A stretch of DNA of 63,486 bases, filler included, from Thermodesulfobacteriota bacterium (GCA_036381125.1; 6 parts of 6 records of this genome joined end to end with filler, not necessarily neighbours in it), one strand, 5' to 3'. Numbered from the whole stretch's first letter, positions 1-63,486 are shown. Numbers and translations are program-made. The notes: generated by a model from the letters alone, not told the origin.

Positions 1-1500
<1,500 letters not shown>

Positions 1501-1595
1501 GAAGCTCTCTTACCCCCTCCTGGGAGAATTCTTCGGGGCAACCGGAAATAGTGCCCCCAAGGCGCGCGAGCGCTGCTCGCCCGCAAAGTGCCCGA

Positions 1596-1624
1596 ATGCT
1601 ACCACCCCACCCGGGCCAACGCAA
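1596..1624 (-). promoter_or_regulatory. Putative sigma70 promoter for rpsA
   Basis: Reverse strand TTGCGT-N17-TAGCAT about 95 nt upstream of the rpsA ATG. Confidence 0.5.
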
Positions 1625-1654
1625 GTAAGGGCGTAAATTTCCTTCGTTTTGGGG

Positions 1655-2356
1655 TCACGACCCCCCGCCGGCCCGAACCCGGGCGACCTCTGCTGCCATC
1701 AGGTCGACCACCTCGTCGATGGAGAGCGGCCCGGTGTCGAGCAAGATGGCGTCCGGCGCCCGGACGAGGGGCGAGTGCGCCCGGGTCCGGTCCCGCTCGT
1801 CCCGAGTGGCCATGTCCCCGGCGAGCCAGACCCTGTCGACGACGTTCCCCTGCTCGGCCAGCTCGGCCGCGCGGCGCGCGACCCGGACCTCGAAGGGGGC
1901 CGTGAGAAAGAACTTCACCTCCGCGTCCGGGAAGACGACGGTCCCGATGTCGCGGCCGTCGAGCACCACGTCGCCCGCCTGCCCGAGCCGCCGCTGCTGG
2001 GCCACGAGGCTGCGGCGGACCCCCTCGAGCGTCGAGACCCGGGAGGCGGCCTCGGCCACCTCCGGCCGCCGGATCTGGGCCGTGAGGTCCTCGCCGTTTA
2101 CGACGACCCGCGGCCGGGCGTCGGGCGACGGGTTGGACCGGTCGGGCGGGAACTCGAACGCCAGGGAGTCGGCCAGGCCGGCAAGGCGCTGCTCGTCGTC
2201 GAACGGGATGCCCTGGCGCATGGCCAGCCAGGCGACCGCCCGGTACATGGCCCCGGTGTCGATGTACGAGAGGCCGAGCCGCACGGCCAGGCGGCGTGCG
2301 GCGGTGCTCTTCCCGGAGCCCGCGGGGCCGTCGATGGCCACTCTGATCGGCCTCAC
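1655..2356 (-). CDS. cmk: Cytidylate kinase
   Basis: VAIDGPAGSGKST, YIDTGAMYRA, DGRDIGTVVFPDA motifs; GTG start at 2356. Confidence 0.96.
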   Translation of the reverse strand: MRPIRVAIDGPAGSGKSTAARRLAVRLGLSYIDTGAMYRAVAWLAMRQGIPFDDEQRLAGLADSLAFEFPPDRSNPSPDARPRVVVNGEDLTAQIRRPEVAEAASRVSTLEGVRRSLVAQQRRLGQAGDVVLDGRDIGTVVFPDAEVKFFLTAPFEVRVARRAAELAEQGNVVDRVWLAGDMATRDERDRTRAHSPLVRAPDAILLDTGPLSIDEVVDLMAAEVARVRAGGGS

Positions 2357-2539
2357 GACCTGCTCACCTGCTGGCACGGGCCTTCCGCCGCGCCACCCCC
2401 GCCCGGCGGGGTCCCCCGCGGCCGCCCGCGACCAGGCGCGCGCGGGCCCTCCGCGGGGCCCCCGGCGCACCGGGAGGCCTCCCTCCGCGGCCCGACGCGA
2501 GAAGCGGCGTTCGCAAGGCGTACCTGAGAAGGTACTTCA

Positions 2540-3856
2540 TCACCGTCTGAGGCCGTCGAGGAGGTCGGCGAAGCCGGGGAAGGATGTGTCGATGCAGGCG
2601 GCGTCCTCGACCACGGTCTCCCCGGCGGCCACGAGGCCGGCGACCGCGGCCGACATGGCGGTCCGGTGGTCCCCGCGCGAGCCGACGCGGGCGCCGCGGA
2701 GCGGGCGGCCCCCCTCGATGACCATCCCGTCGGGGGTCGGCGTCACGCGCCCCCCCATGCGGGTCAGCGTCTCGGCCATCGAGGCGATCCGGTCGGTCTC
2801 CTTGACCCGCAACTCCTGGGCGTCGTGGATGACCGTCGTCCCCTCGGCCACCGCCGCGGCGACGGTCAGGGCCGGCAGCTCGTCGATGGCCCGCACCACG
2901 AGGTCGCCGGCGATCTCGGTCCCCCGCAGCCGGCTCGCCCGCACGCGCACGTCGCCGACCGGCTCGGGGCCGTCGTCCCGCCGCGCGACGACCTCGATGC
3001 TGCCCCCCATGGCCCGGAGCACGTCGAGCGCCCCGGTCCGCGTCGGGTTGAGCCCGACCTCCCGCAGGAGGAGGTCCGAGCCCGGGGTGATCAGCGCCGC
3101 GACGAGGAAGAAGGTGGCCGAGGAGAAGTCTCCCGGCACGGCGAACGCCCGCCCCGACAGGCGCGTCCCCCCGCGGACGGCGACGCCGTGGCGGCCCAGC
3201 CGGTGGAGGTCGGCCCCCATGAAGGCGAGCATCCGCTCGGTGTGGTCGCGAGACACCCGCGGCTCCTCGACCACGGTCTCGCCGTCGGCCACGAGGCCCG
3301 CAAGGAGGAGGGCCGACTTCACCTGGGCGCTCGCCACGGGCGAGTCGTAGTGGATGCCCGTGAGCGGCGAGCCGACGATGGTGAGCGGCGCCCGCGTGCC
3401 GCCCTGGCGGCCGATGATCCGGGCCCCCATGCGGGCGAGCGGATCGATCACCCGCCCCATCGGGCGACTCCGCAGCGACGCGTCGCCCGTGAGGACCGAG
3501 ACGAAGGGCTGACCGGCGAGGATGCCGGTGAGCAGCCGGGTCGTCGTGCCGGAGTTGCCGCAGTCGAGGACGTCGTCCGGCTCGACCAGGTGCTGGCCGG
3601 CCCGGCGCGGGCCGCCCGCCCCCCTGATCGTGACCGTCGTCCCCTCGAGGCGGACGTCGACCCCCATCCGCCGGAACGCCTCGACCGTCCGGTGGTTGTC
3701 CTCGCCGGTGAGGAAGCCGGTCGCGCGGGTCTCCCCTTCGGCCAGGGCGCCGAGCATGACGGCCCGGTGGGAGATCGACTTGTCGCCCGGCACGCGCGCC
3801 TCGCCGCGGAGGGGCGCGCCGGACGTGACGGTGAGCGTGCGGGGGGTGCCGGTCAT
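2540..3856 (-). CDS. aroA: 3-phosphoshikimate 1-carboxyvinyltransferase
   Basis: PGDKSISHRA, DCGNSGTT, SAQVKSA, ELRVKETDRI, GDHRTAM motifs; ATG at 3856. Confidence 0.97.
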   Translation of the reverse strand: MTGTPRTLTVTSGAPLRGEARVPGDKSISHRAVMLGALAEGETRATGFLTGEDNHRTVEAFRRMGVDVRLEGTTVTIRGAGGPRRAGQHLVEPDDVLDCGNSGTTTRLLTGILAGQPFVSVLTGDASLRSRPMGRVIDPLARMGARIIGRQGGTRAPLTIVGSPLTGIHYDSPVASAQVKSALLLAGLVADGETVVEEPRVSRDHTERMLAFMGADLHRLGRHGVAVRGGTRLSGRAFAVPGDFSSATFFLVAALITPGSDLLLREVGLNPTRTGALDVLRAMGGSIEVVARRDDGPEPVGDVRVRASRLRGTEIAGDLVVRAIDELPALTVAAAVAEGTTVIHDAQELRVKETDRIASMAETLTRMGGRVTPTPDGMVIEGGRPLRGARVGSRGDHRTAMSAAVAGLVAAGETVVEDAACIDTSFPGFADLLDGLRR

Positions 3857-4719
3857 CCGATGCGGTCCCTGAGCGCCTTCGCCGAGGCGAAGGTCCGCTC
3901 GACGAGGTCGCCGTCCCCGGCGCTGAGCCCGGCCCGAAGCCGGGTCACCTGCGCCGAGAAGGCGTCGATCGCCTCGATGAGGTGGCGGCGGTTCGCCAGG
4001 CAGATGCCGCGCCAGAGGGCGGGCGACGAGGCGCCGATCCGGGTCGTGTCCCTGAGCCCGCCGCCCGAGAGGCGCAGGGCCGCATCGGCCAGGGTCGGGT
4101 CCTCGGCAAGCGTCGCCAGGAGGGCGTAGACGACCAGGTGCGGCAGGTGCGACACCGCGGCGAAGGCGGCGTCGTGCGCCTCCGGCTCCATTCGCAGGAC
4201 CGTGGCGCCGAGGAGACGCCACAGCTCCGTGACCCGGGCCACGGCCGCCTCGTCGGTGCCGGCGAGCGGCGTGACGACGGCGAGGCGCCCCGCGAAGAGG
4301 TCCGCGCTGGCCGCGGCGAGCCCCGAGCGCTCCGTGCCGGCGATGGGGTGGCCAGGCACGAACGGGACGCCGGCGGCGGCGGCCGGCTCGCGGAGGGCGG
4401 CGATGACCGGCCCCTTCACGCTCCCCACGTCGGTCACGACGGCTCCGCGGCCGAGGTGCGGCAGGGCGGCCCGCGCCGCGCCGGCCATCGACTCGATGGG
4501 GGTCGCGAGGAGCAACAGGTCGGCCCCTCGCGCGGCAGCCGCCGCGTCCGGGCTCGCCTCGGCCACGAGGCCGGCCGACACGGCCGCCGCGCAGGCGGCC
4601 GGGTCGGTGTCGGCGCCGGTCGCGCGCCCGAAGAGGCCGCGCGAGCGGCCGGCCGCGAGGACCGAGCCGCCGATCATGCCGAGGCCGACGACGGCTATGT
4701 GGCGGAACGGCGGGGTCAC
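3853..4719 (-). CDS. tyrA: Prephenate/arogenate dehydrogenase
   Basis: GLGMIGGS, TDVGSVKG, GHPIAGTE, SHLPH, LRDTTRIGAS motifs; GTG overlaps the aroF stop. Confidence 0.93.
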   Translation of the reverse strand: MTPPFRHIAVVGLGMIGGSVLAAGRSRGLFGRATGADTDPAACAAAVSAGLVAEASPDAAAAARGADLLLLATPIESMAGAARAALPHLGRGAVVTDVGSVKGPVIAALREPAAAAGVPFVPGHPIAGTERSGLAAASADLFAGRLAVVTPLAGTDEAAVARVTELWRLLGATVLRMEPEAHDAAFAAVSHLPHLVVYALLATLAEDPTLADAALRLSGGGLRDTTRIGASSPALWRGICLANRRHLIEAIDAFSAQVTRLRAGLSAGDGDLVERTFASAKALRDRIG

Positions 4720-5735
4720 TACATGTCTCGCCCGACGACCCGGGCGATCTGCCTGAGGTCCTGCATGAGCGAGGCGAAGCGCTTCGGCTTGAGCGCCTGG
4801 GGACCGTCGCAGAGCGCCACCTCCGGCCTGGCGTGGACCTCGATCATGATGCCGTCGGCGCCGGCCGCCACGCCCGCCCGGGCGAGCGGCTCGACGAGGC
4901 TCCACTTGCCGGTGGCGTGCGACGGGTCGACCACGATCGGCAGGTGCGTCAGCTCCTTGAGGAGCGGCACCGCCGAGATGTCGAGCGTGTTGCGCGTGGC
5001 GGTCTCGAAGGTGCGGATGCCCCGCTCGCAGAGGACGATGTCGCGGTTGCCCTCGCTCATGATGTACTCGGCCGCGAGCAGGAACTCGTTGATCGTGGCC
5101 GAGAGGCCGCGCTTGAGGAGCACCGGCTTGCGCACCTTGCCGACCTCCGTGAGGAGCCGGAAGTTCTGCATGTTGCGGGCGCCGATCTGGATCACGTCCG
5201 TGTACTTCATGATGGCCGGCAGGTCCGAGGCGTCCATCAGCTCGGTCACGACGCGCAGGCCTGTCTGCTCGCGCGCCTCCGCCAGGTACTCGAGTCCCTC
5301 CTCGCCGAGCCCCTGGAAGGCGTAGGGCGAGGTGCGCGGCTTGAACGCCCCGCCGCGGAGGAACTTCGCCCCCGCCTCCTTCACCGCGTGGGCCAGCTCG
5401 AGCACCATTCCCCGGTCCTCGACCGAGCAGGGGCCGGCGATCATCTGCACCGCCGTGCCGCCGAACACCGCGCCCCTCACGTCGATCAGCGAGTTCTCCG
5501 GCCGGAAGTCCCGCGAGGCGAGCTTGTAGGGTTTCAGGATGGGGACGACCCGCTCGACGCCCGGAAAGCCGTCGATCGGCTGCGACTGCAGGAGCGTCTC
5601 GTCGCCGATGGCCCCGATGACGGTCCGCTCGGTCCCCTTCGAGATGTGCACCCGGTACCCCATCTGCTCGAGGCGCCTGGTGACGCGCTGGATGTCCTCG
5701 TCGCTCCGATGGGTCGGCTTCATCACGATGATCAT
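4719..5735 (-). CDS. aroF: DAHP synthase (type I-beta, N-terminal regulatory domain)
   Basis: IAGPCSVE, GGAFKPRTSPYAFQG, QIGARNMQNF, LCERGIRTFE, DPSHATG. Confidence 0.95.
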   Translation of the reverse strand: MIIVMKPTHRSDEDIQRVTRRLEQMGYRVHISKGTERTVIGAIGDETLLQSQPIDGFPGVERVVPILKPYKLASRDFRPENSLIDVRGAVFGGTAVQMIAGPCSVEDRGMVLELAHAVKEAGAKFLRGGAFKPRTSPYAFQGLGEEGLEYLAEAREQTGLRVVTELMDASDLPAIMKYTDVIQIGARNMQNFRLLTEVGKVRKPVLLKRGLSATINEFLLAAEYIMSEGNRDIVLCERGIRTFETATRNTLDISAVPLLKELTHLPIVVDPSHATGKWSLVEPLARAGVAAGADGIMIEVHARPEVALCDGPQALKPKRFASLMQDLRQIARVVGRDM

Positions 5736-5827
5736 GCGTCTGTCTTCCTCTTGCCTCTACGGGCCACTGGTCCCTCTCTGCGCGCCCCGGCGCGCATCCG
5801 CGGCGTCACCCTGCGCACCGGCCGCCC

Positions 5828-6931
5828 CTAGCCCCGGAGGCACGCCGCGAGGGCGGCGACGCACCGTTCGTTCTCGATTCGCGTCCCGACCGAGATGCGG
5901 ACGTGGTCCGGCAGGCCGTAGCCGTCCACGGGGCGCACGATCACCCCCGCCCCGAGGAGCGCGTCGGCGAGCGCGGCCCCCTTGACCGGCGTCTTCACCA
6001 GCAGGAAGTTCGCCTGCGACGGCACGACCTCGAGCCCGAGGCGGCCGATCGCCTCGGCGAGGTACCGGCGCCCCTCGAGCGTCACGTCCCGGGTCGTCTC
6101 GAGATGGGACCGGTCGGCGAGGGCCGCCTCGGCCGCGGCGAGGGCCGGGCGCGACACGTTGAAGGGGGGCCGCACGCGGTTCAGGTCGGCCGCCACGGCC
6201 GGCGTCGTGAGGCCGTAGCCGACCCGGAGGCCGGCCAGGCCGTAGATCTTCGAGAACGTCCGGAGGACGAGGACGGGCGGGCGTCCCGGCCTGCCGTCCC
6301 GGAGGTACGCGAGCCCGTCCGGCACGTCCGACCGGTCCACGAACTCGATGTACGCCTCGTCGACGACGAGCAGCAGGTCCGGCGGCAGCCGGTCAACGAA
6401 CCGGCCGAAGGCCGGCTCGGTGACCACCGTCCCGGTCGGGTTGTTCGGATTGCAGACGAAGACGATCCGCGTCCTCGGCGTGACCGCGGCCAGCATCGCG
6501 TCCAGGTCGTGCACGAGGCCCCGGCACGGCACCTCGACCGGCCGGCCGGCCGCCGCCGTCACGGCGAGCTTGTAGACCACGAACGCGGGCGCGGCCATGA
6601 CCGCCTCGTCGCCCGGCCCCACGTAGGCCCCGACCGCCAGCCGGATCAGCTCCGAGGAGCCGGCGCCGACGACGATGCCGTCGGCGGCGAGCCCGAAGTG
6701 GGCGGCAAGCCTCTGGCGGAGCGCCCAGCCGCCGTCGTCCGGGTAGCGGTGCACGTCGGCCAGCGCCTCGCGCGCCGCGGCGAGCGCGAGCGGCGACGGG
6801 CCGACGGGGTTCTCGTTTGAGGCGAGCTTGACCGAGTCGGAGATGCCGAGTTCCCGCTCGACCTCCTCGATCGGCTTGCCCGGCACGTACGGGACGAGGC
6901 CGGCGACGTGCGCCGGCGGTCGGAGTGTCAT
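5828..6931 (-). CDS. hisC: Histidinol-phosphate/aromatic aminotransferase
   Basis: YVPGKPIEE, KLASNENPVG, CNPNNPTG, DEAY, RTFSKIYGLAGLRVGY. Confidence 0.94.
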   Translation of the reverse strand: MTLRPPAHVAGLVPYVPGKPIEEVERELGISDSVKLASNENPVGPSPLALAAAREALADVHRYPDDGGWALRQRLAAHFGLAADGIVVGAGSSELIRLAVGAYVGPGDEAVMAAPAFVVYKLAVTAAAGRPVEVPCRGLVHDLDAMLAAVTPRTRIVFVCNPNNPTGTVVTEPAFGRFVDRLPPDLLLVVDEAYIEFVDRSDVPDGLAYLRDGRPGRPPVLVLRTFSKIYGLAGLRVGYGLTTPAVAADLNRVRPPFNVSRPALAAAEAALADRSHLETTRDVTLEGRRYLAEAIGRLGLEVVPSQANFLLVKTPVKGAALADALLGAGVIVRPVDGYGLPDHVRISVGTRIENERCVAALAACLRG

Positions 6932-6951
6932 GGCGCCCCCCTCCGCCGGCC

Positions 6952-8034
6952 CTAACCCCGAGCCTTCGGGTAGGAGCCGAGGACCTTCACGAACTGGGTG
7001 TAGTGCCGAAGCTCGTCGAACGCGGCAGCGAGCCGGGGGTCCGACATGTGACCCTCGACGTCGAGGAAGAACACGTAGTCCCAGGCCCGCTTCTTGGTGG
7101 GACGGCTCTCGATCTTGGTGACGTTCACCCCCCGCGACGCGAAGCAGCCGAGGATGCGGTGGAGGATGCCGACCTCGTCCTTGATCGAGAAGAGGAGCGA
7201 CGTCTTGTCCGCGGCGCCCCGCTCCGGCTCCTTCTGGCCGATGACGAGGAAGCGCGTGGTGTTGTGCGGGTTGTCCTGGATGCGCCGCGCGACCGGCCGG
7301 AGGTTGTAGAGCGACCCCGCGACCTCGCTCGCGATGGCGGCGGCGGTGGGGTCGTCGACGACCATCTGCGCGGCGGCCGACGTGCTGGTGACGTCCACCG
7401 TCGGCACGTTGGGCAGGTGCTTCTGGAGCCAGAGGCGGCACTGGGCGATCGCCTGCGGGTGCGAGTAGATCTTCTGCACGTCCTCGATCCGGCCGGAGAC
7501 GCTCAGCAGGTCGTGGTGGATCACGAGCTGGATCTCGGCGAAGATCTTCAGGGCCGAGTCGAGGAACATGTCGAGGGTGTGGGTCACCACCCCCTCGGTG
7601 GAGTTCTCGATGGGGACGACGCCGAACTGCACCCGCCCGCGCTCGACCTCGTCGAAGACGTCGGCGATGGTTCGGGCCGCGACGTACGTCGCCGAGCTGC
7701 CGAACTGCTGGACGGCCGCCTGGTGCGTGAAGCTCGCCTTGGGGCCGAAGAAGGCCACCTGGACCGGCTGCTCGAGGGCGAGCGACGCCGAGATGATCTC
7801 CCGGTAGACGGTGTGGAGCGCCTCGGTCGGGAACGGCCCGGTGTTGATCCGGGCGAGCCGCTCGTGGACCTCGCGCTCGCGCTCGGGCGCGTAGAAGCTC
7901 CTGCCCGTCTCGCGCTTGAGGTCGCCCACGCGGAGCACCGCGGCGGCTCGGCGGTTGAGGAGCGCGACGATCTCCGCGTCGACCGCGTCGATCTCCTGGC
8001 GCAGGCGGGCGAGTTCGGCCGACGGGTCGGCCAT
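6952..8034 (-). CDS. pheA: Chorismate mutase/prephenate dehydratase (P-protein)
   Basis: N-terminal CM (LRQEIDAVD), VVPIENSTEG, YSHPQAIAQC, NTTRF, ACT domain (KIESRP...YVFFLD); ATG at 8034. Confidence 0.96.
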   Translation of the reverse strand: MADPSAELARLRQEIDAVDAEIVALLNRRAAAVLRVGDLKRETGRSFYAPEREREVHERLARINTGPFPTEALHTVYREIISASLALEQPVQVAFFGPKASFTHQAAVQQFGSSATYVAARTIADVFDEVERGRVQFGVVPIENSTEGVVTHTLDMFLDSALKIFAEIQLVIHHDLLSVSGRIEDVQKIYSHPQAIAQCRLWLQKHLPNVPTVDVTSTSAAAQMVVDDPTAAAIASEVAGSLYNLRPVARRIQDNPHNTTRFLVIGQKEPERGAADKTSLLFSIKDEVGILHRILGCFASRGVNVTKIESRPTKKRAWDYVFFLDVEGHMSDPRLAAAFDELRHYTQFVKVLGSYPKARG

Positions 8035-8064
8035 GAGGGTGCCTCCGGAGCAAGGAATCCCGGG

Positions 8065-8094
8065 AATATAGCAGGGATATCGGCGGGATGGCAA
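8065..8094 (-). promoter_or_regulatory. Putative sigma70 promoter of the pheA operon
   Basis: Reverse strand TTGCCA-N18-TATATT with extended -10 TGn, about 30 nt upstream of pheA. Confidence 0.55.
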
Positions 8095-8444
8095 CTGGCC
8101 CGGCCGACCGGGCCGCCTCGCGCCGCGGCGGGCCGGCGACCGCGCCCACGCAACTGCATCCACGGAGCCGGAGGGATCGGATACACCGGGTGTGCGCGCG
8201 GATCGCATCGGCCCGGCTGAGCCGTCCGTTGCCCGATGCACTGTGGCTCCGCTTCTCTCTTGACGCGATACGGCGACGCGCGTACTCCTGTTACCACGGA
8301 TGGCGGATCGCGCGCGTCGATCCGCGCAGCCCGCTCGGGCGACGTGCTCGTCTCGACGTGCCCGCACCGCGTGCTCCGCATCCAGACGATCCCGCCGCCC
8401 ACCCCCTCGCTCTGAAGCGTCACCCTCCCGGAGGGAGACCGCCG

Positions 8445-8792
8445 ATGTTGATGAGACTCCTGTTCTCGATCCTGGCGCTCGTGGCGATCGCCTGGGCGAC
8501 GCCGGCGACGGCGGCCCCCACGGCCCTCGCCGACTCGGACCTCGACTCCATCGTCGCGGGACACGACTGGAAGGACCGGCACGTCGACCGCAAGAAGGAC
8601 TTCGACAGGAAGGACTTCGACAAGAAGGACCGCGGCAAGCACCTCGGCCAGAAGAAGGACAGGAAGCACAAGCACTTCGCCGACAAGAAGAAGGACAGGG
8701 CGCACAAGCGCTTCGCGCACCAGGACCGCAAGCATCACCTCGTGAAGAAGATCCTCGTCATCAAGCACGTTCGCCTCCTGAACCTTCACTAG
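8445..8792 (+). CDS. Small secreted Lys/His/Asp-rich protein with C39-type leader (putative cargo of Fap-like system), 115 aa
   Basis: GGAGGGAG RBS; Sec signal (MLMRLLFSILALVAIAWATPATA); ALADSDLDSIVAG leader motif; typical GC-rich third codon positions; directly upstream of a C39 peptidase. Confidence 0.85.
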   Translation: MLMRLLFSILALVAIAWATPATAAPTALADSDLDSIVAGHDWKDRHVDRKKDFDRKDFDKKDRGKHLGQKKDRKHKHFADKKKDRAHKRFAHQDRKHHLVKKILVIKHVRLLNLH

Positions 8793-8876
8793 CCGCTCGC
8801 GCCCCGGCCCCCCCGGCGAGCCGGAGCTCGCCGGGGGCCGCCCGGGACGCGACGGTTCCGGAGTCGCAAGAGGCCG

Positions 8877-9539
8877 ATGCACCCGAACCGGGCGGCCCGC
8901 TGCCGCCTCACCCTGGCCCTCGTCGCCCTTGCCTCCGCGGCCGGCGCCTGCGCCGCCGCACCGGCCCCGGACGCGGGCGCGGCCGGACCGGGCAAGGCCG
9001 TCCGCTCCCTCCTCGAGATCCGCCGGGCGGGCGTCGTCATCCAGGAATGGGACCTGAGCTGCGGCGCCGCGGCGCTCAGCACCGTGCTCTCCTACGACTA
9101 CGACGACTGGACGCCCGAGCGCGAAATCGCCCTCTCGATCCTCGAGCAGACCGATCCGGCGCGCGTGCAGCGGCGCGGCGGCTTCTCGCTCCTCGACCTC
9201 AAGCGCTTCGCCGAGAGCCGCGGCTACAGGGCGACCGGCTACCGCGGCCTCACGATCGAGGACCTCACGGCCCTCGAGGCGCCGGCGATCGTGCCGGTTC
9301 GCGTCAAGGGGTACGAGCACTTCGTCGTCGTCCGCGGCGTGCGAGGCGACCGGGTGCACCTCGCCGATCCGGCCTTCGGCAACCTGACACTGCGGCGCGA
9401 CCAGTTCCGGCGCGTGTGGTACGACGGGATCGGCTTCGTCGTCGACCGCCCGGCTCCCGAGGCGCCCGATCCGGCGCCCGACCCGATCCCCGACACGCCC
9501 GGCGACGCGCCGACCGGCGAGATGCGGCACGAGCCGTGA
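8877..9539 (+). CDS. Secreted C39 family cysteine peptidase (FapD-like)
   Basis: Signal peptide; VVIQEWDLSCGAAAL (Q/C), GGFSLLDLKRF, YEHFVV (H), LADPAFGN (D); no ABC domain. Confidence 0.9.
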   Translation: MHPNRAARCRLTLALVALASAAGACAAAPAPDAGAAGPGKAVRSLLEIRRAGVVIQEWDLSCGAAALSTVLSYDYDDWTPEREIALSILEQTDPARVQRRGGFSLLDLKRFAESRGYRATGYRGLTIEDLTALEAPAIVPVRVKGYEHFVVVRGVRGDRVHLADPAFGNLTLRRDQFRRVWYDGIGFVVDRPAPEAPDPAPDPIPDTPGDAPTGEMRHEP

Positions 9540-10510
9540 GCGGGCCGCGGCGCCGCCGCGGCGTCTGGCTTGCGGTCCTCGCCGCCGCAGCGGCACTCGA
9601 GGCCGGCGCACCGGACCCGATCCGGGCCGAGGAGCCGACCGAGTCGGACGAGGAGGCCGAGGAGGCGCAACTGCTGACCGCGCTCGAGCGGGCGCTCATC
9701 CAGCGCGGCGGGCTCCTGCTGCCGCCCTGGCGGGTCGAGATCGAGCCCAGCCTCACGTACACCCAGTCGACCCGGCAGACGCTCGCCACGGACGACGCCG
9801 GGGTCGCCTTCACCGAACGGGTGCAGCGCGACACCCTCGACCCCGAGGTGACCTTCAGGCTCGGGCTGCCGTGGCGGCTCCAGCTCGCGACGACCGTCCC
9901 CTTCCGCTACGAGCGGCAGCGGACCGTGATCGCGGACAGCGCCGAGGAGACGCGCGATCGGTTCGGGCTCGGCGACGTCGACGTGGAGCTGAGCGCGCAC
10001 CTCCTGCAGGAGCGCGGGCTCCTGCCCGACCTGCTGGCGAGCGCCCGCTGGAAGAGCACGACCGGCGAGGGGCCGTTCGAGGTCGGCCCGGGCGAGATCC
10101 CCCTCGGCACCGGCTTCGACGCGATCGAGGTGACCCTCACCGCCACGCGGTCGCGCGACCCCGTCGTCTTCATCGTGGACCTGACCTACACCGTGAACGT
10201 CTCGACCGCAACGTCGCTCGGACGGATCGACCCGGGCGACGAGATCGGCTACGCGCTCGGGCTCGTGCTCGCGCTGAACCCGGAGACCTCCCTCGACCTC
10301 ACGTTCGAGCACCGGTTCGCCCGTCACACGACCCTGGCGGGCGAGCAGGTGCCGGGCACCTCCGAGTCGATCGGCCTGGTCTCGCTCGGGACCTCGTACG
10401 TCCTCGCGCGCAACGTCTCGCTCGACCTGTCGGTGGGGTTCGGCGTGACCGCCGACGCCCCGGACGTTCAGGTGACGCTCGCGGTCCCGGTCCGCTTCCC
10501 CCCCCGCTGA
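9536..10510 (+). CDS. Outer-membrane beta-barrel transporter, FapF/COG4313-like
   Basis: GTG overlaps C39 stop; signal peptide; LERALIQRGGLLLP plug-like helix; amphipathic strands, GLGDVDV, PLGTGF, C-terminal VPVRF. Confidence 0.85.
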   Translation: MSGPRRRRGVWLAVLAAAAALEAGAPDPIRAEEPTESDEEAEEAQLLTALERALIQRGGLLLPPWRVEIEPSLTYTQSTRQTLATDDAGVAFTERVQRDTLDPEVTFRLGLPWRLQLATTVPFRYERQRTVIADSAEETRDRFGLGDVDVELSAHLLQERGLLPDLLASARWKSTTGEGPFEVGPGEIPLGTGFDAIEVTLTATRSRDPVVFIVDLTYTVNVSTATSLGRIDPGDEIGYALGLVLALNPETSLDLTFEHRFARHTTLAGEQVPGTSESIGLVSLGTSYVLARNVSLDLSVGFGVTADAPDVQVTLAVPVRFPPR

Positions 10511-10621
10511 CCGCCCGCCGCTCACCGCTCGCCCGGGCGCCCTGCCCCGGCTCGCGCCCCTCGACCCTCCAGCGCCCCGGCCGTCCACCGGGACCGGTCC
10601 GACGCGCGTGACGTACCCGCG

Positions 10622-12517
10622 TCACCCGGCCGTCGCCGCCTGCGCCGCCCGGCGGCCTCGCACGACCTGCGACGCGAGCGCCGCGACGAGGCAGCCGAAG
10701 CCGGCCGAGTCGGTCACGAGGCCGGGGTCGATGAGGAGCAGCGCCGAGGCGCCGAGGAGCAGTCGCTCGAGCCGGGTCGCAGGCCGGCGCAGGTAGCCGC
10801 GGAGCGCCGCGGCGAGCGCGACGGCGCCGGTCGCGGCGGTGACGACCGCCCAGGCCACCTCGATCGGTTCGCCGACGAGCAGGAGCGCCGGACCGAAGAC
10901 GAACATGTACGGCACGAGGAACCCGGCGGCGCCAGCCTTCACCGCCTCGACTCCCGACTCCCAGAGGCGCGCCCCGCCGATGCCGGCCGCCGCGTAGACC
11001 GCCAGCGCCACCGGCGGCGTGATGGCCGACAGGCAGGCGAAGTAGAGCACGAACAGGTGCGCCGCGACCTCGGGGACGCCGAGCCGGATCAGGGCCGGGA
11101 TGAGGAGCGCGGCCTGCACGATGTACGCGGGGGTCGTCGGCATCCCCATGCCGAGCACGATGCCGGCCGCCATCGTGAGAAGAAGCGCGAGCACGAGGTG
11201 GTTGCCGGCCACGGCCAGGACGAGCGACGTGAAGCGGATGCCGACGCCGGTGAGGGCGACGACCCCCACGATGATCCCCGCCACGGCGCACGTGGCGGCG
11301 ACCGCGAGCGTGTTGCGGGCCCCCTGCTCGAGCGCCTCGAGGATCGAGCGGGGCCCCATGCGCGTCTCCCGCCTGAGCCACGAGAGGAGCACCACCGACG
11401 CCGTCGACCACAGGGCGGCGTAGGTCGCCGTGAAGCCGGCGACCATGAAGCCCAGGATCACGATCACGGGCAGGAAGAGGTGCCCGCGGCGCAGAACGAC
11501 CTCGCGCAGGCTCGGCAGCTCGGCCTTCGGCACCCCCTTGAGGTCCGACCGCAGCGCCTCGAAGTGGATCGAGAAGAAGAGGGCGACGTAATAGAGCAGG
11601 GCCGGGATGAGCGCGTGCCTGGCCACCTGGATGTAGGGGATCCCGGTGAACTCCGCCATGACGAAAGCGGCCGCCCCCATGACCGGCGGCATGAGCTGCC
11701 CGCCGGTGGAGGCGGTGGCCTCGACGGCGGCGGCGAAGGCCGGCCGGAACCCGGCCCGCTTCATGAGGGGGATCGTGAGCCAGCCGTCCACCATGACGTT
11801 GGCGACGGCGCTGCCCGAAACGGTGCCGAACAGCGTCGAGGAGACGACGGAGACCTTCCCGGGGCCGCCGCGGCTGCCGCCGGTCAGCGCCGTCGCGAAG
11901 TCGGTGAAGAACTGACCGACCCCCGACGCCGCGAGGAAGGCGCCGAAGACCACGAACACGATCACGTACGTCGCGCTGACCGCCAGCGGGATGCCGAAGA
12001 TCCCCTCGGTCGTGAGGTAGAGCTGGTCGAGGACCAGCTCCAGGCTGAACCCGGGATGGGCGAGGAGCCCCGGCAGCCACGGCCCGAGGAAGGCGTACAC
12101 GAGGAACACGACGGCCGTGATCGGCAGCACCCAGCCGGTCGTTCGCCTCGCCGCCTCGAGCACGAGGAGCACGGTGAGACAGCCGAAGAGCACGTCGGCG
12201 CGCCGGAGCGGGTCGGCGTAGTAGATGCGGGTGACCACGTACTCGTAGTTCCAGAAGAGATACCCCACCGCCGCCACGGCCAGCGCCATCAGGGCGAGGT
12301 CGAGCGCCCAGCCGAGGCGGCGCCCGCGAGCGCGGGCGCCGTTCGGCATGGTGAGGAAGATCAGGAGGAGCGCGAAGAGGAGGTGCGTCCCCCGCAGGAT
12401 GATCGCCTCCGGCGTGCCGGTGGCGACGACGTAGAGGTGGTAGACCGACATCCCGATCGCGAGGAGGGCGGCCACCCTCGCGACCGGGCCGGTCAGCCTG
12501 CCAGGCTCGCGCTCCAC
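10622..12517 (-). CDS. TRAP transporter fused 4TM/12TM permease (TAXI type)
   Basis: SGSAVANV, ASTGGQLMPPVMGAAAF, GMGMPTTPAY, ITPPVALA. Confidence 0.95.
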   Translation of the reverse strand: MEREPGRLTGPVARVAALLAIGMSVYHLYVVATGTPEAIILRGTHLLFALLLIFLTMPNGARARGRRLGWALDLALMALAVAAVGYLFWNYEYVVTRIYYADPLRRADVLFGCLTVLLVLEAARRTTGWVLPITAVVFLVYAFLGPWLPGLLAHPGFSLELVLDQLYLTTEGIFGIPLAVSATYVIVFVVFGAFLAASGVGQFFTDFATALTGGSRGGPGKVSVVSSTLFGTVSGSAVANVMVDGWLTIPLMKRAGFRPAFAAAVEATASTGGQLMPPVMGAAAFVMAEFTGIPYIQVARHALIPALLYYVALFFSIHFEALRSDLKGVPKAELPSLREVVLRRGHLFLPVIVILGFMVAGFTATYAALWSTASVVLLSWLRRETRMGPRSILEALEQGARNTLAVAATCAVAGIIVGVVALTGVGIRFTSLVLAVAGNHLVLALLLTMAAGIVLGMGMPTTPAYIVQAALLIPALIRLGVPEVAAHLFVLYFACLSAITPPVALAVYAAAGIGGARLWESGVEAVKAGAAGFLVPYMFVFGPALLLVGEPIEVAWAVVTAATGAVALAAALRGYLRRPATRLERLLLGASALLLIDPGLVTDSAGFGCLVAALASQVVRGRRAAQAATAG

Positions 12518-12523
12518 GGGCGG

Positions 12524-13489
12524 CTACGGCTTGCCGACCTCGTCGAAGTACCGCTTCGCACCCGGGTGGAACGGCACCCCCACGTCCACCGCCATCTGCG
12601 AGACGGGCCGCCCCTTCATGGCCGAGACCACGACCGCGAGCTGGTCGCGGTTCTCGACGATCGCCTTCGTGACGCGGTAGACGAGGTCCTCCGGCACCTT
12701 CGCGTTGGCCACGATGTGCGTGTAGGTGCCGACCGTGACCGCGTCGGTCTCCTGGCCGGGGTAGGTCCCCCTGGGGATCGTGAGGGTGGCATAGCCGACG
12801 TTCTTGGCCTTGAGCTTCGCGAGCGCCTCCGGCCCGATGGAGAGCACGTGCACGGGCCGCGCCGTCGCGAGGTCCTGCACCGACGAGGCCGGGATCGTCG
12901 TGATGAGGGCGAAGGCGTCGGCCTGCCGGTTCTTGATCAGCTCGACGGCGTCGGTGTAGCTCACGTGATGGACCTTCGCGAGGTCGTCGTAGGAGAGGCC
13001 GTGCACCTCGAGCAGCTCGCGGGCGATCTGCTCGCCGGTGTTGCCGCGCGGCTGCGTGGCGAGTCGCTTGCCCTTGAGGTCGGCCACGGTGCGGATGCCG
13101 GAGTCGGCCGGCACGACCACCTGGAAGTACTGGTCGTAGAGGGTGACGACGTTGAGGACGTCCCTCGTCGGCGACTCGAACGGCGCCCGCCCGGCGTACC
13201 CGTCGGCGGTGGAGTTGGCGTTGCCGAAGCCGAGATCCGCCCGCCCGCCCTGCAGCGCCTTCACGTTGGCAATTCCGGCGCCCGGCAGAACGGTCACCTG
13301 GACGCCCGGGGCGTCCTTCTGGACCAGCTCTGCGATCGCGCCGGCGAGGGGGATCCAGCTCCCTCCCTGTGGACCGCTCATGAGCTTGAGCTGACGCACG
13401 GCGCCGGTCTGGCCCTGGGCGGAGGCCGGCACGGGCGCGGCGGCGAGCGCGAGGAGCGCGAGGACGGCGAGCAACGACAGACGGCGCAT
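12524..13489 (-). CDS. TAXI family TRAP solute-binding protein
   Basis: Signal peptide; SGPQGGSW, DLKGKR, IPRGTYPG, VPFHPGAKRYF. Confidence 0.93.
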   Translation of the reverse strand: MRRLSLLAVLALLALAAAPVPASAQGQTGAVRQLKLMSGPQGGSWIPLAGAIAELVQKDAPGVQVTVLPGAGIANVKALQGGRADLGFGNANSTADGYAGRAPFESPTRDVLNVVTLYDQYFQVVVPADSGIRTVADLKGKRLATQPRGNTGEQIARELLEVHGLSYDDLAKVHHVSYTDAVELIKNRQADAFALITTIPASSVQDLATARPVHVLSIGPEALAKLKAKNVGYATLTIPRGTYPGQETDAVTVGTYTHIVANAKVPEDLVYRVTKAIVENRDQLAVVVSAMKGRPVSQMAVDVGVPFHPGAKRYFDEVGKP

Positions 13490-13631
13490 GGCACCTCCTC
13501 CGGATGTGCCGGCAGGGACGCCGGCACGAGCGATCGGGACCGGTGTCGCGCGTCGGAGCTTCGGGCCGCCCGCGTATGGAACATCATTTTATTCAGACTT
13601 CGCGCCGCCTGGCAAGCCGTGACTCGCTATC

Positions 13632-14325
13632 ATGGGCGGCATGACGAGCATGAACGCTGGTCGAGCGGTGGTGGAGGCGATGCGCCGAGCCGGCATCACG
13701 CGGGCCTTCGGGGTGCCGGGGGAAAGCTTCCTCGCCGTGCTCGACGCCTTCTACGAGGCCCCCCTGACCTTCGTCTCGACCCGCCACGAGGGGGGCGCCG
13801 CCTTCATGGCGTCCGGCTACGCGAAGACGAGCGGCGAGATCGGTGTCTGCATGGGGACGCGGGCCGTCGGCTCGAGCAACATGGCGATCGGGATCCACAC
13901 CGCGCGGCAGGACTCGACCGCGATGCTGGCCATCGCGGGGCAGGTGAACCGGGACTTCATCGGCCGCGAGGCCTTCCAGGAGCTCGACCTCGTCGCCGTC
14001 TTCTCCCGGTACTGCAAGTGGGCGGTCCAGATCGACGACGCCGCCCGCGTGCCCGAGCAGATGGCACGGGCGATCCGGATCGCGACGACCGGGCGGCCCG
14101 GCCCGGTCCTGGTGGCGCTCCCCGAGGACATGCTCCGCGACACGGCGGACATGCGCTTCGAAGAGGTGCGCGCCGTCGCGCCGCCGCCGGCCGACCCGTC
14201 CGCGCTCGACGAGGCGCTTGCGGCGCTCCTCGCCGCCGAGCGCCCGCTCGTCCTGGCCGGAGGGGGGGTCCTCGCCTCCCCTGGCGCGTGCGACGCGCTC
14301 GTCCGGTTCGCCGAGGCCGCCGAGG
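13632..14325 (+). CDS. Thiamine-pyrophosphate-binding enzyme (acetolactate synthase-like), truncated by contig end
   Basis: FGVPGESFL, RHEGGAAFMA, EAFQELD, GRPGPVLVALPEDML. Confidence 0.9.
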
Positions 14326-14425
14326 NNNNNNNNNNNNNNNNNNNNNNNNNNNNNNNNNNNNNNNNNNNNTTAATTAATTAANNNNNNNNNNNNNNNNNNN
14401 NNNNNNNNNNNNNNNNNNNNNNNNN
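14326..14425. other. Artificial contig spacer
   Basis: N run containing TTAATTAATTAA six-frame stop linker. Confidence 0.99.
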
Positions 14426-14426
14426 G

Positions 14427-14867
14427 GGCGAGACCTTCGTCCTGGTGACGACCATGGGGCACGCCGACGAGGAGGCGCTCGAGGCCGCCCTGGCGCGGGC
14501 GCCCCGGTACGTGGGCCTGGTGGCGAGCCGCCGGCGCTTCGCCGAGGTGAGGCGCACGCTTGCCGCGCGCGGGGTCTCGACCGAGGCGCTCGACCGCGTG
14601 CGCAGCCCCGCCGGCCTCGACCTCGGCGCCCGGGCGCCCGAGGAGATCGCCGTGAGCGTGCTCGCCGAGATCGTCCAGGTCCGGCGCCGCGAGGCGGCGG
14701 ACCTGGACGCGCCCGAGCGCCGCGGATCGGCCCTGTCCCGGTTCGTGGCCGATCCGGTCTGCGGCATGTCGGTGGACCGCGACGCCCCGGCGGCCACGGC
14801 GACGCGGGGCGGCGTCACGTACTACTTCTGCTGCGAGGGGTGCCGCACGCGCTTCGAGCCGGCATGA
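14427..14867 (+). CDS. XdhC/CoxI family molybdenum hydroxylase accessory protein with C-terminal YHS domain (5' truncated)
   Basis: YVGLVASRRR, PAGLDLGARAPEEIAVS; DPVCGMSV...YYFCCEGC. Confidence 0.88.
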   Translation, partial: GETFVLVTTMGHADEEALEAALARAPRYVGLVASRRRFAEVRRTLAARGVSTEALDRVRSPAGLDLGARAPEEIAVSVLAEIVQVRRREAADLDAPERRGSALSRFVADPVCGMSVDRDAPAATATRGGVTYYFCCEGCRTRFEPA

Positions 14868-15448
14868 TCGCCGGCGTCGTGCTCGCCGCCGGCCAGTCGA
14901 CCCGGATGGGCGCGAGCAAGGTCCTCCTCGCCCTCGACGGCGAGCCGCTCGTCCGCCGCATGACGCGCCGCGCCCTCGAGGCCGGGCTTGCGCCCGTGAT
15001 CACGGTGGTCGGCCGCGACGCCGGCGCCGCAGCCGGGGCGGTCGCCGACCTCCCCTCCGTCGTCGCCGTCAACGCGGCGTACGCCGACGGGATGACCACC
15101 TCGATCCGCTGCGGGCTCGGCCACCTGCCGGCCGAGGCCGAGGCGGCCGTCATCGTCTTCGCCGACCAGCCGCTCGTCACCGTCGATCAGCTTCGCCGCA
15201 TCCGGTCGGCCTACGAGACGGGGCGTCCCCCGGTCGTCGTGTCGAGCTACGACGGCGTCCTCGCGCCGCCGACCCTCTACCGCCGCGACCTCTTCCCCGA
15301 GCTGGCCGCGGCTCGCGGGGACGGCTGCCGCAAGCGGGTCATTCGGGCCCACCTCGAGACAGCGGCGGTCCTCCCCTTCCCCGCCTCCCATCTCGCCGAC
15401 GTCGACTCGCCCGAGGACTACGCGCGGCTCGCGCGCGGCGCGTCCTGA
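14864..15448 (+). CDS. Molybdenum cofactor cytidylyltransferase-like nucleotidyltransferase (MocA family)
   Basis: VVLAAGQSTRMGASKVLL, GMTTSI, ADQP, DVDSPEDY; ATGA-coupled to the XdhC gene. Confidence 0.88.
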   Translation: MIAGVVLAAGQSTRMGASKVLLALDGEPLVRRMTRRALEAGLAPVITVVGRDAGAAAGAVADLPSVVAVNAAYADGMTTSIRCGLGHLPAEAEAAVIVFADQPLVTVDQLRRIRSAYETGRPPVVVSSYDGVLAPPTLYRRDLFPELAAARGDGCRKRVIRAHLETAAVLPFPASHLADVDSPEDYARLARGAS

Positions 15449-15539
15449 GGGCGATCGCCCCCATCTCCGCCAGCCGACGCGCAGGAGCCACGTTCGGGCC
15501 GACATCGCCGGCGCGTCGAGCCTCGACGCACACGGGTCG

Positions 15540-15625
15540 TCGCCGCGAGCGCCCGGATCGATCGCCCGCGGCTGTCCGCCTCGACGAGCAGGTGCACGTG
15601 ATCGCGCTGGACGGGGAAGTGGCTG
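15540..15625 (-). mobile_element. Relic of an IS200-like/RAYT HUH Y1 transposase
   Basis: Reverse-strand peptide HFPVQRDHVHLLVEAD contains the HUH motif; no start codon or catalytic Tyr region; lies between convergent genes. Confidence 0.6.
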
Positions 15626-15638
15626 CGTGGAGCCGGCC

Positions 15639-16565
15639 TCAGATAGACGATCGGCCCGGCGCCGAGCCCCCCTTCCCCGGCGGCTCGAGCCCGTTCATCG
15701 CGTCGACGACGCGCGCGACGCCCGCGTTGTCGAGGTCGCCGAAGCCCATCTGGACGCCGGCGCGGAAGAGCTGCGCGACCGCGCTGCCGACCGGCATGAC
15801 GCAGCCGAACGCGCGGGCGGCCTCCATGGCGAGGCCGAGGTCCTTGTCGTGCAGGCGGAGGAAGAAGGAGGGGGTGTAGTCGCCGGAGACGAGCTTGGGC
15901 CACTTGACGTCGCCGAGGCCGGACTTGCCGAGGCCGGCGCCGAGGACCTGCACGAGCGTCTGCGGCTCGATGCCGGCCTTGCGCGCCATGACGAGCGCCT
16001 CGGCGTAGGCGCCGAGGTAGGTGGCGAGCATGGTGTTGTTGATGAGCTTGAGGACCTGACCGGCGCCGTTCTCGGTGGAGACGTACACGAGATTCGTGCC
16101 CTCGGCTTCGAGGATGGGCCGCACCCGATCGTAGGCCGCCTTCGGACCGGCCGCCATGATGGTGAGCGTCCCCTCGGCCGCCCCCTTCTCCCCGCCGGTC
16201 ACCGGCGCGTCGAGAAAGGCGCCGCCGCGCGCCTCGACGAGGCGCGCCAGGCGGCGCGTGACCTCGGGCGAGATGGTCGAGTGGTCCATCACGACGGCGC
16301 CCGGACGGAGCGTCTCGAGCACGCCGCCCGGCCCCGCGACGACCGCCTCCACGTCCGGCGAGTCTGGCACGTTGGTGATGACGACGTCGGCGGCGGCCGC
16401 GGCCTCCGCGGCGCTCGACGCCACGGTGGCGCCGTCGGCGACCAGCGCCTCCGCCTTGGCCCGGGTCCGGTTGAAGACGGTGACCGGAAAGCCCTTGCGG
16501 AGGAGGTTGCGGGCCATCCCCCGCCCCATGATGCCGATTCCGATGTAGGCGACCTTCAGCGTCAT
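15639..16565 (-). CDS. NAD(P)-dependent oxidoreductase, beta-hydroxyacid dehydrogenase family
   Basis: YIGIGIMGRGMA, FLDAPVTGG, GTLTIM, KLINN, KDLGLA. Confidence 0.92.
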   Translation of the reverse strand: MTLKVAYIGIGIMGRGMARNLLRKGFPVTVFNRTRAKAEALVADGATVASSAAEAAAAADVVITNVPDSPDVEAVVAGPGGVLETLRPGAVVMDHSTISPEVTRRLARLVEARGGAFLDAPVTGGEKGAAEGTLTIMAAGPKAAYDRVRPILEAEGTNLVYVSTENGAGQVLKLINNTMLATYLGAYAEALVMARKAGIEPQTLVQVLGAGLGKSGLGDVKWPKLVSGDYTPSFFLRLHDKDLGLAMEAARAFGCVMPVGSAVAQLFRAGVQMGFGDLDNAGVARVVDAMNGLEPPGKGGSAPGRSSI

Positions 16566-16599
16566 TGGTCCTCGCGTGTCCTTGCGCCGTGGCCCTGGC

Positions 16600-17490
16600 C
16601 TAGTCCCCGGCCACGGGGTGATTCGCCAGCGTCTCGAGCGCCCGGACCATCGCGGAGTGGTCCCAGCCGGCCCCGCCGTGCGCCGCGCAGGCGTTGAACA
16701 GCTCCTGGCAGGTCGCCGTGTTCGGCAGCGACACGCCGAGCGCCCTGGCCGACTCCAGGGCGAGGTTCAGGTCCTTCTGGTGGAGGGCGATGCGGAAGCC
16801 GGGCGCGAAGGTCCGCTTGATCATCCGCTCGCCGTGGATCTCGAGGATCTTCGACGACGCGAAGCCGCCCATGAGCGCCTGCCGCACCCGGGCCGGGTCG
16901 GCCCCCGCCTTCGAGGCGAAGAGCAGCGCCTCGCCGACCGCCTCGATCGTCAGGGCGACGATGATCTGGTTGGCGACCTTGCAGGTCTGACCGTCGCCGG
17001 ACGGCCCGACGAGCGTGATGTTCTTCCCCATCTTCTCGAAGAGCGGCTTCACCTCGTCGAAGACCGACGGCTTGCCGCCGACCATGATGGTGAGGGTGGC
17101 GTTCTTCGCCCCGACCTCGCCCCCCGACACCGGGGCGTCGAGCATCTCGACCCCCATGTCGGCGAGCCGCTTCGCGAAGGCCTTCGTCGCCACCGGCGAG
17201 ATCGACGACATGTCGACGACGATCTTCCCCTTCGAGAGCCCCTCCGCGAGGCCGGAGGGGCCGAAGAGCACCGCCTCGACGTCCGGCGTGTCCGGCACCA
17301 TCGTGATGATGATGTCGGCCGCGCGCGCGACCTCCGCCGGGCTCCTTGCCGGCTTGCCGCCCTTCTTCACCAGCTCGTCCGGCACACCCGAGCGGCTGTG
17401 CAGGTGGACCGTGTACCCGGCGTCGATGAGGTGCCCGGCCATGGGCTTGCCCATGATGCCGAGCCCGATGAACCCGAGCGTCTTCGCCAT
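16600..17490 (-). CDS. glxR: 2-hydroxy-3-oxopropionate (tartronate semialdehyde) reductase
   Basis: GFIGLGIMGKPMA, DAPVSGGEVGA, GDGQTCKVANQIIVAL, GFRIALHQKDL; coupled to hyi. Confidence 0.92.
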   Translation of the reverse strand: MAKTLGFIGLGIMGKPMAGHLIDAGYTVHLHSRSGVPDELVKKGGKPARSPAEVARAADIIITMVPDTPDVEAVLFGPSGLAEGLSKGKIVVDMSSISPVATKAFAKRLADMGVEMLDAPVSGGEVGAKNATLTIMVGGKPSVFDEVKPLFEKMGKNITLVGPSGDGQTCKVANQIIVALTIEAVGEALLFASKAGADPARVRQALMGGFASSKILEIHGERMIKRTFAPGFRIALHQKDLNLALESARALGVSLPNTATCQELFNACAAHGGAGWDHSAMVRALETLANHPVAGD

Positions 17491-18275
17491 CAGGCGTTCC
17501 CCCTGTAGGGCGTCATCCATCCGAGCCCCTCGACGGTCTTTCCCTTCGGCCTGTACTCGCAGCCGATCCATCCGGTGTAGCCGGCGGCGTCGATGGCCGC
17601 GAAGAGGTTGGGGAAGTTGATCTCGCCGGTGCCCGGCTCGTGGCGGCCCGGGTTGTCGGCGAGCTGCATGTGCGCGATCCGGGGCAGGTGATCCCGCATG
17701 GTCCTGATGAGGTTCCCCTCCATGATCTGCATGTGATAGATGTCCCAGAGGTAGGCGACGTTCGGCTCCCCCACCTCGTCCATGACCGCCAGCGCGTGGC
17801 GCGTCGTCGCGATGTGGAAGCCCGGCACGTCCTGGGTGTTCACGGCCTCGATCGCCATGGTGATGCCCGCCCGGCCGAGCGCCCGCGCCGCGAACCTGAG
17901 GTTGGCGATCAGGGTCTCGTGCACCTTCGCGGGGTCGACGCCGGCCGGCGTCTTGCCGACGAGACAGTTGAGCACCGTGCAGCCGAGCGCCTTCGCGTAG
18001 TCGATCGCCCGGCCCACGCCGTCCTGGAACTCGCCGACGCGGTCGGGCATGACCGCGATCCCGCGCTCCCCGCCGTCCCAGTCGCCGGCCGGCAGGTTGA
18101 AGAGGACCTGCACGAGACCGTTGCCCTTCAACCGGTCGACCAGCTCCTGCGTCGAGTACGCGTAGGGCAGCCAGTACTCGACGCCGGTGAAGCCGGCCTT
18201 CGCGGCCGCGGCGAAGCGCTCGGGGAAGCCCACCTCGCCGAACATCATCGAGAGGTTCGCACAGAACTTCGGCAT
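17490..18275 (-). CDS. hyi: Hydroxypyruvate isomerase
   Basis: MPKFCANLSMMF, QVLFNLPAGDW, YHMQIMEG, ADNPGRHEPGTGEINF, GWIGCEY. Confidence 0.94.
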   Translation of the reverse strand: MPKFCANLSMMFGEVGFPERFAAAAKAGFTGVEYWLPYAYSTQELVDRLKGNGLVQVLFNLPAGDWDGGERGIAVMPDRVGEFQDGVGRAIDYAKALGCTVLNCLVGKTPAGVDPAKVHETLIANLRFAARALGRAGITMAIEAVNTQDVPGFHIATTRHALAVMDEVGEPNVAYLWDIYHMQIMEGNLIRTMRDHLPRIAHMQLADNPGRHEPGTGEINFPNLFAAIDAAGYTGWIGCEYRPKGKTVEGLGWMTPYRGNA

Positions 18276-18447
18276 CTCGCTCCTCGAGTGGCGAGCCGGC
18301 TCCGCGCGGGGCCGGCCACCTCGAGATCGTAACGCATGATCGCCGGTCGAGGCATGGCCGGTGCTCGACGCGCTCGGCGCCCGGTCCGCCTCGAGCGGGC
18401 CGGCCTCGAGCGCCGGCCGGGGGTCGGGCGCGGGCGGATGACGAGGC

Positions 18448-19161
18448 TCACTCCGAGTACCGCTCCTCCTTCCAGGGGTCGGCGCGGTTGTGGTAGCCGC
18501 GCACCTCCCAGAAGCCGGGCCGGTCGGCGGCGGCGAACTCGACCTTGCGGACCCACTTGGCGCTCTTCCACGCGTACAGCCCGGGGACGACGAGCCGGAG
18601 CGGGAAGCCGTGCTCCGGGGAGAGCGGCCGGCCGCTCTCGGCGTCGGCGAAGAGGCAGTCCTCGCCGGCGAACTCGTCGAGCGGCAGGTTCGTCGTGTAG
18701 CCGTGCTCGCAGTGGACGATCACGAAGCGCGCCTCCGGCCTCGGCCGCGCCCGCACGACGATCTCCCGCACGTGGACCCCTTCCCACCGCATGTCGTAGC
18801 GGCTCCAGGTCGTGACGCAGTGCATGTCGGCCGTGATCGACACGCGGGGGAGCGCCTCGAAGGCCTCGTACGAGAGCCTGAAGGGCGACTCGCAGAGCCC
18901 GAAGACCTCGAAGTCCCAGGTCTTCGGATCGAAGGGCGGGACCGGCCCGTAGTGCAGGACCGGCCACCGCTCGGTGAGGATCTGTCCCGGCGGGAGGCGG
19001 TCGCGGCGGCTCGGCATCGACGAGGTCTCCACGGGGTTGCGAATCTCGCGCGGCGCGTCGGCGGGGCGGTCCCACCAGCCGCCGCGGGGACGCGCCCGTG
19101 CCGCCAGGGCCGCCTCGACCCCTCGCACGAGGAGGCGCACCCCGCGCCGCAGCACCTCCAT
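18448..19161 (-). CDS. Sulfite oxidase-like molybdopterin oxidoreductase (YuiH-like); alternative start at 19017
   Basis: RLPPGQ, WPVLHYG, DMHCVTTWS, GYTTNLPL, HGFPLRLVVP, WKSAKW, GFWEVRGYH. Confidence 0.9.
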   Translation of the reverse strand: MEVLRRGVRLLVRGVEAALAARARPRGGWWDRPADAPREIRNPVETSSMPSRRDRLPPGQILTERWPVLHYGPVPPFDPKTWDFEVFGLCESPFRLSYEAFEALPRVSITADMHCVTTWSRYDMRWEGVHVREIVVRARPRPEARFVIVHCEHGYTTNLPLDEFAGEDCLFADAESGRPLSPEHGFPLRLVVPGLYAWKSAKWVRKVEFAAADRPGFWEVRGYHNRADPWKEERYSE

Positions 19162-19844
19162 CAGCGGCGTCCGGCCGCCACGAGCGGCGGGACGAGGGCC
19201 GGGTCGAACGGCGCCCCTGCCCCCAGCGCGGCCGCTGCGCGGGCGAGGCCGGTACGGAGCGCCTCGAGATCGAGCCCTGCCCCGGCCCCTCCGAGCGGCG
19301 CGAGACGCGCCCGGGCCGCCTCGAGGAGCGACACGCTCCCCGCGCGGTTGCCGGTGACGGCGTGCTCGAGCGCGACGGCCATCTGGATGACGCCCTGGTA
19401 CAGCTCCCGCGTCTCGCCGCTGGCGCGACGCCACTGCCCCTCGAGGAGGTCGTGCGCCTCGAAGTAGAGGCCCGCGCGCACGAGCCAGGCGGCGCGGTAC
19501 AGCTCGGGCGGCAGCCCCTCGAGATCGGGCGGCGCCGGCCGGGCGAGCCCGGCACGCGCAACGGCGGCGCGTCTCGCACGCTCGGCCAGGTAGCGCCGCC
19601 GGCGCACCGCCTCGGGCGCGAGCCGGCCCGACCGGTCGAGGATACCGGCTCGCTTCAGCCGCTCGGCAGCCTCGCCGACCGGCGGCGCCGATCCCTCCCC
19701 CGGCCCGGCGGCCGCGAACGCGCCGGCCGCGTCGAGCGCCGCGGCGGCGCCGGCGTCCTCGAGCCCCTCGACCACCAGCCCCGTCACCGCATCGCGCAGG
19801 TCGAGCCAGGGGTGACCGGCCGGACGGCGGGGCGTGGGGGTCAT
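19161..19844 (-). CDS. DUF309 domain-containing protein
   Basis: GLYFEAHDLLEGQW...YQGVIQMAVALEH...GN motif. Confidence 0.8.
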   Translation of the reverse strand: MTPTPRRPAGHPWLDLRDAVTGLVVEGLEDAGAAAALDAAGAFAAAGPGEGSAPPVGEAAERLKRAGILDRSGRLAPEAVRRRRYLAERARRAAVARAGLARPAPPDLEGLPPELYRAAWLVRAGLYFEAHDLLEGQWRRASGETRELYQGVIQMAVALEHAVTGNRAGSVSLLEAARARLAPLGGAGAGLDLEALRTGLARAAAALGAGAPFDPALVPPLVAAGRR

Positions 19845-20467
19845 CGCGCGCTGAGCGGCCTGGTCGGCGCGGAGCGCCCCGTCCGGGATCCGGCCGCCGC
19901 GGAGCGGTAGTGCTGGCCGAGGTCGGCCTCCCTGAAGAACGCCGCCAGCTCGCGCTCGCGCCGCCGCTCGTCCCAACCGGCGAAGCGGGCCATCGCCTCG
20001 GCCGCGCGCGGCGCGCAGTCCCGCCCCTGGCACGGCCCCGTGCCGGCGGCGAGGCGCCGGAAGAGGAGGTCGCGGAGCGTGACCGCCGACTCCCGGTCGA
20101 CGGCATACTTCACCTGGGCCACGATGTCCGGGCTGTGGTCGCAGAGGCGGCGCGCCAGCGCCGGGTCGCCCGCCGTGGGCGCGAGCACGTCGCCGGCGCG
20201 GCTGCCGTAGGTCTCCACCAGCGCCGCCGCGACCGACGAGGGGAGCGCGTACCGACGCGCCAGGGCGGGCGCGTCGGTGGCGACCGCGCGCTCGATCGAG
20301 GACAGGTGGCCGCCGTAGAGCGGCGTCTCGGCCGTCCGGCAGCCGTCGCGACGGCCCACCCGGAGGGCGATCCGGTCCGTCACCGCCTCGGCGAGCGCAC
20401 GGGCGGCGGTGAGCGTGCCGCCGGCGACCGAGAGGAGCGTGCCCCGCGGCCCCTCCGCGCGGATCAC
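19841..20467 (-). CDS. glpD: FAD-dependent glycerol-3-phosphate dehydrogenase, C-terminal part (5' truncated)
   Basis: LLSVAGGTLTAARALAE, TAETPLYGG, LVETYGS, AQVKYAVDRE...LRDLLFRR. Confidence 0.75.
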   Translation of the reverse strand: MIRAEGPRGTLLSVAGGTLTAARALAEAVTDRIALRVGRRDGCRTAETPLYGGHLSSIERAVATDAPALARRYALPSSVAAALVETYGSRAGDVLAPTAGDPALARRLCDHSPDIVAQVKYAVDRESAVTLRDLLFRRLAAGTGPCQGRDCAPRAAEAMARFAGWDERRRERELAAFFREADLGQHYRSAAAGSRTGRSAPTRPLSAR

Positions 20468-20567
20468 NNNNNNNNNNNNNNNNNNNNNNNNNNNNNNNNN
20501 NNNNNNNNNNNTTAATTAATTAANNNNNNNNNNNNNNNNNNNNNNNNNNNNNNNNNNNNNNNNNNNN
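20468..20567. other. Artificial contig spacer
   Basis: N run with TTAATTAATTAA. Confidence 0.99.
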
Positions 20568-20568
20568 C

Positions 20569-21273
20569 CTCGCCGGCAACGCGGGCGAGATCCTGGTCAT
20601 GCTCCTCGCGGCGCTCGTCGGGTTCCCGCTCCCGCTGCTGCCGGTGCAGATCCTCTGGGTGAACCTCGTGACCGACGGCCTGCCGGCGCTGGCGCTCGCC
20701 ACCGAGCGGGTCGAGCCGGAGGCGCTCACCCGCCCGCCGCGCCGGCTCGACGACGGCTTCACCGACGCGCGGTTCCTGCGGCGCCTCGTACTCGCCGGCG
20801 CCGCGATCGGCCTGGTGTCGCTCCTCGGCTTCTGGCTCGGCTACCGGTCCTCCGGCGACGCCGACGAGGGGCGCAGCCTCGCCTTCGCCGTGCTCGTCGT
20901 GAGCCACGTGCTCTGGGCGCTCGCGGCCCGGTCGTGGACGCGGATCGCCCTCGGGCCGGCGCTCTTCACGAACGCCCGCCTGCTCGCCGTGGTCGTCGGG
21001 ACGCTCGTCCTGCAGGTCCTCGTCGAGAGCGTGCCCGCCGTGGCCGCCTTCCTCGGCGTCGAGGCGCTCGCCCTCGGCGACTGGCTCCTCGCCGGCGCCC
21101 TCGGCCTCGTGCCGGCCGTGGCGGTGGACCTGTCGAAGTGGATCGAGCGGCGGGCGTCGTGCCGGGGGGCGCCGCGGCTCAGGAGCGGGCCGATCCGGGG
21201 CCCGGGGCCGGGAAGGCGCGCCGCAGCTCCTCCGGAAGCTGGTGGTACACGTCCTCCATCTGACCGCGGCTGA
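20569..21273 (+). CDS. Cation-transporting P-type ATPase, C-terminal part (5' truncated)
   Basis: GNAGEI...PLLPVQILWVNLVTDGLPALALATE. Confidence 0.92.
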   Translation, partial: LAGNAGEILVMLLAALVGFPLPLLPVQILWVNLVTDGLPALALATERVEPEALTRPPRRLDDGFTDARFLRRLVLAGAAIGLVSLLGFWLGYRSSGDADEGRSLAFAVLVVSHVLWALAARSWTRIALGPALFTNARLLAVVVGTLVLQVLVESVPAVAAFLGVEALALGDWLLAGALGLVPAVAVDLSKWIERRASCRGAPRLRSGPIRGPGPGRRAAAPPEAGGTRPPSDRG

Positions 21274-22054
21274 CGGTCTGCGAGACGACGTTCCAGACGG
21301 CGGCCATGAGCGACGCCGCACGGTCCCGGTCCACGCCGAGCTGCCGAACGAGGTCGGCCTCGATCGTCTCCCGCGTGACGCCCTTGTCCGGGCCGGGCGG
21401 CAGCGCGCGCAGCCTCGGTTGGAGCAGCGAGGGGAGCTGCGCGACGAGGTCCTTCGCCTCGTCGGGGGTGAGTCGCCGCACGATCGAGCCGAGGACGACC
21501 TCGAGCGCCGCCTCCGCCCGCTCCGGCGCCTCCAGGGCCGCCTCCGCCTGCAGTTGCCGGACGAGGCGGCCGAAGGTGGCCTCCGCGCGGGCGGCGCGCC
21601 GCGCCCTCGCCGGCGACCTGACCGGCCCCGCCGGCCCGCCCTCGCCGATCTGCGCCTCGACGACCGCGGCCAGGTGATCGAGCGGCGCGGCCTCGTCGAG
21701 GAGGAGGTCGTCGAGCGTGACCAACCCGACGAGGCGCCCGTCCTCGACGAGCGGGATGCGCCGGACGTTGTAGTCCTCCATCATCCGGATCGCGTCGGTC
21801 TGGTCGTCGGCCGGGGAGAGCGTCACCACGGGCGTCGTCATGACCTCGGAGAGGGGGGTCGTCCTCGGGTCGCGCGCGCGTCCGACGACGCGGACCGTAA
21901 GGTCACGGTCGGTGACGATGCCGACCACCTGCCCCTCCCGCTGCACGACCACTGCGCCGATGTTGTTGTTCTCGAGCGCCCGCGCCGCGTCGAGCACCGG
22001 GGTGTTCGGGTTGAGCACCACGAGGCGCGGCCGCACGTACAGCCTGAGCGACAT
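21179..22054 (-). CDS. CBS-pair protein fused to DUF2267-like domain
   Basis: GIVTDRDL, NVRRIPLV, GLVTLDDLL; C-terminal RRLTPDEAKDLVAQLP...VSRGQMEDVYHQLPEEL. Confidence 0.8.
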   Translation of the reverse strand: MSLRLYVRPRLVVLNPNTPVLDAARALENNNIGAVVVQREGQVVGIVTDRDLTVRVVGRARDPRTTPLSEVMTTPVVTLSPADDQTDAIRMMEDYNVRRIPLVEDGRLVGLVTLDDLLLDEAAPLDHLAAVVEAQIGEGGPAGPVRSPARARRAARAEATFGRLVRQLQAEAALEAPERAEAALEVVLGSIVRRLTPDEAKDLVAQLPSLLQPRLRALPPGPDKGVTRETIEADLVRQLGVDRDRAASLMAAVWNVVSQTVSRGQMEDVYHQLPEELRRAFPAPGPGSARS

Positions 22055-22076
22055 GCCGGTTCTCCTTCTCGATCGG

Positions 22077-22922
22077 TCAGGCGGTCGAGACGACCGCCCC
22101 GCGGCGCCGGCCGCGCGCGCGGAGCGTCCGCCTGCGCTGGAGCGCTCGCCGAACGGCTCGCTCCACGCCGGCGAGCGCCCGGTTCACCGCGCCGCGGCGC
22201 GAGGCGTCCCGCCCCTCGACGACCACGCTCGGCAGACCGTGCAGGACCACCGCGACCCGGCAGGCCGTGTCGACGCCGCCGCGGGGGCCGTTCACGTCCC
22301 GCAGGCCGACGTTCACGCGCTCGATGGCCGGCGCGAACTTCCCGAGCCTGTCGCCGAACCGGCGCCGGATGTCGTTCCGGGTGCGGCGGTCGAGCGCGAC
22401 GCCCGTCGCCCGGATGCGCACCGGCATCGGCGGCGGGGCGTCCGTGCGGCCGGACGCCCGCGTGCGGCGGCGGACGATCGGGCGCCCGCCGCGCCGCGTG
22501 GCGCTCGCCGGCGACCGCTGCGTCGGCCGCTCGGCCCGGATCGTCGGGCGGGTCGATCCGCGACCGAGCGCGTCGAGCACATCGGTGGCCGTCACGATGC
22601 CGACGAGTCGATCGCCCTCCAGCACCGGCAGCGAGCCGACCTGACGGCCTCGCATCAGGTTCGCCGCCTGCCTGAGCGTCGTGTTCGGTTGGACGGTCAC
22701 CGTGCCAGGCGTCATCAGCTCCTCGACCGTGCGGCCCTTGCGAAGGACCGCTCCGTTGCGGCCGCCGAGGTCGCGCTCGGAGAGGATCCCGACCAGGTGC
22801 GAGTCGTCGGTCACCACGAGATGGCGGATGCGGCGTTGCCGCATGCGGGACCAGGCGGCGCTCGCCGGCTCGGCCGCGCCGATGGTCTCCACGGGCGTGC
22901 TCATGATCTCGTGGACCCGCAT
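22077..22922 (-). CDS. CBS-pair protein fused to HPF/RaiA-like domain
   Basis: RIRHLVV, GILSERDL, GSLPV, GIVTATD; C-terminal FAPAIERVNVGLRDVNGPRGGVDTACRV. Confidence 0.78.
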   Translation of the reverse strand: MRVHEIMSTPVETIGAAEPASAAWSRMRQRRIRHLVVTDDSHLVGILSERDLGGRNGAVLRKGRTVEELMTPGTVTVQPNTTLRQAANLMRGRQVGSLPVLEGDRLVGIVTATDVLDALGRGSTRPTIRAERPTQRSPASATRRGGRPIVRRRTRASGRTDAPPPMPVRIRATGVALDRRTRNDIRRRFGDRLGKFAPAIERVNVGLRDVNGPRGGVDTACRVAVVLHGLPSVVVEGRDASRRGAVNRALAGVERAVRRALQRRRTLRARGRRRGAVVSTA

Positions 22923-23006
22923 GACGCCTTGCCTTTCATGAGCCGTACCCGCATCGAGACAAGGGGGGCGGTGCCGGCCGGGGCGGCCGGGGTGGCCGGT
23001 TGCCCG

Positions 23007-23030
23007 GCGCCTTGACCCACGTCAAGGCGC
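23007..23030. promoter_or_regulatory. FNR/CRP-family-like palindromic site in divergent intergenic region
   Basis: GCGCCTTGAC-CCAC-GTCAAGGCGC perfect inverted repeat; core TTGAC-N4-GTCAA. Confidence 0.65.
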
Positions 23031-23082
23031 ACCGGCGCCCGCGGCGACACGATGCCCGCGGGAGGTGCACCGGAACGTGTCC

Positions 23083-24357
23083 ATGCCGAGGCCGTCACCG
23101 CAGCCGAGGGTCGCGTCGCTGCCTCCGGCGGCCCTCCCGGCGGTCCACTTCGCGGCGGCGTTCGGTGCGCTCGTCGTCGGCGCGGCCGGCCTGGTCTGGG
23201 CGGCGCCCGATCTTGCCGTCGGCGCCTACCTCGCGTTCCCCGTGATCGGGGTCGTGCACCTCTTCACGCTCGGCTTCGTGACGATGTCGATCATGGGCGT
23301 CCTCTACCAGTTCCTCCCGATCGGGCTCGGCGTCGGGATCCGGAGCGAGCGGCTCGCGTATCAGACCTTCGGCCTCTTCGCGCCGGGGGTGCTCCTCTTC
23401 GTGCTGGGGACCGCCCTCGCCCGGCACCCGCTCCTGCGCGCGGGCGTCGCGCTCGTGGCCGCGGCCGTCCTCGCGTTCGTCCTGAACCTCGCGGCGACGC
23501 TCGCCCGGGTCGAGAACCGGAACGTCACCTGGTGGGGGCTTGCCATCGGCGCCGCGAACCTCGTGGCGGTGCTCGCCCTGGGCGTCCTGCTCGCCGCCAA
23601 CCTGGGGACCGGCAGCCTCGGCGCCGCGCGTCTCGGCGCGGGCGCCGCGCACGCCCACCTCGCCCTCCTCGGCTTCGTCATGCCGGTCGTCGTCGGCGTG
23701 GGGCACAAGCTCCTGCCGATGTTCCTGGTGGCGCCGGGCGTCGACCGCCGGCCGGCCGCGGCCGCCCTCGCGCTCCTCGGCGCCGGCGCACCGCTTCTGG
23801 CGGCCGGGCTCGGTCTCGGCAGCCGGGCGGCGGCGCTCGCGGGCGCCGGCCTCGCCCTGGCGGGCCTCCTCGCCTTCGTGCTGCAGGCCGCCCTTTACTT
23901 CCGGCGGCGCCGGCTGCCCGCGCTCGACCCGGCGATGCGGCTCGCGGCGTTCGGCGTGACGTCGCTCGCGCTGGCGGCGGCCCTCGCCCCGGCCGTCCTC
24001 GTCCGGGGTTCCCGCGCGCCGGGCCTCGTGACCGCGTACGGGATCCTGGGGCTCCTCGGCCTCTGCCTCTTCGTCGTCGGGCACTACTACCGGATCGTGC
24101 CGCACTTCGTCTGGCGCCAGCGGTACCTCTCGCGGCGGGACGGGGCGCCGATGCCGAGGCCCGACGACCTCCTCTCGCGGCGCCGGGCGTCGATCGCGGC
24201 CGCCCTCCTCGCGGCCGGCCTGGCCGTGCTCGCCGCGGCGGCGGCCCTCGCCGGGGTCGCCCCGGCGGCCCTCGCGCGGGCCGGCGCCCTCCTCTTCGCG
24301 GCCGGCGCCGCGACCGTTACCGTGCAGATGGCCGGGCTCGCGCTCGGCCGTTCGTGA
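23083..24357 (+). CDS. Polytopic His-containing membrane protein (NnrS/heme-copper oxidase subunit I-like)
   Basis: About 12 hydrophobic segments; VHLFTLG...GVLYQFLP, AHAHLALLG...HKLLPMF, GHYYRIVP. Confidence 0.65.
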   Translation: MPRPSPQPRVASLPPAALPAVHFAAAFGALVVGAAGLVWAAPDLAVGAYLAFPVIGVVHLFTLGFVTMSIMGVLYQFLPIGLGVGIRSERLAYQTFGLFAPGVLLFVLGTALARHPLLRAGVALVAAAVLAFVLNLAATLARVENRNVTWWGLAIGAANLVAVLALGVLLAANLGTGSLGAARLGAGAAHAHLALLGFVMPVVVGVGHKLLPMFLVAPGVDRRPAAAALALLGAGAPLLAAGLGLGSRAAALAGAGLALAGLLAFVLQAALYFRRRRLPALDPAMRLAAFGVTSLALAAALAPAVLVRGSRAPGLVTAYGILGLLGLCLFVVGHYYRIVPHFVWRQRYLSRRDGAPMPRPDDLLSRRRASIAAALLAAGLAVLAAAAALAGVAPAALARAGALLFAAGAATVTVQMAGLALGRS

Positions 24358-24370
24358 AAGGAGACCTCCG

Positions 24371-24616
24371 ATGCGACCGACGACGACCCTCCCCCCGATC
24401 GACCCGGCCGAGACGGTCCACGCGATCCTCGAGCGCCATCCGGAGACCGGGGCGGTCTTCGAGCGACACGGGATCCACGCGTGCTGCGGCGGCGACGTGC
24501 CGCTCGCCGTGGCGGCCGAGCGCGACGGCGCCGACCTTGCGCGCCTCGTCGCCGACCTCCGCGAGGCGGTGGGGGAGGGCGGCGGGGACGCCAACCGCCA
24601 GGGCGGGTCGCGGTGA
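24371..24616 (+). CDS. Small DUF542/ScdA-N (Ric N-terminal) domain protein
   Basis: VFERHGIHACCGG motif; AAGGAG RBS. Confidence 0.75.
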   Translation: MRPTTTLPPIDPAETVHAILERHPETGAVFERHGIHACCGGDVPLAVAAERDGADLARLVADLREAVGEGGGDANRQGGSR

Positions 24617-24707
24617 GGTGAGCCGCGGGGCGGGTCGGCACCGGCCCGCCGATCCTCACTCCTCCTGACCCCTCCATGAACCCCCGCGGGCCGAGGCGCG
24701 ATCGGCT

Positions 24708-25121
24708 CTAGCGCCGTCGGGGGGGCGCTGCGACGCCGGACGCACCGCCGGTCCGGCGTCTCCCGGCAAGGCGAGCGCGCAGCAGGGCGGCAAGGACGAC
24801 GGCCTGGTTGTGCTCCGGGTCGCGCGCGCCGTAGACGAGCGTGACGGGGCCGCGGCGGGCGTGCGCCGCGAGGTCGGCCAGCGCCGCCTTCGGCTCTGCC
24901 TGCGCGAGCTCGCGCCGGTAGCGACGGCGAAACTCGTCCCACCGCTCGGGGTCGTGACCGAACCAGCGGCGCAGTGCATCGCTCGGCGCGAGCACCCTGG
25001 CCCAGACGTCGATGCGCGCCGTCGCGCGCGAGACGCCGCGCGGCCAGAGGCGGTCGACGAGGACGCGGTAGCCGTCCTCCGGAGAGGCCGGCTCGTAGAC
25101 ACGCTTGATGCGGATCGTCAT
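24708..25121 (-). CDS. DUF488 family protein (YeaO-like)
   Basis: IRIKRVYEP, GYRVLVDRLWPRGV, APSDALRRWFGHDP, VTLVYGARD..HNQA. Confidence 0.92.
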   Translation of the reverse strand: MTIRIKRVYEPASPEDGYRVLVDRLWPRGVSRATARIDVWARVLAPSDALRRWFGHDPERWDEFRRRYRRELAQAEPKAALADLAAHARRGPVTLVYGARDPEHNQAVVLAALLRARLAGRRRTGGASGVAAPPRRR

Positions 25122-25361
25122 TGCCCCCCCAGTATGACGCGCCCGGCCGGGCCTGTCGCGGACCTGGGGCATCGGTGTCCCCGCCGGGACGGCGATGCCC
25201 CGCCCGGGCGCGCGGTGCGCGTTCGCACCTCCAGGTATTTCGCGGGGTCACGCGCCATTCGGGCCGGCGGTGGAGCCGGTCCCGGTCTTGCACAGGGGGA
25301 CGGCAGCGCGCGAGAGATCGCGCCGCCGACGCGGTCCTCCATGGATATCGGGAGTGAAGTC

Positions 25362-25802
25362 GTGAGAGACGCGAAGAGACTCATCGTCGTGCTGGCGGCG
25401 GCGCTCGTCGTCGCCGGCTGCCAGAAGGGCGGGGAAACGCCGGCCCCATCCGCCGTCGCCTCTCCCGAGTCGGGCGCGCCGGCCCCCTCCGTGGCGAAGG
25501 CGGGCGACCCGCGCGGACAGATCTTCATCGACAAGGGATGCGTGATGTGCCACCAGGTCTCGAAGCTCGGCGTCCCGGGGCAGGAGATCGGCCCCGATCT
25601 GAGCTTCGCCGCCAGCGACGTGCGCGCCCGCTTCGGGACGGACCTCGAGTCGTTCCTGAAGAACCCCACCGGCACGATGCAGATCGTGCTCTCGAGCCAG
25701 ATCACGCTGTCCGAGGACGAGCGCGAGGACATCGCCGAGCTGCTCATCGAGCTCGAGAAGGACCACGACTCGGACCGCAAGGACCGCAAGGACCGGAAGT
25801 GA
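25362..25802 (+). CDS. Monoheme cytochrome c lipoprotein upstream of nosZ
   Basis: Lipobox VVAGC; CVMCH; GPDLS; LKNPTGTM. Confidence 0.85.
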   Translation: MRDAKRLIVVLAAALVVAGCQKGGETPAPSAVASPESGAPAPSVAKAGDPRGQIFIDKGCVMCHQVSKLGVPGQEIGPDLSFAASDVRARFGTDLESFLKNPTGTMQIVLSSQITLSEDEREDIAELLIELEKDHDSDRKDRKDRK

Positions 25803-25819
25803 GGAGACGGGAGGACGAC

Positions 25820-27715
25820 ATGTCCACGAAACATCACACGAGGCGCGCTGCGGTGCTCGCGATCGGCGCCGCCGCGGCCCTGGTCGCGGGGGGCTGCAGC
25901 GCCGGATCGAAGCCCGCGGCCGAGAAGCCGGCCGCCACCGACGCGGCTCGCGCCGCGTACGTCGCCCCGGGCGAGCTGGACCAGTACTACCTCTTCTACT
26001 CGGGCGGACACTCGGGGCAGGTGTTCGTGGCCGGGGTACCCTCCATGCGGCACATCGCCACGATCCCCGTGTTCACGCCGTACCCCGGCACCGGCTACGG
26101 CTTCGACGACGAGTCGAAGGCGATGCTCGGGGCGTTCACCTGGGGCGACGTGCACCACCCGAACCTCTCGAAGACCGACGGCCGGTACGACGGCCGCTGG
26201 CTCTTCGTGAACGACAACGCCAACAACCGCGTGGCCCGCATCGACCTGCGGGACTTCAAGACGAAGCAGATCTTCGGCCCGATCCCGAACTCGAGCGGCA
26301 ACCACGGCTCCGCATTCGTCACGCGCAACACCGAGTACCTCCTCGTCGCGAGCCGCTTCTCGGTCCCGCTGCCCAAGGGGCGCGTGGCGCCGGTCAAGGA
26401 CTACGGGACCCAGTACAGGGGCTCGGTGACCGGCCTCAAGGTGGACCCGGCGTCGGGCGAGATGTCGATGGGGTGGCAGATCGTGACGCCGCCGTTCAAC
26501 TGGGACCTCGGCGCGACCGGCCGCGGCCCGAGCGACGGCTGGGCCTTCTGGTCCAGCTACAACAGCGAGCGGGCGACCGGCAAGCTCGAGGTGACCGCCT
26601 CCCAGAACGACCGTGACTACGCGGCGTTCGTCAACTGGAAGGCGGCCGAAGAGGCGATCGAGAAGAAGCAGTACACGGAGATCGGCGGCGTCAAGGTCAT
26701 CGACCCCGCGAAGGCGAAGGGGGTCATGTACCTGGTGCCGCTCGGCAAGAGCCCCCACGGCATCGACGTGACGCCGGACGGCCGGTACGTCATCGGCTCG
26801 GGCAAGCTCGCGCCGGTCGTGACCGTCTACGACTTCGAGAAGTTCAAGGAGGCGATCGCGAAGGAGGACTTCGTCGGCGAAGAGGACGGCATCCCGGTCG
26901 TCCGCTGGGAGGCCGCGGCGATCGCCGAGGTGCCGGTGGGCCTCGGGCCGCTCCACACGCAGTTCGACGGCAAGGGCTACGCCTACACGTCGCTCTTCGT
27001 CGAGTCGGCCGTGGCCAAGTGGAAGCTGCCGCCGTACGAGCCCGGCGCGAAGATGGAGCAGTACGTGGTCGACAAGATCCCGGTCCACTTCAACATCGGC
27101 CACCTCGTCACCTCGCACGGCGACACCGAGGAGCCCGACGGGCGGTGGCTCGTGGCGATGAACAAGCTCTCGAAGGGCCGGCACCTGAACGTGGGGCCGT
27201 CGCAGCCCGAGTCGAGCCAGCTCATCGACATCACCGGGCAGAAGATGCGGATGATCGCCGAGGCCTTCACCGAGCCGGAGCCGCACTTCGCCCAGCTCGT
27301 CCGGGCGGACGTCCTCAAGCCGATCGAGGTGTACTCGAAGGACGAGAACACGAACCCGAACGCCATCTGGTCGGCCGACGAGGCGAAGGTCGAGCGGAAG
27401 GGCAACAAGGTCACGGTGTGGCTCTACCAGGTGCGGACCTTCTTCGCGCCGGACGTGATCGAGGTGAACCAGGGCGACGTGGTGACGGTGCACATCACCA
27501 ACGCCGAGCAGACGCGCGACGAGCTGCACGGCTTCGGGATCGCCGAGTACAACGTCAACGTCGTCAACGACCCGGGCGAGACCAAGACGGTCACGTTCGT
27601 CGCGGACAAGGCGGGGGTCTTCCCCTTCTACTGCACGAACTTCTGCTCGGCGCTCCACCAGGAGATGCAGGGCTACCTGGTGGTGAACCCGTCGAAGCGC
27701 AAGCCGAGCGCGTAG
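25820..27715 (+). CDS. nosZ: Nitrous-oxide reductase, clade II
   Basis: SGGHSGQ, WGDVHHP, KSPHG, GLGPLHT, GHL, EPH CuZ ligands; CuA HG...CTNFCSALHQEM; lipoprotein-type signal (LVAGGC). Confidence 0.97.
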   Translation: MSTKHHTRRAAVLAIGAAAALVAGGCSAGSKPAAEKPAATDAARAAYVAPGELDQYYLFYSGGHSGQVFVAGVPSMRHIATIPVFTPYPGTGYGFDDESKAMLGAFTWGDVHHPNLSKTDGRYDGRWLFVNDNANNRVARIDLRDFKTKQIFGPIPNSSGNHGSAFVTRNTEYLLVASRFSVPLPKGRVAPVKDYGTQYRGSVTGLKVDPASGEMSMGWQIVTPPFNWDLGATGRGPSDGWAFWSSYNSERATGKLEVTASQNDRDYAAFVNWKAAEEAIEKKQYTEIGGVKVIDPAKAKGVMYLVPLGKSPHGIDVTPDGRYVIGSGKLAPVVTVYDFEKFKEAIAKEDFVGEEDGIPVVRWEAAAIAEVPVGLGPLHTQFDGKGYAYTSLFVESAVAKWKLPPYEPGAKMEQYVVDKIPVHFNIGHLVTSHGDTEEPDGRWLVAMNKLSKGRHLNVGPSQPESSQLIDITGQKMRMIAEAFTEPEPHFAQLVRADVLKPIEVYSKDENTNPNAIWSADEAKVERKGNKVTVWLYQVRTFFAPDVIEVNQGDVVTVHITNAEQTRDELHGFGIAEYNVNVVNDPGETKTVTFVADKAGVFPFYCTNFCSALHQEMQGYLVVNPSKRKPSA

Positions 27716-27788
27716 CGCCGGCGACGACGGCGGTCGGGCCCGGGCGGGGGTGTCCCCGCCCGGGCCCCGGACCCGAGGAGGCGAGACC

Positions 27789-28469
27789 GTGGACCGCATG
27801 ATCGACAGGCTCGAGACGACGCTTTCCCGGCCGCTCGGGGGCCCGACGCGCGGCGCCCTGCTCCTCGGCGCCCTGCTCCTCACCCTGGCGCTCTTCCTGC
27901 CGCTCTGGCGGATCCACCTCGAGGCCCAGCAGTTCCCCGAGGGGCTCGACCTCTGGATCTACCCGTCGCGGATCGTCGGCGGCAACGGCGGGCAGGACCT
28001 CAACGAGATCAACGTCCTCAACCACTACATCGGCATGAAGGCGATCGAGCCGGCCAGCTTCCCCGAGATGAAGTGGCTGCCGTTCGGCATCGGCGTCTTC
28101 GCCCTCGTGAGCCTGCGCGCGGTCGTCCTCGGCCGCGTGCGGACCCTCGTCGACACGATCGTCCTCTTCGTCTACTTCGGCGGCTTCGCCCTCGGCTCCT
28201 TCTACTGGCGCCTCTACACCTACGGGCACAACCTCGACCCGAAGGCGCCGATGACCGTGCCCCCCTTCACGCCGCCGATCATCGGCGAGCAGCAGCTCGC
28301 CAACTTCCACGTGACGAGCCTGCCGCAGGCCGGCGCGCTGCTGCTCGCCGCCTACGGCCTCGTCCTGGCCGGCTGCCTCGTCGTCGAATGGCGGCGCAGC
28401 CGGCGCGCGGCCGGGGAGCGGGTGGCCGTGCGGATCGTCGCCCGGGCCGGGGTCGGGCATGCGCGCTAG
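27789..28469 (+). CDS. nosB: NosB-like membrane protein of clade II nos clusters
   Basis: PLWRIHLEAQQFPEGL, INVLNHYIGM, YGHNLDPKAP, PFTPPIIG; immediately after nosZ. Confidence 0.88.
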   Translation: MDRMIDRLETTLSRPLGGPTRGALLLGALLLTLALFLPLWRIHLEAQQFPEGLDLWIYPSRIVGGNGGQDLNEINVLNHYIGMKAIEPASFPEMKWLPFGIGVFALVSLRAVVLGRVRTLVDTIVLFVYFGGFALGSFYWRLYTYGHNLDPKAPMTVPPFTPPIIGEQQLANFHVTSLPQAGALLLAAYGLVLAGCLVVEWRRSRRAAGERVAVRIVARAGVGHAR

Positions 28470-29841
28470 GGGCGCCGTCGGGGCCGCCGTCGCGGCGGGG
28501 TTCCTCCTGGCGGGCGCCGCGGGCGCCGCGGAACTCCGGGTGGCGCCGGCGGGCCCCTACCGCTCCATCGGGGCCGCCGTCGAGGCGGCGCGCCCGGGCG
28601 ACACGGTCCGCGTCGCGGCCGGCCTCTACCGCGAGCGGGTCGTGATCGATCGGCCGCTGGCGCTCCTCGGGGAGCCGGGCGCCGTCGTGGACGGCGGCGG
28701 CGAGGGGACCGTCGTCCACGTCGCCGCGCCGGACGTGCGCCTCGAGGGGCTCGTCCTTCGGGCGAGCGGCCGGTCGCTCGACCGCGACGACTCGGCGGTC
28801 CTCGTGACCGGGCCGCGCGCGGTCGTCAGGGGCAACGTCCTCGAGGAGGTCCTTCACGGCGTGTACCTGCGCGGCGCCGGTGGGGCGACCGTCGCCCGCA
28901 ACGTCATCCGGGGCGGCGAGGCGAGGTCGCTCTCGACGCGCGGCGACGGCGTGCGGATCTGGAACGCGAGCGGGAACGTCGTCGCCGACAACGACATCCG
29001 CGACGTGCGCGACGGCATCTACGTCCAGGCGGCCGACGACAACGCGATCGAGCGCAACGCCGTGCGCGGGTCGCGCTACGGGCTCCACTACATGTACGCG
29101 GGCCGCAACGCCTTCGTCGGCAACCGGTTCGAGGAGAACCAGGTCGGCGCCTCGGTGATGATGTCGCGCGGCATCACGCTCGAGGCGAACACCTTCGCCC
29201 GCAACGCCGGCTACGTCGGCTACGGCCTCCTCCTCCAGGACGCGAAGGACGTGGTCGTCGAAGGCAACCGGTTCGTCGGCAACGCGACGGGGATCTTCAT
29301 GGACCTCGCCATCGGCGGCCGCGTCGTCGGCAACCTCGTCACCGGCCACGAGGTGGGGATCCATCTCTACCCGAGCAGCGAGGACAACGTCGTCGCCGGG
29401 AACCTCTTCGCCTCGAACGTGGCCGACGTCCACACCGGCCGGGGCGGCGCGGCGAACCGGTTCGCGGACGATCGGGGCGGCAACTACTGGAGCGGCGCCG
29501 CGGTGTACGACTTCGACGGCGACGGCTTCGGCGACGCGCCGCACCGGACCGGGTCGCTCGTCACGCACCTCGCGGAGGCCTACCCGCAGATGCGGCTCTT
29601 CCTCTTCTCGCCCGCCGTCCGCGCGCTCGACCTGGCCGAGCGCGCCGTCCCGGTCTTCCGGGTCCCGGAGGCGGTGGACCCGAGGCCGCTGGTCCGGCCC
29701 CCCCTGGTGGCGGCCGAGGCGCCCATCCCGGCGCGCGAGGCCGCGGGTGGGCGGGGGCTCGCGGCGGTCGGCGCGCTGATGCTGGCGGTCGGCGGCGGGG
29801 GGCTCGCCGTCGGGGTGCGGCGGCGCGGGAGGCGTCGGTGA
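28459..29841 (+). CDS. nosD: Nitrous oxide reductase maturation protein NosD
   Basis: Beta-helix repeats, RDGIY, RYGLHYMY, GNYWS..YDFDGDGFGD. Confidence 0.93.
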   Translation: MRARGAVGAAVAAGFLLAGAAGAAELRVAPAGPYRSIGAAVEAARPGDTVRVAAGLYRERVVIDRPLALLGEPGAVVDGGGEGTVVHVAAPDVRLEGLVLRASGRSLDRDDSAVLVTGPRAVVRGNVLEEVLHGVYLRGAGGATVARNVIRGGEARSLSTRGDGVRIWNASGNVVADNDIRDVRDGIYVQAADDNAIERNAVRGSRYGLHYMYAGRNAFVGNRFEENQVGASVMMSRGITLEANTFARNAGYVGYGLLLQDAKDVVVEGNRFVGNATGIFMDLAIGGRVVGNLVTGHEVGIHLYPSSEDNVVAGNLFASNVADVHTGRGGAANRFADDRGGNYWSGAAVYDFDGDGFGDAPHRTGSLVTHLAEAYPQMRLFLFSPAVRALDLAERAVPVFRVPEAVDPRPLVRPPLVAAEAPIPAREAAGGRGLAAVGALMLAVGGGGLAVGVRRRGRRR

Positions 29842-30770
29842 TCCGCATCGAGCACCTGGTCAAGACGTACGGCGTGCTTCGCGCCGTCGACGGCCTCTCC
29901 CTCGAGGTCCGCGAGGGGGAGTGCGTGGGCCTCGTCGGGCCGAACGGAGCCGGCAAGTCGACCACCCTCAAGTCGATCGTCGGGCTCGTCCGGCCGACCG
30001 CGGGACGGATCACCGTGGCGGGTCACGACGCCGCGCGAGCGCCGCACGCCGCGCGGGCCGCCCTCGGCTACCTCCCCCAGGGGGTGCAGTTCGCGCCCGG
30101 CTTCACGGCGGCCGAGACCGCCACCCTCTTCGCCCGGGTCCGGGGCCTGGCCGGCGCGCCGGCGCGGGCGCGGGAGGCGCTCGACCGGGTGGGGCTCGCG
30201 GCCGCGGCCGACCGGGACGTGGCCGGCTTCTCGGGAGGGATGCGGCAGCGGCTCGGCCTCGCCGTGGCGCTGCTCGGCGCGCCGGCCACGCTCGTCCTGG
30301 ACGAGCCGACCGTCTCGCTCGACCCCGAGGCGAGCATGGCGATCCGGGACGTCCTGGCGGCGGAACGGGCGGCGGGCCGGACCGTGCTGATCTCGTCGCA
30401 CATCCTCGCGGAGCTCGAGGCGGTCGTCGACCGGGTGGCCGTGGTGCAGGAGGGGCGGCTCCTCGCAGAGGGCCGGCCGGCGGACCTCGCGCGCCGGCTC
30501 GGGCTCGCCGCCCGGCTGCGGATCGACGCCGGCGCGGACGCCCCTCGGGCGGCCGAGGCCGCGCGGGCGGCCGGCGCCGCCGACGTGCGGGTCGAGGGGG
30601 CGTGCGTCGAGTTCAGGGTTGCCGACGGCCGCAAGCTCGCCGTGCTCGACGCGGTCCGCGCCGCGACGCCGGTCCGCGACGTCACGATCGAGCCGGTCCG
30701 GCTCGAGGACGTGTACCGGCGCCTCCTCTCGGAGGCGAGCCGGTCGGAGGGGGCAAGCCATGCGGCGTGA
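29838..30770 (+). CDS. nosF: ABC transporter ATPase NosF
   Basis: GPNGAGKST, FSGGMRQR, LDEPT; position in the nos cluster. Confidence 0.88.
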   Translation: MIRIEHLVKTYGVLRAVDGLSLEVREGECVGLVGPNGAGKSTTLKSIVGLVRPTAGRITVAGHDAARAPHAARAALGYLPQGVQFAPGFTAAETATLFARVRGLAGAPARAREALDRVGLAAAADRDVAGFSGGMRQRLGLAVALLGAPATLVLDEPTVSLDPEASMAIRDVLAAERAAGRTVLISSHILAELEAVVDRVAVVQEGRLLAEGRPADLARRLGLAARLRIDAGADAPRAAEAARAAGAADVRVEGACVEFRVADGRKLAVLDAVRAATPVRDVTIEPVRLEDVYRRLLSEASRSEGASHAA

Positions 30771-31290
30771 CGGCATGACACGGAGGCGTCTCTTCGCCGC
30801 GGCCGCCGGCCTCGTGGCCGGCTGCGCGGCCGCGGCGAGGGAGCCGCGGGCGATCCTGGTCGGCGCGGAGTCGTGCGCCTTCTGCCGCATGACGATCCTC
30901 GACGAGCGGGTCGCGGCCGAGTACCTGGTCGACGGCAGGGTCGTCGTGTTCGACGACGCCGGCTGCCTGCGCGACTGGGTGCTGGCCCGCGGCGCCGGCG
31001 CGGCAGGCGCCGCCTGGCTGCGCGACTACGCGGGGGAGGGATGGGTCCGGGCCGAGTCGGCCGTCCTCGTCGCCGGGGCGGTCGCGACGCCGATGTCGAC
31101 GAACGTCGTGGCCTTCGCCTCCGGCGCCGCCGCGGACGCGCTCGTCGGGGAGCGGGGCGGCCGGCGGATCGCGCTCGCCGAGCTGCTCGGTCCGGGGGCC
31201 GCGGCCGGGCGCCGTTACGCGCTCGCGGACGAGCCGTCGGTCGCGCCGGGGCAGGGGCGGGCCGGGCACGGCGGAGGCGGCCATGAGTGA
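30760..31290 (+). CDS. nosL: Copper chaperone lipoprotein NosL
   Basis: LVAGC lipobox; CAFCRMTI, FDDAGC, TPMS..VAF. Confidence 0.88.
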   Translation: MRRDGMTRRRLFAAAAGLVAGCAAAAREPRAILVGAESCAFCRMTILDERVAAEYLVDGRVVVFDDAGCLRDWVLARGAGAAGAAWLRDYAGEGWVRAESAVLVAGAVATPMSTNVVAFASGAAADALVGERGGRRIALAELLGPGAAAGRRYALADEPSVAPGQGRAGHGGGGHE

Positions 31291-31449
31291 GGCGATGCGG
31301 TCGGCGGCCATCGGTCGAGCGCTCGCGGCGTCGCGAGGGCCCGGCGCGTCGTCGCCGCGCGCGGCCGAGGCGACTCGCGCGGCGCCCCGGGCGCCGGGGC
31401 GCAATTATCGTTAAAACCTTTTAAACCATCGCCGGCCGCGTTATTCTGC

Positions 31450-31549
31450 NNNNNNNNNNNNNNNNNNNNNNNNNNNNNNNNNNNNNNNNNNNNTTAATTA
31501 ATTAANNNNNNNNNNNNNNNNNNNNNNNNNNNNNNNNNNNNNNNNNNNN
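31450..31549. other. Artificial contig spacer
   Basis: N run with TTAATTAATTAA. Confidence 0.99.
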
Positions 31550-31588
31550 GCTATACCACGATCCGCAGGCCTTTCGGGGGGTGCCTTC

Positions 31589-32080
31589 TCAGGCCTTGGT
31601 CTCGCCGCCGCCCCTGGGGGCGGCGCTTCCGGCAGGCGGCTTGCCGCCGCCCTTCGAGCCGGGGCGCGCTCCGCCCTCGGCCCGCGGGCCGCCGCCCGTC
31701 CGGCCGGGGCCGCCGGAGCGACCCGGTCCACCCGGACGGCCGGCTCCGCCCGGCCGCGGGCCGCGCGCCCCGCCCGCCTCCGACGGCCTGGGGGGCGCGA
31801 TGGGGACGACCGGCTTCACCTTCGGGATCACCTGGCGCGCCGCCGGAATCGGCGCCGGGGCCGGCTTCTTCTCGACCGGCTTGACGTTCCTGTACTTCGC
31901 CGTGAAGCGCTCGACCCGCCCGGCCGCGTCGACGATCTTCTGCTTCCCCGTGAAGAAGGGGTGGCAGTTCGAGCAGATCTCGACCGTGATGCCCGGCTTG
32001 GTCGACCGCGTCTCGATCACGTTGCCGCAGGCGCAGGTGATCGACACCGGCTCGTACCTGGGATGGATACCGCTCTTCAT
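31589..32080 (-). CDS. rpmE: 50S ribosomal protein L31 (Zn-binding type) with long C-terminal extension
   Basis: [14 protein letters not shown]...[26 protein letters not shown]. Confidence 0.95.
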
Positions 32081-32317
32081 GAAGTCTCCATTATCGGCTC
32101 GGCGCCGCCCTCCGCTCCGGGCCGGCGAAGCTCGCGGCCGCCGCTTCGTCACCGGCTCGCGGCCGCGGCCGCGGCGCCCCGGGGTGAACCCGGGCTCCGC
32201 TCTCCGGCGACCCGGCGGGACGCCTCGGGGTGTGCCGAAAACCCCTTAGTTTAGCGCGGACGGCACGGCCTCGCCACCTGCCGGACCGCCCCGCGGCCGG
32301 CGGAAGCTCGTCCGGCG

Positions 32318-33565
32318 CTACTTGTTCATGCTGTCGAAGAACTCGCGGTTCGACTTGGTGCCCTGCATCTTGTCGAGGAGGAACTCCATGGCCTCGACCG
32401 GGTTCATGGGCGAGAGGACCTTGCGCAGGATCCAGACCCGGTTCAGGTCCTCGCGCGGCAGGAGCAGCTCCTCCTTCCGGGTGCCCGAGCGCGCGATGTC
32501 GATGGCCGGGAAGACCCGCTTGTCGACCAGCCGGCGGTCGAGGTGGATCTCCATGTTGCCGGTCCCCTTGAACTCCTCGAAGATGACCTCGTCCATCCGG
32601 CTGCCGGTGTCGACGAGCGCGGTCGCGATGATGGTGAGCGAGCCGCCCTCCTCGATGTTGCGCGCCGCGCCGAAGAAGCGCTTGGGCCGGTGCAGCGCGT
32701 TCGAGTCGACGCCGCCGGAGAGGATCTTGCCCGACGGCGGCACGACCGTGTTGTAGGCGCGCGCGAGCCGGGTGATCGAGTCGAGGAGGATGACCACGTC
32801 GCGCTTGTGCTCGACGAGGCGCTTGGCCTTCTCGATGACCATCTCGGCCACCTGGACGTGGCGAGTCGCCGGCTCGTCGAAGGTGGACGAGATGACCTCG
32901 CCCTTCACCGACCTGAGCATGTCGGTCACCTCCTCGGGCCGCTCGTCGATGAGCAGCACGATGAGGAAGACCTCCGGGTGGTTGGCGGTGATGCCGTGGG
33001 CGATGTTCTGCAGCAGCATCGTCTTGCCGGTGCGGGGCGGGGCCACGATGAGGCCGCGCTGCCCCTTGCCGATGGGCGTCAGCATGTCGACGACGCGGCT
33101 CGAGTAGTTGTCGGGGACGGTCTCGAGCTTGAGCTGCTCCTGCGGGTAGAGCGGCGTGAGGTTGTCGAACAGGACCTTGTCGCGGGCGACCTCGGGCTCC
33201 TCGTAGTTGACCTTGTCGACCTTGAGGAGCGCGAAGTAGCGCTCGCTGTCCTTCGGCGGCCGGATCTGCCCGGAGACGGTGTCGCCGGTCCTCAGGTTGA
33301 ACCGGCGGATCTGCGACGGTGAAACATAGATGTCATCGGGGCCGGGAAGGTAGTTGTAGTCGGGTGCGCGCAGGAAGCCGAAGCCGTCGGGAAGGGTCTC
33401 GAGAACGCCTTCGCCGAAGACCATGCCGTTCTTCTCGGTCTGGGCCTGCAGCAGGGCGAAGATGAGCTCCTGCTTGCGCATGCCCGCGGCGCCCTCGATG
33501 TTGAACTGCTTCCCGATGGCGACGAGGTCGTTGATCTTCTTGTCCTTCAGTTCCTTGAGATTCAT
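32318..33565 (-). CDS. rho: Transcription termination factor Rho
   Basis: [55 protein letters not shown]. Confidence 0.99.
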
Positions 33566-33908
33566 CTACGCTCCTCAAGCGTCCCTCTACTGGCCGGCCA
33601 GCGCGTTCCCTCGGCTTCGGCGGGGGTGCGGCCGGCGCCGCGCGGCGCTTCGATCGCCTCGCGACTGCCCCGGGACTCCGGGGCGCCTCCCCAGGCTCGC
33701 CTCGTCGCGATCGACGCAGGTGGGCCCTGCCGGGGGCGGTATGTATACGTGTCCAGGGGGCCGATCGGCTATCTCGTCTGCTTAAAAGACCGGTGCTCCG
33801 GAGGCTCGGTGTGCGCCGCCAGACCTCGACAGACCAGGGCCGCACGCGGAGCCGGGGTTATACGGTGAAGGCGAAAGGCAAGCCGGCCGGGGGGTAAGAC
33901 TGAACCTA

Positions 33909-33937
33909 ACTGTAGGCGGCCCCCTTCGCCCTGTCAA
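33909..33937 (-). promoter_or_regulatory. Sigma70 promoter for rho
   Basis: Reverse strand TTGACA-N17-TACAGT overlapping the coaE stop codon. Confidence 0.7.
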
Positions 33938-34605
33938 TCCCTTTTTGCTCGGACCGCCCTCGCTCTCGCCCGCTCTCGCAGCGCCTCCGCCAGCGCCGCG
34001 ACCTGCCGGCGGGTCGACTCGAGGCTACCGCCGTTGTCGATCTCGTAGTCGGCCAGGGCGCGCTTGCGCTCGAGCGGCCACTGCGCCGCCACCCGGGCCT
34101 CGGCCTCGGCCCGTGAGAGGCCTCGCCTGCCGACGAGCCGCTCGATCTGCGTCTCCCGGGGGGCGGCCACCAGGACGACGGCGTCCATCCACCGGGCGTT
34201 GCCGGACTCGAGGAGGAGCGCTGCGTCGACCACGGCGACGCCGCCGGGGTCCCGGCGGGCGATCTCGGCCAGCCGGGCCCGCTCGGCCTCGAAGACCCGC
34301 GGGTGGACGATCGCCTCGAGCCGCGCGCGGGCCGCCGGGTCGGCGAAGACGATGGCTCCGAGGCGGGCCCGATCGAGCCGCCCGTCCGGCGCCACGACCT
34401 CGGGGCCGAACGCCGCGACCACCTCCGCGAAGGCCGGCCGACCCGGTTCGACCACCTCCCGGGCCAGGCGATCGGCGTCGATCACCGGGATCCCCAGCGC
34501 CTCGAGCATGGCCGACACGGTGCTCTTCCCGCTCGCGATCCCGCCGGTGAGGCCCACCACGAGGAGGTCGAACCCGTGCCCCCCCTGTGCCCGTGCGTCG
34601 TTCAT
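33934..34605 (-). CDS. coaE: Dephospho-CoA kinase
   Basis: VGLTGGIASGKSTV, IDADRLAREVV, LEAIVHP, IDNGG. Confidence 0.95.
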   Translation of the reverse strand: MNDARAQGGHGFDLLVVGLTGGIASGKSTVSAMLEALGIPVIDADRLAREVVEPGRPAFAEVVAAFGPEVVAPDGRLDRARLGAIVFADPAARARLEAIVHPRVFEAERARLAEIARRDPGGVAVVDAALLLESGNARWMDAVVLVAAPRETQIERLVGRRGLSRAEAEARVAAQWPLERKRALADYEIDNGGSLESTRRQVAALAEALRERARARAVRAKRD

Positions 34606-34799
34606 CGGGCGCCGTCTCCACACGCTCGAGTGCCGGGGCCGCCGGGCGGGCCACCGCCGCCCGGCGGGGCCCCTGCCTCCGGCGCGACCTCACGCCGCGC
34701 CGTGAGTCGCCCTCCCTCGCCGGGCGCCCACGGCGCGCCCGTCGGCCAGCCTGCGAGCGACGGGCGCGTCGCTGCTGCCTGCCCGATCCGCCGCCCGCG

Positions 34800-35612
34800 T
34801 CATCGCTCCGTTGCCTCGGGAAGCCAGATGACGCCCGCCTGGCGCCCGGTCCGGGCGCCGTCGCGCCGGTGCGAGAAGAACAGGTCGCCCCGGCAGGCCG
34901 TGCAGAGGCCAGCCGCCTCGATGCCGTCCGGGAGCAGGCCGGCCGCCTCGAGCCGCCGGCGGACCGCCGCGACCAGATCGAGGCGCCACCGTGGCCGTCC
35001 CTCGCGGGCCGCCGAGGGGGTCGCCACGGGAGGCGCGAACGGCAGCCCCGCCTCGGCGAAGCGCTCGGCCACCGGCGCATCGACCTCGTAGCAGCAGGGA
35101 CCGATGCAGGGCCCGATGGCCGCCCGCAACGCGCCCGGCCGGCTGCCGTAGGCGCGGGCGAGCGCACGCACGGCGGCGCCGGGCGCATCCGCGACCACCC
35201 CGCGCCAGCCGGCGTGCACCGCGCCGACGGCCGGCCGCGCCGGATCGACCAGCAGGACCGGCACGCAGTCTGCCGCGAGCACGAGGAGGACCACCCCCGG
35301 CCGGTCGGTCACCGCGGCGTCGTACTCGCCGATGGGACCGGACGCCGGCTCCGTCCCGTCCACCACCGCCACCTCGGCCCCGTGCACCTGCCGCAGGCGG
35401 GCGACGCGCTCGTACGCGAAGCCGAGCGCCGCGGCGAGGCGGCGGCCGTTGGCCGCCACGCGCGCCGGGTCGTCGCCGCTGCCGGCGCCGAGGTTGAGGC
35501 TCGCGTAGGGCGGCGGGCTCACCCCTCCGGCGCGCGCCGTGAACGCGGCCTCGGCCGGACCCAGGTGCGGACGGAGGACGACCAGGTCGTTCACCGTCTC
35601 AACGGGCGGCAT
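34800..35612 (-). CDS. pgeF: Peptidoglycan editing factor / YfiH-family purine nucleoside enzyme (start 35612 or 35594)
   Basis: GGVSPPPYASLNLG, QVHG, ADCVPVLL, HAGWRG, GPCIGPCCYEV, FFSHRR. Confidence 0.93.
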   Translation of the reverse strand: MPPVETVNDLVVLRPHLGPAEAAFTARAGGVSPPPYASLNLGAGSGDDPARVAANGRRLAAALGFAYERVARLRQVHGAEVAVVDGTEPASGPIGEYDAAVTDRPGVVLLVLAADCVPVLLVDPARPAVGAVHAGWRGVVADAPGAAVRALARAYGSRPGALRAAIGPCIGPCCYEVDAPVAERFAEAGLPFAPPVATPSAAREGRPRWRLDLVAAVRRRLEAAGLLPDGIEAAGLCTACRGDLFFSHRRDGARTGRQAGVIWLPEATER

Positions 35613-36552
35613 CCAGCGCGGCCAGGACGCCGGCCAGGTCGGCCGGGAGCGGGGACGTGAAGCGCATCGCCTCCCCGGTCCTCGGATGCGGGAACCCGAG
35701 CACCCCCGCGTGCAGGAACTGCCGCGAGAGCCCGGCAATCGCCCGGCGAGCGGCTTCGGGCAGGGCCGCCGGCGGCGGCCGGCGGCCGCCGTAGGTGCGA
35801 TCGCCCACGATCGGGTGCCCTCGCTCGGACAGGTGGACCCGGATCTGATGGGTGCGGCCCGTCTCGAGGCGAACGGCCAGCAGCGCCAGCGGTCCCGGGA
35901 AGGTCCGGACGACCTCGTAGTGGGTGACCGCGCGGCGGCCCCGCCGCGCGCGCGAGGACATGCGCCGCCGGTCGGTCGGGTGCCGGCCGATGGCCGATTC
36001 GATGCGGCCGCGCCCTCCGGCCGGCACGCCGTGCACGAGCGCGGTGTAGACGCGCTCGACGTCGTGCGCCTTGAAGCGGGCGGCCAGCGCCTCGCGCGCC
36101 TCGGCCGTCCTGGTCACGACGAGGAGCCCCGAGGTGTCCTTGTCGAGGCGGTGGACGATCCCCGGCCGGAGCGGGTCGCCCGCGTCGTCCAGGGCGCCGG
36201 CGTGGTGCAGGATCGCGTTCACGAGGGTCCCCCCCGGATGACCGGCCGCCGGATGGACGACCAGGCCGGCCGGCTTGTCGACGACGAGCAGGTCCTCGTC
36301 CTCGTAGACGACGGAGAGCGGGATCGCTTCGGCACGCGCCTCCATCGGGGCGGGAGGCGGGACCGACACCGAGAGGCGGTCGCCCGCCCTGACGCGCTGG
36401 CCGGGCTTGGCCGCGGGCTTCCCGTTGACGGTGACCCGGCCGTCGTCGATCAGCCGGCCGATCTGCGCGCGGGGCAGTCCGAGGTCGGCCCGGACGAGCA
36501 CGTGGTCGAGCCGGCCCCCGCCGCCTTCCGGAACGATCAGCTCGTGAACCAA
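35599..36552 (-). CDS. rluD: RluA-family 23S rRNA pseudouridine synthase
   Basis: S4 domain, KPAGLVVHP, GIVHRLDKDTSG, LETGRTHQIRVH; TTG start inferred. Confidence 0.92.
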   Translation of the reverse strand: MVHELIVPEGGGGRLDHVLVRADLGLPRAQIGRLIDDGRVTVNGKPAAKPGQRVRAGDRLSVSVPPPAPMEARAEAIPLSVVYEDEDLLVVDKPAGLVVHPAAGHPGGTLVNAILHHAGALDDAGDPLRPGIVHRLDKDTSGLLVVTRTAEAREALAARFKAHDVERVYTALVHGVPAGGRGRIESAIGRHPTDRRRMSSRARRGRRAVTHYEVVRTFPGPLALLAVRLETGRTHQIRVHLSERGHPIVGDRTYGGRRPPPAALPEAARRAIAGLSRQFLHAGVLGFPHPRTGEAMRFTSPLPADLAGVLAALDAAR

Positions 36553-36557
36553 CCCAC

Positions 36558-37247
36558 CTATCGCTCCGCCTTGATCTCGTGATAGAGGGCGTAGAGCTTG
36601 ACGTACTCGGCGCTCACCCGCTCCGGGTCGAGCCCGATGCACTTCGCGTACGCCTTGAGGAAGCCGCGGAGGTAGGCGGGAACCGGAAGCTGGCGGAAGT
36701 TCTCCTCCTCGATGAACTGCAGGTACGTCAGGTTCACCTTGGTCGTCTGCGCGATGTCGCGGAGGCTGATCCCCTGCTGCTCGCGGATCTTGCGCAGGAG
36801 GGCGCCGGTGACGACCGCCCCCTCGGGAAGGGTCGGCCGCTCGGCCGCCCCCGCGCCCGCCCGCCCGGCGCCCGGCGCCCGGCCGGCCTCGGACCGTGCC
36901 GGCGCCTCCGGCGGGGTCGAGGGCCTGGCCACCGGCCTCACCGGCACGGCCGGGGGGGCCGGGGGCTTGAGGAGGGTCGAGACCGGCCGCCCCTGCGGCC
37001 GCGCCGGCGGGATGCCGATCGACTCGTCGTAGCGGGCGCGCGCCTCCTCGTTCATGAGGGTCCGGTAGGCCTCCTCGATCCGCTGCTGCATCTCGCGGCA
37101 CTCGTCGGCGCTGAAGAGCGAGTAGACCGCCAGCGAGTTCGCGGCGAACGCGGCCCGGCTCTTGTTGTACGCGACCTGGATCTCCTCGCGCGTGGCGGTC
37201 GGCGCCACCTCGAGGAGGTCGTAGTAGGTGGGCTCGCGGGCGCTCAC
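36558..37247 (-). CDS. J-domain-like + RodZ-type HTH protein
   Basis: YYDLLEV...IEEAYRTL...RARYD; Pro/Ala linker; GALLRKIREQQGISL...YLRGFLKAYAKCIGLD. Confidence 0.82.
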   Translation of the reverse strand: MSAREPTYYDLLEVAPTATREEIQVAYNKSRAAFAANSLAVYSLFSADECREMQQRIEEAYRTLMNEEARARYDESIGIPPARPQGRPVSTLLKPPAPPAVPVRPVARPSTPPEAPARSEAGRAPGAGRAGAGAAERPTLPEGAVVTGALLRKIREQQGISLRDIAQTTKVNLTYLQFIEEENFRQLPVPAYLRGFLKAYAKCIGLDPERVSAEYVKLYALYHEIKAER

Positions 37248-37250
37248 CGA

Positions 37251-38417
37251 TCAGGCTCCTTGCAGGAGTCGGGCCGCGATCCGCTCCACCGATCTGGCCG
37301 ACACCGATCCGGGGTGCCTGAGGAGGAGCGGCTCGCGCCGGCGGACCGACTGCCAGACGACGTCGTCGTAGTCGATGGCGCCGAGGTACTCGACCTCGAT
37401 GCCGAAGTACTTCCGGCAGGCGGTGCGCATGTGCTCGCCGATCTCGACGTCCGCGCGCGTGCGCGCCTGGTTCATGATGATCTTCGGGCGGAACTCGCCG
37501 ATCTGCCGCTGGATGACTTCGCCGATCTGCGTGTCCATCTGCATGATGCGGGTCAAGAGGTCGTTGGGCGTCCGGATGCCGAGCGCGTTCTTCTGGTCCA
37601 TGGCCGACTCGATGAGCCGCTTGACCTGCGCGTTGGCCACGACGCGGCGCAGGCGGCGGTAGAACGCGCTCTTGATGAACCGGTAGCAGTTCTCGATGGA
37701 GGTCGGCTCGGGGACGGCAACGACGATCCCCTTCTGGGCGAGGAGGAAGAAGTCGAGGGTATTGTACGTGGTCCCGGCCCCCAGGTCGAGGATGACCACG
37801 TCGGCGTCCAGCTCGGCGATGCGGCGCAGGAGCATCGTCTTCTGCACGAAGTTGAGGTTCGCCGCCGAGAGGAAGTCGTGCGCCCCGCTGATGAGCGAGA
37901 GGTTCGGTACGCCGGTCCGGATCAGGATGTCCTCGATGCCGCGGACGCGGCGGGACACGAAGTCGGTGAGCGTGACCTTCGGCTCCGGGATGCCCAGGCA
38001 GGTGTGGAGGTTCGCGCCGCCGAGGTCGGCGTCGACCAGGACCACCCGGCGCCCCGCGCGCGCGAGCGAGATGCCGAGGTTGCTCGTGATGAGGCTCTTG
38101 CCGATGCCCCCCTTGCCGCCGCCGACGGCCCAGATCTCCCGGGTGTCGCGCGTCGGCTCGCGCCGCCGGCCGGACGCGTTCGCCTGCGGCAGCTCGATCG
38201 TCGGCGCCGCCGCCGCTCGCGCGCCGCCGCCCGGCGCCGCCGGCGAGGCGGACGCCTCGGCCACGCCGCCCCCCTCCCCGTCCACATCGGGCTCCACCGC
38301 GTCGAGGCCGTGGGCGTACGGCGCGGAACGATGCGGGCTGGCCGGGACGCGCCCCCAGGCCGCGGCACCGTCGGCGCGGGGCGTGCTGGGCTTGAGGAAC
38401 CGGCGCAAGAAGCTCAC
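37251..38417 (-). CDS. MinD/FlhG-like P-loop ATPase
   Basis: GGGKGGIGKS, DADLGGANLH, DLGAGT, PEPTSIEN; GTG start inferred. Confidence 0.85.
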   Translation of the reverse strand: MSFLRRFLKPSTPRADGAAAWGRVPASPHRSAPYAHGLDAVEPDVDGEGGGVAEASASPAAPGGGARAAAAPTIELPQANASGRRREPTRDTREIWAVGGGKGGIGKSLITSNLGISLARAGRRVVLVDADLGGANLHTCLGIPEPKVTLTDFVSRRVRGIEDILIRTGVPNLSLISGAHDFLSAANLNFVQKTMLLRRIAELDADVVILDLGAGTTYNTLDFFLLAQKGIVVAVPEPTSIENCYRFIKSAFYRRLRRVVANAQVKRLIESAMDQKNALGIRTPNDLLTRIMQMDTQIGEVIQRQIGEFRPKIIMNQARTRADVEIGEHMRTACRKYFGIEVEYLGAIDYDDVVWQSVRRREPLLLRHPGSVSARSVERIAARLLQGA

Positions 38418-38691
38418 TGACCGTCCGGGCGCGCGGCCCGCTCGTGGCACGTGAAGCACGACACATCGCGGCTTCGCGCCCGAGAGGGACGCGGCGGTTC
38501 GAGTGACGAGACGAGTCGGTCCGTTGTTATCGAGCGAGCACCCGAAAGTCAAGGATAAAACGGGGACTTCGACACGCCGATCGGCCGCGCGCCGCCGCGG
38601 CCGCCCTCGCGCGGCGCGGCCGCGCGCGCCGCGACGCGCCCGCCGTACACGTTTGAAATCGTCGGGCCCCGGGACCTGAACACCCGGGCGC

Positions 38692-38845
38692 TCAGTCGCG
38701 CGCCGCGAGCCGGCCCGCGTCGGCGAACGAGTGGTAGCGGGCGTCACCGACGATGACGTGGTCGAGGACCCGGATGCCGAGGAGGTCGCCGACCGCGACG
38801 AGGCGGCGCGTGAGGTCGACGTCCTCCCGGGAGGGCGTCGGGTCG
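38692..38845 (-). CDS. radC: RadC/JAB domain protein, C-terminal end (5' truncated)
   Basis: DPTPSREDVDLTRRL...LLGIRVLDHVIVG..YHSF. Confidence 0.9.
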
Positions 38846-38945
38846 NNNNNNNNNNNNNNNNNNNNNNNNNNNNNNNNNNNNNNNNNNNNTTAATTAATTA
38901 ANNNNNNNNNNNNNNNNNNNNNNNNNNNNNNNNNNNNNNNNNNNN
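38846..38945. other. Artificial contig spacer
   Basis: N run with TTAATTAATTAA. Confidence 0.99.
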
Positions 38946-39182
38946 GTGAAGGTCAGCGGCACGGGAACGAAGTCGAGCACCGGCCTGGTGGAGATCGTCC
39001 TTCGGTTCGAGGTCCTTCCTCCCTTCGCGCCCAACCTGAGGTGGGAGTCCTTCGCCGGCCTGGCGCGGAGGGACACCTTCCCGCTCGCCTGGGAGACGGC
39101 CGACGTCTCCAACGCGACTTTCGACGGCGCGTGCCTTATCGAGCAGCCGCAGCCCGCCGTCACGTTCACCATCACCCCGTAG
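38946..39182 (+). CDS. Hypothetical protein, C-terminal end (5' truncated)
   Basis: Open frame from contig edge with protein-like composition; no recognised motif. Confidence 0.5.
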   Translation: MKVSGTGTKSSTGLVEIVLRFEVLPPFAPNLRWESFAGLARRDTFPLAWETADVSNATFDGACLIEQPQPAVTFTITP

Positions 39183-39768
39183 GCGCCGTCCGCTCGATCC
39201 ACTCCACGGTCCGGAGGATGCGGCGCACCGTCCGCGCCGCATCCCGCGGCCGCACGGACGACCCCGCCTGCGCCTGGAAGCTGTAGAGACGCCCCTCGCG
39301 AGCCGCCGCCGCGACCACCGAGACGGGTAGCGCGTCGCGCCGGTCCTCGAAGACCTGCAACACCCCGCGAACGCCGCCGACGCGGAGGCTCGTCTCCACG
39401 TGGAGGCGCCGCCCCTGGCGAGCGGCGGCACGCAGTCCCGCGGCCCACGCCTCGAGCGCGGCCCGCTCGGTCGTCTGGTCCCCATCCGTCCGCCGCATCT
39501 CCGGCGGGATCGCGAAGGAGCGCACCGCGAGGACGATCCCCCTGTCGGGACGGCCGGCGGAGAAGTCGGCATCGGCGTAGCCGAGCGAGGTGACCGTCCA
39601 GTCCGGCGGAAGGCGGAAGCGGAGCCCTTCGGCCTCGAGCGCGACCGTCCGCCAGAGCCGGGCCGCGGCGGCGGCGCGCCACCAGGAGACGCCGCCGAGG
39701 ACGAGGGCGGCCAGCACGGCGAGCGCGACGACGTCGCGGACGAGGGCCTGTCGAGACGGCACGGGCAT
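39172..39768 (-). CDS. Hypothetical membrane-anchored exported protein
   Basis: N-terminal TM helix; FRLPPDW motif reminiscent of PsbP-like folds; AGGA RBS. Confidence 0.55.
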
Positions 39769-39860
39769 GGCGGGCCATCCTAGCAGAGCCGCCGCGGCGC
39801 GGAGCGCTCCCGCGGAGACGGGCCCGGAGCCCCGGGGAGGCGGACCCGACCGACGGATGC

Positions 39861-39889
39861 TTGACTCCGATCACCGCCTCTGGTAGACC
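39861..39889 (+). promoter_or_regulatory. Putative sigma70 promoter for MCP gene
   Basis: TTGACT-N17-TAGACC with extended TG. Confidence 0.4.
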
Positions 39890-40034
39890 GCCGCGTCCGG
39901 ACGGCCGGGAGGACCGCCCTTCCGCACGCCGTCCGCCGTCTCCATGTGCGCGGAGGCCTCGAGCTGCCCATGTCGGGCGTGAGTCCCATCGTCTCCGGAA
40001 CCGGATCGATCGCCGCCGAGCCGGGAGCCCGCCG

Positions 40035-42122
40035 ATGAGAGCGAGGCTCGTCCTCCTCGCGGCCGCCTTCCTGCTCGTCGCGGGCGGAACCCTCGCGGCG
40101 ATCCTCCTCGTCGGCTTCAGGGGCTCCGCCCACGAACAGCTCGAGCGCCACGGGGTGCTCCTCGCCTCGATCGTCGCGGCCGAAAGCGGCGACGCGCTGG
40201 CCGGCGAGGACGTCGGCGGCAGGCTCGCCGCGATGGTCGAGCGGCTCGCCGGTCGGGACGGGGTCACCCACGTGGCCGTCCTCGACCGCCAGGGTCGGGT
40301 CGTCGCCCACAGCAGCCCCGGCGAGGTCGGCAAGCTGGCGGGCGACGAGCCGTCACGCCTCGCCCTGCGGGCCACCGCGCCGGAGGCGATCCGCCGCCGG
40401 AGCGCGGGACGCGAGACGCTGGAGGTCGTCGTCCCGATCACGGCCGCGCTGCTGCCGGGGCACGTCGCCCGCGGCGACGCGGCCGCCGGACGGCTCGGCG
40501 TCGTTCGCGTCGGCCTCTCCCTCGAGCCGGTGAACGCGGCCGTGCGCCGGCACCTCGGCGTCGCGCTCGGCGCGCTCGCCTTCCTCCTCGGCGCGAGCCT
40601 CCTCGCGTCGTCCTTCGTCGCTCGTCTCGTCGCCGCCCCGCTCGAGCGGATGACCTGGGCCGCGGTGCGCATGGCCGACGGCGACCTGCGGGAGCGGGTG
40701 ACCGCCGCGGCGGCCGGCGAGGTCGGCGTCCTCGCCGGCGCGTTCGGCCGCATGGCGGCCAGCCTCGCCGGCACCATCCGCGAGATCCAGCGCGCCGCGA
40801 GCCGCATCGCGACGACCGGCGAGGAGATGCTCGCCTCAGCCCGGCGGGTGAAGGGCGGCGCGGCCGATCAGGCCTCCGCCGCCAACCGGACCGCCGCGAT
40901 GATCCAGGAGATGAACGCCACCGTCGCCCAGGTCGCCGACGGCCTCGACGGGCTCTCCGGCTCGGCCGAGACGGCGGCCTCCGCCGTGGCCGAGATGAGC
41001 GCCGCCATCGCCCAGGTCGCCGACGGCACGAACGTCCTCTCCACCTCGGTGGACGACACGGCGTCGGCCCTCCTCGAGATGTCGGCCTCCATCAGACAGC
41101 TCGTCGGGCACGGCGACGGCCTCGTCGCCAGGGCGCGCGAGGTCGCGACCTCCATCACCGGGATGCAGGAGTCGATCGCCGCGGTGGGCGCGCGCGCCAA
41201 GGAGTCGGCCGCCCTCACCGAGCGGGCGAGCCGCGACGCGGCCGAGATCGGCAGGGCGGCCGTCGAGCGGACCATGGCCGGCATGGAGCGGATCCGGGAG
41301 GCGGTCGATCGGACCTCGGTCGCGATCGACAAGCTCAGCGGCCGGGCCGAGCAGATCGGCCGCATCCTGACGGTCATCGAGGAGGTGACCGACCAGACGA
41401 GCCTCCTCGCGCTGAACGCCGCCATCCTCGCCGCGCAGGCGGGCGACAACGGCCGCGGGTTCGCCGTCGTGGCGGACGAGATCCAGAGCCTCGCGGAGCG
41501 GACGGCCAGCTCGACGAAGGAGATCGGCGAGCTGGTCGCCAACGTCCAGGCCGAGTCGCGCGACGCCGTCGCGTCGATCCGCGAGGGGACGGCAAGCGTC
41601 GACGAGGGGATGCGCCTGTCCTCCGGCACGCGCGACGCGCTCGCGCAGATCCTCGAGAGCGCGCGGCGCTCCTCGGAGATGTCGCGCGAGATCGAGCGCT
41701 CGACGCAGGCCCAGATCGAGGCGACCAACCAGGCGGCTCGCCTCGTCGACGACATGAACGTGATGGTCGACCGGATCCGGACGATCATCCACGAGCACGA
41801 GAAGGGCATCGCGCACATCACCGGTGCCGCCGAGCGGATCCGCTCCATCACCCAGCAGGTGAGCGCCTCGACCGAGGAGCAGGCCCGGGGCAGCAAGCAG
41901 ATCAGCGGCACCGTGGAGCAGGTGACCGCCCGCATCCAGGACATCGCGCGCGCGATGCAGGCCCAGAGGCAGGGCAACGAGTCGGTCCTCTCGGCGATCG
42001 CCGAGATCCAGAGCGTCGCCCGCCAGAGCGGCGAGCTGGTCGACGAGATGACTCGCGCCGTCGAGGGGCTGATCGGCCAGGCGGCAGGCCTCGAGGCCGA
42101 GGTCAACCGGTTCCGGATCTAG
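40035..42122 (+). CDS. Methyl-accepting chemotaxis protein with long cytoplasmic domain
   Basis: Two TM helices, periplasmic sensor, [34 protein letters not shown]. Confidence 0.94.
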
Positions 42123-42168
42123 GGGCCGGTCTGCGACCGCCGGTCCCGGGGGTCCACCTGGCCGCGCC

Positions 42169-42220
42169 GGAAAATGGAAAGACCTGACCCCCTGGAAAAT
42201 GGAAAGACCTGACCCCCTGG
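42169..42220. repeat. 25-bp perfect tandem repeat x2
   Basis: GGAAAATGGAAAGACCTGACCCCCT at 42169-42193 and 42194-42218. Confidence 0.9.
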
Positions 42221-42229
42221 AGGTGGGCG

Positions 42230-43186
42230 ATGGGGATCCTTCTCGAAGTCATCGAGTGGTTCGACGCGACCGGCGAGGAGATGGTCCACCGGATCCCGGC
42301 GGAGGGGAGCGCCGACCTCAAGTGGGGCGCGCAGCTCACCGTCCGCGAGAACCAGTGGGCGATCTTCACGAAGTACGGCAAGGCGTACGACGTCTTCGAG
42401 ACCGGACGCCACACGCTCACGACGAAGAACCTCCTCCTCATCACGAAGGCCCTCTCGGCCCCCTGGGGCCTCACGAGCCCCTTCCGGTGCGAGGTGTACT
42501 TCGTCAACAAGAAGACCTTCACGAACCTCCGCTGGGGAACCCGCGAGCCGGTGGTCTTCCGCGACAGCGAGCTCGGCATGGTGCGCCTGCGCGGCCTCGG
42601 CACCTACGCCTGCCGCATCGTCGACCCGCAGCACTTCCTGAACACCGTCGTCGGCTCGCACGGCTTCATGAACAGCGCGCAGATCGGCGATTACCTCCGC
42701 GAGATCATCGTCGCGCGCACGACCGACTACCTCGGCGACACGCTCGAGACGATCTTCGACCTCCCCCGGCGCTACGACGAGATCGCCGTCGGCATCAAGG
42801 ACCGCGTCCAGGCCGACTTCGCGCGGTACGGCCTCGAGCTGACCGACTTCTACGTCACGTCCATCACCCCGCCCGACGACGTGCAGCGGGTGATCGACGA
42901 GCGGAGCGCCATGGGCGCCGCGGGAAACCTGGCCGACTACTCCCGCTTCAAGGCGGCGCGCGCGCTCGGCGACGCGGCACGGAACCCGGGCGGCGGGGCG
43001 ACCTTCGGCATGGGCTTCGGCATGGGCGCGGTCGTGCCGGGGCTCCTCGGCGGCAACGGCCCGGCCGGCGCCGCCCCCGTCCCCGCCGCGCACCCGGCCG
43101 GCGCCTGGGCCTTCTGCCCCCGGTGCGGCACGAAGCGCGAGGACCAGGCGCGCTTCTGCACCGGCTGCGGTCAGGCGCTCCGGTAG
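42230..43186 (+). CDS. SPFH domain protein (YdjI-like) with C-terminal zinc ribbon
   Basis: GAQLTVRENQ, EVYFVN, LRWGT, GMGFGMG, FCPRCG..FCTGCG. Confidence 0.88.
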   Translation: MGILLEVIEWFDATGEEMVHRIPAEGSADLKWGAQLTVRENQWAIFTKYGKAYDVFETGRHTLTTKNLLLITKALSAPWGLTSPFRCEVYFVNKKTFTNLRWGTREPVVFRDSELGMVRLRGLGTYACRIVDPQHFLNTVVGSHGFMNSAQIGDYLREIIVARTTDYLGDTLETIFDLPRRYDEIAVGIKDRVQADFARYGLELTDFYVTSITPPDDVQRVIDERSAMGAAGNLADYSRFKAARALGDAARNPGGGATFGMGFGMGAVVPGLLGGNGPAGAAPVPAAHPAGAWAFCPRCGTKREDQARFCTGCGQALR

Positions 43187-43231
43187 CCGGCGCATGGCGC
43201 GATCGCGGCCGAGAGCCCGGCCCGGCGGCTG

Positions 43232-44983
43232 TTGAGGCCCCCGACCACGGTGTCCGAGCCGTTCCTCGTCGCGATACGCTGCCCGCAGTGCGGCGCGGAG
43301 ACCGACTTCCCCGAGGGCGCGCACGCGCTGCGCTGCGCCTACTGCACCGTGGTCCTCCGCGTGGTGGGCGCCCACCGCGGCGGGCAGGGCCGCTTCGTCA
43401 TGCCGCCCACGCTCGACGCGCGCGCCCTCGGATCGCTCCTGCGGACCCACGCCCGCGGGCAGGGCCGGCGGCTCGCCTCCATCGAGTGGCAGGCCCTCCT
43501 CCTCGTCCCCTACTGGCGGGCGCGCGGCATCGCGCTCAGGTGGGTGTACTACCGGTCGGGCGAGCCGCCGGCCTCCCGTGCGGTCGCCGCGACTGCGTGG
43601 CGCGGCCCGACCGGCGAGCCGGCCGGAACGGCCGCCGGGCGCGCCGCGCCCGAAATCCGCCCGACGGTCCGGCGCCGCGGCCGCGGCCTCCTCGCGCGGC
43701 TCGGCAGCCTCCTCCTCACCGGCTCGAGCCTCCTCACCGGCTCGAGCCTCCTCGACGACCTCGGTGCGATCCTGCCGGACGGTCCGGTCGACCACGCCCC
43801 GCTCCCCGCCTCCGGCGCCGGGCGGTCCCGCGCGCGGGTGGACGACCGCGTCCTCCAGGCACGCCACTTCGACGTCTCGTTCTCCGGCTTCACGAGCGGC
43901 GACGTCGGCCTCCCCTCGCTCGGCGTTCGGCCGGGGGTGCGGCCCCTGCGCGTGCTCGCGCCCGACGCCCTGCCGCCCCGCGCGCGCATGCTGCCCCTCG
44001 AGGTCGACGACGACGGCGCGATGGCCCTCGCGACCGGTCGCGTGTCGACGCAGTTCGAGGACCCGCCGGGTCACGTGGTGACCGAGCGCAAGGCGGTCGT
44101 CGTCGGGAGCCTCGCCGCGATCTACTTCCCGATCTGGCTCGCCACGGTCCGTCTCGACGGCGCGGAGCGCTGCCTCCTGGTGGACGCCGTGGCCCGATCG
44201 GTCCTGCGCGAGGTCGACCCGGCCGAGCCGTGGATCGCGGAGCTGCCCGCGCGCCGGCCGCCGGCCCTCTCGGCCGCGAGCGTCGGCTTCCTGCCGCTCA
44301 AGTGCCCCGAGTGCGCGCACGACCTGCCGCTCGAGGCGAGCGCCGTGGCGCACTTCTGCGTCCGCTGCGGCCGCGCCTTCGCCGAGTCGGGCGGCCGGCT
44401 GGTGCCGATCCCCTACGAGGCCGTGACCGCGCGCGGCGCCGCCGTCTACCTGCCGGCGTGGCGCTTCGAGGCGACGCTCGCGGTCGACGGCCGCCGACTC
44501 GCCGGCGCGTCCGAGCTGCCGCGGCTCCTCAAGCCGGTCGGCTGGCCGCTGCCGCCGCGGCGCGCCGACGCGCCGGAGCGCCCCGTCTCGGTCTACGTCC
44601 CGGCCTTCCACTGCCGCGACCTCTCCCTCGTCGACCGCCTCGGCGCCGCCCTCACGCGCCTGCAGCCGGCCGTCGCCGATCGCTCGGGCGCCGATCCGAT
44701 CCCGCTCGCGCCGCCCCCGCGCGTCGTCGGCCCCGCGGTCGCGGCGGCGGACGCCGAGTCGCTCGCCCGCCTCCTCCTCGTCGGCCTCCTGCCGGGCGGC
44801 GGCCCGGCCGCGCGTGCGCGGATCGAGTCGCTCGAGGCGGCGCTCGGTCCGGCCCGTCTCGTCTGGCTCCCGGTGCAGGATCGAGGCAGCTACCTGCAGG
44901 ACCGCCTGACCGGCGTCAGCATCCGCAAGGCGTCGCTCGGGTGGGCGCCGGACGTGCCGGCCGCCGGCTCGTCACGCGCCTGA
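43232..44983 (+). CDS. Hypothetical protein with two zinc-ribbon motifs
   Basis: CPQCG...CAYC and CPEC...CVRCG; LVPYW, YFPIW, YLPAW repeats; follows the SPFH gene. Confidence 0.7.
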   Translation: MRPPTTVSEPFLVAIRCPQCGAETDFPEGAHALRCAYCTVVLRVVGAHRGGQGRFVMPPTLDARALGSLLRTHARGQGRRLASIEWQALLLVPYWRARGIALRWVYYRSGEPPASRAVAATAWRGPTGEPAGTAAGRAAPEIRPTVRRRGRGLLARLGSLLLTGSSLLTGSSLLDDLGAILPDGPVDHAPLPASGAGRSRARVDDRVLQARHFDVSFSGFTSGDVGLPSLGVRPGVRPLRVLAPDALPPRARMLPLEVDDDGAMALATGRVSTQFEDPPGHVVTERKAVVVGSLAAIYFPIWLATVRLDGAERCLLVDAVARSVLREVDPAEPWIAELPARRPPALSAASVGFLPLKCPECAHDLPLEASAVAHFCVRCGRAFAESGGRLVPIPYEAVTARGAAVYLPAWRFEATLAVDGRRLAGASELPRLLKPVGWPLPPRRADAPERPVSVYVPAFHCRDLSLVDRLGAALTRLQPAVADRSGADPIPLAPPPRVVGPAVAAADAESLARLLLVGLLPGGGPAARARIESLEAALGPARLVWLPVQDRGSYLQDRLTGVSIRKASLGWAPDVPAAGSSRA

Positions 44984-45244
44984 GCCGGCGGCAAGCCTCT
45001 CCGGACGCGCGAACCCGGCGATGCGCGCCATTTCCGGAGGGCGCCTGCCTCCTCGGCAGCCTGGACGTTCGAGAGCCCGCCCGCGCATCCGGCTCCGGAG
45101 GGGACCTGGCGGACGGAACACCGCTTGCACAGCCTGCGAGGTCAGGAGGCGCCGATGGGTCAGCGGAGCGCGGCAGTGCGGGTACTCGAGCAGGCGGCGG
45201 GGGTCGGGCAGCAGCTCGGCGCGGCGGCGTGGTTCGGCGGGCAG

Positions 45245-45344
45245 NNNNNNNNNNNNNNNNNNNNNNNNNNNNNNNNNNNNNNNNNNNNTTAATTAATTAA
45301 NNNNNNNNNNNNNNNNNNNNNNNNNNNNNNNNNNNNNNNNNNNN
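45245..45344. other. Artificial contig spacer
   Basis: N run with TTAATTAATTAA. Confidence 0.99.
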
Positions 45345-45593
45345 ACCAAGATCGGCACCGTCGTCTCGTCGGACCTCCCGCGCCTCGCCCAGCTCGTGCC
45401 GGGCGGCGAGGTCCGCTTCGAGGTGGTCGACCTCGCGGACGCCTACCGCGCCGCGCGCGAGGCGGAGGCGGCGCTCGACGCGGCGCTCGCCCGCGTCGCG
45501 CGCGCCGACGGGCCGCCCCCCTGGGCCGCGTCGCACCGCCTTCTCGCCCGCAACCTGATCTCCGGCGCGGTCGCCGCCGGGGAGGAGCCGTAG
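45345..45593 (+). CDS. PxpC/allophanate hydrolase subunit 2-like carboxyltransferase, C-terminal end (5' truncated)
   Basis: KIGTVVSSDLPRLAQLVPGGEVRF. Confidence 0.8.
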   Translation, partial: TKIGTVVSSDLPRLAQLVPGGEVRFEVVDLADAYRAAREAEAALDAALARVARADGPPPWAASHRLLARNLISGAVAAGEEP

Positions 45594-45597
45594 CGCC

Positions 45598-46446
45598 GTG
45601 CCGTCGCCCGAACCGACCTACCTGCCGACGCGGGGCGGTCCGCTCGACGTCGACCGCGCCTTCTACGATCGGCTGTCGCGCGACATCGCCGGCCGGACGC
45701 CGGTCGAGTCGTTCGTCGTCCCGATCCGCTCGGGCCGCGCCTGGCCGCTGCGCGCCGGGCAGATGTGCCGCATCGTCACCATCGAGGCGGCGCAGGTGGC
45801 CGACCTCAACGCCTGGAACCTCCACAACCCGCGCGAGCGCTTCTGGGCCGCCCGCACCCGCCAGCTCCAGCGGGCGCACGTCTCGACCTACGACCGCCTC
45901 TGGTCCACCCTCCCCTACCTCAGGCCGATGCTGACGATCACGAAGGACTCGCTCGACTGGTACGGCGTCGACGACGACGGCGGCCGCTGCCACGGCCTCC
46001 TCGGCAGCCGCTGCGACCCCTACGTGAACCGGCTCCTCACCGGCGAGTCGTTCGACTACCACTGCCACTCGAACCTCACCCGCGCCGTCCTGCCCTGGCG
46101 GCTCACCGAGCTCGACGTCCACGACGTGCTCAACGTCTTCCAGGTCGAGGGGCTCACGCGCGACGGCGACCAGTACTTCATCAAGCCGAGCCCGGCGAGG
46201 CGGGGGGACGTGTTCGAGTTCTTCGCCGAGATCGACCTGCTCGTGGCGATCTCGACCTGCCCCGGCGGCGACCTCTCCGTGCCGCTCTGGGGGCCCAACG
46301 CGGGCGACCCGCTCGCGGTCTGCCGCCCGCTCGGCGTCGAGATCTACGAGCCCGACCCCACGCTCCTCGCCGGCTGGTCCTCCCCCGCCCCGGCCGACTA
46401 CCGCGGCAACCACGGGATGCCGATGCCCTTGCTCCCCCCATCGTAG
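45598..46446 (+). CDS. Urea carboxylase-associated family protein (DUF1989)
   Basis: QVADLNAWN, LWSTLPYLRPM, RCDPY, HCHSNL, DVHDVLNVF, STCPGGD. Confidence 0.88.
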   Translation: MPSPEPTYLPTRGGPLDVDRAFYDRLSRDIAGRTPVESFVVPIRSGRAWPLRAGQMCRIVTIEAAQVADLNAWNLHNPRERFWAARTRQLQRAHVSTYDRLWSTLPYLRPMLTITKDSLDWYGVDDDGGRCHGLLGSRCDPYVNRLLTGESFDYHCHSNLTRAVLPWRLTELDVHDVLNVFQVEGLTRDGDQYFIKPSPARRGDVFEFFAEIDLLVAISTCPGGDLSVPLWGPNAGDPLAVCRPLGVEIYEPDPTLLAGWSSPAPADYRGNHGMPMPLLPPS

Positions 46447-46506
46447 AGACCGGCTGATCCGATCCACCGGTCACGGCAGCGAGTGGGGCCTTCCGCGGCA
46501 GCATAG

Positions 46507-46534
46507 AATTTAGAATTACATTTTATGTTTGACA
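46507..46534 (+). promoter_or_regulatory. AT-rich operator/promoter with TTGACA upstream of TAXI-grd operon
   Basis: AATTTAGAATTACATTTTATGTTTGACA; 22/28 identical to 54823-54850. Confidence 0.7.
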
Positions 46535-46584
46535 CCCTCATCCCGGCGGTGGCCTAATGGCGCATCAGAGGACGGAGGTGACGG

Positions 46585-47538
46585 ATGAAGACACGTCTCG
46601 TCCTGGTCCTTGCCGCGCTGCTCCTCGCCCCGGCGCTGACGCTCTCCGCAACCCGTATTTCCATCGGGACCGGCTCGAGCGGCGGCGTCTACTTCTTCGT
46701 CGGCAACGCGATGACCTCGTTGCTCAACAAGCACATGGCCGGCCTCAACGCGACACCGGAGCCGGTGACCGGCTCGGCGCATGCGAGCAAGCTCGTCGAC
46801 TCCGGTGACCTCGCACTCGCGCTCGCCGAGGTGGCGACGGCGTACCACGGCTACCGCGGATCCCGGAAGGACTTCCCGAAGCCGCTCGAGAACATTCGCT
46901 TCGTCATGGGCGGCATGGCGAGCGGCCAGGCCCCGGTCGTCTGGGCCGACTCGCCCATCAAGTCCTGGGCGGACATCAAAGGGAAGCGGATCGCCACCAA
47001 CTCGCCGGCGTCCCTGGCGATGGTCACGCCCCTCCTCGAAATGCACGGGATCGAGATGAGCGACGTCGACCACAAGACGCTCAACTACACCGAGCAGGTC
47101 AGCGCGATGAAGGACGGCAACCTCGACGTGGCCTTCATGGCACCCGCGCCTCGCAACGCCAGCGTGATGGATCTCGGCGCCAGACGCGCGATCCGAATCC
47201 TCGGGCTCGCGCCCGACACGGCTAAGGAGTACGCCAGGCGCTATCCGCACTGGTCGCCGATCACCCTGAAGGCCGGGACGTACGACGGGCAGAAGGCGGA
47301 CGTCATCATGCCTGCCTACCACACGGCCGTCATCGCGAACAAGGACGTCGATGCCGACCTGATCTACGGGATCGTCAAGACGGTGATCGAGCACAACAAG
47401 GAGTTCGGCGAGATGCACGAGAGCGGCAAGGAGTTCACCGTCGAGCGCACGCGAGACTTCCTCCGGCAGGAGATGGTGCCGGCGCCGTTCCACCCAGGGG
47501 CCGAGCGCTTCTGGCGCGAGAAGGGAGTCGTCAAATAG
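46585..47538 (+). CDS. TAXI family TRAP solute-binding protein
   Basis: Signal peptide; IGTGSSGGVYF, DIKGKRI, AGTYDGQ, PFHPGAERFWREKG. Confidence 0.93.
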   Translation: MKTRLVLVLAALLLAPALTLSATRISIGTGSSGGVYFFVGNAMTSLLNKHMAGLNATPEPVTGSAHASKLVDSGDLALALAEVATAYHGYRGSRKDFPKPLENIRFVMGGMASGQAPVVWADSPIKSWADIKGKRIATNSPASLAMVTPLLEMHGIEMSDVDHKTLNYTEQVSAMKDGNLDVAFMAPAPRNASVMDLGARRAIRILGLAPDTAKEYARRYPHWSPITLKAGTYDGQKADVIMPAYHTAVIANKDVDADLIYGIVKTVIEHNKEFGEMHESGKEFTVERTRDFLRQEMVPAPFHPGAERFWREKGVVK

Positions 47539-49427
47539 CCGCTTCCGGTGCCGGCGGGACGGCGCCGCGGCCGCGCCTCGTCACGGCCATCGCGGCCGCC
47601 TGGTCCATCTTCCACCTCTGGATCGGCTTCTTCGGGGCGCTCCCCGCCTTCCAGCAGCGCGGGGTGCACCTGGCCTTCGGCCTCGCCCTCGTCTTCCTGT
47701 CGCTGCCGGTCGGCACGAAGAGATCGTGGACGCGCGCGCTCGACCTGACCCTGGCGGCCGCCGGCATCCTCACCGCCGGGTACGTCGCCTGGGACGCCGA
47801 CGGCATTCTCCTCCGCTCGGGCAGCTACGAGTCGTTCGAGCTCTGGTTCGCCGGCGCCCTCGTCCTGCTCGTCCTCGAGGGGACCCGGCGGACCATCGGC
47901 TGGCCCTTGCCCACCTTCGCCGTGCTCGCCATGGCGTACGCCGCACTCGGCCACTACCTGCCCTGGGAGCTGGTCGCGCATCCCGGATACAACGTGCGGC
48001 GGATCCTCTCGACGCTCTACCTCACCTACGACGGCATCTTCGGCCTGATCCTCGGCGTCTCGGCGTCGTTCATCTTCCTCTTCGTCCTGTTCGGGGCGTT
48101 CTTCCGCGAGTCGGGCGGCGGGCAGTTCTTCCTCGACCTCGCGCGGTCGCTCCTCGGCGGGGTGCGGGGAGGGGCGGCCAAGGCCGCCATCGTCGGCTCG
48201 AGCCTCTTCGGGATGATCTCCGGCAGCACCGTCGCGAACGTCGGGACCGTCGGCACGCTGACGATCCCGCTCATGAGGCGGACCGGCTTCTCGCCGGGCT
48301 TCGCCGCCGGCGTCGAGTCGGCCGCGTCGGTGGCGGGCCAGCTGATGCCGCCCGTCATGGGCGCGGCCGCCTTCATCATGGCCGAGGTGCTCAACGTCCC
48401 CTACGTCGAGGTCGCGGCGGCCGCCGCCATCCCCGCCGTTCTCTACTACCTCGCCCTGTTCGCGATGGTGGACCTGCACGCGGCGAAACTCGGCATGCGC
48501 GGGCTGCCGGAGTCCGAGCGGCCGGCGCTCCCCTCCGTAGTCCGGGCCGGGTGGTTCGCCGTGATCCCGGTGGCCGTCCTCGTGTACCTGATGGGGGTGC
48601 TGGACTACTCGCCGCGGCTCGCGTCGGCATGGGCCATCGCCGCGGTGGTGGGCATCGCGGTCCTTCGAGGACAGCCGACGTTCGGGCCGTCCAGGCTCCC
48701 GACGGTCCTGGCCGGCGGGGCGCTGGCGGCGCTCGAGGTCGTCATGGCCTCCGCGTGCGTCGGCATCATCATCGGCATGGTGATGTTGACGGGCATCGGA
48801 CTCAAGCTCTCGAGTCTCCTCGTGGACGTCTCCGCCGGCAGCCTCCCGCTCCTCCTCGTGATGACCATGATCGCGTCCCTGATCCTCGGCACGGCGCTGC
48901 CGACGACGGCCACGTACGTGATCCTCGCCGTCCTGGTTGCGCCGGCGGTCACACAGATGGGCGTGCCGCCGATGGCCGCGCACCTCTTCGTCTTCTACTT
49001 CGGCGTGATTGCCGACATCACGCCGCCGACGGCGCTCTGCGTCTTCGTCGCCTCGAACATCGCCGGAGCCCCGTTCCAGCGGACCTGTTGGCTCGCCTGC
49101 CGACTCGCCCTGGCCGGGTTCCTCCTGCCGTTCTTCTTCGTCTACGGGCCGCACCTGGTCCTCATCGGCGACCTGCCGGGCATCGCCCTCGCCACCGTCA
49201 CGGCGGCGCTCGGCGTCCTGGCGCTCGCCGCAGCCATCGAGGGATACGCGCTGCGTCCCGCCACCATCCCCGAGCGACTCCTCCTCATGTTCGGGACGCT
49301 GCTCCTGATCGCTCCCGGATGGAAGTCCGGGCTCGCGGGCGCGGCATGCCTCGCCGTCGTGCTCGCCAGACAGGTCGTCGCACGGTCGCGTACGGCCTGG
49401 CCGGCCCCCGCGGTCGGCGACTCCTGA
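47535..49427 (+). CDS. TRAP fused 4TM/12TM permease (start uncertain; ATA at 47535 or GTG at 47664)
   Basis: SGSTVANV, GQLMPPVMGAAAF, LPTTATY, ITPPTAL; first TM helix lies upstream of 47664. Confidence 0.9.
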   Translation: MAASGAGGTAPRPRLVTAIAAAWSIFHLWIGFFGALPAFQQRGVHLAFGLALVFLSLPVGTKRSWTRALDLTLAAAGILTAGYVAWDADGILLRSGSYESFELWFAGALVLLVLEGTRRTIGWPLPTFAVLAMAYAALGHYLPWELVAHPGYNVRRILSTLYLTYDGIFGLILGVSASFIFLFVLFGAFFRESGGGQFFLDLARSLLGGVRGGAAKAAIVGSSLFGMISGSTVANVGTVGTLTIPLMRRTGFSPGFAAGVESAASVAGQLMPPVMGAAAFIMAEVLNVPYVEVAAAAAIPAVLYYLALFAMVDLHAAKLGMRGLPESERPALPSVVRAGWFAVIPVAVLVYLMGVLDYSPRLASAWAIAAVVGIAVLRGQPTFGPSRLPTVLAGGALAALEVVMASACVGIIIGMVMLTGIGLKLSSLLVDVSAGSLPLLLVMTMIASLILGTALPTTATYVILAVLVAPAVTQMGVPPMAAHLFVFYFGVIADITPPTALCVFVASNIAGAPFQRTCWLACRLALAGFLLPFFFVYGPHLVLIGDLPGIALATVTAALGVLALAAAIEGYALRPATIPERLLLMFGTLLLIAPGWKSGLAGAACLAVVLARQVVARSRTAWPAPAVGDS

Positions 49428-49485
49428 ACGTTCGACTTCGTCGCGCCGCGGCCTCGCGACCGCGGCGCCTCCAGGGGTACATCGT

Positions 49486-50769
49486 ATGCAGCTCGAGCTC
49501 CTCGGCTTCACGGTCCGCGACGTCCGGTTCGGCGCCCGCACGGATCTCGCCGGCGGCGTGCTCACGGTCGACAAGGACGCCCTCGCGAGCCATCTCCTCG
49601 AGGACCCCGACCTCGCGGAGGTGCGGCTCGCGATCGCGCGCCCGGGCGACTCCACCCGCATCATCCACATCCTCGACGCCGTCGAGCCGCGCCTCAAGGT
49701 CAAGGGCGGGGGCGACTTCCCCGGCTTCCTGTCGACTCCGACGCCGGTCGGCGCCGGCGTGACGCACCGACTCGAGGGCGTCACCGTGCTGGTGACCGGC
49801 ACGCTCTCCGGCGCCGCCGACAGCCAGGGACTCAAGGAGAGCATCGTGGACATGTCCGGGCCAGCCGCCCGGTACAACCCGGTCTCCGGGAACGTCAACC
49901 TCGTGATCGAGGTCGCCGCGCGGCCCGGCGCCTCGCCCGTCGAGAGCGCCGCCGCGAGCCGCAAGGCCGCGCTGAAGGCCGCGGTCTACCTCGCCTCGCC
50001 GACGCGCGGGCTCACGCCGGATCGCCGGGAGTCCCTGGCGCTCCCGCCGGTGGACGGCGCACTGCCACGCATCGGGTACGTCATGCCCGCCATGAGCGAG
50101 GGCGAGCTCCACACGACCTTCTTCTACGGCCGGAGCGTGCAGAGCCTTCCGGCGCTGGTGCACCCGAACGAGATCCTCGACGGGGCGCTCGTGAGCGCGG
50201 ACTACTGGATCGCCTGCCACAGGAGCCCTACCTACCTTTATCAGAACGAGCCGGTCATCCGCTCCCTCATCGCCAGGCACGGCCGCGACCTCGAGTTCGC
50301 AGGAGTCCTCCTCTGCCGCTGCCTCATCACCTCGCAGGACGAGAAGATGCGCCAGGCGAGCCAGACCGCCAAGGTCGCGCGCATGCTCGGTATCCGCGGC
50401 GCCGTCGTCACGATGTCCAACGGCGGGCACGCCTACCTCGATCAGATGCTCATCTGCAGGGAGCTCGAGCAGGCCGGCGTCGCCACCGTCCTCGGCGTGG
50501 ACGAGTACTCGGATGCCGACGGGAGCGACTTCCCGCTCGTGACGACCGTCCCCGAGGCGACCGCCGTCGTGAGCATGGGCAACCAGGAGCAGATCGTCGA
50601 CTGCCCGGCGGTGGACACCGTTCTCGGGGGCACCGCGTTCCTCGCCGGCAACAGCTACGAGAAGGCGTTCGGTCAGGCGCCAGGGTCCGCGCTGTCGGTC
50701 GCGCTGCGACAGATCTACTGCTCCACGAACCAGCTCGGCTGGTCCACCCTCCGGGGTCGGGCATACTAG
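49486..50769 (+). CDS. grdE: Glycine/sarcosine/betaine reductase component B proprotein (GrdE-like)
   Basis: ARPGDSTRI..DAVEPR, IVDMSGP, HPNEILDGALVS, TYLYQNEP, GNQEQ, STNQLG. Confidence 0.88.
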   Translation: MQLELLGFTVRDVRFGARTDLAGGVLTVDKDALASHLLEDPDLAEVRLAIARPGDSTRIIHILDAVEPRLKVKGGGDFPGFLSTPTPVGAGVTHRLEGVTVLVTGTLSGAADSQGLKESIVDMSGPAARYNPVSGNVNLVIEVAARPGASPVESAAASRKAALKAAVYLASPTRGLTPDRRESLALPPVDGALPRIGYVMPAMSEGELHTTFFYGRSVQSLPALVHPNEILDGALVSADYWIACHRSPTYLYQNEPVIRSLIARHGRDLEFAGVLLCRCLITSQDEKMRQASQTAKVARMLGIRGAVVTMSNGGHAYLDQMLICRELEQAGVATVLGVDEYSDADGSDFPLVTTVPEATAVVSMGNQEQIVDCPAVDTVLGGTAFLAGNSYEKAFGQAPGSALSVALRQIYCSTNQLGWSTLRGRAY

Positions 50770-50780
50770 GGGGCTCGCGC

Positions 50781-52094
50781 ATGTCGACGTTCCGCATCGT
50801 CCACTACCTGAACCAGTTCTTCGGCGGTCTCGGTGGGGAGGAGAAGGCGGATGCCGCCCCGACGCTCCGCGCGGGCCCCATCGGCCCCGGCGTCCTCCTG
50901 CACGACCTCTGCCGCGGGCAGGCGGAGGTCGCGGCCACCGTGACGTGCGGCGACAACCGGATGGCCGAGCATCCGGCCGAGACGCTCCGCGCGGTGCTCG
51001 ATCTCGTCCGTGAGGCGAAGCCCGACCTGCTGGTTGCCGGTCCGGCGTTCGGCTCGGGCCGCTACGGGCTCGCCTGCGCCGCCGTCTGCTCGGCCGCGCG
51101 CCAGGAGCTCGGCGTGCCGGCCGTCACGGCGATGTCGCCGGACAACCCCGGCGCCGAGTCGCGTGGGGCGCACGTCATCGTCGCGATCAGCGGCCCCACG
51201 GCCTCCACGATGAAGGCCGACCTCGAGCGACTCGCCAGGCTCGCCGTGAAGATCGGCCGGCGCGAACCGCTCGGCGCGGCGGACGACGAGGGGTACCTCC
51301 CGAGTGGGCGTCGAGTCAACGAGTTCGGGACGAAGACCGGCGCCGAACGAATGGTCGAGATGCTGCTCCGGAAGGTGCGGGGAGAGCCGTTCGCGAGCGA
51401 GGTGGTCGTGCCGGCGTTCGAGCCGGTCCCGCCCGCGCCGCCCGTCCGGGACCTGAGCACGGCGACCCTGGCCGTCGTCACGACCTCCGGCCTGGTCGGC
51501 GCCGGCAACCCCGGGGGTGTGGAGTCCTGGCGGGCCACGAAGTGGGAGAAGTACGACATCTCCGGTCTCTCCGAGCTGTCGCCGGACGCGTTCACCTGCG
51601 TGCACGGCGGCTACGACACGCGCCACATTCGCGCGAATCCGAACCGCGCCGTGCCTCTCGACGCCCTCCGTGCCTCGGAGCGAGAGGGCCGGATCGGCCG
51701 GCTGCACGACGTGCTCTACACGACGGTCGGCAACGTGATGCCGGTGCTGCGGGCGAGCCAGTTCGGGCGGGAGATCGCCGCGGAGCTCCGGAGCGCCGGC
51801 GTGGAGGCTGCCATCTTCACGGCGACCTGAGGGACCTGCAATCGTTGCGGGTCAACGATGGCGAAGGAGATCGAGCGAGTCGGAATCCCCGTGGCCTTCT
51901 GCACCGCGATCCCGGCGGTCCCCCTGTCCGTCGGCGTCTCGCGAATCTTCCAGGGAAAGGCCGTGACCTGCCTGCTCGGCGACGCGTCGCTGCCGGCCGA
52001 GGCGGAGCGGTCGCTCCGCGCCCGGCTCACCGCCGGGGCGCTCGCGACGCTCACTCGCGAGGTGAACGAGCCGACCCTGTTCAGGGCGGATTGA
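50781..52094 (+). CDS. grdB: Glycine/sarcosine/betaine reductase selenoprotein B (Sec at TGA 51828-51830)
   Basis: HYLNQFFGGLGGEEKAD, AGPAFGSGRYG, HGGYD; in-frame FTAT-TGA-GTCNRCGSTMAKEIER matches the UxxCxxC motif; ORFs 50781..51830 and 51858..52094 share one frame. Confidence 0.93.
51841..51859 (+). promoter_or_regulatory. Candidate SECIS hairpin of grdB
   Basis: ATCGTTG-CGGGT-CAACGAT perfect 7-bp stem with G-containing loop beginning about 18 nt after the UGA. Confidence 0.65.
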
Positions 52095-52107
52095 CGGAAG
52101 AGTCGAG

Positions 52108-52370
52108 GTGGGGAGCGTGGGCGAGCCGGTGATCGCGGCCGTCTCGCAGGTCCTCGCGCGCGCGCCGGGTCTGGTTCGCTACGGCTCTAGGACGAGCAGG
52201 GACCTCGCACGCCAGCCGGGGCTCTCCGAAACGCTGGAGAGGCACCTTCTGCGATCGCGCGAGCCTGGTCCACCTCGACGAGAGCACGCTCGCCCGGGGC
52301 GCGGCTCGCCTGAGCGCGCGCGGCCTCGTCCGGCGCGAGGCGCTCGAGCGGCTCGGCGCCGATCGTCCGG
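52108..52370 (+). pseudogene. GrdC-like (reductase component C) remnant
   Basis: PVIAAVSQVLARAPGLVRYGS resembles the GrdC N-terminus; then a frame change to FCDRASLVHLDE...LERLG; under 90 codons versus about 500 for intact GrdC. Confidence 0.65.
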
Positions 52371-52409
52371 AGACGATCGAGCGAGTCGCCGAAAGAGGAG
52401 GAGCACGGG

Positions 52410-52976
52410 ATGGATCTCAGAGGGAAGCGGGTGCTGGCGATCGGTGAACGCGACGGCGTGAACGGGACCGCGATCGAGGCCTGGGCGAAGAGCGCGGGCG
52501 CGGAGGTCCTCTACGTCGAAACCCAGTGCTTCGTCTGAACCGCCGCGGGCGCCATGGACCTCGAGGGTCAAGGTCGAATCAGGCGGCTCGTCGAGCAGGC
52601 AGGCACCGAGAACGTCGTCGCCATCCTCGGGGCCAACTCGGCCCCCGCCGTCGAGATGGCGGCCCTCGCGCTGAAGAGCGGCGATCCGAGCTACGCGGGC
52701 CCGCTGGCCGGCGTCTCGCTGGGGATCCCGGCGTATCACGTCCTCGAGCCCGAGATCACCGCGCAGGTCGATCCCGCGGTCTACGAGCGGGAACTCGCGC
52801 TGCCGGCGATGGCGATGGACCTCGCGGAGGTCGTCGGACCACTCAAGGCGATCCGGGGGTCGGACAGCCAGGATCGGCGCGGCCGAGCCAGGGGGTCCCC
52901 ATGCGCCTCGACCTCGCGCGCCACGTCGTGCGCGCGCTCGAGCTCGCGGACCGGCCGAGGACGGACATCAGCATGA
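52410..52976 (+). CDS. grdA: Reductase complex selenoprotein A (Sec at TGA 52536-52538)
   Basis: GAGGAGGAG RBS; MDLRGKRVLAIGERDGV...TQCFV-TGA-TAAGAMDLEGQ...GDPSYAGPLAGVSLG; C-terminus seems extended by about 30 aa. Confidence 0.92.
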
Positions 52977-53010
52977 TCGGCCACGTCCCCGAGGCCGATC
53001 TCATGGCCAG
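52901..53010 (+). pseudogene. Possible remnant of a second GrdE-like gene
   Basis: MRLDLARHVVRALELADR resembles the start of 49486 (MQLELLGFTVRDVRFGAR), then degenerates. Confidence 0.4.
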
Positions 53011-53185
53011 TTCTTCGGTGGTCGCGGCGGCGAGGCACGCGCGGGCGGCGGCCTCGAGGTCCGCGAGGGGCCGTCGGGCCGGGGTTACGGCTCGAGCGGC
53101 ATCTCCGTGACGACGCGGCCGTCGTCGGGACCGTCACGTAGCACGGGCCAGGGAGGCGAACCGCCTCGATCGAAAGGAGCATGCC

Positions 53186-54238
53186 ATGCGTCGTATCCAG
53201 GTGCTGCTCGGCTTTGCCCCCCTGCTCGTCGCCGCGCTCTGGTCGACCACGGTGGTCGGCCAGGGGCAGAGGGAGGTCGTGGTCATGAGCTGGGGCGGCG
53301 ACTACGAGCGCAAGATGGCCGAGCTGATCGGTCCGGCGTTCGAGAAGGCCACCGGGTACAGGATCAGCTACGTCACGGCGGGCAGCTCTGCCGAGATGGT
53401 GGCCCGCGTCAAGGCGCAGGCCGACCGACCGCAGATCGACGTCGTGATCTGCGACGAGGGTCCCCAGCTCGTCGGCGGGGAGCTCTGGCAGCCGATCGAG
53501 GCGTCGTACCTCACGAACATGAGCCAGATGTACGACCTGGCACGCGTTCCCGAGAACCGTCGGGTCCGGCCCTTCGCCGGCGCGGTCACGCTTCTGTACA
53601 ACACGAAGGTGTTCGCGGAGAAGGGCTGGGCGCCTCCGACCTCCTGGAACGACCTCTGGGATCCCAGGTACAAGGGTCACGTCATCACTCCCGAGGGGAC
53701 CAGCCCGTACGCGTACGGCCTCACGGTGATCGCCGCTCGCCTCGAAGGCGGCGGCGAGCGAAACCTCGAGCCGGGATGGAGCAGGATGAAGTCCCTGGCA
53801 CCGGCCATCCCGGTCTTCGCCACCCCGGCGTCGAAGTTCGGTGACCTGTTCCGGCAGGGCACGGGGTGGATCGGCGTCGCCTCGGAGGGCTCGGCCCTGC
53901 GCCACCGCAAGGCGGGCCTGCCGATAGGCACGGCCTTCCCCAGGGAGGGCGCCCTCTTCGTGCCGGCGTCGGCCGCGGTGGTCGACGGCGGCCCGAACCC
54001 GGACGGCGCCAAGAAGTTCGTGAACCACCTGCTCACGCCCGAGGTGCAGCGCATCTGGGCCGAGAGCTTCGGCTGGGCGCCGCTCAACCGCCACGTGGAT
54101 CTCCCGGCGGACATCGCGGCGCAGCTCACGTTCGGCGCCGAACGCGTGGCGCGCCTCCAGCAGGTCGACTGGGACGAGTACAACCGGGTGCTGCCCGAGT
54201 TCCTCGACCGCTGGAACCGCGAGATCGCCTCGCGTTGA
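53186..54238 (+). CDS. ABC transporter substrate-binding protein (polyamine/PotD-like family)
   Basis: Signal peptide; SWGGDY, FEKATG, PPTSWNDLWDP, FPREG, FVNHLLTPEVQ. Confidence 0.88.
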   Translation: MRRIQVLLGFAPLLVAALWSTTVVGQGQREVVVMSWGGDYERKMAELIGPAFEKATGYRISYVTAGSSAEMVARVKAQADRPQIDVVICDEGPQLVGGELWQPIEASYLTNMSQMYDLARVPENRRVRPFAGAVTLLYNTKVFAEKGWAPPTSWNDLWDPRYKGHVITPEGTSPYAYGLTVIAARLEGGGERNLEPGWSRMKSLAPAIPVFATPASKFGDLFRQGTGWIGVASEGSALRHRKAGLPIGTAFPREGALFVPASAAVVDGGPNPDGAKKFVNHLLTPEVQRIWAESFGWAPLNRHVDLPADIAAQLTFGAERVARLQQVDWDEYNRVLPEFLDRWNREIASR

Positions 54239-54245
54239 CGGCGCC

Positions 54246-54790
54246 GTGTCCGCGGCCGAGCTGATCATCGAGGGGCTGACCAGGCGATACGGTCAGCTCC
54301 TCGCCCTCGACGGCGTGTCGCTCACGGTCCATCGAGGGGCGTGCGTGTCGGACGAGATCGAGCGGCGAGTGCGGTGCGCATCCTCCTCCTGGACGAACCG
54401 CTCTCGAACCTCGACGCCCGGGTGAGGGAGTCCATGCGGTTCGAGCTGCGCGAGATCCAGCAGCGTAGCGGGATCACGGCCCTCTTCGTGACCCACGACA
54501 TCCAGGAGGCCTTCGTGCTCTCGGACCGCGTCGCCGTGATGTGCCGGGGTCGCATCGAGCAGGTGCGGATCTCCGCGGTCGTCACGGCCGTCTCGCTGGT
54601 GGTCGGCTACCCCGCGGCCTGTTTCCGCTGGACGCTGCCGCCGATGGCCCGCGCCCTCATGATCCTGGCCTATCTCTCCCCGTCGCTTGTGAGCGTCGTC
54701 GTCAAGGCGTACGGCTCGACGGTCCTGGTCGCTCTCTCGTTCGGCCTGTCCTCGTGCTCGAGCGCCTGGTCGGTCTGCGTCGTCCGTTCG
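54246..54790 (+). pseudogene. Collapsed ABC ATPase + permease remnants
   Basis: [21 protein letters not shown] (Walker A missing), frameshift, [11 protein letters not shown]...FVTHDIQEA, fused directly to permease fragment SLVVGYPAA...SVVVKAYG. Confidence 0.8.
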
Positions 54791-54822
54791 ACGCGTGACA
54801 CGCGGCCACCGGAGGCGGCTGA

Positions 54823-54850
54823 AATGTATAACTTAATTTTATATTTGACA
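54823..54850 (+). promoter_or_regulatory. AT-rich operator/promoter with TTGACA upstream of gntR
   Basis: AATGTATAACTTAATTTTATATTTGACA; near-copy of 46507-46534. Confidence 0.7.
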
Positions 54851-54879
54851 GTCATGCCGCTGTATGGCCAGATGTAGCC

Positions 54880-55566
54880 ATGGTGGTGAACCGCACCCGC
54901 CTGGCCCATGCGAATCTCGGGGAGCAGGTCTTCCGGGCGGTCCGTGAAGCGATCCTCGGCCGCGCCTTCGCCCCGGGCACGCGCATCCGGGTCGAGCACT
55001 TCACGGAGTCGCTCGGCGTCTCGCGGACGCCGGTCCTCGACGCTCTGCGGCGGCTCGAAGCCGAAGGCCTCGTGGCGACGGTCCCACGCCAGGGCATCTA
55101 CGTCGTCGAGTTCACCCGCCAGCGTGCCGAGGAGCTGTACGCCGTGCGCGGGGCCCTCGAGGGGCTGGCCGCGCGGCTCGCCGCCGCACGGGCCGGACGC
55201 GGTCTGGTGGAGGCGCCGGCGAGGCGGCGGCTCGCCGAGCTGCTCGACGAGCAGGCCGCGGCCGTCCGCGACCGGGACTACGCGCGTTTCTCGAAGGCGG
55301 ACATCGCATTCCACAACGAGGTCCTCGCGCTCGCCGGCAACGAGACCCTGACGCGGTCGCTCGACGCGGTCTACGGCCAGATCCTGGTCCTGCGCCTGCG
55401 CACGCTGAACATCGCCGAACGCGCGGCGCCCTCCGTCGCGGAACACCGTCTCGTCCTCGAGGCGATCGAGTCCGGCGACGCAGCGGCGGCGGAGACCGCC
55501 GCCCGCGCGCACGTCGACCAGGTCGGGGAGGACGCGGCGCGGTTGCTGGCGGCGCTCGACACCTGA
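54880..55566 (+). CDS. GntR family (FCD domain) transcriptional regulator
   Basis: LGVSRTPVLDALRRLEAEGLV, RGALEG, DIAFH..AGN, EHRLVLEAI. Confidence 0.93.
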   Translation: MVVNRTRLAHANLGEQVFRAVREAILGRAFAPGTRIRVEHFTESLGVSRTPVLDALRRLEAEGLVATVPRQGIYVVEFTRQRAEELYAVRGALEGLAARLAAARAGRGLVEAPARRRLAELLDEQAAAVRDRDYARFSKADIAFHNEVLALAGNETLTRSLDAVYGQILVLRLRTLNIAERAAPSVAEHRLVLEAIESGDAAAAETAARAHVDQVGEDAARLLAALDT

Positions 55567-55616
55567 GAGACTGGCCACAACGCGAACGGACGCATCAGCA
55601 AACAAGGGAGAGAGCG

Positions 55617-56651
55617 GTGAAGGCGGCGGTGTTCCACAGGTACGGCCCCCCGGAGGTGCTCGTGTACGAGGACGTCGAGCCCCTGCCGGTCGGCCCGCGC
55701 GACGTGAAGATCAAGGTGAAGGCGACGGCGCTCAACTTCTACGACGTGCTCGCGCGCCGGGGGGCCTACAAGCCGAACGAGCGGTGGCCGCACATCCTCG
55801 GGGGCGACATCTCGGGCGACATCGTCGAGGTCGGCTCGGAGGTGACGAGCGTCGAGGTGGGCCAGCCGGTGGTGGTGTACGCGGCCGTCGGCTGCGGCAC
55901 CTGCGAGATCTGCCTCAAGGGCGAGCCGAACTGCTGCGTCAAGTACCGCTACTTCGGCGCGCACCTCTGGGGCGGCTACGCGCAGTACTGCGTCGTCCCG
56001 GAGTTCAACGTCGTGCCGCTCTACAAGGGCATGAGCTACGCCGAGGCGGCGTCGATCAACATGACCTTCCTCACCTCGTGGCACATGCTCGTCACCCGCG
56101 CCAACATCCGCGCCGGCGAGGACATCCTGATCCACGCGGCCGGCAGCGGCATCGGCGTGGCGGCCGTGCAGATCGCCAAGATGATGGGGCTTCGGGTCTT
56201 CGGGACGGCCGGCACCGACGAGAAGTGCCGGAAGGCGCTCGAGCTCGGCGCCGATCACATGATCAACTACCGGAAGCAGGACTTCTTCGAGGAGATCCAG
56301 AGGCTCACCGGCAAGCGAGGCGTCGACGTGGTCTTCGAGCACGTCGGCAAGGACGTCTTCGACCGGAGCGTCCGGTGCCTGGTCCGGATGGGCCGGCTCG
56401 TCACCTGCGGCGGCTCCTCGGGCTACGAGGTGACCATGAACGTGAACCACGTCTTCCACAAGCAGCTCACGATCATCGGGTCGAACCACGGCACCAAGAA
56501 CGAGCTCGCCCGGATCGTGAAGTGCCTGGAGGCCGGCAAGCTCAGGCCCGTCATCGACCGGATCATGCCGCTCGAGGACGCCGCGCGGGCCCACCAGATG
56601 CTCGAGCAGCGCGAGGGCTTCGGCAAGCTCGTGCTCGAGCCGCCGCAGTAA
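55617..56651 (+). CDS. Zinc-binding medium-chain dehydrogenase/reductase
   Basis: CGTCEICLKGEPNCC structural Zn; AAGSGIG; GRLVTCG; FGKLVL. Confidence 0.9.
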   Translation: MKAAVFHRYGPPEVLVYEDVEPLPVGPRDVKIKVKATALNFYDVLARRGAYKPNERWPHILGGDISGDIVEVGSEVTSVEVGQPVVVYAAVGCGTCEICLKGEPNCCVKYRYFGAHLWGGYAQYCVVPEFNVVPLYKGMSYAEAASINMTFLTSWHMLVTRANIRAGEDILIHAAGSGIGVAAVQIAKMMGLRVFGTAGTDEKCRKALELGADHMINYRKQDFFEEIQRLTGKRGVDVVFEHVGKDVFDRSVRCLVRMGRLVTCGGSSGYEVTMNVNHVFHKQLTIIGSNHGTKNELARIVKCLEAGKLRPVIDRIMPLEDAARAHQMLEQREGFGKLVLEPPQ

Positions 56652-56655
56652 GGCC

Positions 56656-57636
56656 GTGCTCGACCGGCCGATGGACGCGTCGGTCCCCTACGCCGAGGTC
56701 CGCGCCCGCCTGGCGGCGCGCGACCGCGGCCTCAGGGACAAGGTCACGACCCTGGAGGACGCCATCGGCCTGGTCCGCGACGGCGACCACGTCGGCCTCT
56801 CCGGCTCCACCCTCTCGCGCACGCCGATCGCCCTCGTCTGGGCGCTGATCCGCGCCCGCCGCAAGGACCTCGTCGTCTCGCGCGGCATCACGTCCAACGT
56901 GGGGGAGTGGCTCTACGCGTCTGGCGTCTCGTCGCACGTCATCACCTCCTGGTTCTGCCAGGGGATCATCTACGGCGTCTCGCGCGTCGTGCGCGACTTC
57001 ACCGAGAGCGGCCGCGCCCGCTTCGAGGAGTGGAGCCACATGTCGATCGGCCTCGGCTACCGGGCCGCCGCCATGGGGCTGCCGTTCCTGCCGACCCGCT
57101 CGATGCTCGGCTCGGACGTGGCGCGGCAGGTCGAGGGGCGCTTCAGGACCATGACCTGCCCGTACACCGGCGAGACGCTCGGCCTGGTCCCGGCGCTCAG
57201 GCCGGACGTGGCGCTGATCCACGTCCAGCGCGCGGATCGCTACGGCAACGGCGTCATCGACGGCCTCCCCTTCATGGACGTCGACCTCGCCCTGGCGGCC
57301 GACCGGGTGATCCTCTCCTGCGAGCGGATCGTCTCGAACGACCAGATCCGCCGCGCGCCCGATCGGACGAAGATCCCCTTCTTCTGCGTCGAGGCGGTCG
57401 TCGAGGTTCCCTTCGGCGCCTCGCCGCACGAGTGCTACGGCGAGTACGAGATGCTCTTCCGGCACCTCGACCGCTACGCGAAGGCGATGCGCGACGGGGG
57501 CGTCGAGGCGTGCCGCCGCTGGCTCGACGAGATGGTCTACGGGCCGACGTCCCACACCGAGTTCCTCGAGCGGCTCGGGATGGCGGAACTCCTCGAGGCG
57601 CAGCAGTCGGGGCGCCGGATGATCTGGAATGACTGA
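56656..57636 (+). CDS. CoA-transferase subunit A (glutaconate CoA-transferase family)
   Basis: EEWSH, AAAMGLPFLP, CPYTGE, PDVALIHVQRADRYGN. Confidence 0.88.
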   Translation: MLDRPMDASVPYAEVRARLAARDRGLRDKVTTLEDAIGLVRDGDHVGLSGSTLSRTPIALVWALIRARRKDLVVSRGITSNVGEWLYASGVSSHVITSWFCQGIIYGVSRVVRDFTESGRARFEEWSHMSIGLGYRAAAMGLPFLPTRSMLGSDVARQVEGRFRTMTCPYTGETLGLVPALRPDVALIHVQRADRYGNGVIDGLPFMDVDLALAADRVILSCERIVSNDQIRRAPDRTKIPFFCVEAVVEVPFGASPHECYGEYEMLFRHLDRYAKAMRDGGVEACRRWLDEMVYGPTSHTEFLERLGMAELLEAQQSGRRMIWND

Positions 57637-58405
57637 CCGGGGCCGGGGCGGCTACACGGCGGCCGAGATCCTCACCGTCCACGCGGCGCGCGCGCTGTCG
57701 GACGGCCAGGTGGTCTTCGCCGGCATCGGCATCCCGCTCCTCGCCGCGACGCTCGCGCAGCAGACGCACGCCCCCACCCTCACGATCCTCTTCGAGGGGG
57801 GGATCATCGGCCCGATGATCGAGCCCGGCCGGCTCCCCCCCTCGACCAACGAGGCGCGGACGGCGCGCAAGGCGAACATGCTCTTGCCGATCACCGACGT
57901 GATGCTGCTGCTCCAGCGGGGCTACGTCGACTACGGCTTCATGGGGGGCGCGCAGATCGACCAGTACGGGAACCTCAACTCGTCGTTCATCGGCGACCCC
58001 GCGAGCCCGAGCGTCCGCCTCCCCGGCACCGGCGGGGGCAACGACATCGCCTCGCTCGCGAAGATGCTGGTCGCCATGAGGCACGAGAAGCGGCGGTTCG
58101 TCGAGCGGGTCGACTTCGTCACGAGCCCCGGCTTCCTGCGCGGCGGCACGAGCCGTTCGGCGTCGGGCCTCCTCGCCGGCGGGATGCACCGGGTCATCAC
58201 CGACCTCGGGCTCCTCGGCTTCGACCCGGAGACGAAGCGGATGCGGCTCGAGGCGCTCCACCCCGGCGTCACCGTGGAGCAGGTCCAGGCGGAGACCGGC
58301 TTCCCGCTCCTCGTGGCCCCGACGCTCGAGGAGACGCGGCCGCCGACGCCGGCGGAGATGGCGGCGCTGCGCCGCCTCGATCCGGAGAGGATGCTGACGA
58401 AATGA
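57629..58405 (+). CDS. CoA-transferase subunit B
   Basis: VFAGIGIP, LFEGG, GGAQIDQYGNLN, RLPGTGGGNDI, VDFVTSPG. Confidence 0.9.
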   Translation: MTDRGRGGYTAAEILTVHAARALSDGQVVFAGIGIPLLAATLAQQTHAPTLTILFEGGIIGPMIEPGRLPPSTNEARTARKANMLLPITDVMLLLQRGYVDYGFMGGAQIDQYGNLNSSFIGDPASPSVRLPGTGGGNDIASLAKMLVAMRHEKRRFVERVDFVTSPGFLRGGTSRSASGLLAGGMHRVITDLGLLGFDPETKRMRLEALHPGVTVEQVQAETGFPLLVAPTLEETRPPTPAEMAALRRLDPERMLTK

Positions 58406-59304
58406 GCCTGGCCGGCCTCACGACGAGGGTCCTCGCCCGCTTCGAGTACGCCGCGCCGACCTCGCTCGAGGCGGCGCTGGACCTCCTCGGCCGCCACGGC
58501 GAGGCGGCGCGGCCGCTCGCGGGCGGCACCGACCTCCTCCTCCAGATGCGGCGCGGCCGCATGCGCCCGGCCGTCCTGGTGGACCTCAAGCGGGTGCCGG
58601 GCCTGGCCGGGATCGAGAACGGCGGCGGCCTGCGGATCGGCGCCCTCGCGTCCCACGCCGACCTCGTCGCCTCCCCGCTCGCCGCCGCGCCGGCGCGCCG
58701 GGCGCTCGCCGAGGCGGCCCGCTGCGTGTCCGGCCCGCAGATCCGAAACCGCGGCACGGTCGGCGGCAACCTCTGCAACGCCTCGCCGGCGGCCGACCTG
58801 GCGCCCCCCCTCCTCGCGCTCGGCGCCGCGGTGGAGGTGGCGCGCCGCGGCGCGCCGGTCCGGACGCTCCCGGCCGAGCGGCTCTTCGCCGGCCCCGGCC
58901 GGACGGTCCTCTCGCCCGGCGACCTGCTCGTCGGGATCGCGCTGCCGGCCGCGGCGGCGCGCACCGGGAGCGCCTACGAGCGGGCGACGCGGGTCGCCAT
59001 CGACATCGCGCTCGTGGGGGTCGCCGCCTGCGTGACGCTGGCCGCCGACGGGACCGTGGCCGAGGCGCGGGTCGCCCTCGGCGCGGTCGCGCCGACGCCG
59101 ATCCTCGCCGCCGGCGCCGCGGCCGCGCTCGTCGGGCGCGCCCCCGAGCCGGCCGCGCTCGCCGCCGCGGCCCGGGCGGCCGCGGCCGACGCCCGGCCCA
59201 TCACCGCCGTCCGCGCGTCGGCCGACTACCGGCGCCACATGGTCGAGGTGCTCGCCCGTCGCGCCCTCGCTCGGGCCGTCGCCGCGGCCCGGAGCCCACG
59301 ATGA
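58402..59304 (+). CDS. Xanthine dehydrogenase family FAD-binding subunit
   Basis: LAGGTDL, QIRNRGTVGGNLCNASPAAD, RASADYRR. Confidence 0.92.
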   Translation: MSLAGLTTRVLARFEYAAPTSLEAALDLLGRHGEAARPLAGGTDLLLQMRRGRMRPAVLVDLKRVPGLAGIENGGGLRIGALASHADLVASPLAAAPARRALAEAARCVSGPQIRNRGTVGGNLCNASPAADLAPPLLALGAAVEVARRGAPVRTLPAERLFAGPGRTVLSPGDLLVGIALPAAAARTGSAYERATRVAIDIALVGVAACVTLAADGTVAEARVALGAVAPTPILAAGAAAALVGRAPEPAALAAAARAAAADARPITAVRASADYRRHMVEVLARRALARAVAAARSPR

Positions 59305-61616
59305 ACGAGAGCGGTCTGATCGGCCAGCGGGTCCTCCCCCAGGACGCCCGCGAGAAGGCGGGCGGGGAGATCCGCTACCTGCCCGACATGGCGTTCCCCG
59401 GCCTGCTGGTCGGCAAGGTGCTGCGCAGCCCCCACCCGCACGCCCTCGTGCGGCGCATCGACGCGTCGAAGGCGAGGCGCGTGCCGGGCGTGCGCGCGGT
59501 CGTGACGCGCGAGAACACGCCGAAGGTCCACTTCGGCATCGTCCTCAAGGACGAGCTGCCGCTCGCGCACGAGAAGGTGCGCTACGTCGGCGACGAGGTC
59601 GCGGCGGTCGCGGCCGAGAGCGAGGAGGCGGCGCTCGAGGGGCTCGCGGCGATCGAGGTCGAGTACGAGCCGTTGCCGGCGGTGTTCGACCTGGAGGCGG
59701 CCATCGCCGAGGAGGCGCCGCTCGTCCACGACAACGCCCCCCGCAACGTGCCGGGCGGGGTCCACGTCGAGCGGGGCGACGTCGAGACCGAGATGGCCCG
59801 CGCGTACAGGGTCGTCGAGGGGCGCTACGAGACGCCGATGATGCACCAGGCGGCGCTCGAGCCGATCTGCTGCGTGGCCGACTGGCGCGAGGGGACGCTC
59901 TCCCTGTGGGGCCCCTTCCAGAGCCCGTTCCTCATCCGCCAGTACCTGCTCGCCGCGCCGCTCGGGCTCTCCCTCTCGCAGATCCGCCTCTACCAGACCA
60001 TGGTCGGCGGCGCCTTCGGCGGCAAGCTCGACCAGCGCCACTACCTCGTCTGCGCCCTCCTCGCCATGGAGGCGGGCCGCCCGGTGCGCCTGCTGAACAC
60101 GCTCGAGGAGGAGCTGATCGCGACGCGGCCGCGCATGGCGGCCATCATCCGGCTGCGGACCGGCTGGAGCCGCGAGGGGAGGCTCCTCGCCAAGCAGGTG
60201 CGCATCCTCGCCGACAACGGCGCCTACACGAGCCTCTCGCTGCCGATCCTCTCGTCGATGTCGATGCGGACCGACTCGGTCTACCGGACCCCCTGCGTCT
60301 CGGTGAACGCCGACCTGGTCTACACGAACACCTGCCCCTCGGGCCAGATGCGGGGCTTCGGCAACGTGCAGGCGACCTTCGCCTTCGAGAGCCACCTCGA
60401 CGAGGTGGCCGACGTGCTCGGGATCGACCCGGTCGACCTCAGGCTCGCCAACGCGACCCGGCCGGGGGACGTCTCGGTCCACGGCTGGAAGATGCTCTCC
60501 TGCGGCCTCTCGGAGGCGATCACCGCCGCAGCCGAGCGGATCGGCTGGACGGAGAAGCGGGGCCGGGCGCGGCGCGGGGGGGGCGAGGGCCCGCTGCGCC
60601 GCGGGGTCGGGCTCGCCGGCAACATGCACGTCACCTCCAACAAGCCGTTCGCCACGTCGATCACCGGCTACGACTTCGACGGCTCGGCCGCCCTCGTGCG
60701 GGTCCACGAGGACGGGCGGGTCACCGTCCTCACCGGCGAGGTCGACCTCGGCGAGGGGGTCACGACGACGCTCGGCATCATCGCCGCCGAGGAACTGGGC
60801 GTGCCGCTCGACCGCGTCCGGGTGGCGAACGTCGACACCGAGGTCGCCCCCTACGGGCTCGGCACCTACGCCTCCCGTGTGACCTTCATGGCCGGCAACG
60901 CCGTGCGGGTCGCGGCCGCCGACGCCAGGCGGCAGCTCCTCGAGGTGGCGGCGCGCGTCCTCGACGCGCCCGCCTCCGAGCTCGACGTGAAGGACGGGGT
61001 CATCTCGGTGAAGGGCTTCCCCCACCGGCGGCTTACCGTCGCCGAGGCGGCGCAGCGCGGCTTCGCCCTCGGCCTCACGAACGTCGTCGGCCGGGGCGAG
61101 TTCCACTCCGAGCCGGGCCCGATGGACGTCAAGGCCAAGTACGGCAACCAGACGATGACCTACTCCTTCGCCTGCCACGCGGCCGAGGTCGAGGTGGACG
61201 TCGAGACGGGCCGGGTGCGCGTCCTCAAGGTCGTCGCCGCGCACGACCTCGGCCGCGTCATCAACCGGCTCGGCGCCGAGGGGCAGATCGACGGCGGCGT
61301 CACCCAGGGGATCGGCTTCGCGCTGGTCGAGGAGCTGATCCGCACGGACGGGGTGATCCGCAACCCCTCGTTCCTCGACTACAAGATCCCGAGCAGCCTC
61401 GACGCGCCGCCGGTCGTCGAGAAGGTCTTCGTGGAGACGATCGACCCGGCGGGCCCGCACGGCGCCAAGGGGCTCGCCGAGACGGCGATCAACCCGACCG
61501 CCGCGGCCGTCGCCAACGCCATCGCCGACGCGATCGGCGTCCGGATCCGCTCGGTCCCGATCACCCCCGAGAAGATCCTCGGGGCTCTCGGGACGCTCAA
61601 CGGAGGTCGAGCGTGA
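59301..61616 (+). CDS. Xanthine dehydrogenase family molybdopterin-binding subunit
   Basis: RSPHPHA, VGGAFGGK, MRGFGNVQ, GTYASR, GQIDGG, GAKGLAE. Confidence 0.94.
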   Translation: MNESGLIGQRVLPQDAREKAGGEIRYLPDMAFPGLLVGKVLRSPHPHALVRRIDASKARRVPGVRAVVTRENTPKVHFGIVLKDELPLAHEKVRYVGDEVAAVAAESEEAALEGLAAIEVEYEPLPAVFDLEAAIAEEAPLVHDNAPRNVPGGVHVERGDVETEMARAYRVVEGRYETPMMHQAALEPICCVADWREGTLSLWGPFQSPFLIRQYLLAAPLGLSLSQIRLYQTMVGGAFGGKLDQRHYLVCALLAMEAGRPVRLLNTLEEELIATRPRMAAIIRLRTGWSREGRLLAKQVRILADNGAYTSLSLPILSSMSMRTDSVYRTPCVSVNADLVYTNTCPSGQMRGFGNVQATFAFESHLDEVADVLGIDPVDLRLANATRPGDVSVHGWKMLSCGLSEAITAAAERIGWTEKRGRARRGGGEGPLRRGVGLAGNMHVTSNKPFATSITGYDFDGSAALVRVHEDGRVTVLTGEVDLGEGVTTTLGIIAAEELGVPLDRVRVANVDTEVAPYGLGTYASRVTFMAGNAVRVAAADARRQLLEVAARVLDAPASELDVKDGVISVKGFPHRRLTVAEAAQRGFALGLTNVVGRGEFHSEPGPMDVKAKYGNQTMTYSFACHAAEVEVDVETGRVRVLKVVAAHDLGRVINRLGAEGQIDGGVTQGIGFALVEELIRTDGVIRNPSFLDYKIPSSLDAPPVVEKVFVETIDPAGPHGAKGLAETAINPTAAAVANAIADAIGVRIRSVPITPEKILGALGTLNGGRA

Positions 61617-62098
61617 CGACCATTCGCCTCACGGTGAACGGCGAGGCGCGCGAGGCGCAGGTGGACCCGCGCACCACCCTGCTCCACTTCCTGCGGGAGG
61701 CGCTCCACCTCACCGGCACCAAGGAGTCGTGCGCCGAGGGGGAGTGCGGCGCCTGCACGGTCTGGCTCGACGGGCGGACGGTGAACGCCTGCCTGGTCTT
61801 CGCCGTCGAGGCCGACGGGCGCGAGGTCACGACCATCGAGGGCCTGCGGAGCGGCCGGGCCCGGCCGCTCATCGAGGCGCTCGCCGCCCTGGGCGGGGTA
61901 CAGTGCGGGTTCTGCGTCCCGGGCATCGTCATGTCGGCCGCGAAGCTGCTCGAGACGACGCCGAACCCCACTCGCGAGGACGTTCTCGTCGGGCTCTCGG
62001 GCAACCTCTGCCGGTGCACCGGGTACCAGAAGATCATCGAGGCCATTCTGACCGTGGCGCACGCCCCCGCGGCGGCGCCTGGTGGAGACCGTTCATGA
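61613..62098 (+). CDS. Xanthine dehydrogenase family 2Fe-2S subunit
   Basis: GTKESCAEGECGACTV..NACL, QCGFCVPG, GNLCRCTGY; GTG at 61613. Confidence 0.94.
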   Translation: MTTIRLTVNGEAREAQVDPRTTLLHFLREALHLTGTKESCAEGECGACTVWLDGRTVNACLVFAVEADGREVTTIEGLRSGRARPLIEALAALGGVQCGFCVPGIVMSAAKLLETTPNPTREDVLVGLSGNLCRCTGYQKIIEAILTVAHAPAAAPGGDRS

Positions 62099-62862
62099 CC
62101 CTTCGCATCGACTTCAACTCCGACATGGGCGAGTCGTTCGGCCAGTTCAAGATGGGCGACGACGAGGCGATCCTCGATCACGTCTCGTCGGCCAACCTCG
62201 CCTGCGGCTGGCACGGCGGCGACCCGCTCACCATGCGCAGGACCGTCTTCATGGCGGTCAAGAAGGGGGTCAACGTCGGCGCCCACCCGAGCTACCCGGA
62301 CCTCATGGGCTTCGGGCGGCGCGTCATGCAGCTCACGCCGGAGGAGGCGCACAACTACATGGTCTACCAGCTCGGCGCCCTTGCCGCGTTCTGCAAGGCG
62401 GCCGGCACGACCATGCAGCACGTGAAGCCCCACGGCGCCCTCTTCAACGCCGCCCAGGACGACCCGGTCCTCGCCGAGGGGCTCGTCACGGGCATCAAGG
62501 AGGTCGACCCGAAGCTCATCGTGGTCGCCCTGCCCGGCTCCGAGGTCGACAAGGCCGCCACGAGGATCGGCCTCAAGGTGGCCCGCGAGGGCTTCGCCGA
62601 CCGGGAGTACACCGACGACGGCCGGCTCATGCCGCGCACGGTGAAGGGCTCGGTCATCCACGACCCGAAGCGGATCGCCGATCGGGTCATCCAGATGGTG
62701 AAGGGCAGGCTCGTCGCGATGAGCGGCAAGCCCCTGGACGTCGAGGTGCAGACCATCTGCCTGCACAGCGACACGCCGGGCGCAGGCGACCTGGCACGAA
62801 CCATCCGGAGCGCCGTCGAGGCCGCCGGCGTCCGGGTGACTCCCATGCGGGAACTGGTCTAG
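62095..62862 (+). CDS. pxpA: 5-oxoprolinase subunit A-like (LamB/YcsF family)
   Basis: DFNSDMGESFG, SANLACGWHGGDP, GAHPSYPDLMGFGRR, HVKPHGAL, TICLHSDTPG. Confidence 0.9.
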   Translation: MTLRIDFNSDMGESFGQFKMGDDEAILDHVSSANLACGWHGGDPLTMRRTVFMAVKKGVNVGAHPSYPDLMGFGRRVMQLTPEEAHNYMVYQLGALAAFCKAAGTTMQHVKPHGALFNAAQDDPVLAEGLVTGIKEVDPKLIVVALPGSEVDKAATRIGLKVAREGFADREYTDDGRLMPRTVKGSVIHDPKRIADRVIQMVKGRLVAMSGKPLDVEVQTICLHSDTPGAGDLARTIRSAVEAAGVRVTPMRELV

Positions 62863-63000
62863 CGGCGCTGCGCGTTCGCCCGGGCCGCGAAGGCAGCAAC
62901 GTGGCCCGTCAGGCAACGCCCGAGGTGTGCGCGCACGCGGCAAACGAGCCGGCCGGGCCCTCCGGGCCCGGCAACCGGCTGTAACGCAGGAGGTCCAGTC

Positions 63001-63486
63001 ATGCGTTCCCCGACCCGCGTGCTCGCGGCCCTCACGGCCGCCGCTCTCGCGACCGGCTTCGGTCCGGCCGCGCCCGACGCCGAGGCCCAGCTCAAGATCG
63101 GCGTCATCCAGCCGCTCTCGGGGCCGGTCGCGGCCTCCGGGAACTACGTCGTCAGCGGCGCGAAGATCGCCGCCGACGAGGTCAACGAGAAGGGCGGGGT
63201 CCTCGGCGGCAAGCTCGAGCTCCTCGTCGAGGACAACAAGAGCGACCCGGCCGAGGCGGTCAACGCGGCCGAGAAGCTCATCCAGCGCGACCGTGTGCCG
63301 GTGCTGATCGGCGCGTGGGGCTCGTCCATGACGCTCGCCGTCATGCCGAAGCTGCAGCAGTACGGCGTGCCGATGGTCGTCGAGACCTCCTCCTCGGGCA
63401 AGATCACCAAGCAGGGCAACCCGTACGTCTTCCGCATCAGCCCGACCTCCGAGATGGAGGCGATCGGCATCGGCCCCCACCTGACG
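63001..63486 (+). CDS. Branched-chain amino acid-type ABC substrate-binding protein (runs off window)
   Basis: Signal peptide; LKIGVIQPLSGPVAASG, GGVLGGKLELLVEDNKSDP, NPYVFRI. Confidence 0.9.
   Translation, partial: MRSPTRVLAALTAAALATGFGPAAPDAEAQLKIGVIQPLSGPVAASGNYVVSGAKIAADEVNEKGGVLGGKLELLVEDNKSDPAEAVNAAEKLIQRDRVPVLIGAWGSSMTLAVMPKLQQYGVPMVVETSSSGKITKQGNPYVFRISPTSEMEAIGIGPHLT

Follow-up and report, generated by a model that had tools for sequence, protein, structure and literature searches.

A three-gene FapD/FapF-like unit with a leader-bearing polycationic peptide as its putative cargo in a Thermodesulfobacteriota bacterium

Fap systems combine a trimeric barrel, protease-dependent secretion, and amyloid fibers. 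The locus described here raises the question of what such a protease and barrel could act on when the only further gene of the unit encodes a short, highly charged protein. The DNA analyzed (the window, 63,486 nucleotides) is composed of six contigs joined by N spacers, and the unit lies inside the first of them, C353 (window 1-14325). The source assembly (Thermodesulfobacteriota bacterium, G000) comprises 4.33 Mb in 382 contigs with 73% GC and is incomplete (96% by markers, rpoB not found). A first-pass annotation had described three co-directional genes, divergent from pheA, convergent with TRAP genes, and complete on their contig, and this arrangement was borne out by the ORF coordinates (Table 1), the domains of pheA (CM_2, PDT, and ACT), and the convergent TAXI-TRAP pair, all within C353. 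The GC3 values of 0.96 (cargo), 0.94 (C39 peptidase), and 0.96 (barrel) are typical of genes in a 73% GC genome, so the three ORFs are regarded as real genes; the GC2 of the cargo is 0.31.

The same three genes occur in a public genome labeled Thermodesulfobacteriota (locus L001), and one same-genus genome (G001), not counted separately, also has the unit. Apart from distant bacteria, genome searches around G000 (41 and 401 genomes) returned a single genome of its genus. The 84-nt spacer between the cargo and C39 genes has a minimum free energy of -58.0 kcal/mol (z -3.2); the stem is also there in the spacer of L001, but with a z of only -0.2, and z values of -2.9 or lower were obtained 3' of the cargo in four of nine other small-cargo loci. 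This stem-loop could stabilize the cargo mRNA or favor the cargo over the downstream genes. Neither a forward sigma-70 promoter nor a U-tailed terminator was found at the unit, where the sole promoter-like site faces pheA, and an Rfam search of positions 7900-10700 gave no match at E values up to 1.

Table 1. Features of the three-gene unit, in window coordinates.
Feature	Position	Strand	Details
Shine-Dalgarno-like element, GGAGGGAG	8430..8437	+	7 nt 5' of the cargo ATG; same element precedes the L001 orthologue
Cargo ORF	8445-8792	+	115 aa
Sec-type signal peptide (cargo residues 1-23)	8445..8513	+	Cleavage near A21-T22-A23, judged by eye; 78% identical in L001
Double-glycine-type leader (cargo residues 24-39)	8514..8561	+	L28 (-12), L33 (-7), I36 (-4), Ala-Gly (-2/-1)
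Cargo core (residues 40-115) and stop	8562..8792	+	76 aa after IVAG
G+C-rich stem-loop	8793..8855	+	Directly after the cargo stop; 12-bp inner stem 8810-8837, no U-tract
C39 peptidase ORF	8877-9539	+	220 aa
Barrel ORF	9536-10510	+	324 aa, GTG start, overlaps the C39 stop codon

A recount of the cargo core agreed exactly with the composition given earlier (76 aa with 19 Lys, 12 Asp, 11 His, and 9 Arg); Glu is absent, and only three residues are Asn/Gln. The core has a net charge of +16 in addition to its 11 His, a computed pI of 10.5, and a mass of 9.5 kDa, and is laid out as 10-12-aa repeats of KKDR/KKDF type followed by an 18-aa aliphatic-basic tail. No other 60-aa stretch in the 29,226 six-frame segments of this genome is as rich in K/H/D (fraction 0.62, the next being 0.48), and the charged fraction of the core is 0.67 (0.68 in L001), against 0.02-0.28 in 98 of the 99 other cargos compared, that is, in all but L001. 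The tail is rich in Val, Ile, and Leu and conserved in L001 (mean hydropathy +0.63, versus -2.59 for the rest), yet contains several Lys, Arg, and His. It had been taken for an aliphatic strand at the end of the protein; a single-sequence model instead gives a long helix, at low confidence (pTM 0.28). A likeness between its LLNL and the VLLNLN strand of Asn/Gln-rich cargos was rejected, as the orthologue ends before LLNL.

Pfam holds no family for the cargo. Homologue searches recovered only the orthologue cluster (two of nine candidates, the cargo itself included) with no usable Atlas match, a search against 1.84 billion representative sequences returned only the protein itself, and a search of viral contigs yielded no relative. 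The small ORF is conserved in its close relative L001, and the charged core is limited to this orthologue cluster. In L001, the cargo (136 aa) keeps the signal, leader, tail, and composition, with a 23-codon in-frame insertion within the repeats. The cargo also weakly matches the Asr model NF033636 (E 5.7e-4, 20.7 bits), a match that is probably compositional because it falls below the cutoff of 50 and is absent for the orthologue. Enterobacterial Asr likewise joins a signal peptide to a short, basic, repetitive, probably disordered chain, and it is described as a disordered periplasmic chaperone (PMC10746267). These likenesses suggest a different reading of the locus, in which the cargo would be processed but remain periplasmic, acting as a basic, disordered stress protein akin to Asr (an acid or metal buffer, or a chaperone), the barrel being plugged or serving another job such as uptake. 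However, unlike Asr, the cargo is tied to a C39 leader, a peptidase, and a barrel, and a second cleavable leader would be difficult to account for in a protein confined to the periplasm.

That leader connects the cargo to a wider family. A C39 profile of 48 rows had 487 confirmed metagenome matches, and the top 80 were fetched. Of 84 loci with a plus-strand C39 gene, 69 had 650 nt or more of upstream sequence. In 67/69 of these loci, a signal peptide and, after it, a motif of the type [LIM]xDxx[LM]Dx[VI]TA[GA] were found upstream of C39, the two misses being L004, which has a related ELxxxRG-type motif, and L019. As the motif was defined with the first examples already in view, and as many of the loci are almost the same, this count shows recurrence rather than an independent rate. 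Ala occupies -2 in 80/80 related leaders and Gly or Ala occupies -1, the pattern having permitted only Ala/Gly there. The cores behind these leaders fall into at least five unrelated types: Asn/Gln beta repeats, NPG/CxxC, small beta-rich, Ala/Thr-rich, and K/H/D. The proposal that small ORFs beside C39 and FapF-like pairs would share a conserved leader on variable cores is therefore upheld among these loci, since the leader recurs and the cores are unrelated. A further 29 loci were drawn from 301 genomes of one order (39 with a match); Ala/Thr-rich cargos were among them, and most of these short loci have no leader of such a type and C39 peptidases of the canonical kind.

Scored with a profile of 74 leaders from other loci, the leader of the window ranks first among 7.2 million six-frame 12-mers of the genome, at 19.9 bits, a value low for the family (leave-one-out median 32.5); the runner-up (19.3 bits) lies in a segment without a signal peptide. 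A leader HMM that included the window sequence gave one significant match each in G000 and G001. Three-gene units with a single cargo also occur at L003, L070/L075, and L073, so the minimal architecture is not unique to the window; the cargo chemistry is. Two further candidates were discarded: assignment of the L062 cargo to BLB8/JUQZ-1 (JUQZ-1 being from Brevibacillus) was set aside with a match below cutoff, and the barrel segment ALERALIQRGG, considered as a second leader, is the plug helix and lacks the -4/-7 register.

The 220-aa protein had been read as a stand-alone exported C39 peptidase, which its Peptidase_C39 domain (PF03412, E 5.7e-17), its signal peptide, and its intact Q56, C62, H148, and D164 support. 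Its best NCBIfam models are FilB (119.7 bits, cutoff 475) and then FapD (111.9 bits, cutoff 330). It ends in a Pro-rich tail and carries a lipobox-like Cys25 that makes it a possible lipoprotein, a pattern present in 8 of 114 C39 homologues. In a tree of 54 rows, drawn from selected loci and homologues, it belongs to a 43-row clade (support 99/99) that excludes the rows of canonical FapD/FilB-like type; support for its position within that clade is weak (80/91). To examine recognition, as the first-pass annotation had suggested, residues 38-195 of the peptidase were modeled together with cargo residues 24-59. The leader docked in the groove in the canonical register with a score of 0.70, compared with 0.01 for the best control; the mark applied is reached by 116/157 solved complexes and 2/215 mismatched pairs, a calibration that applies to this pair in rough terms. 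The runs had 66% or more of their contacts in common, with a partner pLDDT of at least 57. In the model, L33 and I36 rest on F103-L106 and L28 on G121-Y122, and the confident interface runs along the leader as far as His40 and takes in residues 59-63 and 146-149 of the enzyme, where C62 and H148 lie. According to PMC6363468, LahT binds its leader via positions -4, -7, and -12, and the modeled leader may bind the C39 groove in the same mode; C39-leader complexes have already been solved and the score may reflect resemblance to them, so the result shows likeness rather than proof of binding.

Identification of the third protein as a FapF-like barrel also held: FapF chains are its only sequence matches in the PDB (E 2.3e-10), and its AlphaFold model, built from a 29-row alignment (pLDDT 91), shows a plug helix followed by barrel strands and has FapF 5o67 as its best Foldseek match (E 1.8e-20, TM 0.83). 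The HMM and structure comparison with FapD and FapF thus indicates homology to both below both cutoffs, the barrel reaching 55.4 of 700 bits against the FapF model, with FapF as the best fold. The COG4313 uptake channel 4rl8 follows behind FapF (TM 0.67, E 1.3e-11). This common fold lends the periplasmic reading some support, although FapF is by a wide margin the nearer of the two matches, the barrel gene overlaps the C39 stop codon, and in relatives it adjoins C39.

The barrel differs from FapF at its N-terminus, where the plug begins at residue 49 and the coiled coil is absent. On a home-made heptad score the barrel of the window reached 1.0; of 51 complete barrels in the fetched loci, one was not scorable, L001 scored 3.3, and 49/49 others scored 6.7-9.3. 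Among 28 homologues elsewhere (10 not scorable), coil-less full-length barrels were found in P0126/P0150 (54% identical) and P0141. PMC5557850 reports that FapF truncated of its coil-bearing N-terminal periplasmic region inserts into the outer membrane and does not secrete FapC; FapF lacking this region is closed. Since the coiled coil is absent here and truncated FapF is secretion-incompetent, this constitutes the main evidence against plain Fap-type export, and it also favors retention of the cargo in the periplasm, an outcome that we nevertheless judge unlikely. The coil is replaced by a short acidic segment (15 residues, net -6). None of the 29 aligned barrels is more acidic than this one, whose net charge of -13 is equaled only in L001, the others ranging from -10 up to +8; the P0126 barrel has a net charge of only -3. 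Such an acidic barrel fits a +16 cationic cargo, a match seen in one lineage; as the charged core has no relatives beyond one orthologue cluster, it counts as a single post hoc observation.

Comparison with L001 allowed selection on the unit to be estimated. The dN/dS of the cargo is 1.14 (1.24 in the core; p 0.70 versus neutrality), a value resting on 8.5 synonymous changes, while that of the C39 domain is 0.42 (p 0.02) and that of the barrel 0.45 (p 0.0008), with 1.37 for the 45 N-terminal codons of the barrel. Six control genes gave 0.07-0.43, and the values for C39 and the barrel (0.42-0.56) lie at or above the control maximum. These figures suggest that the peptidase and barrel are under purifying selection and that the machine is maintained, perhaps loosely, whereas the cargo shows no purifying selection; judged from two sequences, selection may act on its composition and not on its sequence, or it may be drifting. 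The locus could then be the decaying remnant of an ancestral leader-cargo exporter that lost its coiled coil and whose cargo drifted under relaxed selection to a low-complexity repeat. The missing coil, the elevated ratios of the cargo and of the barrel N-terminus, C39 and barrel ratios above most controls, and a core unlike all 98 other cargo cores are consistent with decay. We regard this history as quite unlikely, however: none of the three reading frames is disrupted in either genome, indels being in frame, GC3 remains at 0.94-0.96, the leader retains 88% identity, the cargo preserves its composition and tail, purifying selection on C39 and the barrel is significant, a 54%-identical coil-less barrel exists elsewhere, and the ratio of the cargo depends on few synonymous changes.

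Whether the true substrates are amyloid subunits encoded elsewhere was addressed by searching the incomplete G000 assembly. With 117 related proteins (cargo and locus) and an Asn/Gln module profile of 44 sequences as queries, only the peptidase and the barrel were found; five ORFs of the Fil-type locus L133, used as tblastn queries (E 1e-3), likewise matched only these two. The leader profile and leader HMM revealed no second signal-plus-leader gene in G000. A C39 family search of G000 gave two matches, in frames of only 248 and 330 aa. A second C39 (on C154) and a second PF13557 match were considered as parts of the unit and rejected, the former belonging to a DUF6627-linked cassette and the latter being a DUF3187 barrel. 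The claim of a single non-amyloid cargo is therefore in line with what was found in this assembly.

The cargo could still polymerize after export, the aliphatic tails stacking into a core, either cross-beta or coiled, from which the charged repeats project like a brush, which would make it a fiber subunit, with C39 perhaps acting partly as a chaperone. Most relatives have Asn/Gln beta-repeat cargos (45/99 match the Fap-like pattern), the hydrophobic tail is conserved, and a hairpin follows the cargo gene as it would for an abundant subunit. The paucity of Asn/Gln in the core, the empty search of G000 with the Asn/Gln module profile, the basic residues within the tail, and the helical, low-confidence model of that tail speak against such a fiber, to which we give little credence.

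Taken with these alternatives, the reading that we favor, with modest confidence, is a self-contained FapD/FapF-type unit in which the leader directs cleavage of the cargo and the product is exported as a surface polycation. All three proteins would cross the inner membrane via their predicted signal peptides, and signal peptidase would uncover the 16-residue leader. In the periplasm, C39 would capture the leader through L28, L33, and I36, as in the model, and would cut after Ala38-Gly39 to release a 76-aa peptide starting at His40, which would pass the plugged barrel unfolded. Because the barrel lacks the coiled coil, electrostatic recruitment is proposed, the acidic periplasmic segment and the acidic barrel probably attracting the +16 cargo, perhaps with help from a lipid-anchored C39. 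Once outside, the peptide might serve as a surface or matrix polycation, its Lys and Arg binding polyanions (LPS, extracellular DNA, or minerals) and its His and Asp binding metal ions, with the conserved aliphatic tail mediating self-association or retention. This role is the weakest step of the mechanism and is put forward tentatively; an antimicrobial role is conceivable as well, though the unit contains no immunity gene. The Fap-like export first proposed thus keeps its C39/barrel pair, conserved leader, and single non-amyloid cargo, and is weakened by the coil-less barrel and the cargo dN/dS of about 1.1.

With Pseudomonas Fap (fapABCDEF) the unit shares a stand-alone exported C39 with intact catalytic residues and an adjoining plugged FapF-fold barrel. 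It differs in model scores below the FapD and FapF cutoffs, in the separate clade of its peptidase, in the missing coil, in having no Asn/Gln-rich FapB, FapC, or FapE in the unit and no FapA/B/C/E-like subunit detected in G000 with the queries above, and in a polycationic cargo with a canonical C39 leader. PMC5557850 states that Fap proteins are without canonical C39 sequences and that the target of FapD is unclear; PMC6173800 notes co-located fapD and fapF outside Proteobacteria with the FapD substrate undetermined; and a 2026 preprint (10.64898/2026.10.01.755530) says only that FapD takes part in precursor processing. With Acinetobacter Fil, a putative pilus, the likeness consists of FilB as the best model for the peptidase and a FilC match to the barrel (44 bits), both far below their cutoffs (475 and 630), whereas the other three ORFs of L133, used to look for a FilA-type subunit and accessory genes, have no tblastn match in G000.

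Double-glycine leader export by PCAT (AMS) transporters (LahT, PCAT1, ComA) shares with the unit the hydrophobic -4/-7/-12 positions, the modeled fit in the C39 groove, and a conserved leader on variable cores; the leader is also helical in the single-sequence cargo model, at low confidence. In contrast to PCATs, in which C39 is fused to an ABC transporter, cleavage is cytoplasmic, and there is no Sec signal, the C39 of the window is stand-alone and exported. Its leader follows a Sec signal and has Ala-Gly at -2/-1 rather than Gly-Gly, Gly-Ala, or Gly-Ser, and, unlike double-glycine RiPP and bacteriocin systems, the unit has neither a modification enzyme nor an immunity gene. The unit is FapD/FapF-like machinery with PCAT-type leader logic; without a coil, and with no amyloid subunits found, it belongs to neither Fap nor Fil. 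In the open-access literature, no description was found of a Sec-plus-double-glycine leader, a non-amyloid cargo, or a coil-less pore for FapD/FapF-like pairs.

More broadly, and as a conjecture that we hold to be plausible though doubtful, the C39 and FapF-fold pair could be a general two-step secretion route in which a portable double-glycine-type leader behind a Sec signal directs unrelated cargos. This locus would be its most reduced form, with a coil-less acidified pore, a possibly lipid-anchored protease, and one soluble polycationic His/Lys/Asp peptide whose charge, and not amyloid folding, would drive recruitment or passage. The value of the unit lies in offering the simplest-looking case for the question of what FapD-type C39 peptidases cut and recognize, with an unusual cargo and pore and with putative export and function. 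With three genes, one small and probably soluble cargo, and a canonical leader, it would be a simpler test system than aggregating amyloid subunits. If the mechanism is correct, a pore that functions without the coil would run counter to the idea that secretion needs the periplasmic N-terminal region, and a 16-residue tag that routes unrelated peptides over the outer membrane would be a potential secretion tool.

An unannotated family of cargo proteins of 100-120 aa is encoded directly before the C39 peptidase gene at eight of the comparison loci (L002, L003, L052, L070, L072, L073, L075, and L082). Its members carry the same leader as the window cargo, sit in three-gene units, and possess an NPG-like motif, often together with a CxxC motif, while a hairpin followed by a U-tract lies 3' of several of these cargo genes. 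A Pfam search of six of these cargos gave no match. The gene upstream of the cargo in L002, L072, and L073 resembles one for aspartate dehydrogenase.

Other cargos were also observed. At L105, L106, and L107, paired secreted proteins of 101 and 143-148 aa precede the C39 and barrel genes; they are Ala/Thr/Gly-rich, nearly devoid of charge, and bear the same leader type. Small beta-rich Val/Asn cargos occur at L056 and L062, the latter with a core containing Cys-Gly-Cys and poly-Gly. The N-terminus of the L062 cargo is the closest likeness to the signal-leader junction of the window cargo.

The genome of the window (G000) encodes a second C39 cassette, whose DUF6627 protein contains an internal Gly-Gly leader-like motif, and a DUF3187 beta-barrel located directly after a regulator gene, presumably CRP-like, with an ABC substrate-binding-like gene next downstream. 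Both loci are kept in G001, the one other genome forming the comparison set for the G000 lineage below domain level.

Coordinates of the features described, by locus or window position
Feature	Location	Position	Remark
Paired secreted proteins	L105, L106, L107	280-1150	C39 strand
Val/Asn cargo	L056	148-438	
Val/Asn cargo	L062	2079-2384	
Second C39 cassette	L102 (G000:C154)	920-2441	DUF6627 protein, C39, TPR-like protein
DUF3187 beta-barrel locus	L098 (G000:C10)	280-2022	
TAXI-TRAP pair	window	10622-13489	between barrel and thiamine-pyrophosphate enzyme gene
Barrel to thiamine-pyrophosphate enzyme gene	L001	2111-2184	directly adjacent
Sigma-70-like promoter	window	8094-8065	towards pheA
N spacers	window	14326-14425, 20468-20567, 31450-31549, 38846-38945, 45245-45344	join C353-C358

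Adjacency across the spacers is meaningless because the six contigs are separate, and rpoB had no match in the whole G000 assembly despite its stated completeness of 96%. Regarding the flanks of the module, the 5' region scanned (8036-8444) yielded the pheA-directed promoter and none for the module; two short inverted repeats there folded no better than shuffles (z -0.2). On the 3' side, the TRAP pair of the window is absent at the corresponding spot of the orthologous locus L001 and was therefore gained or lost there.
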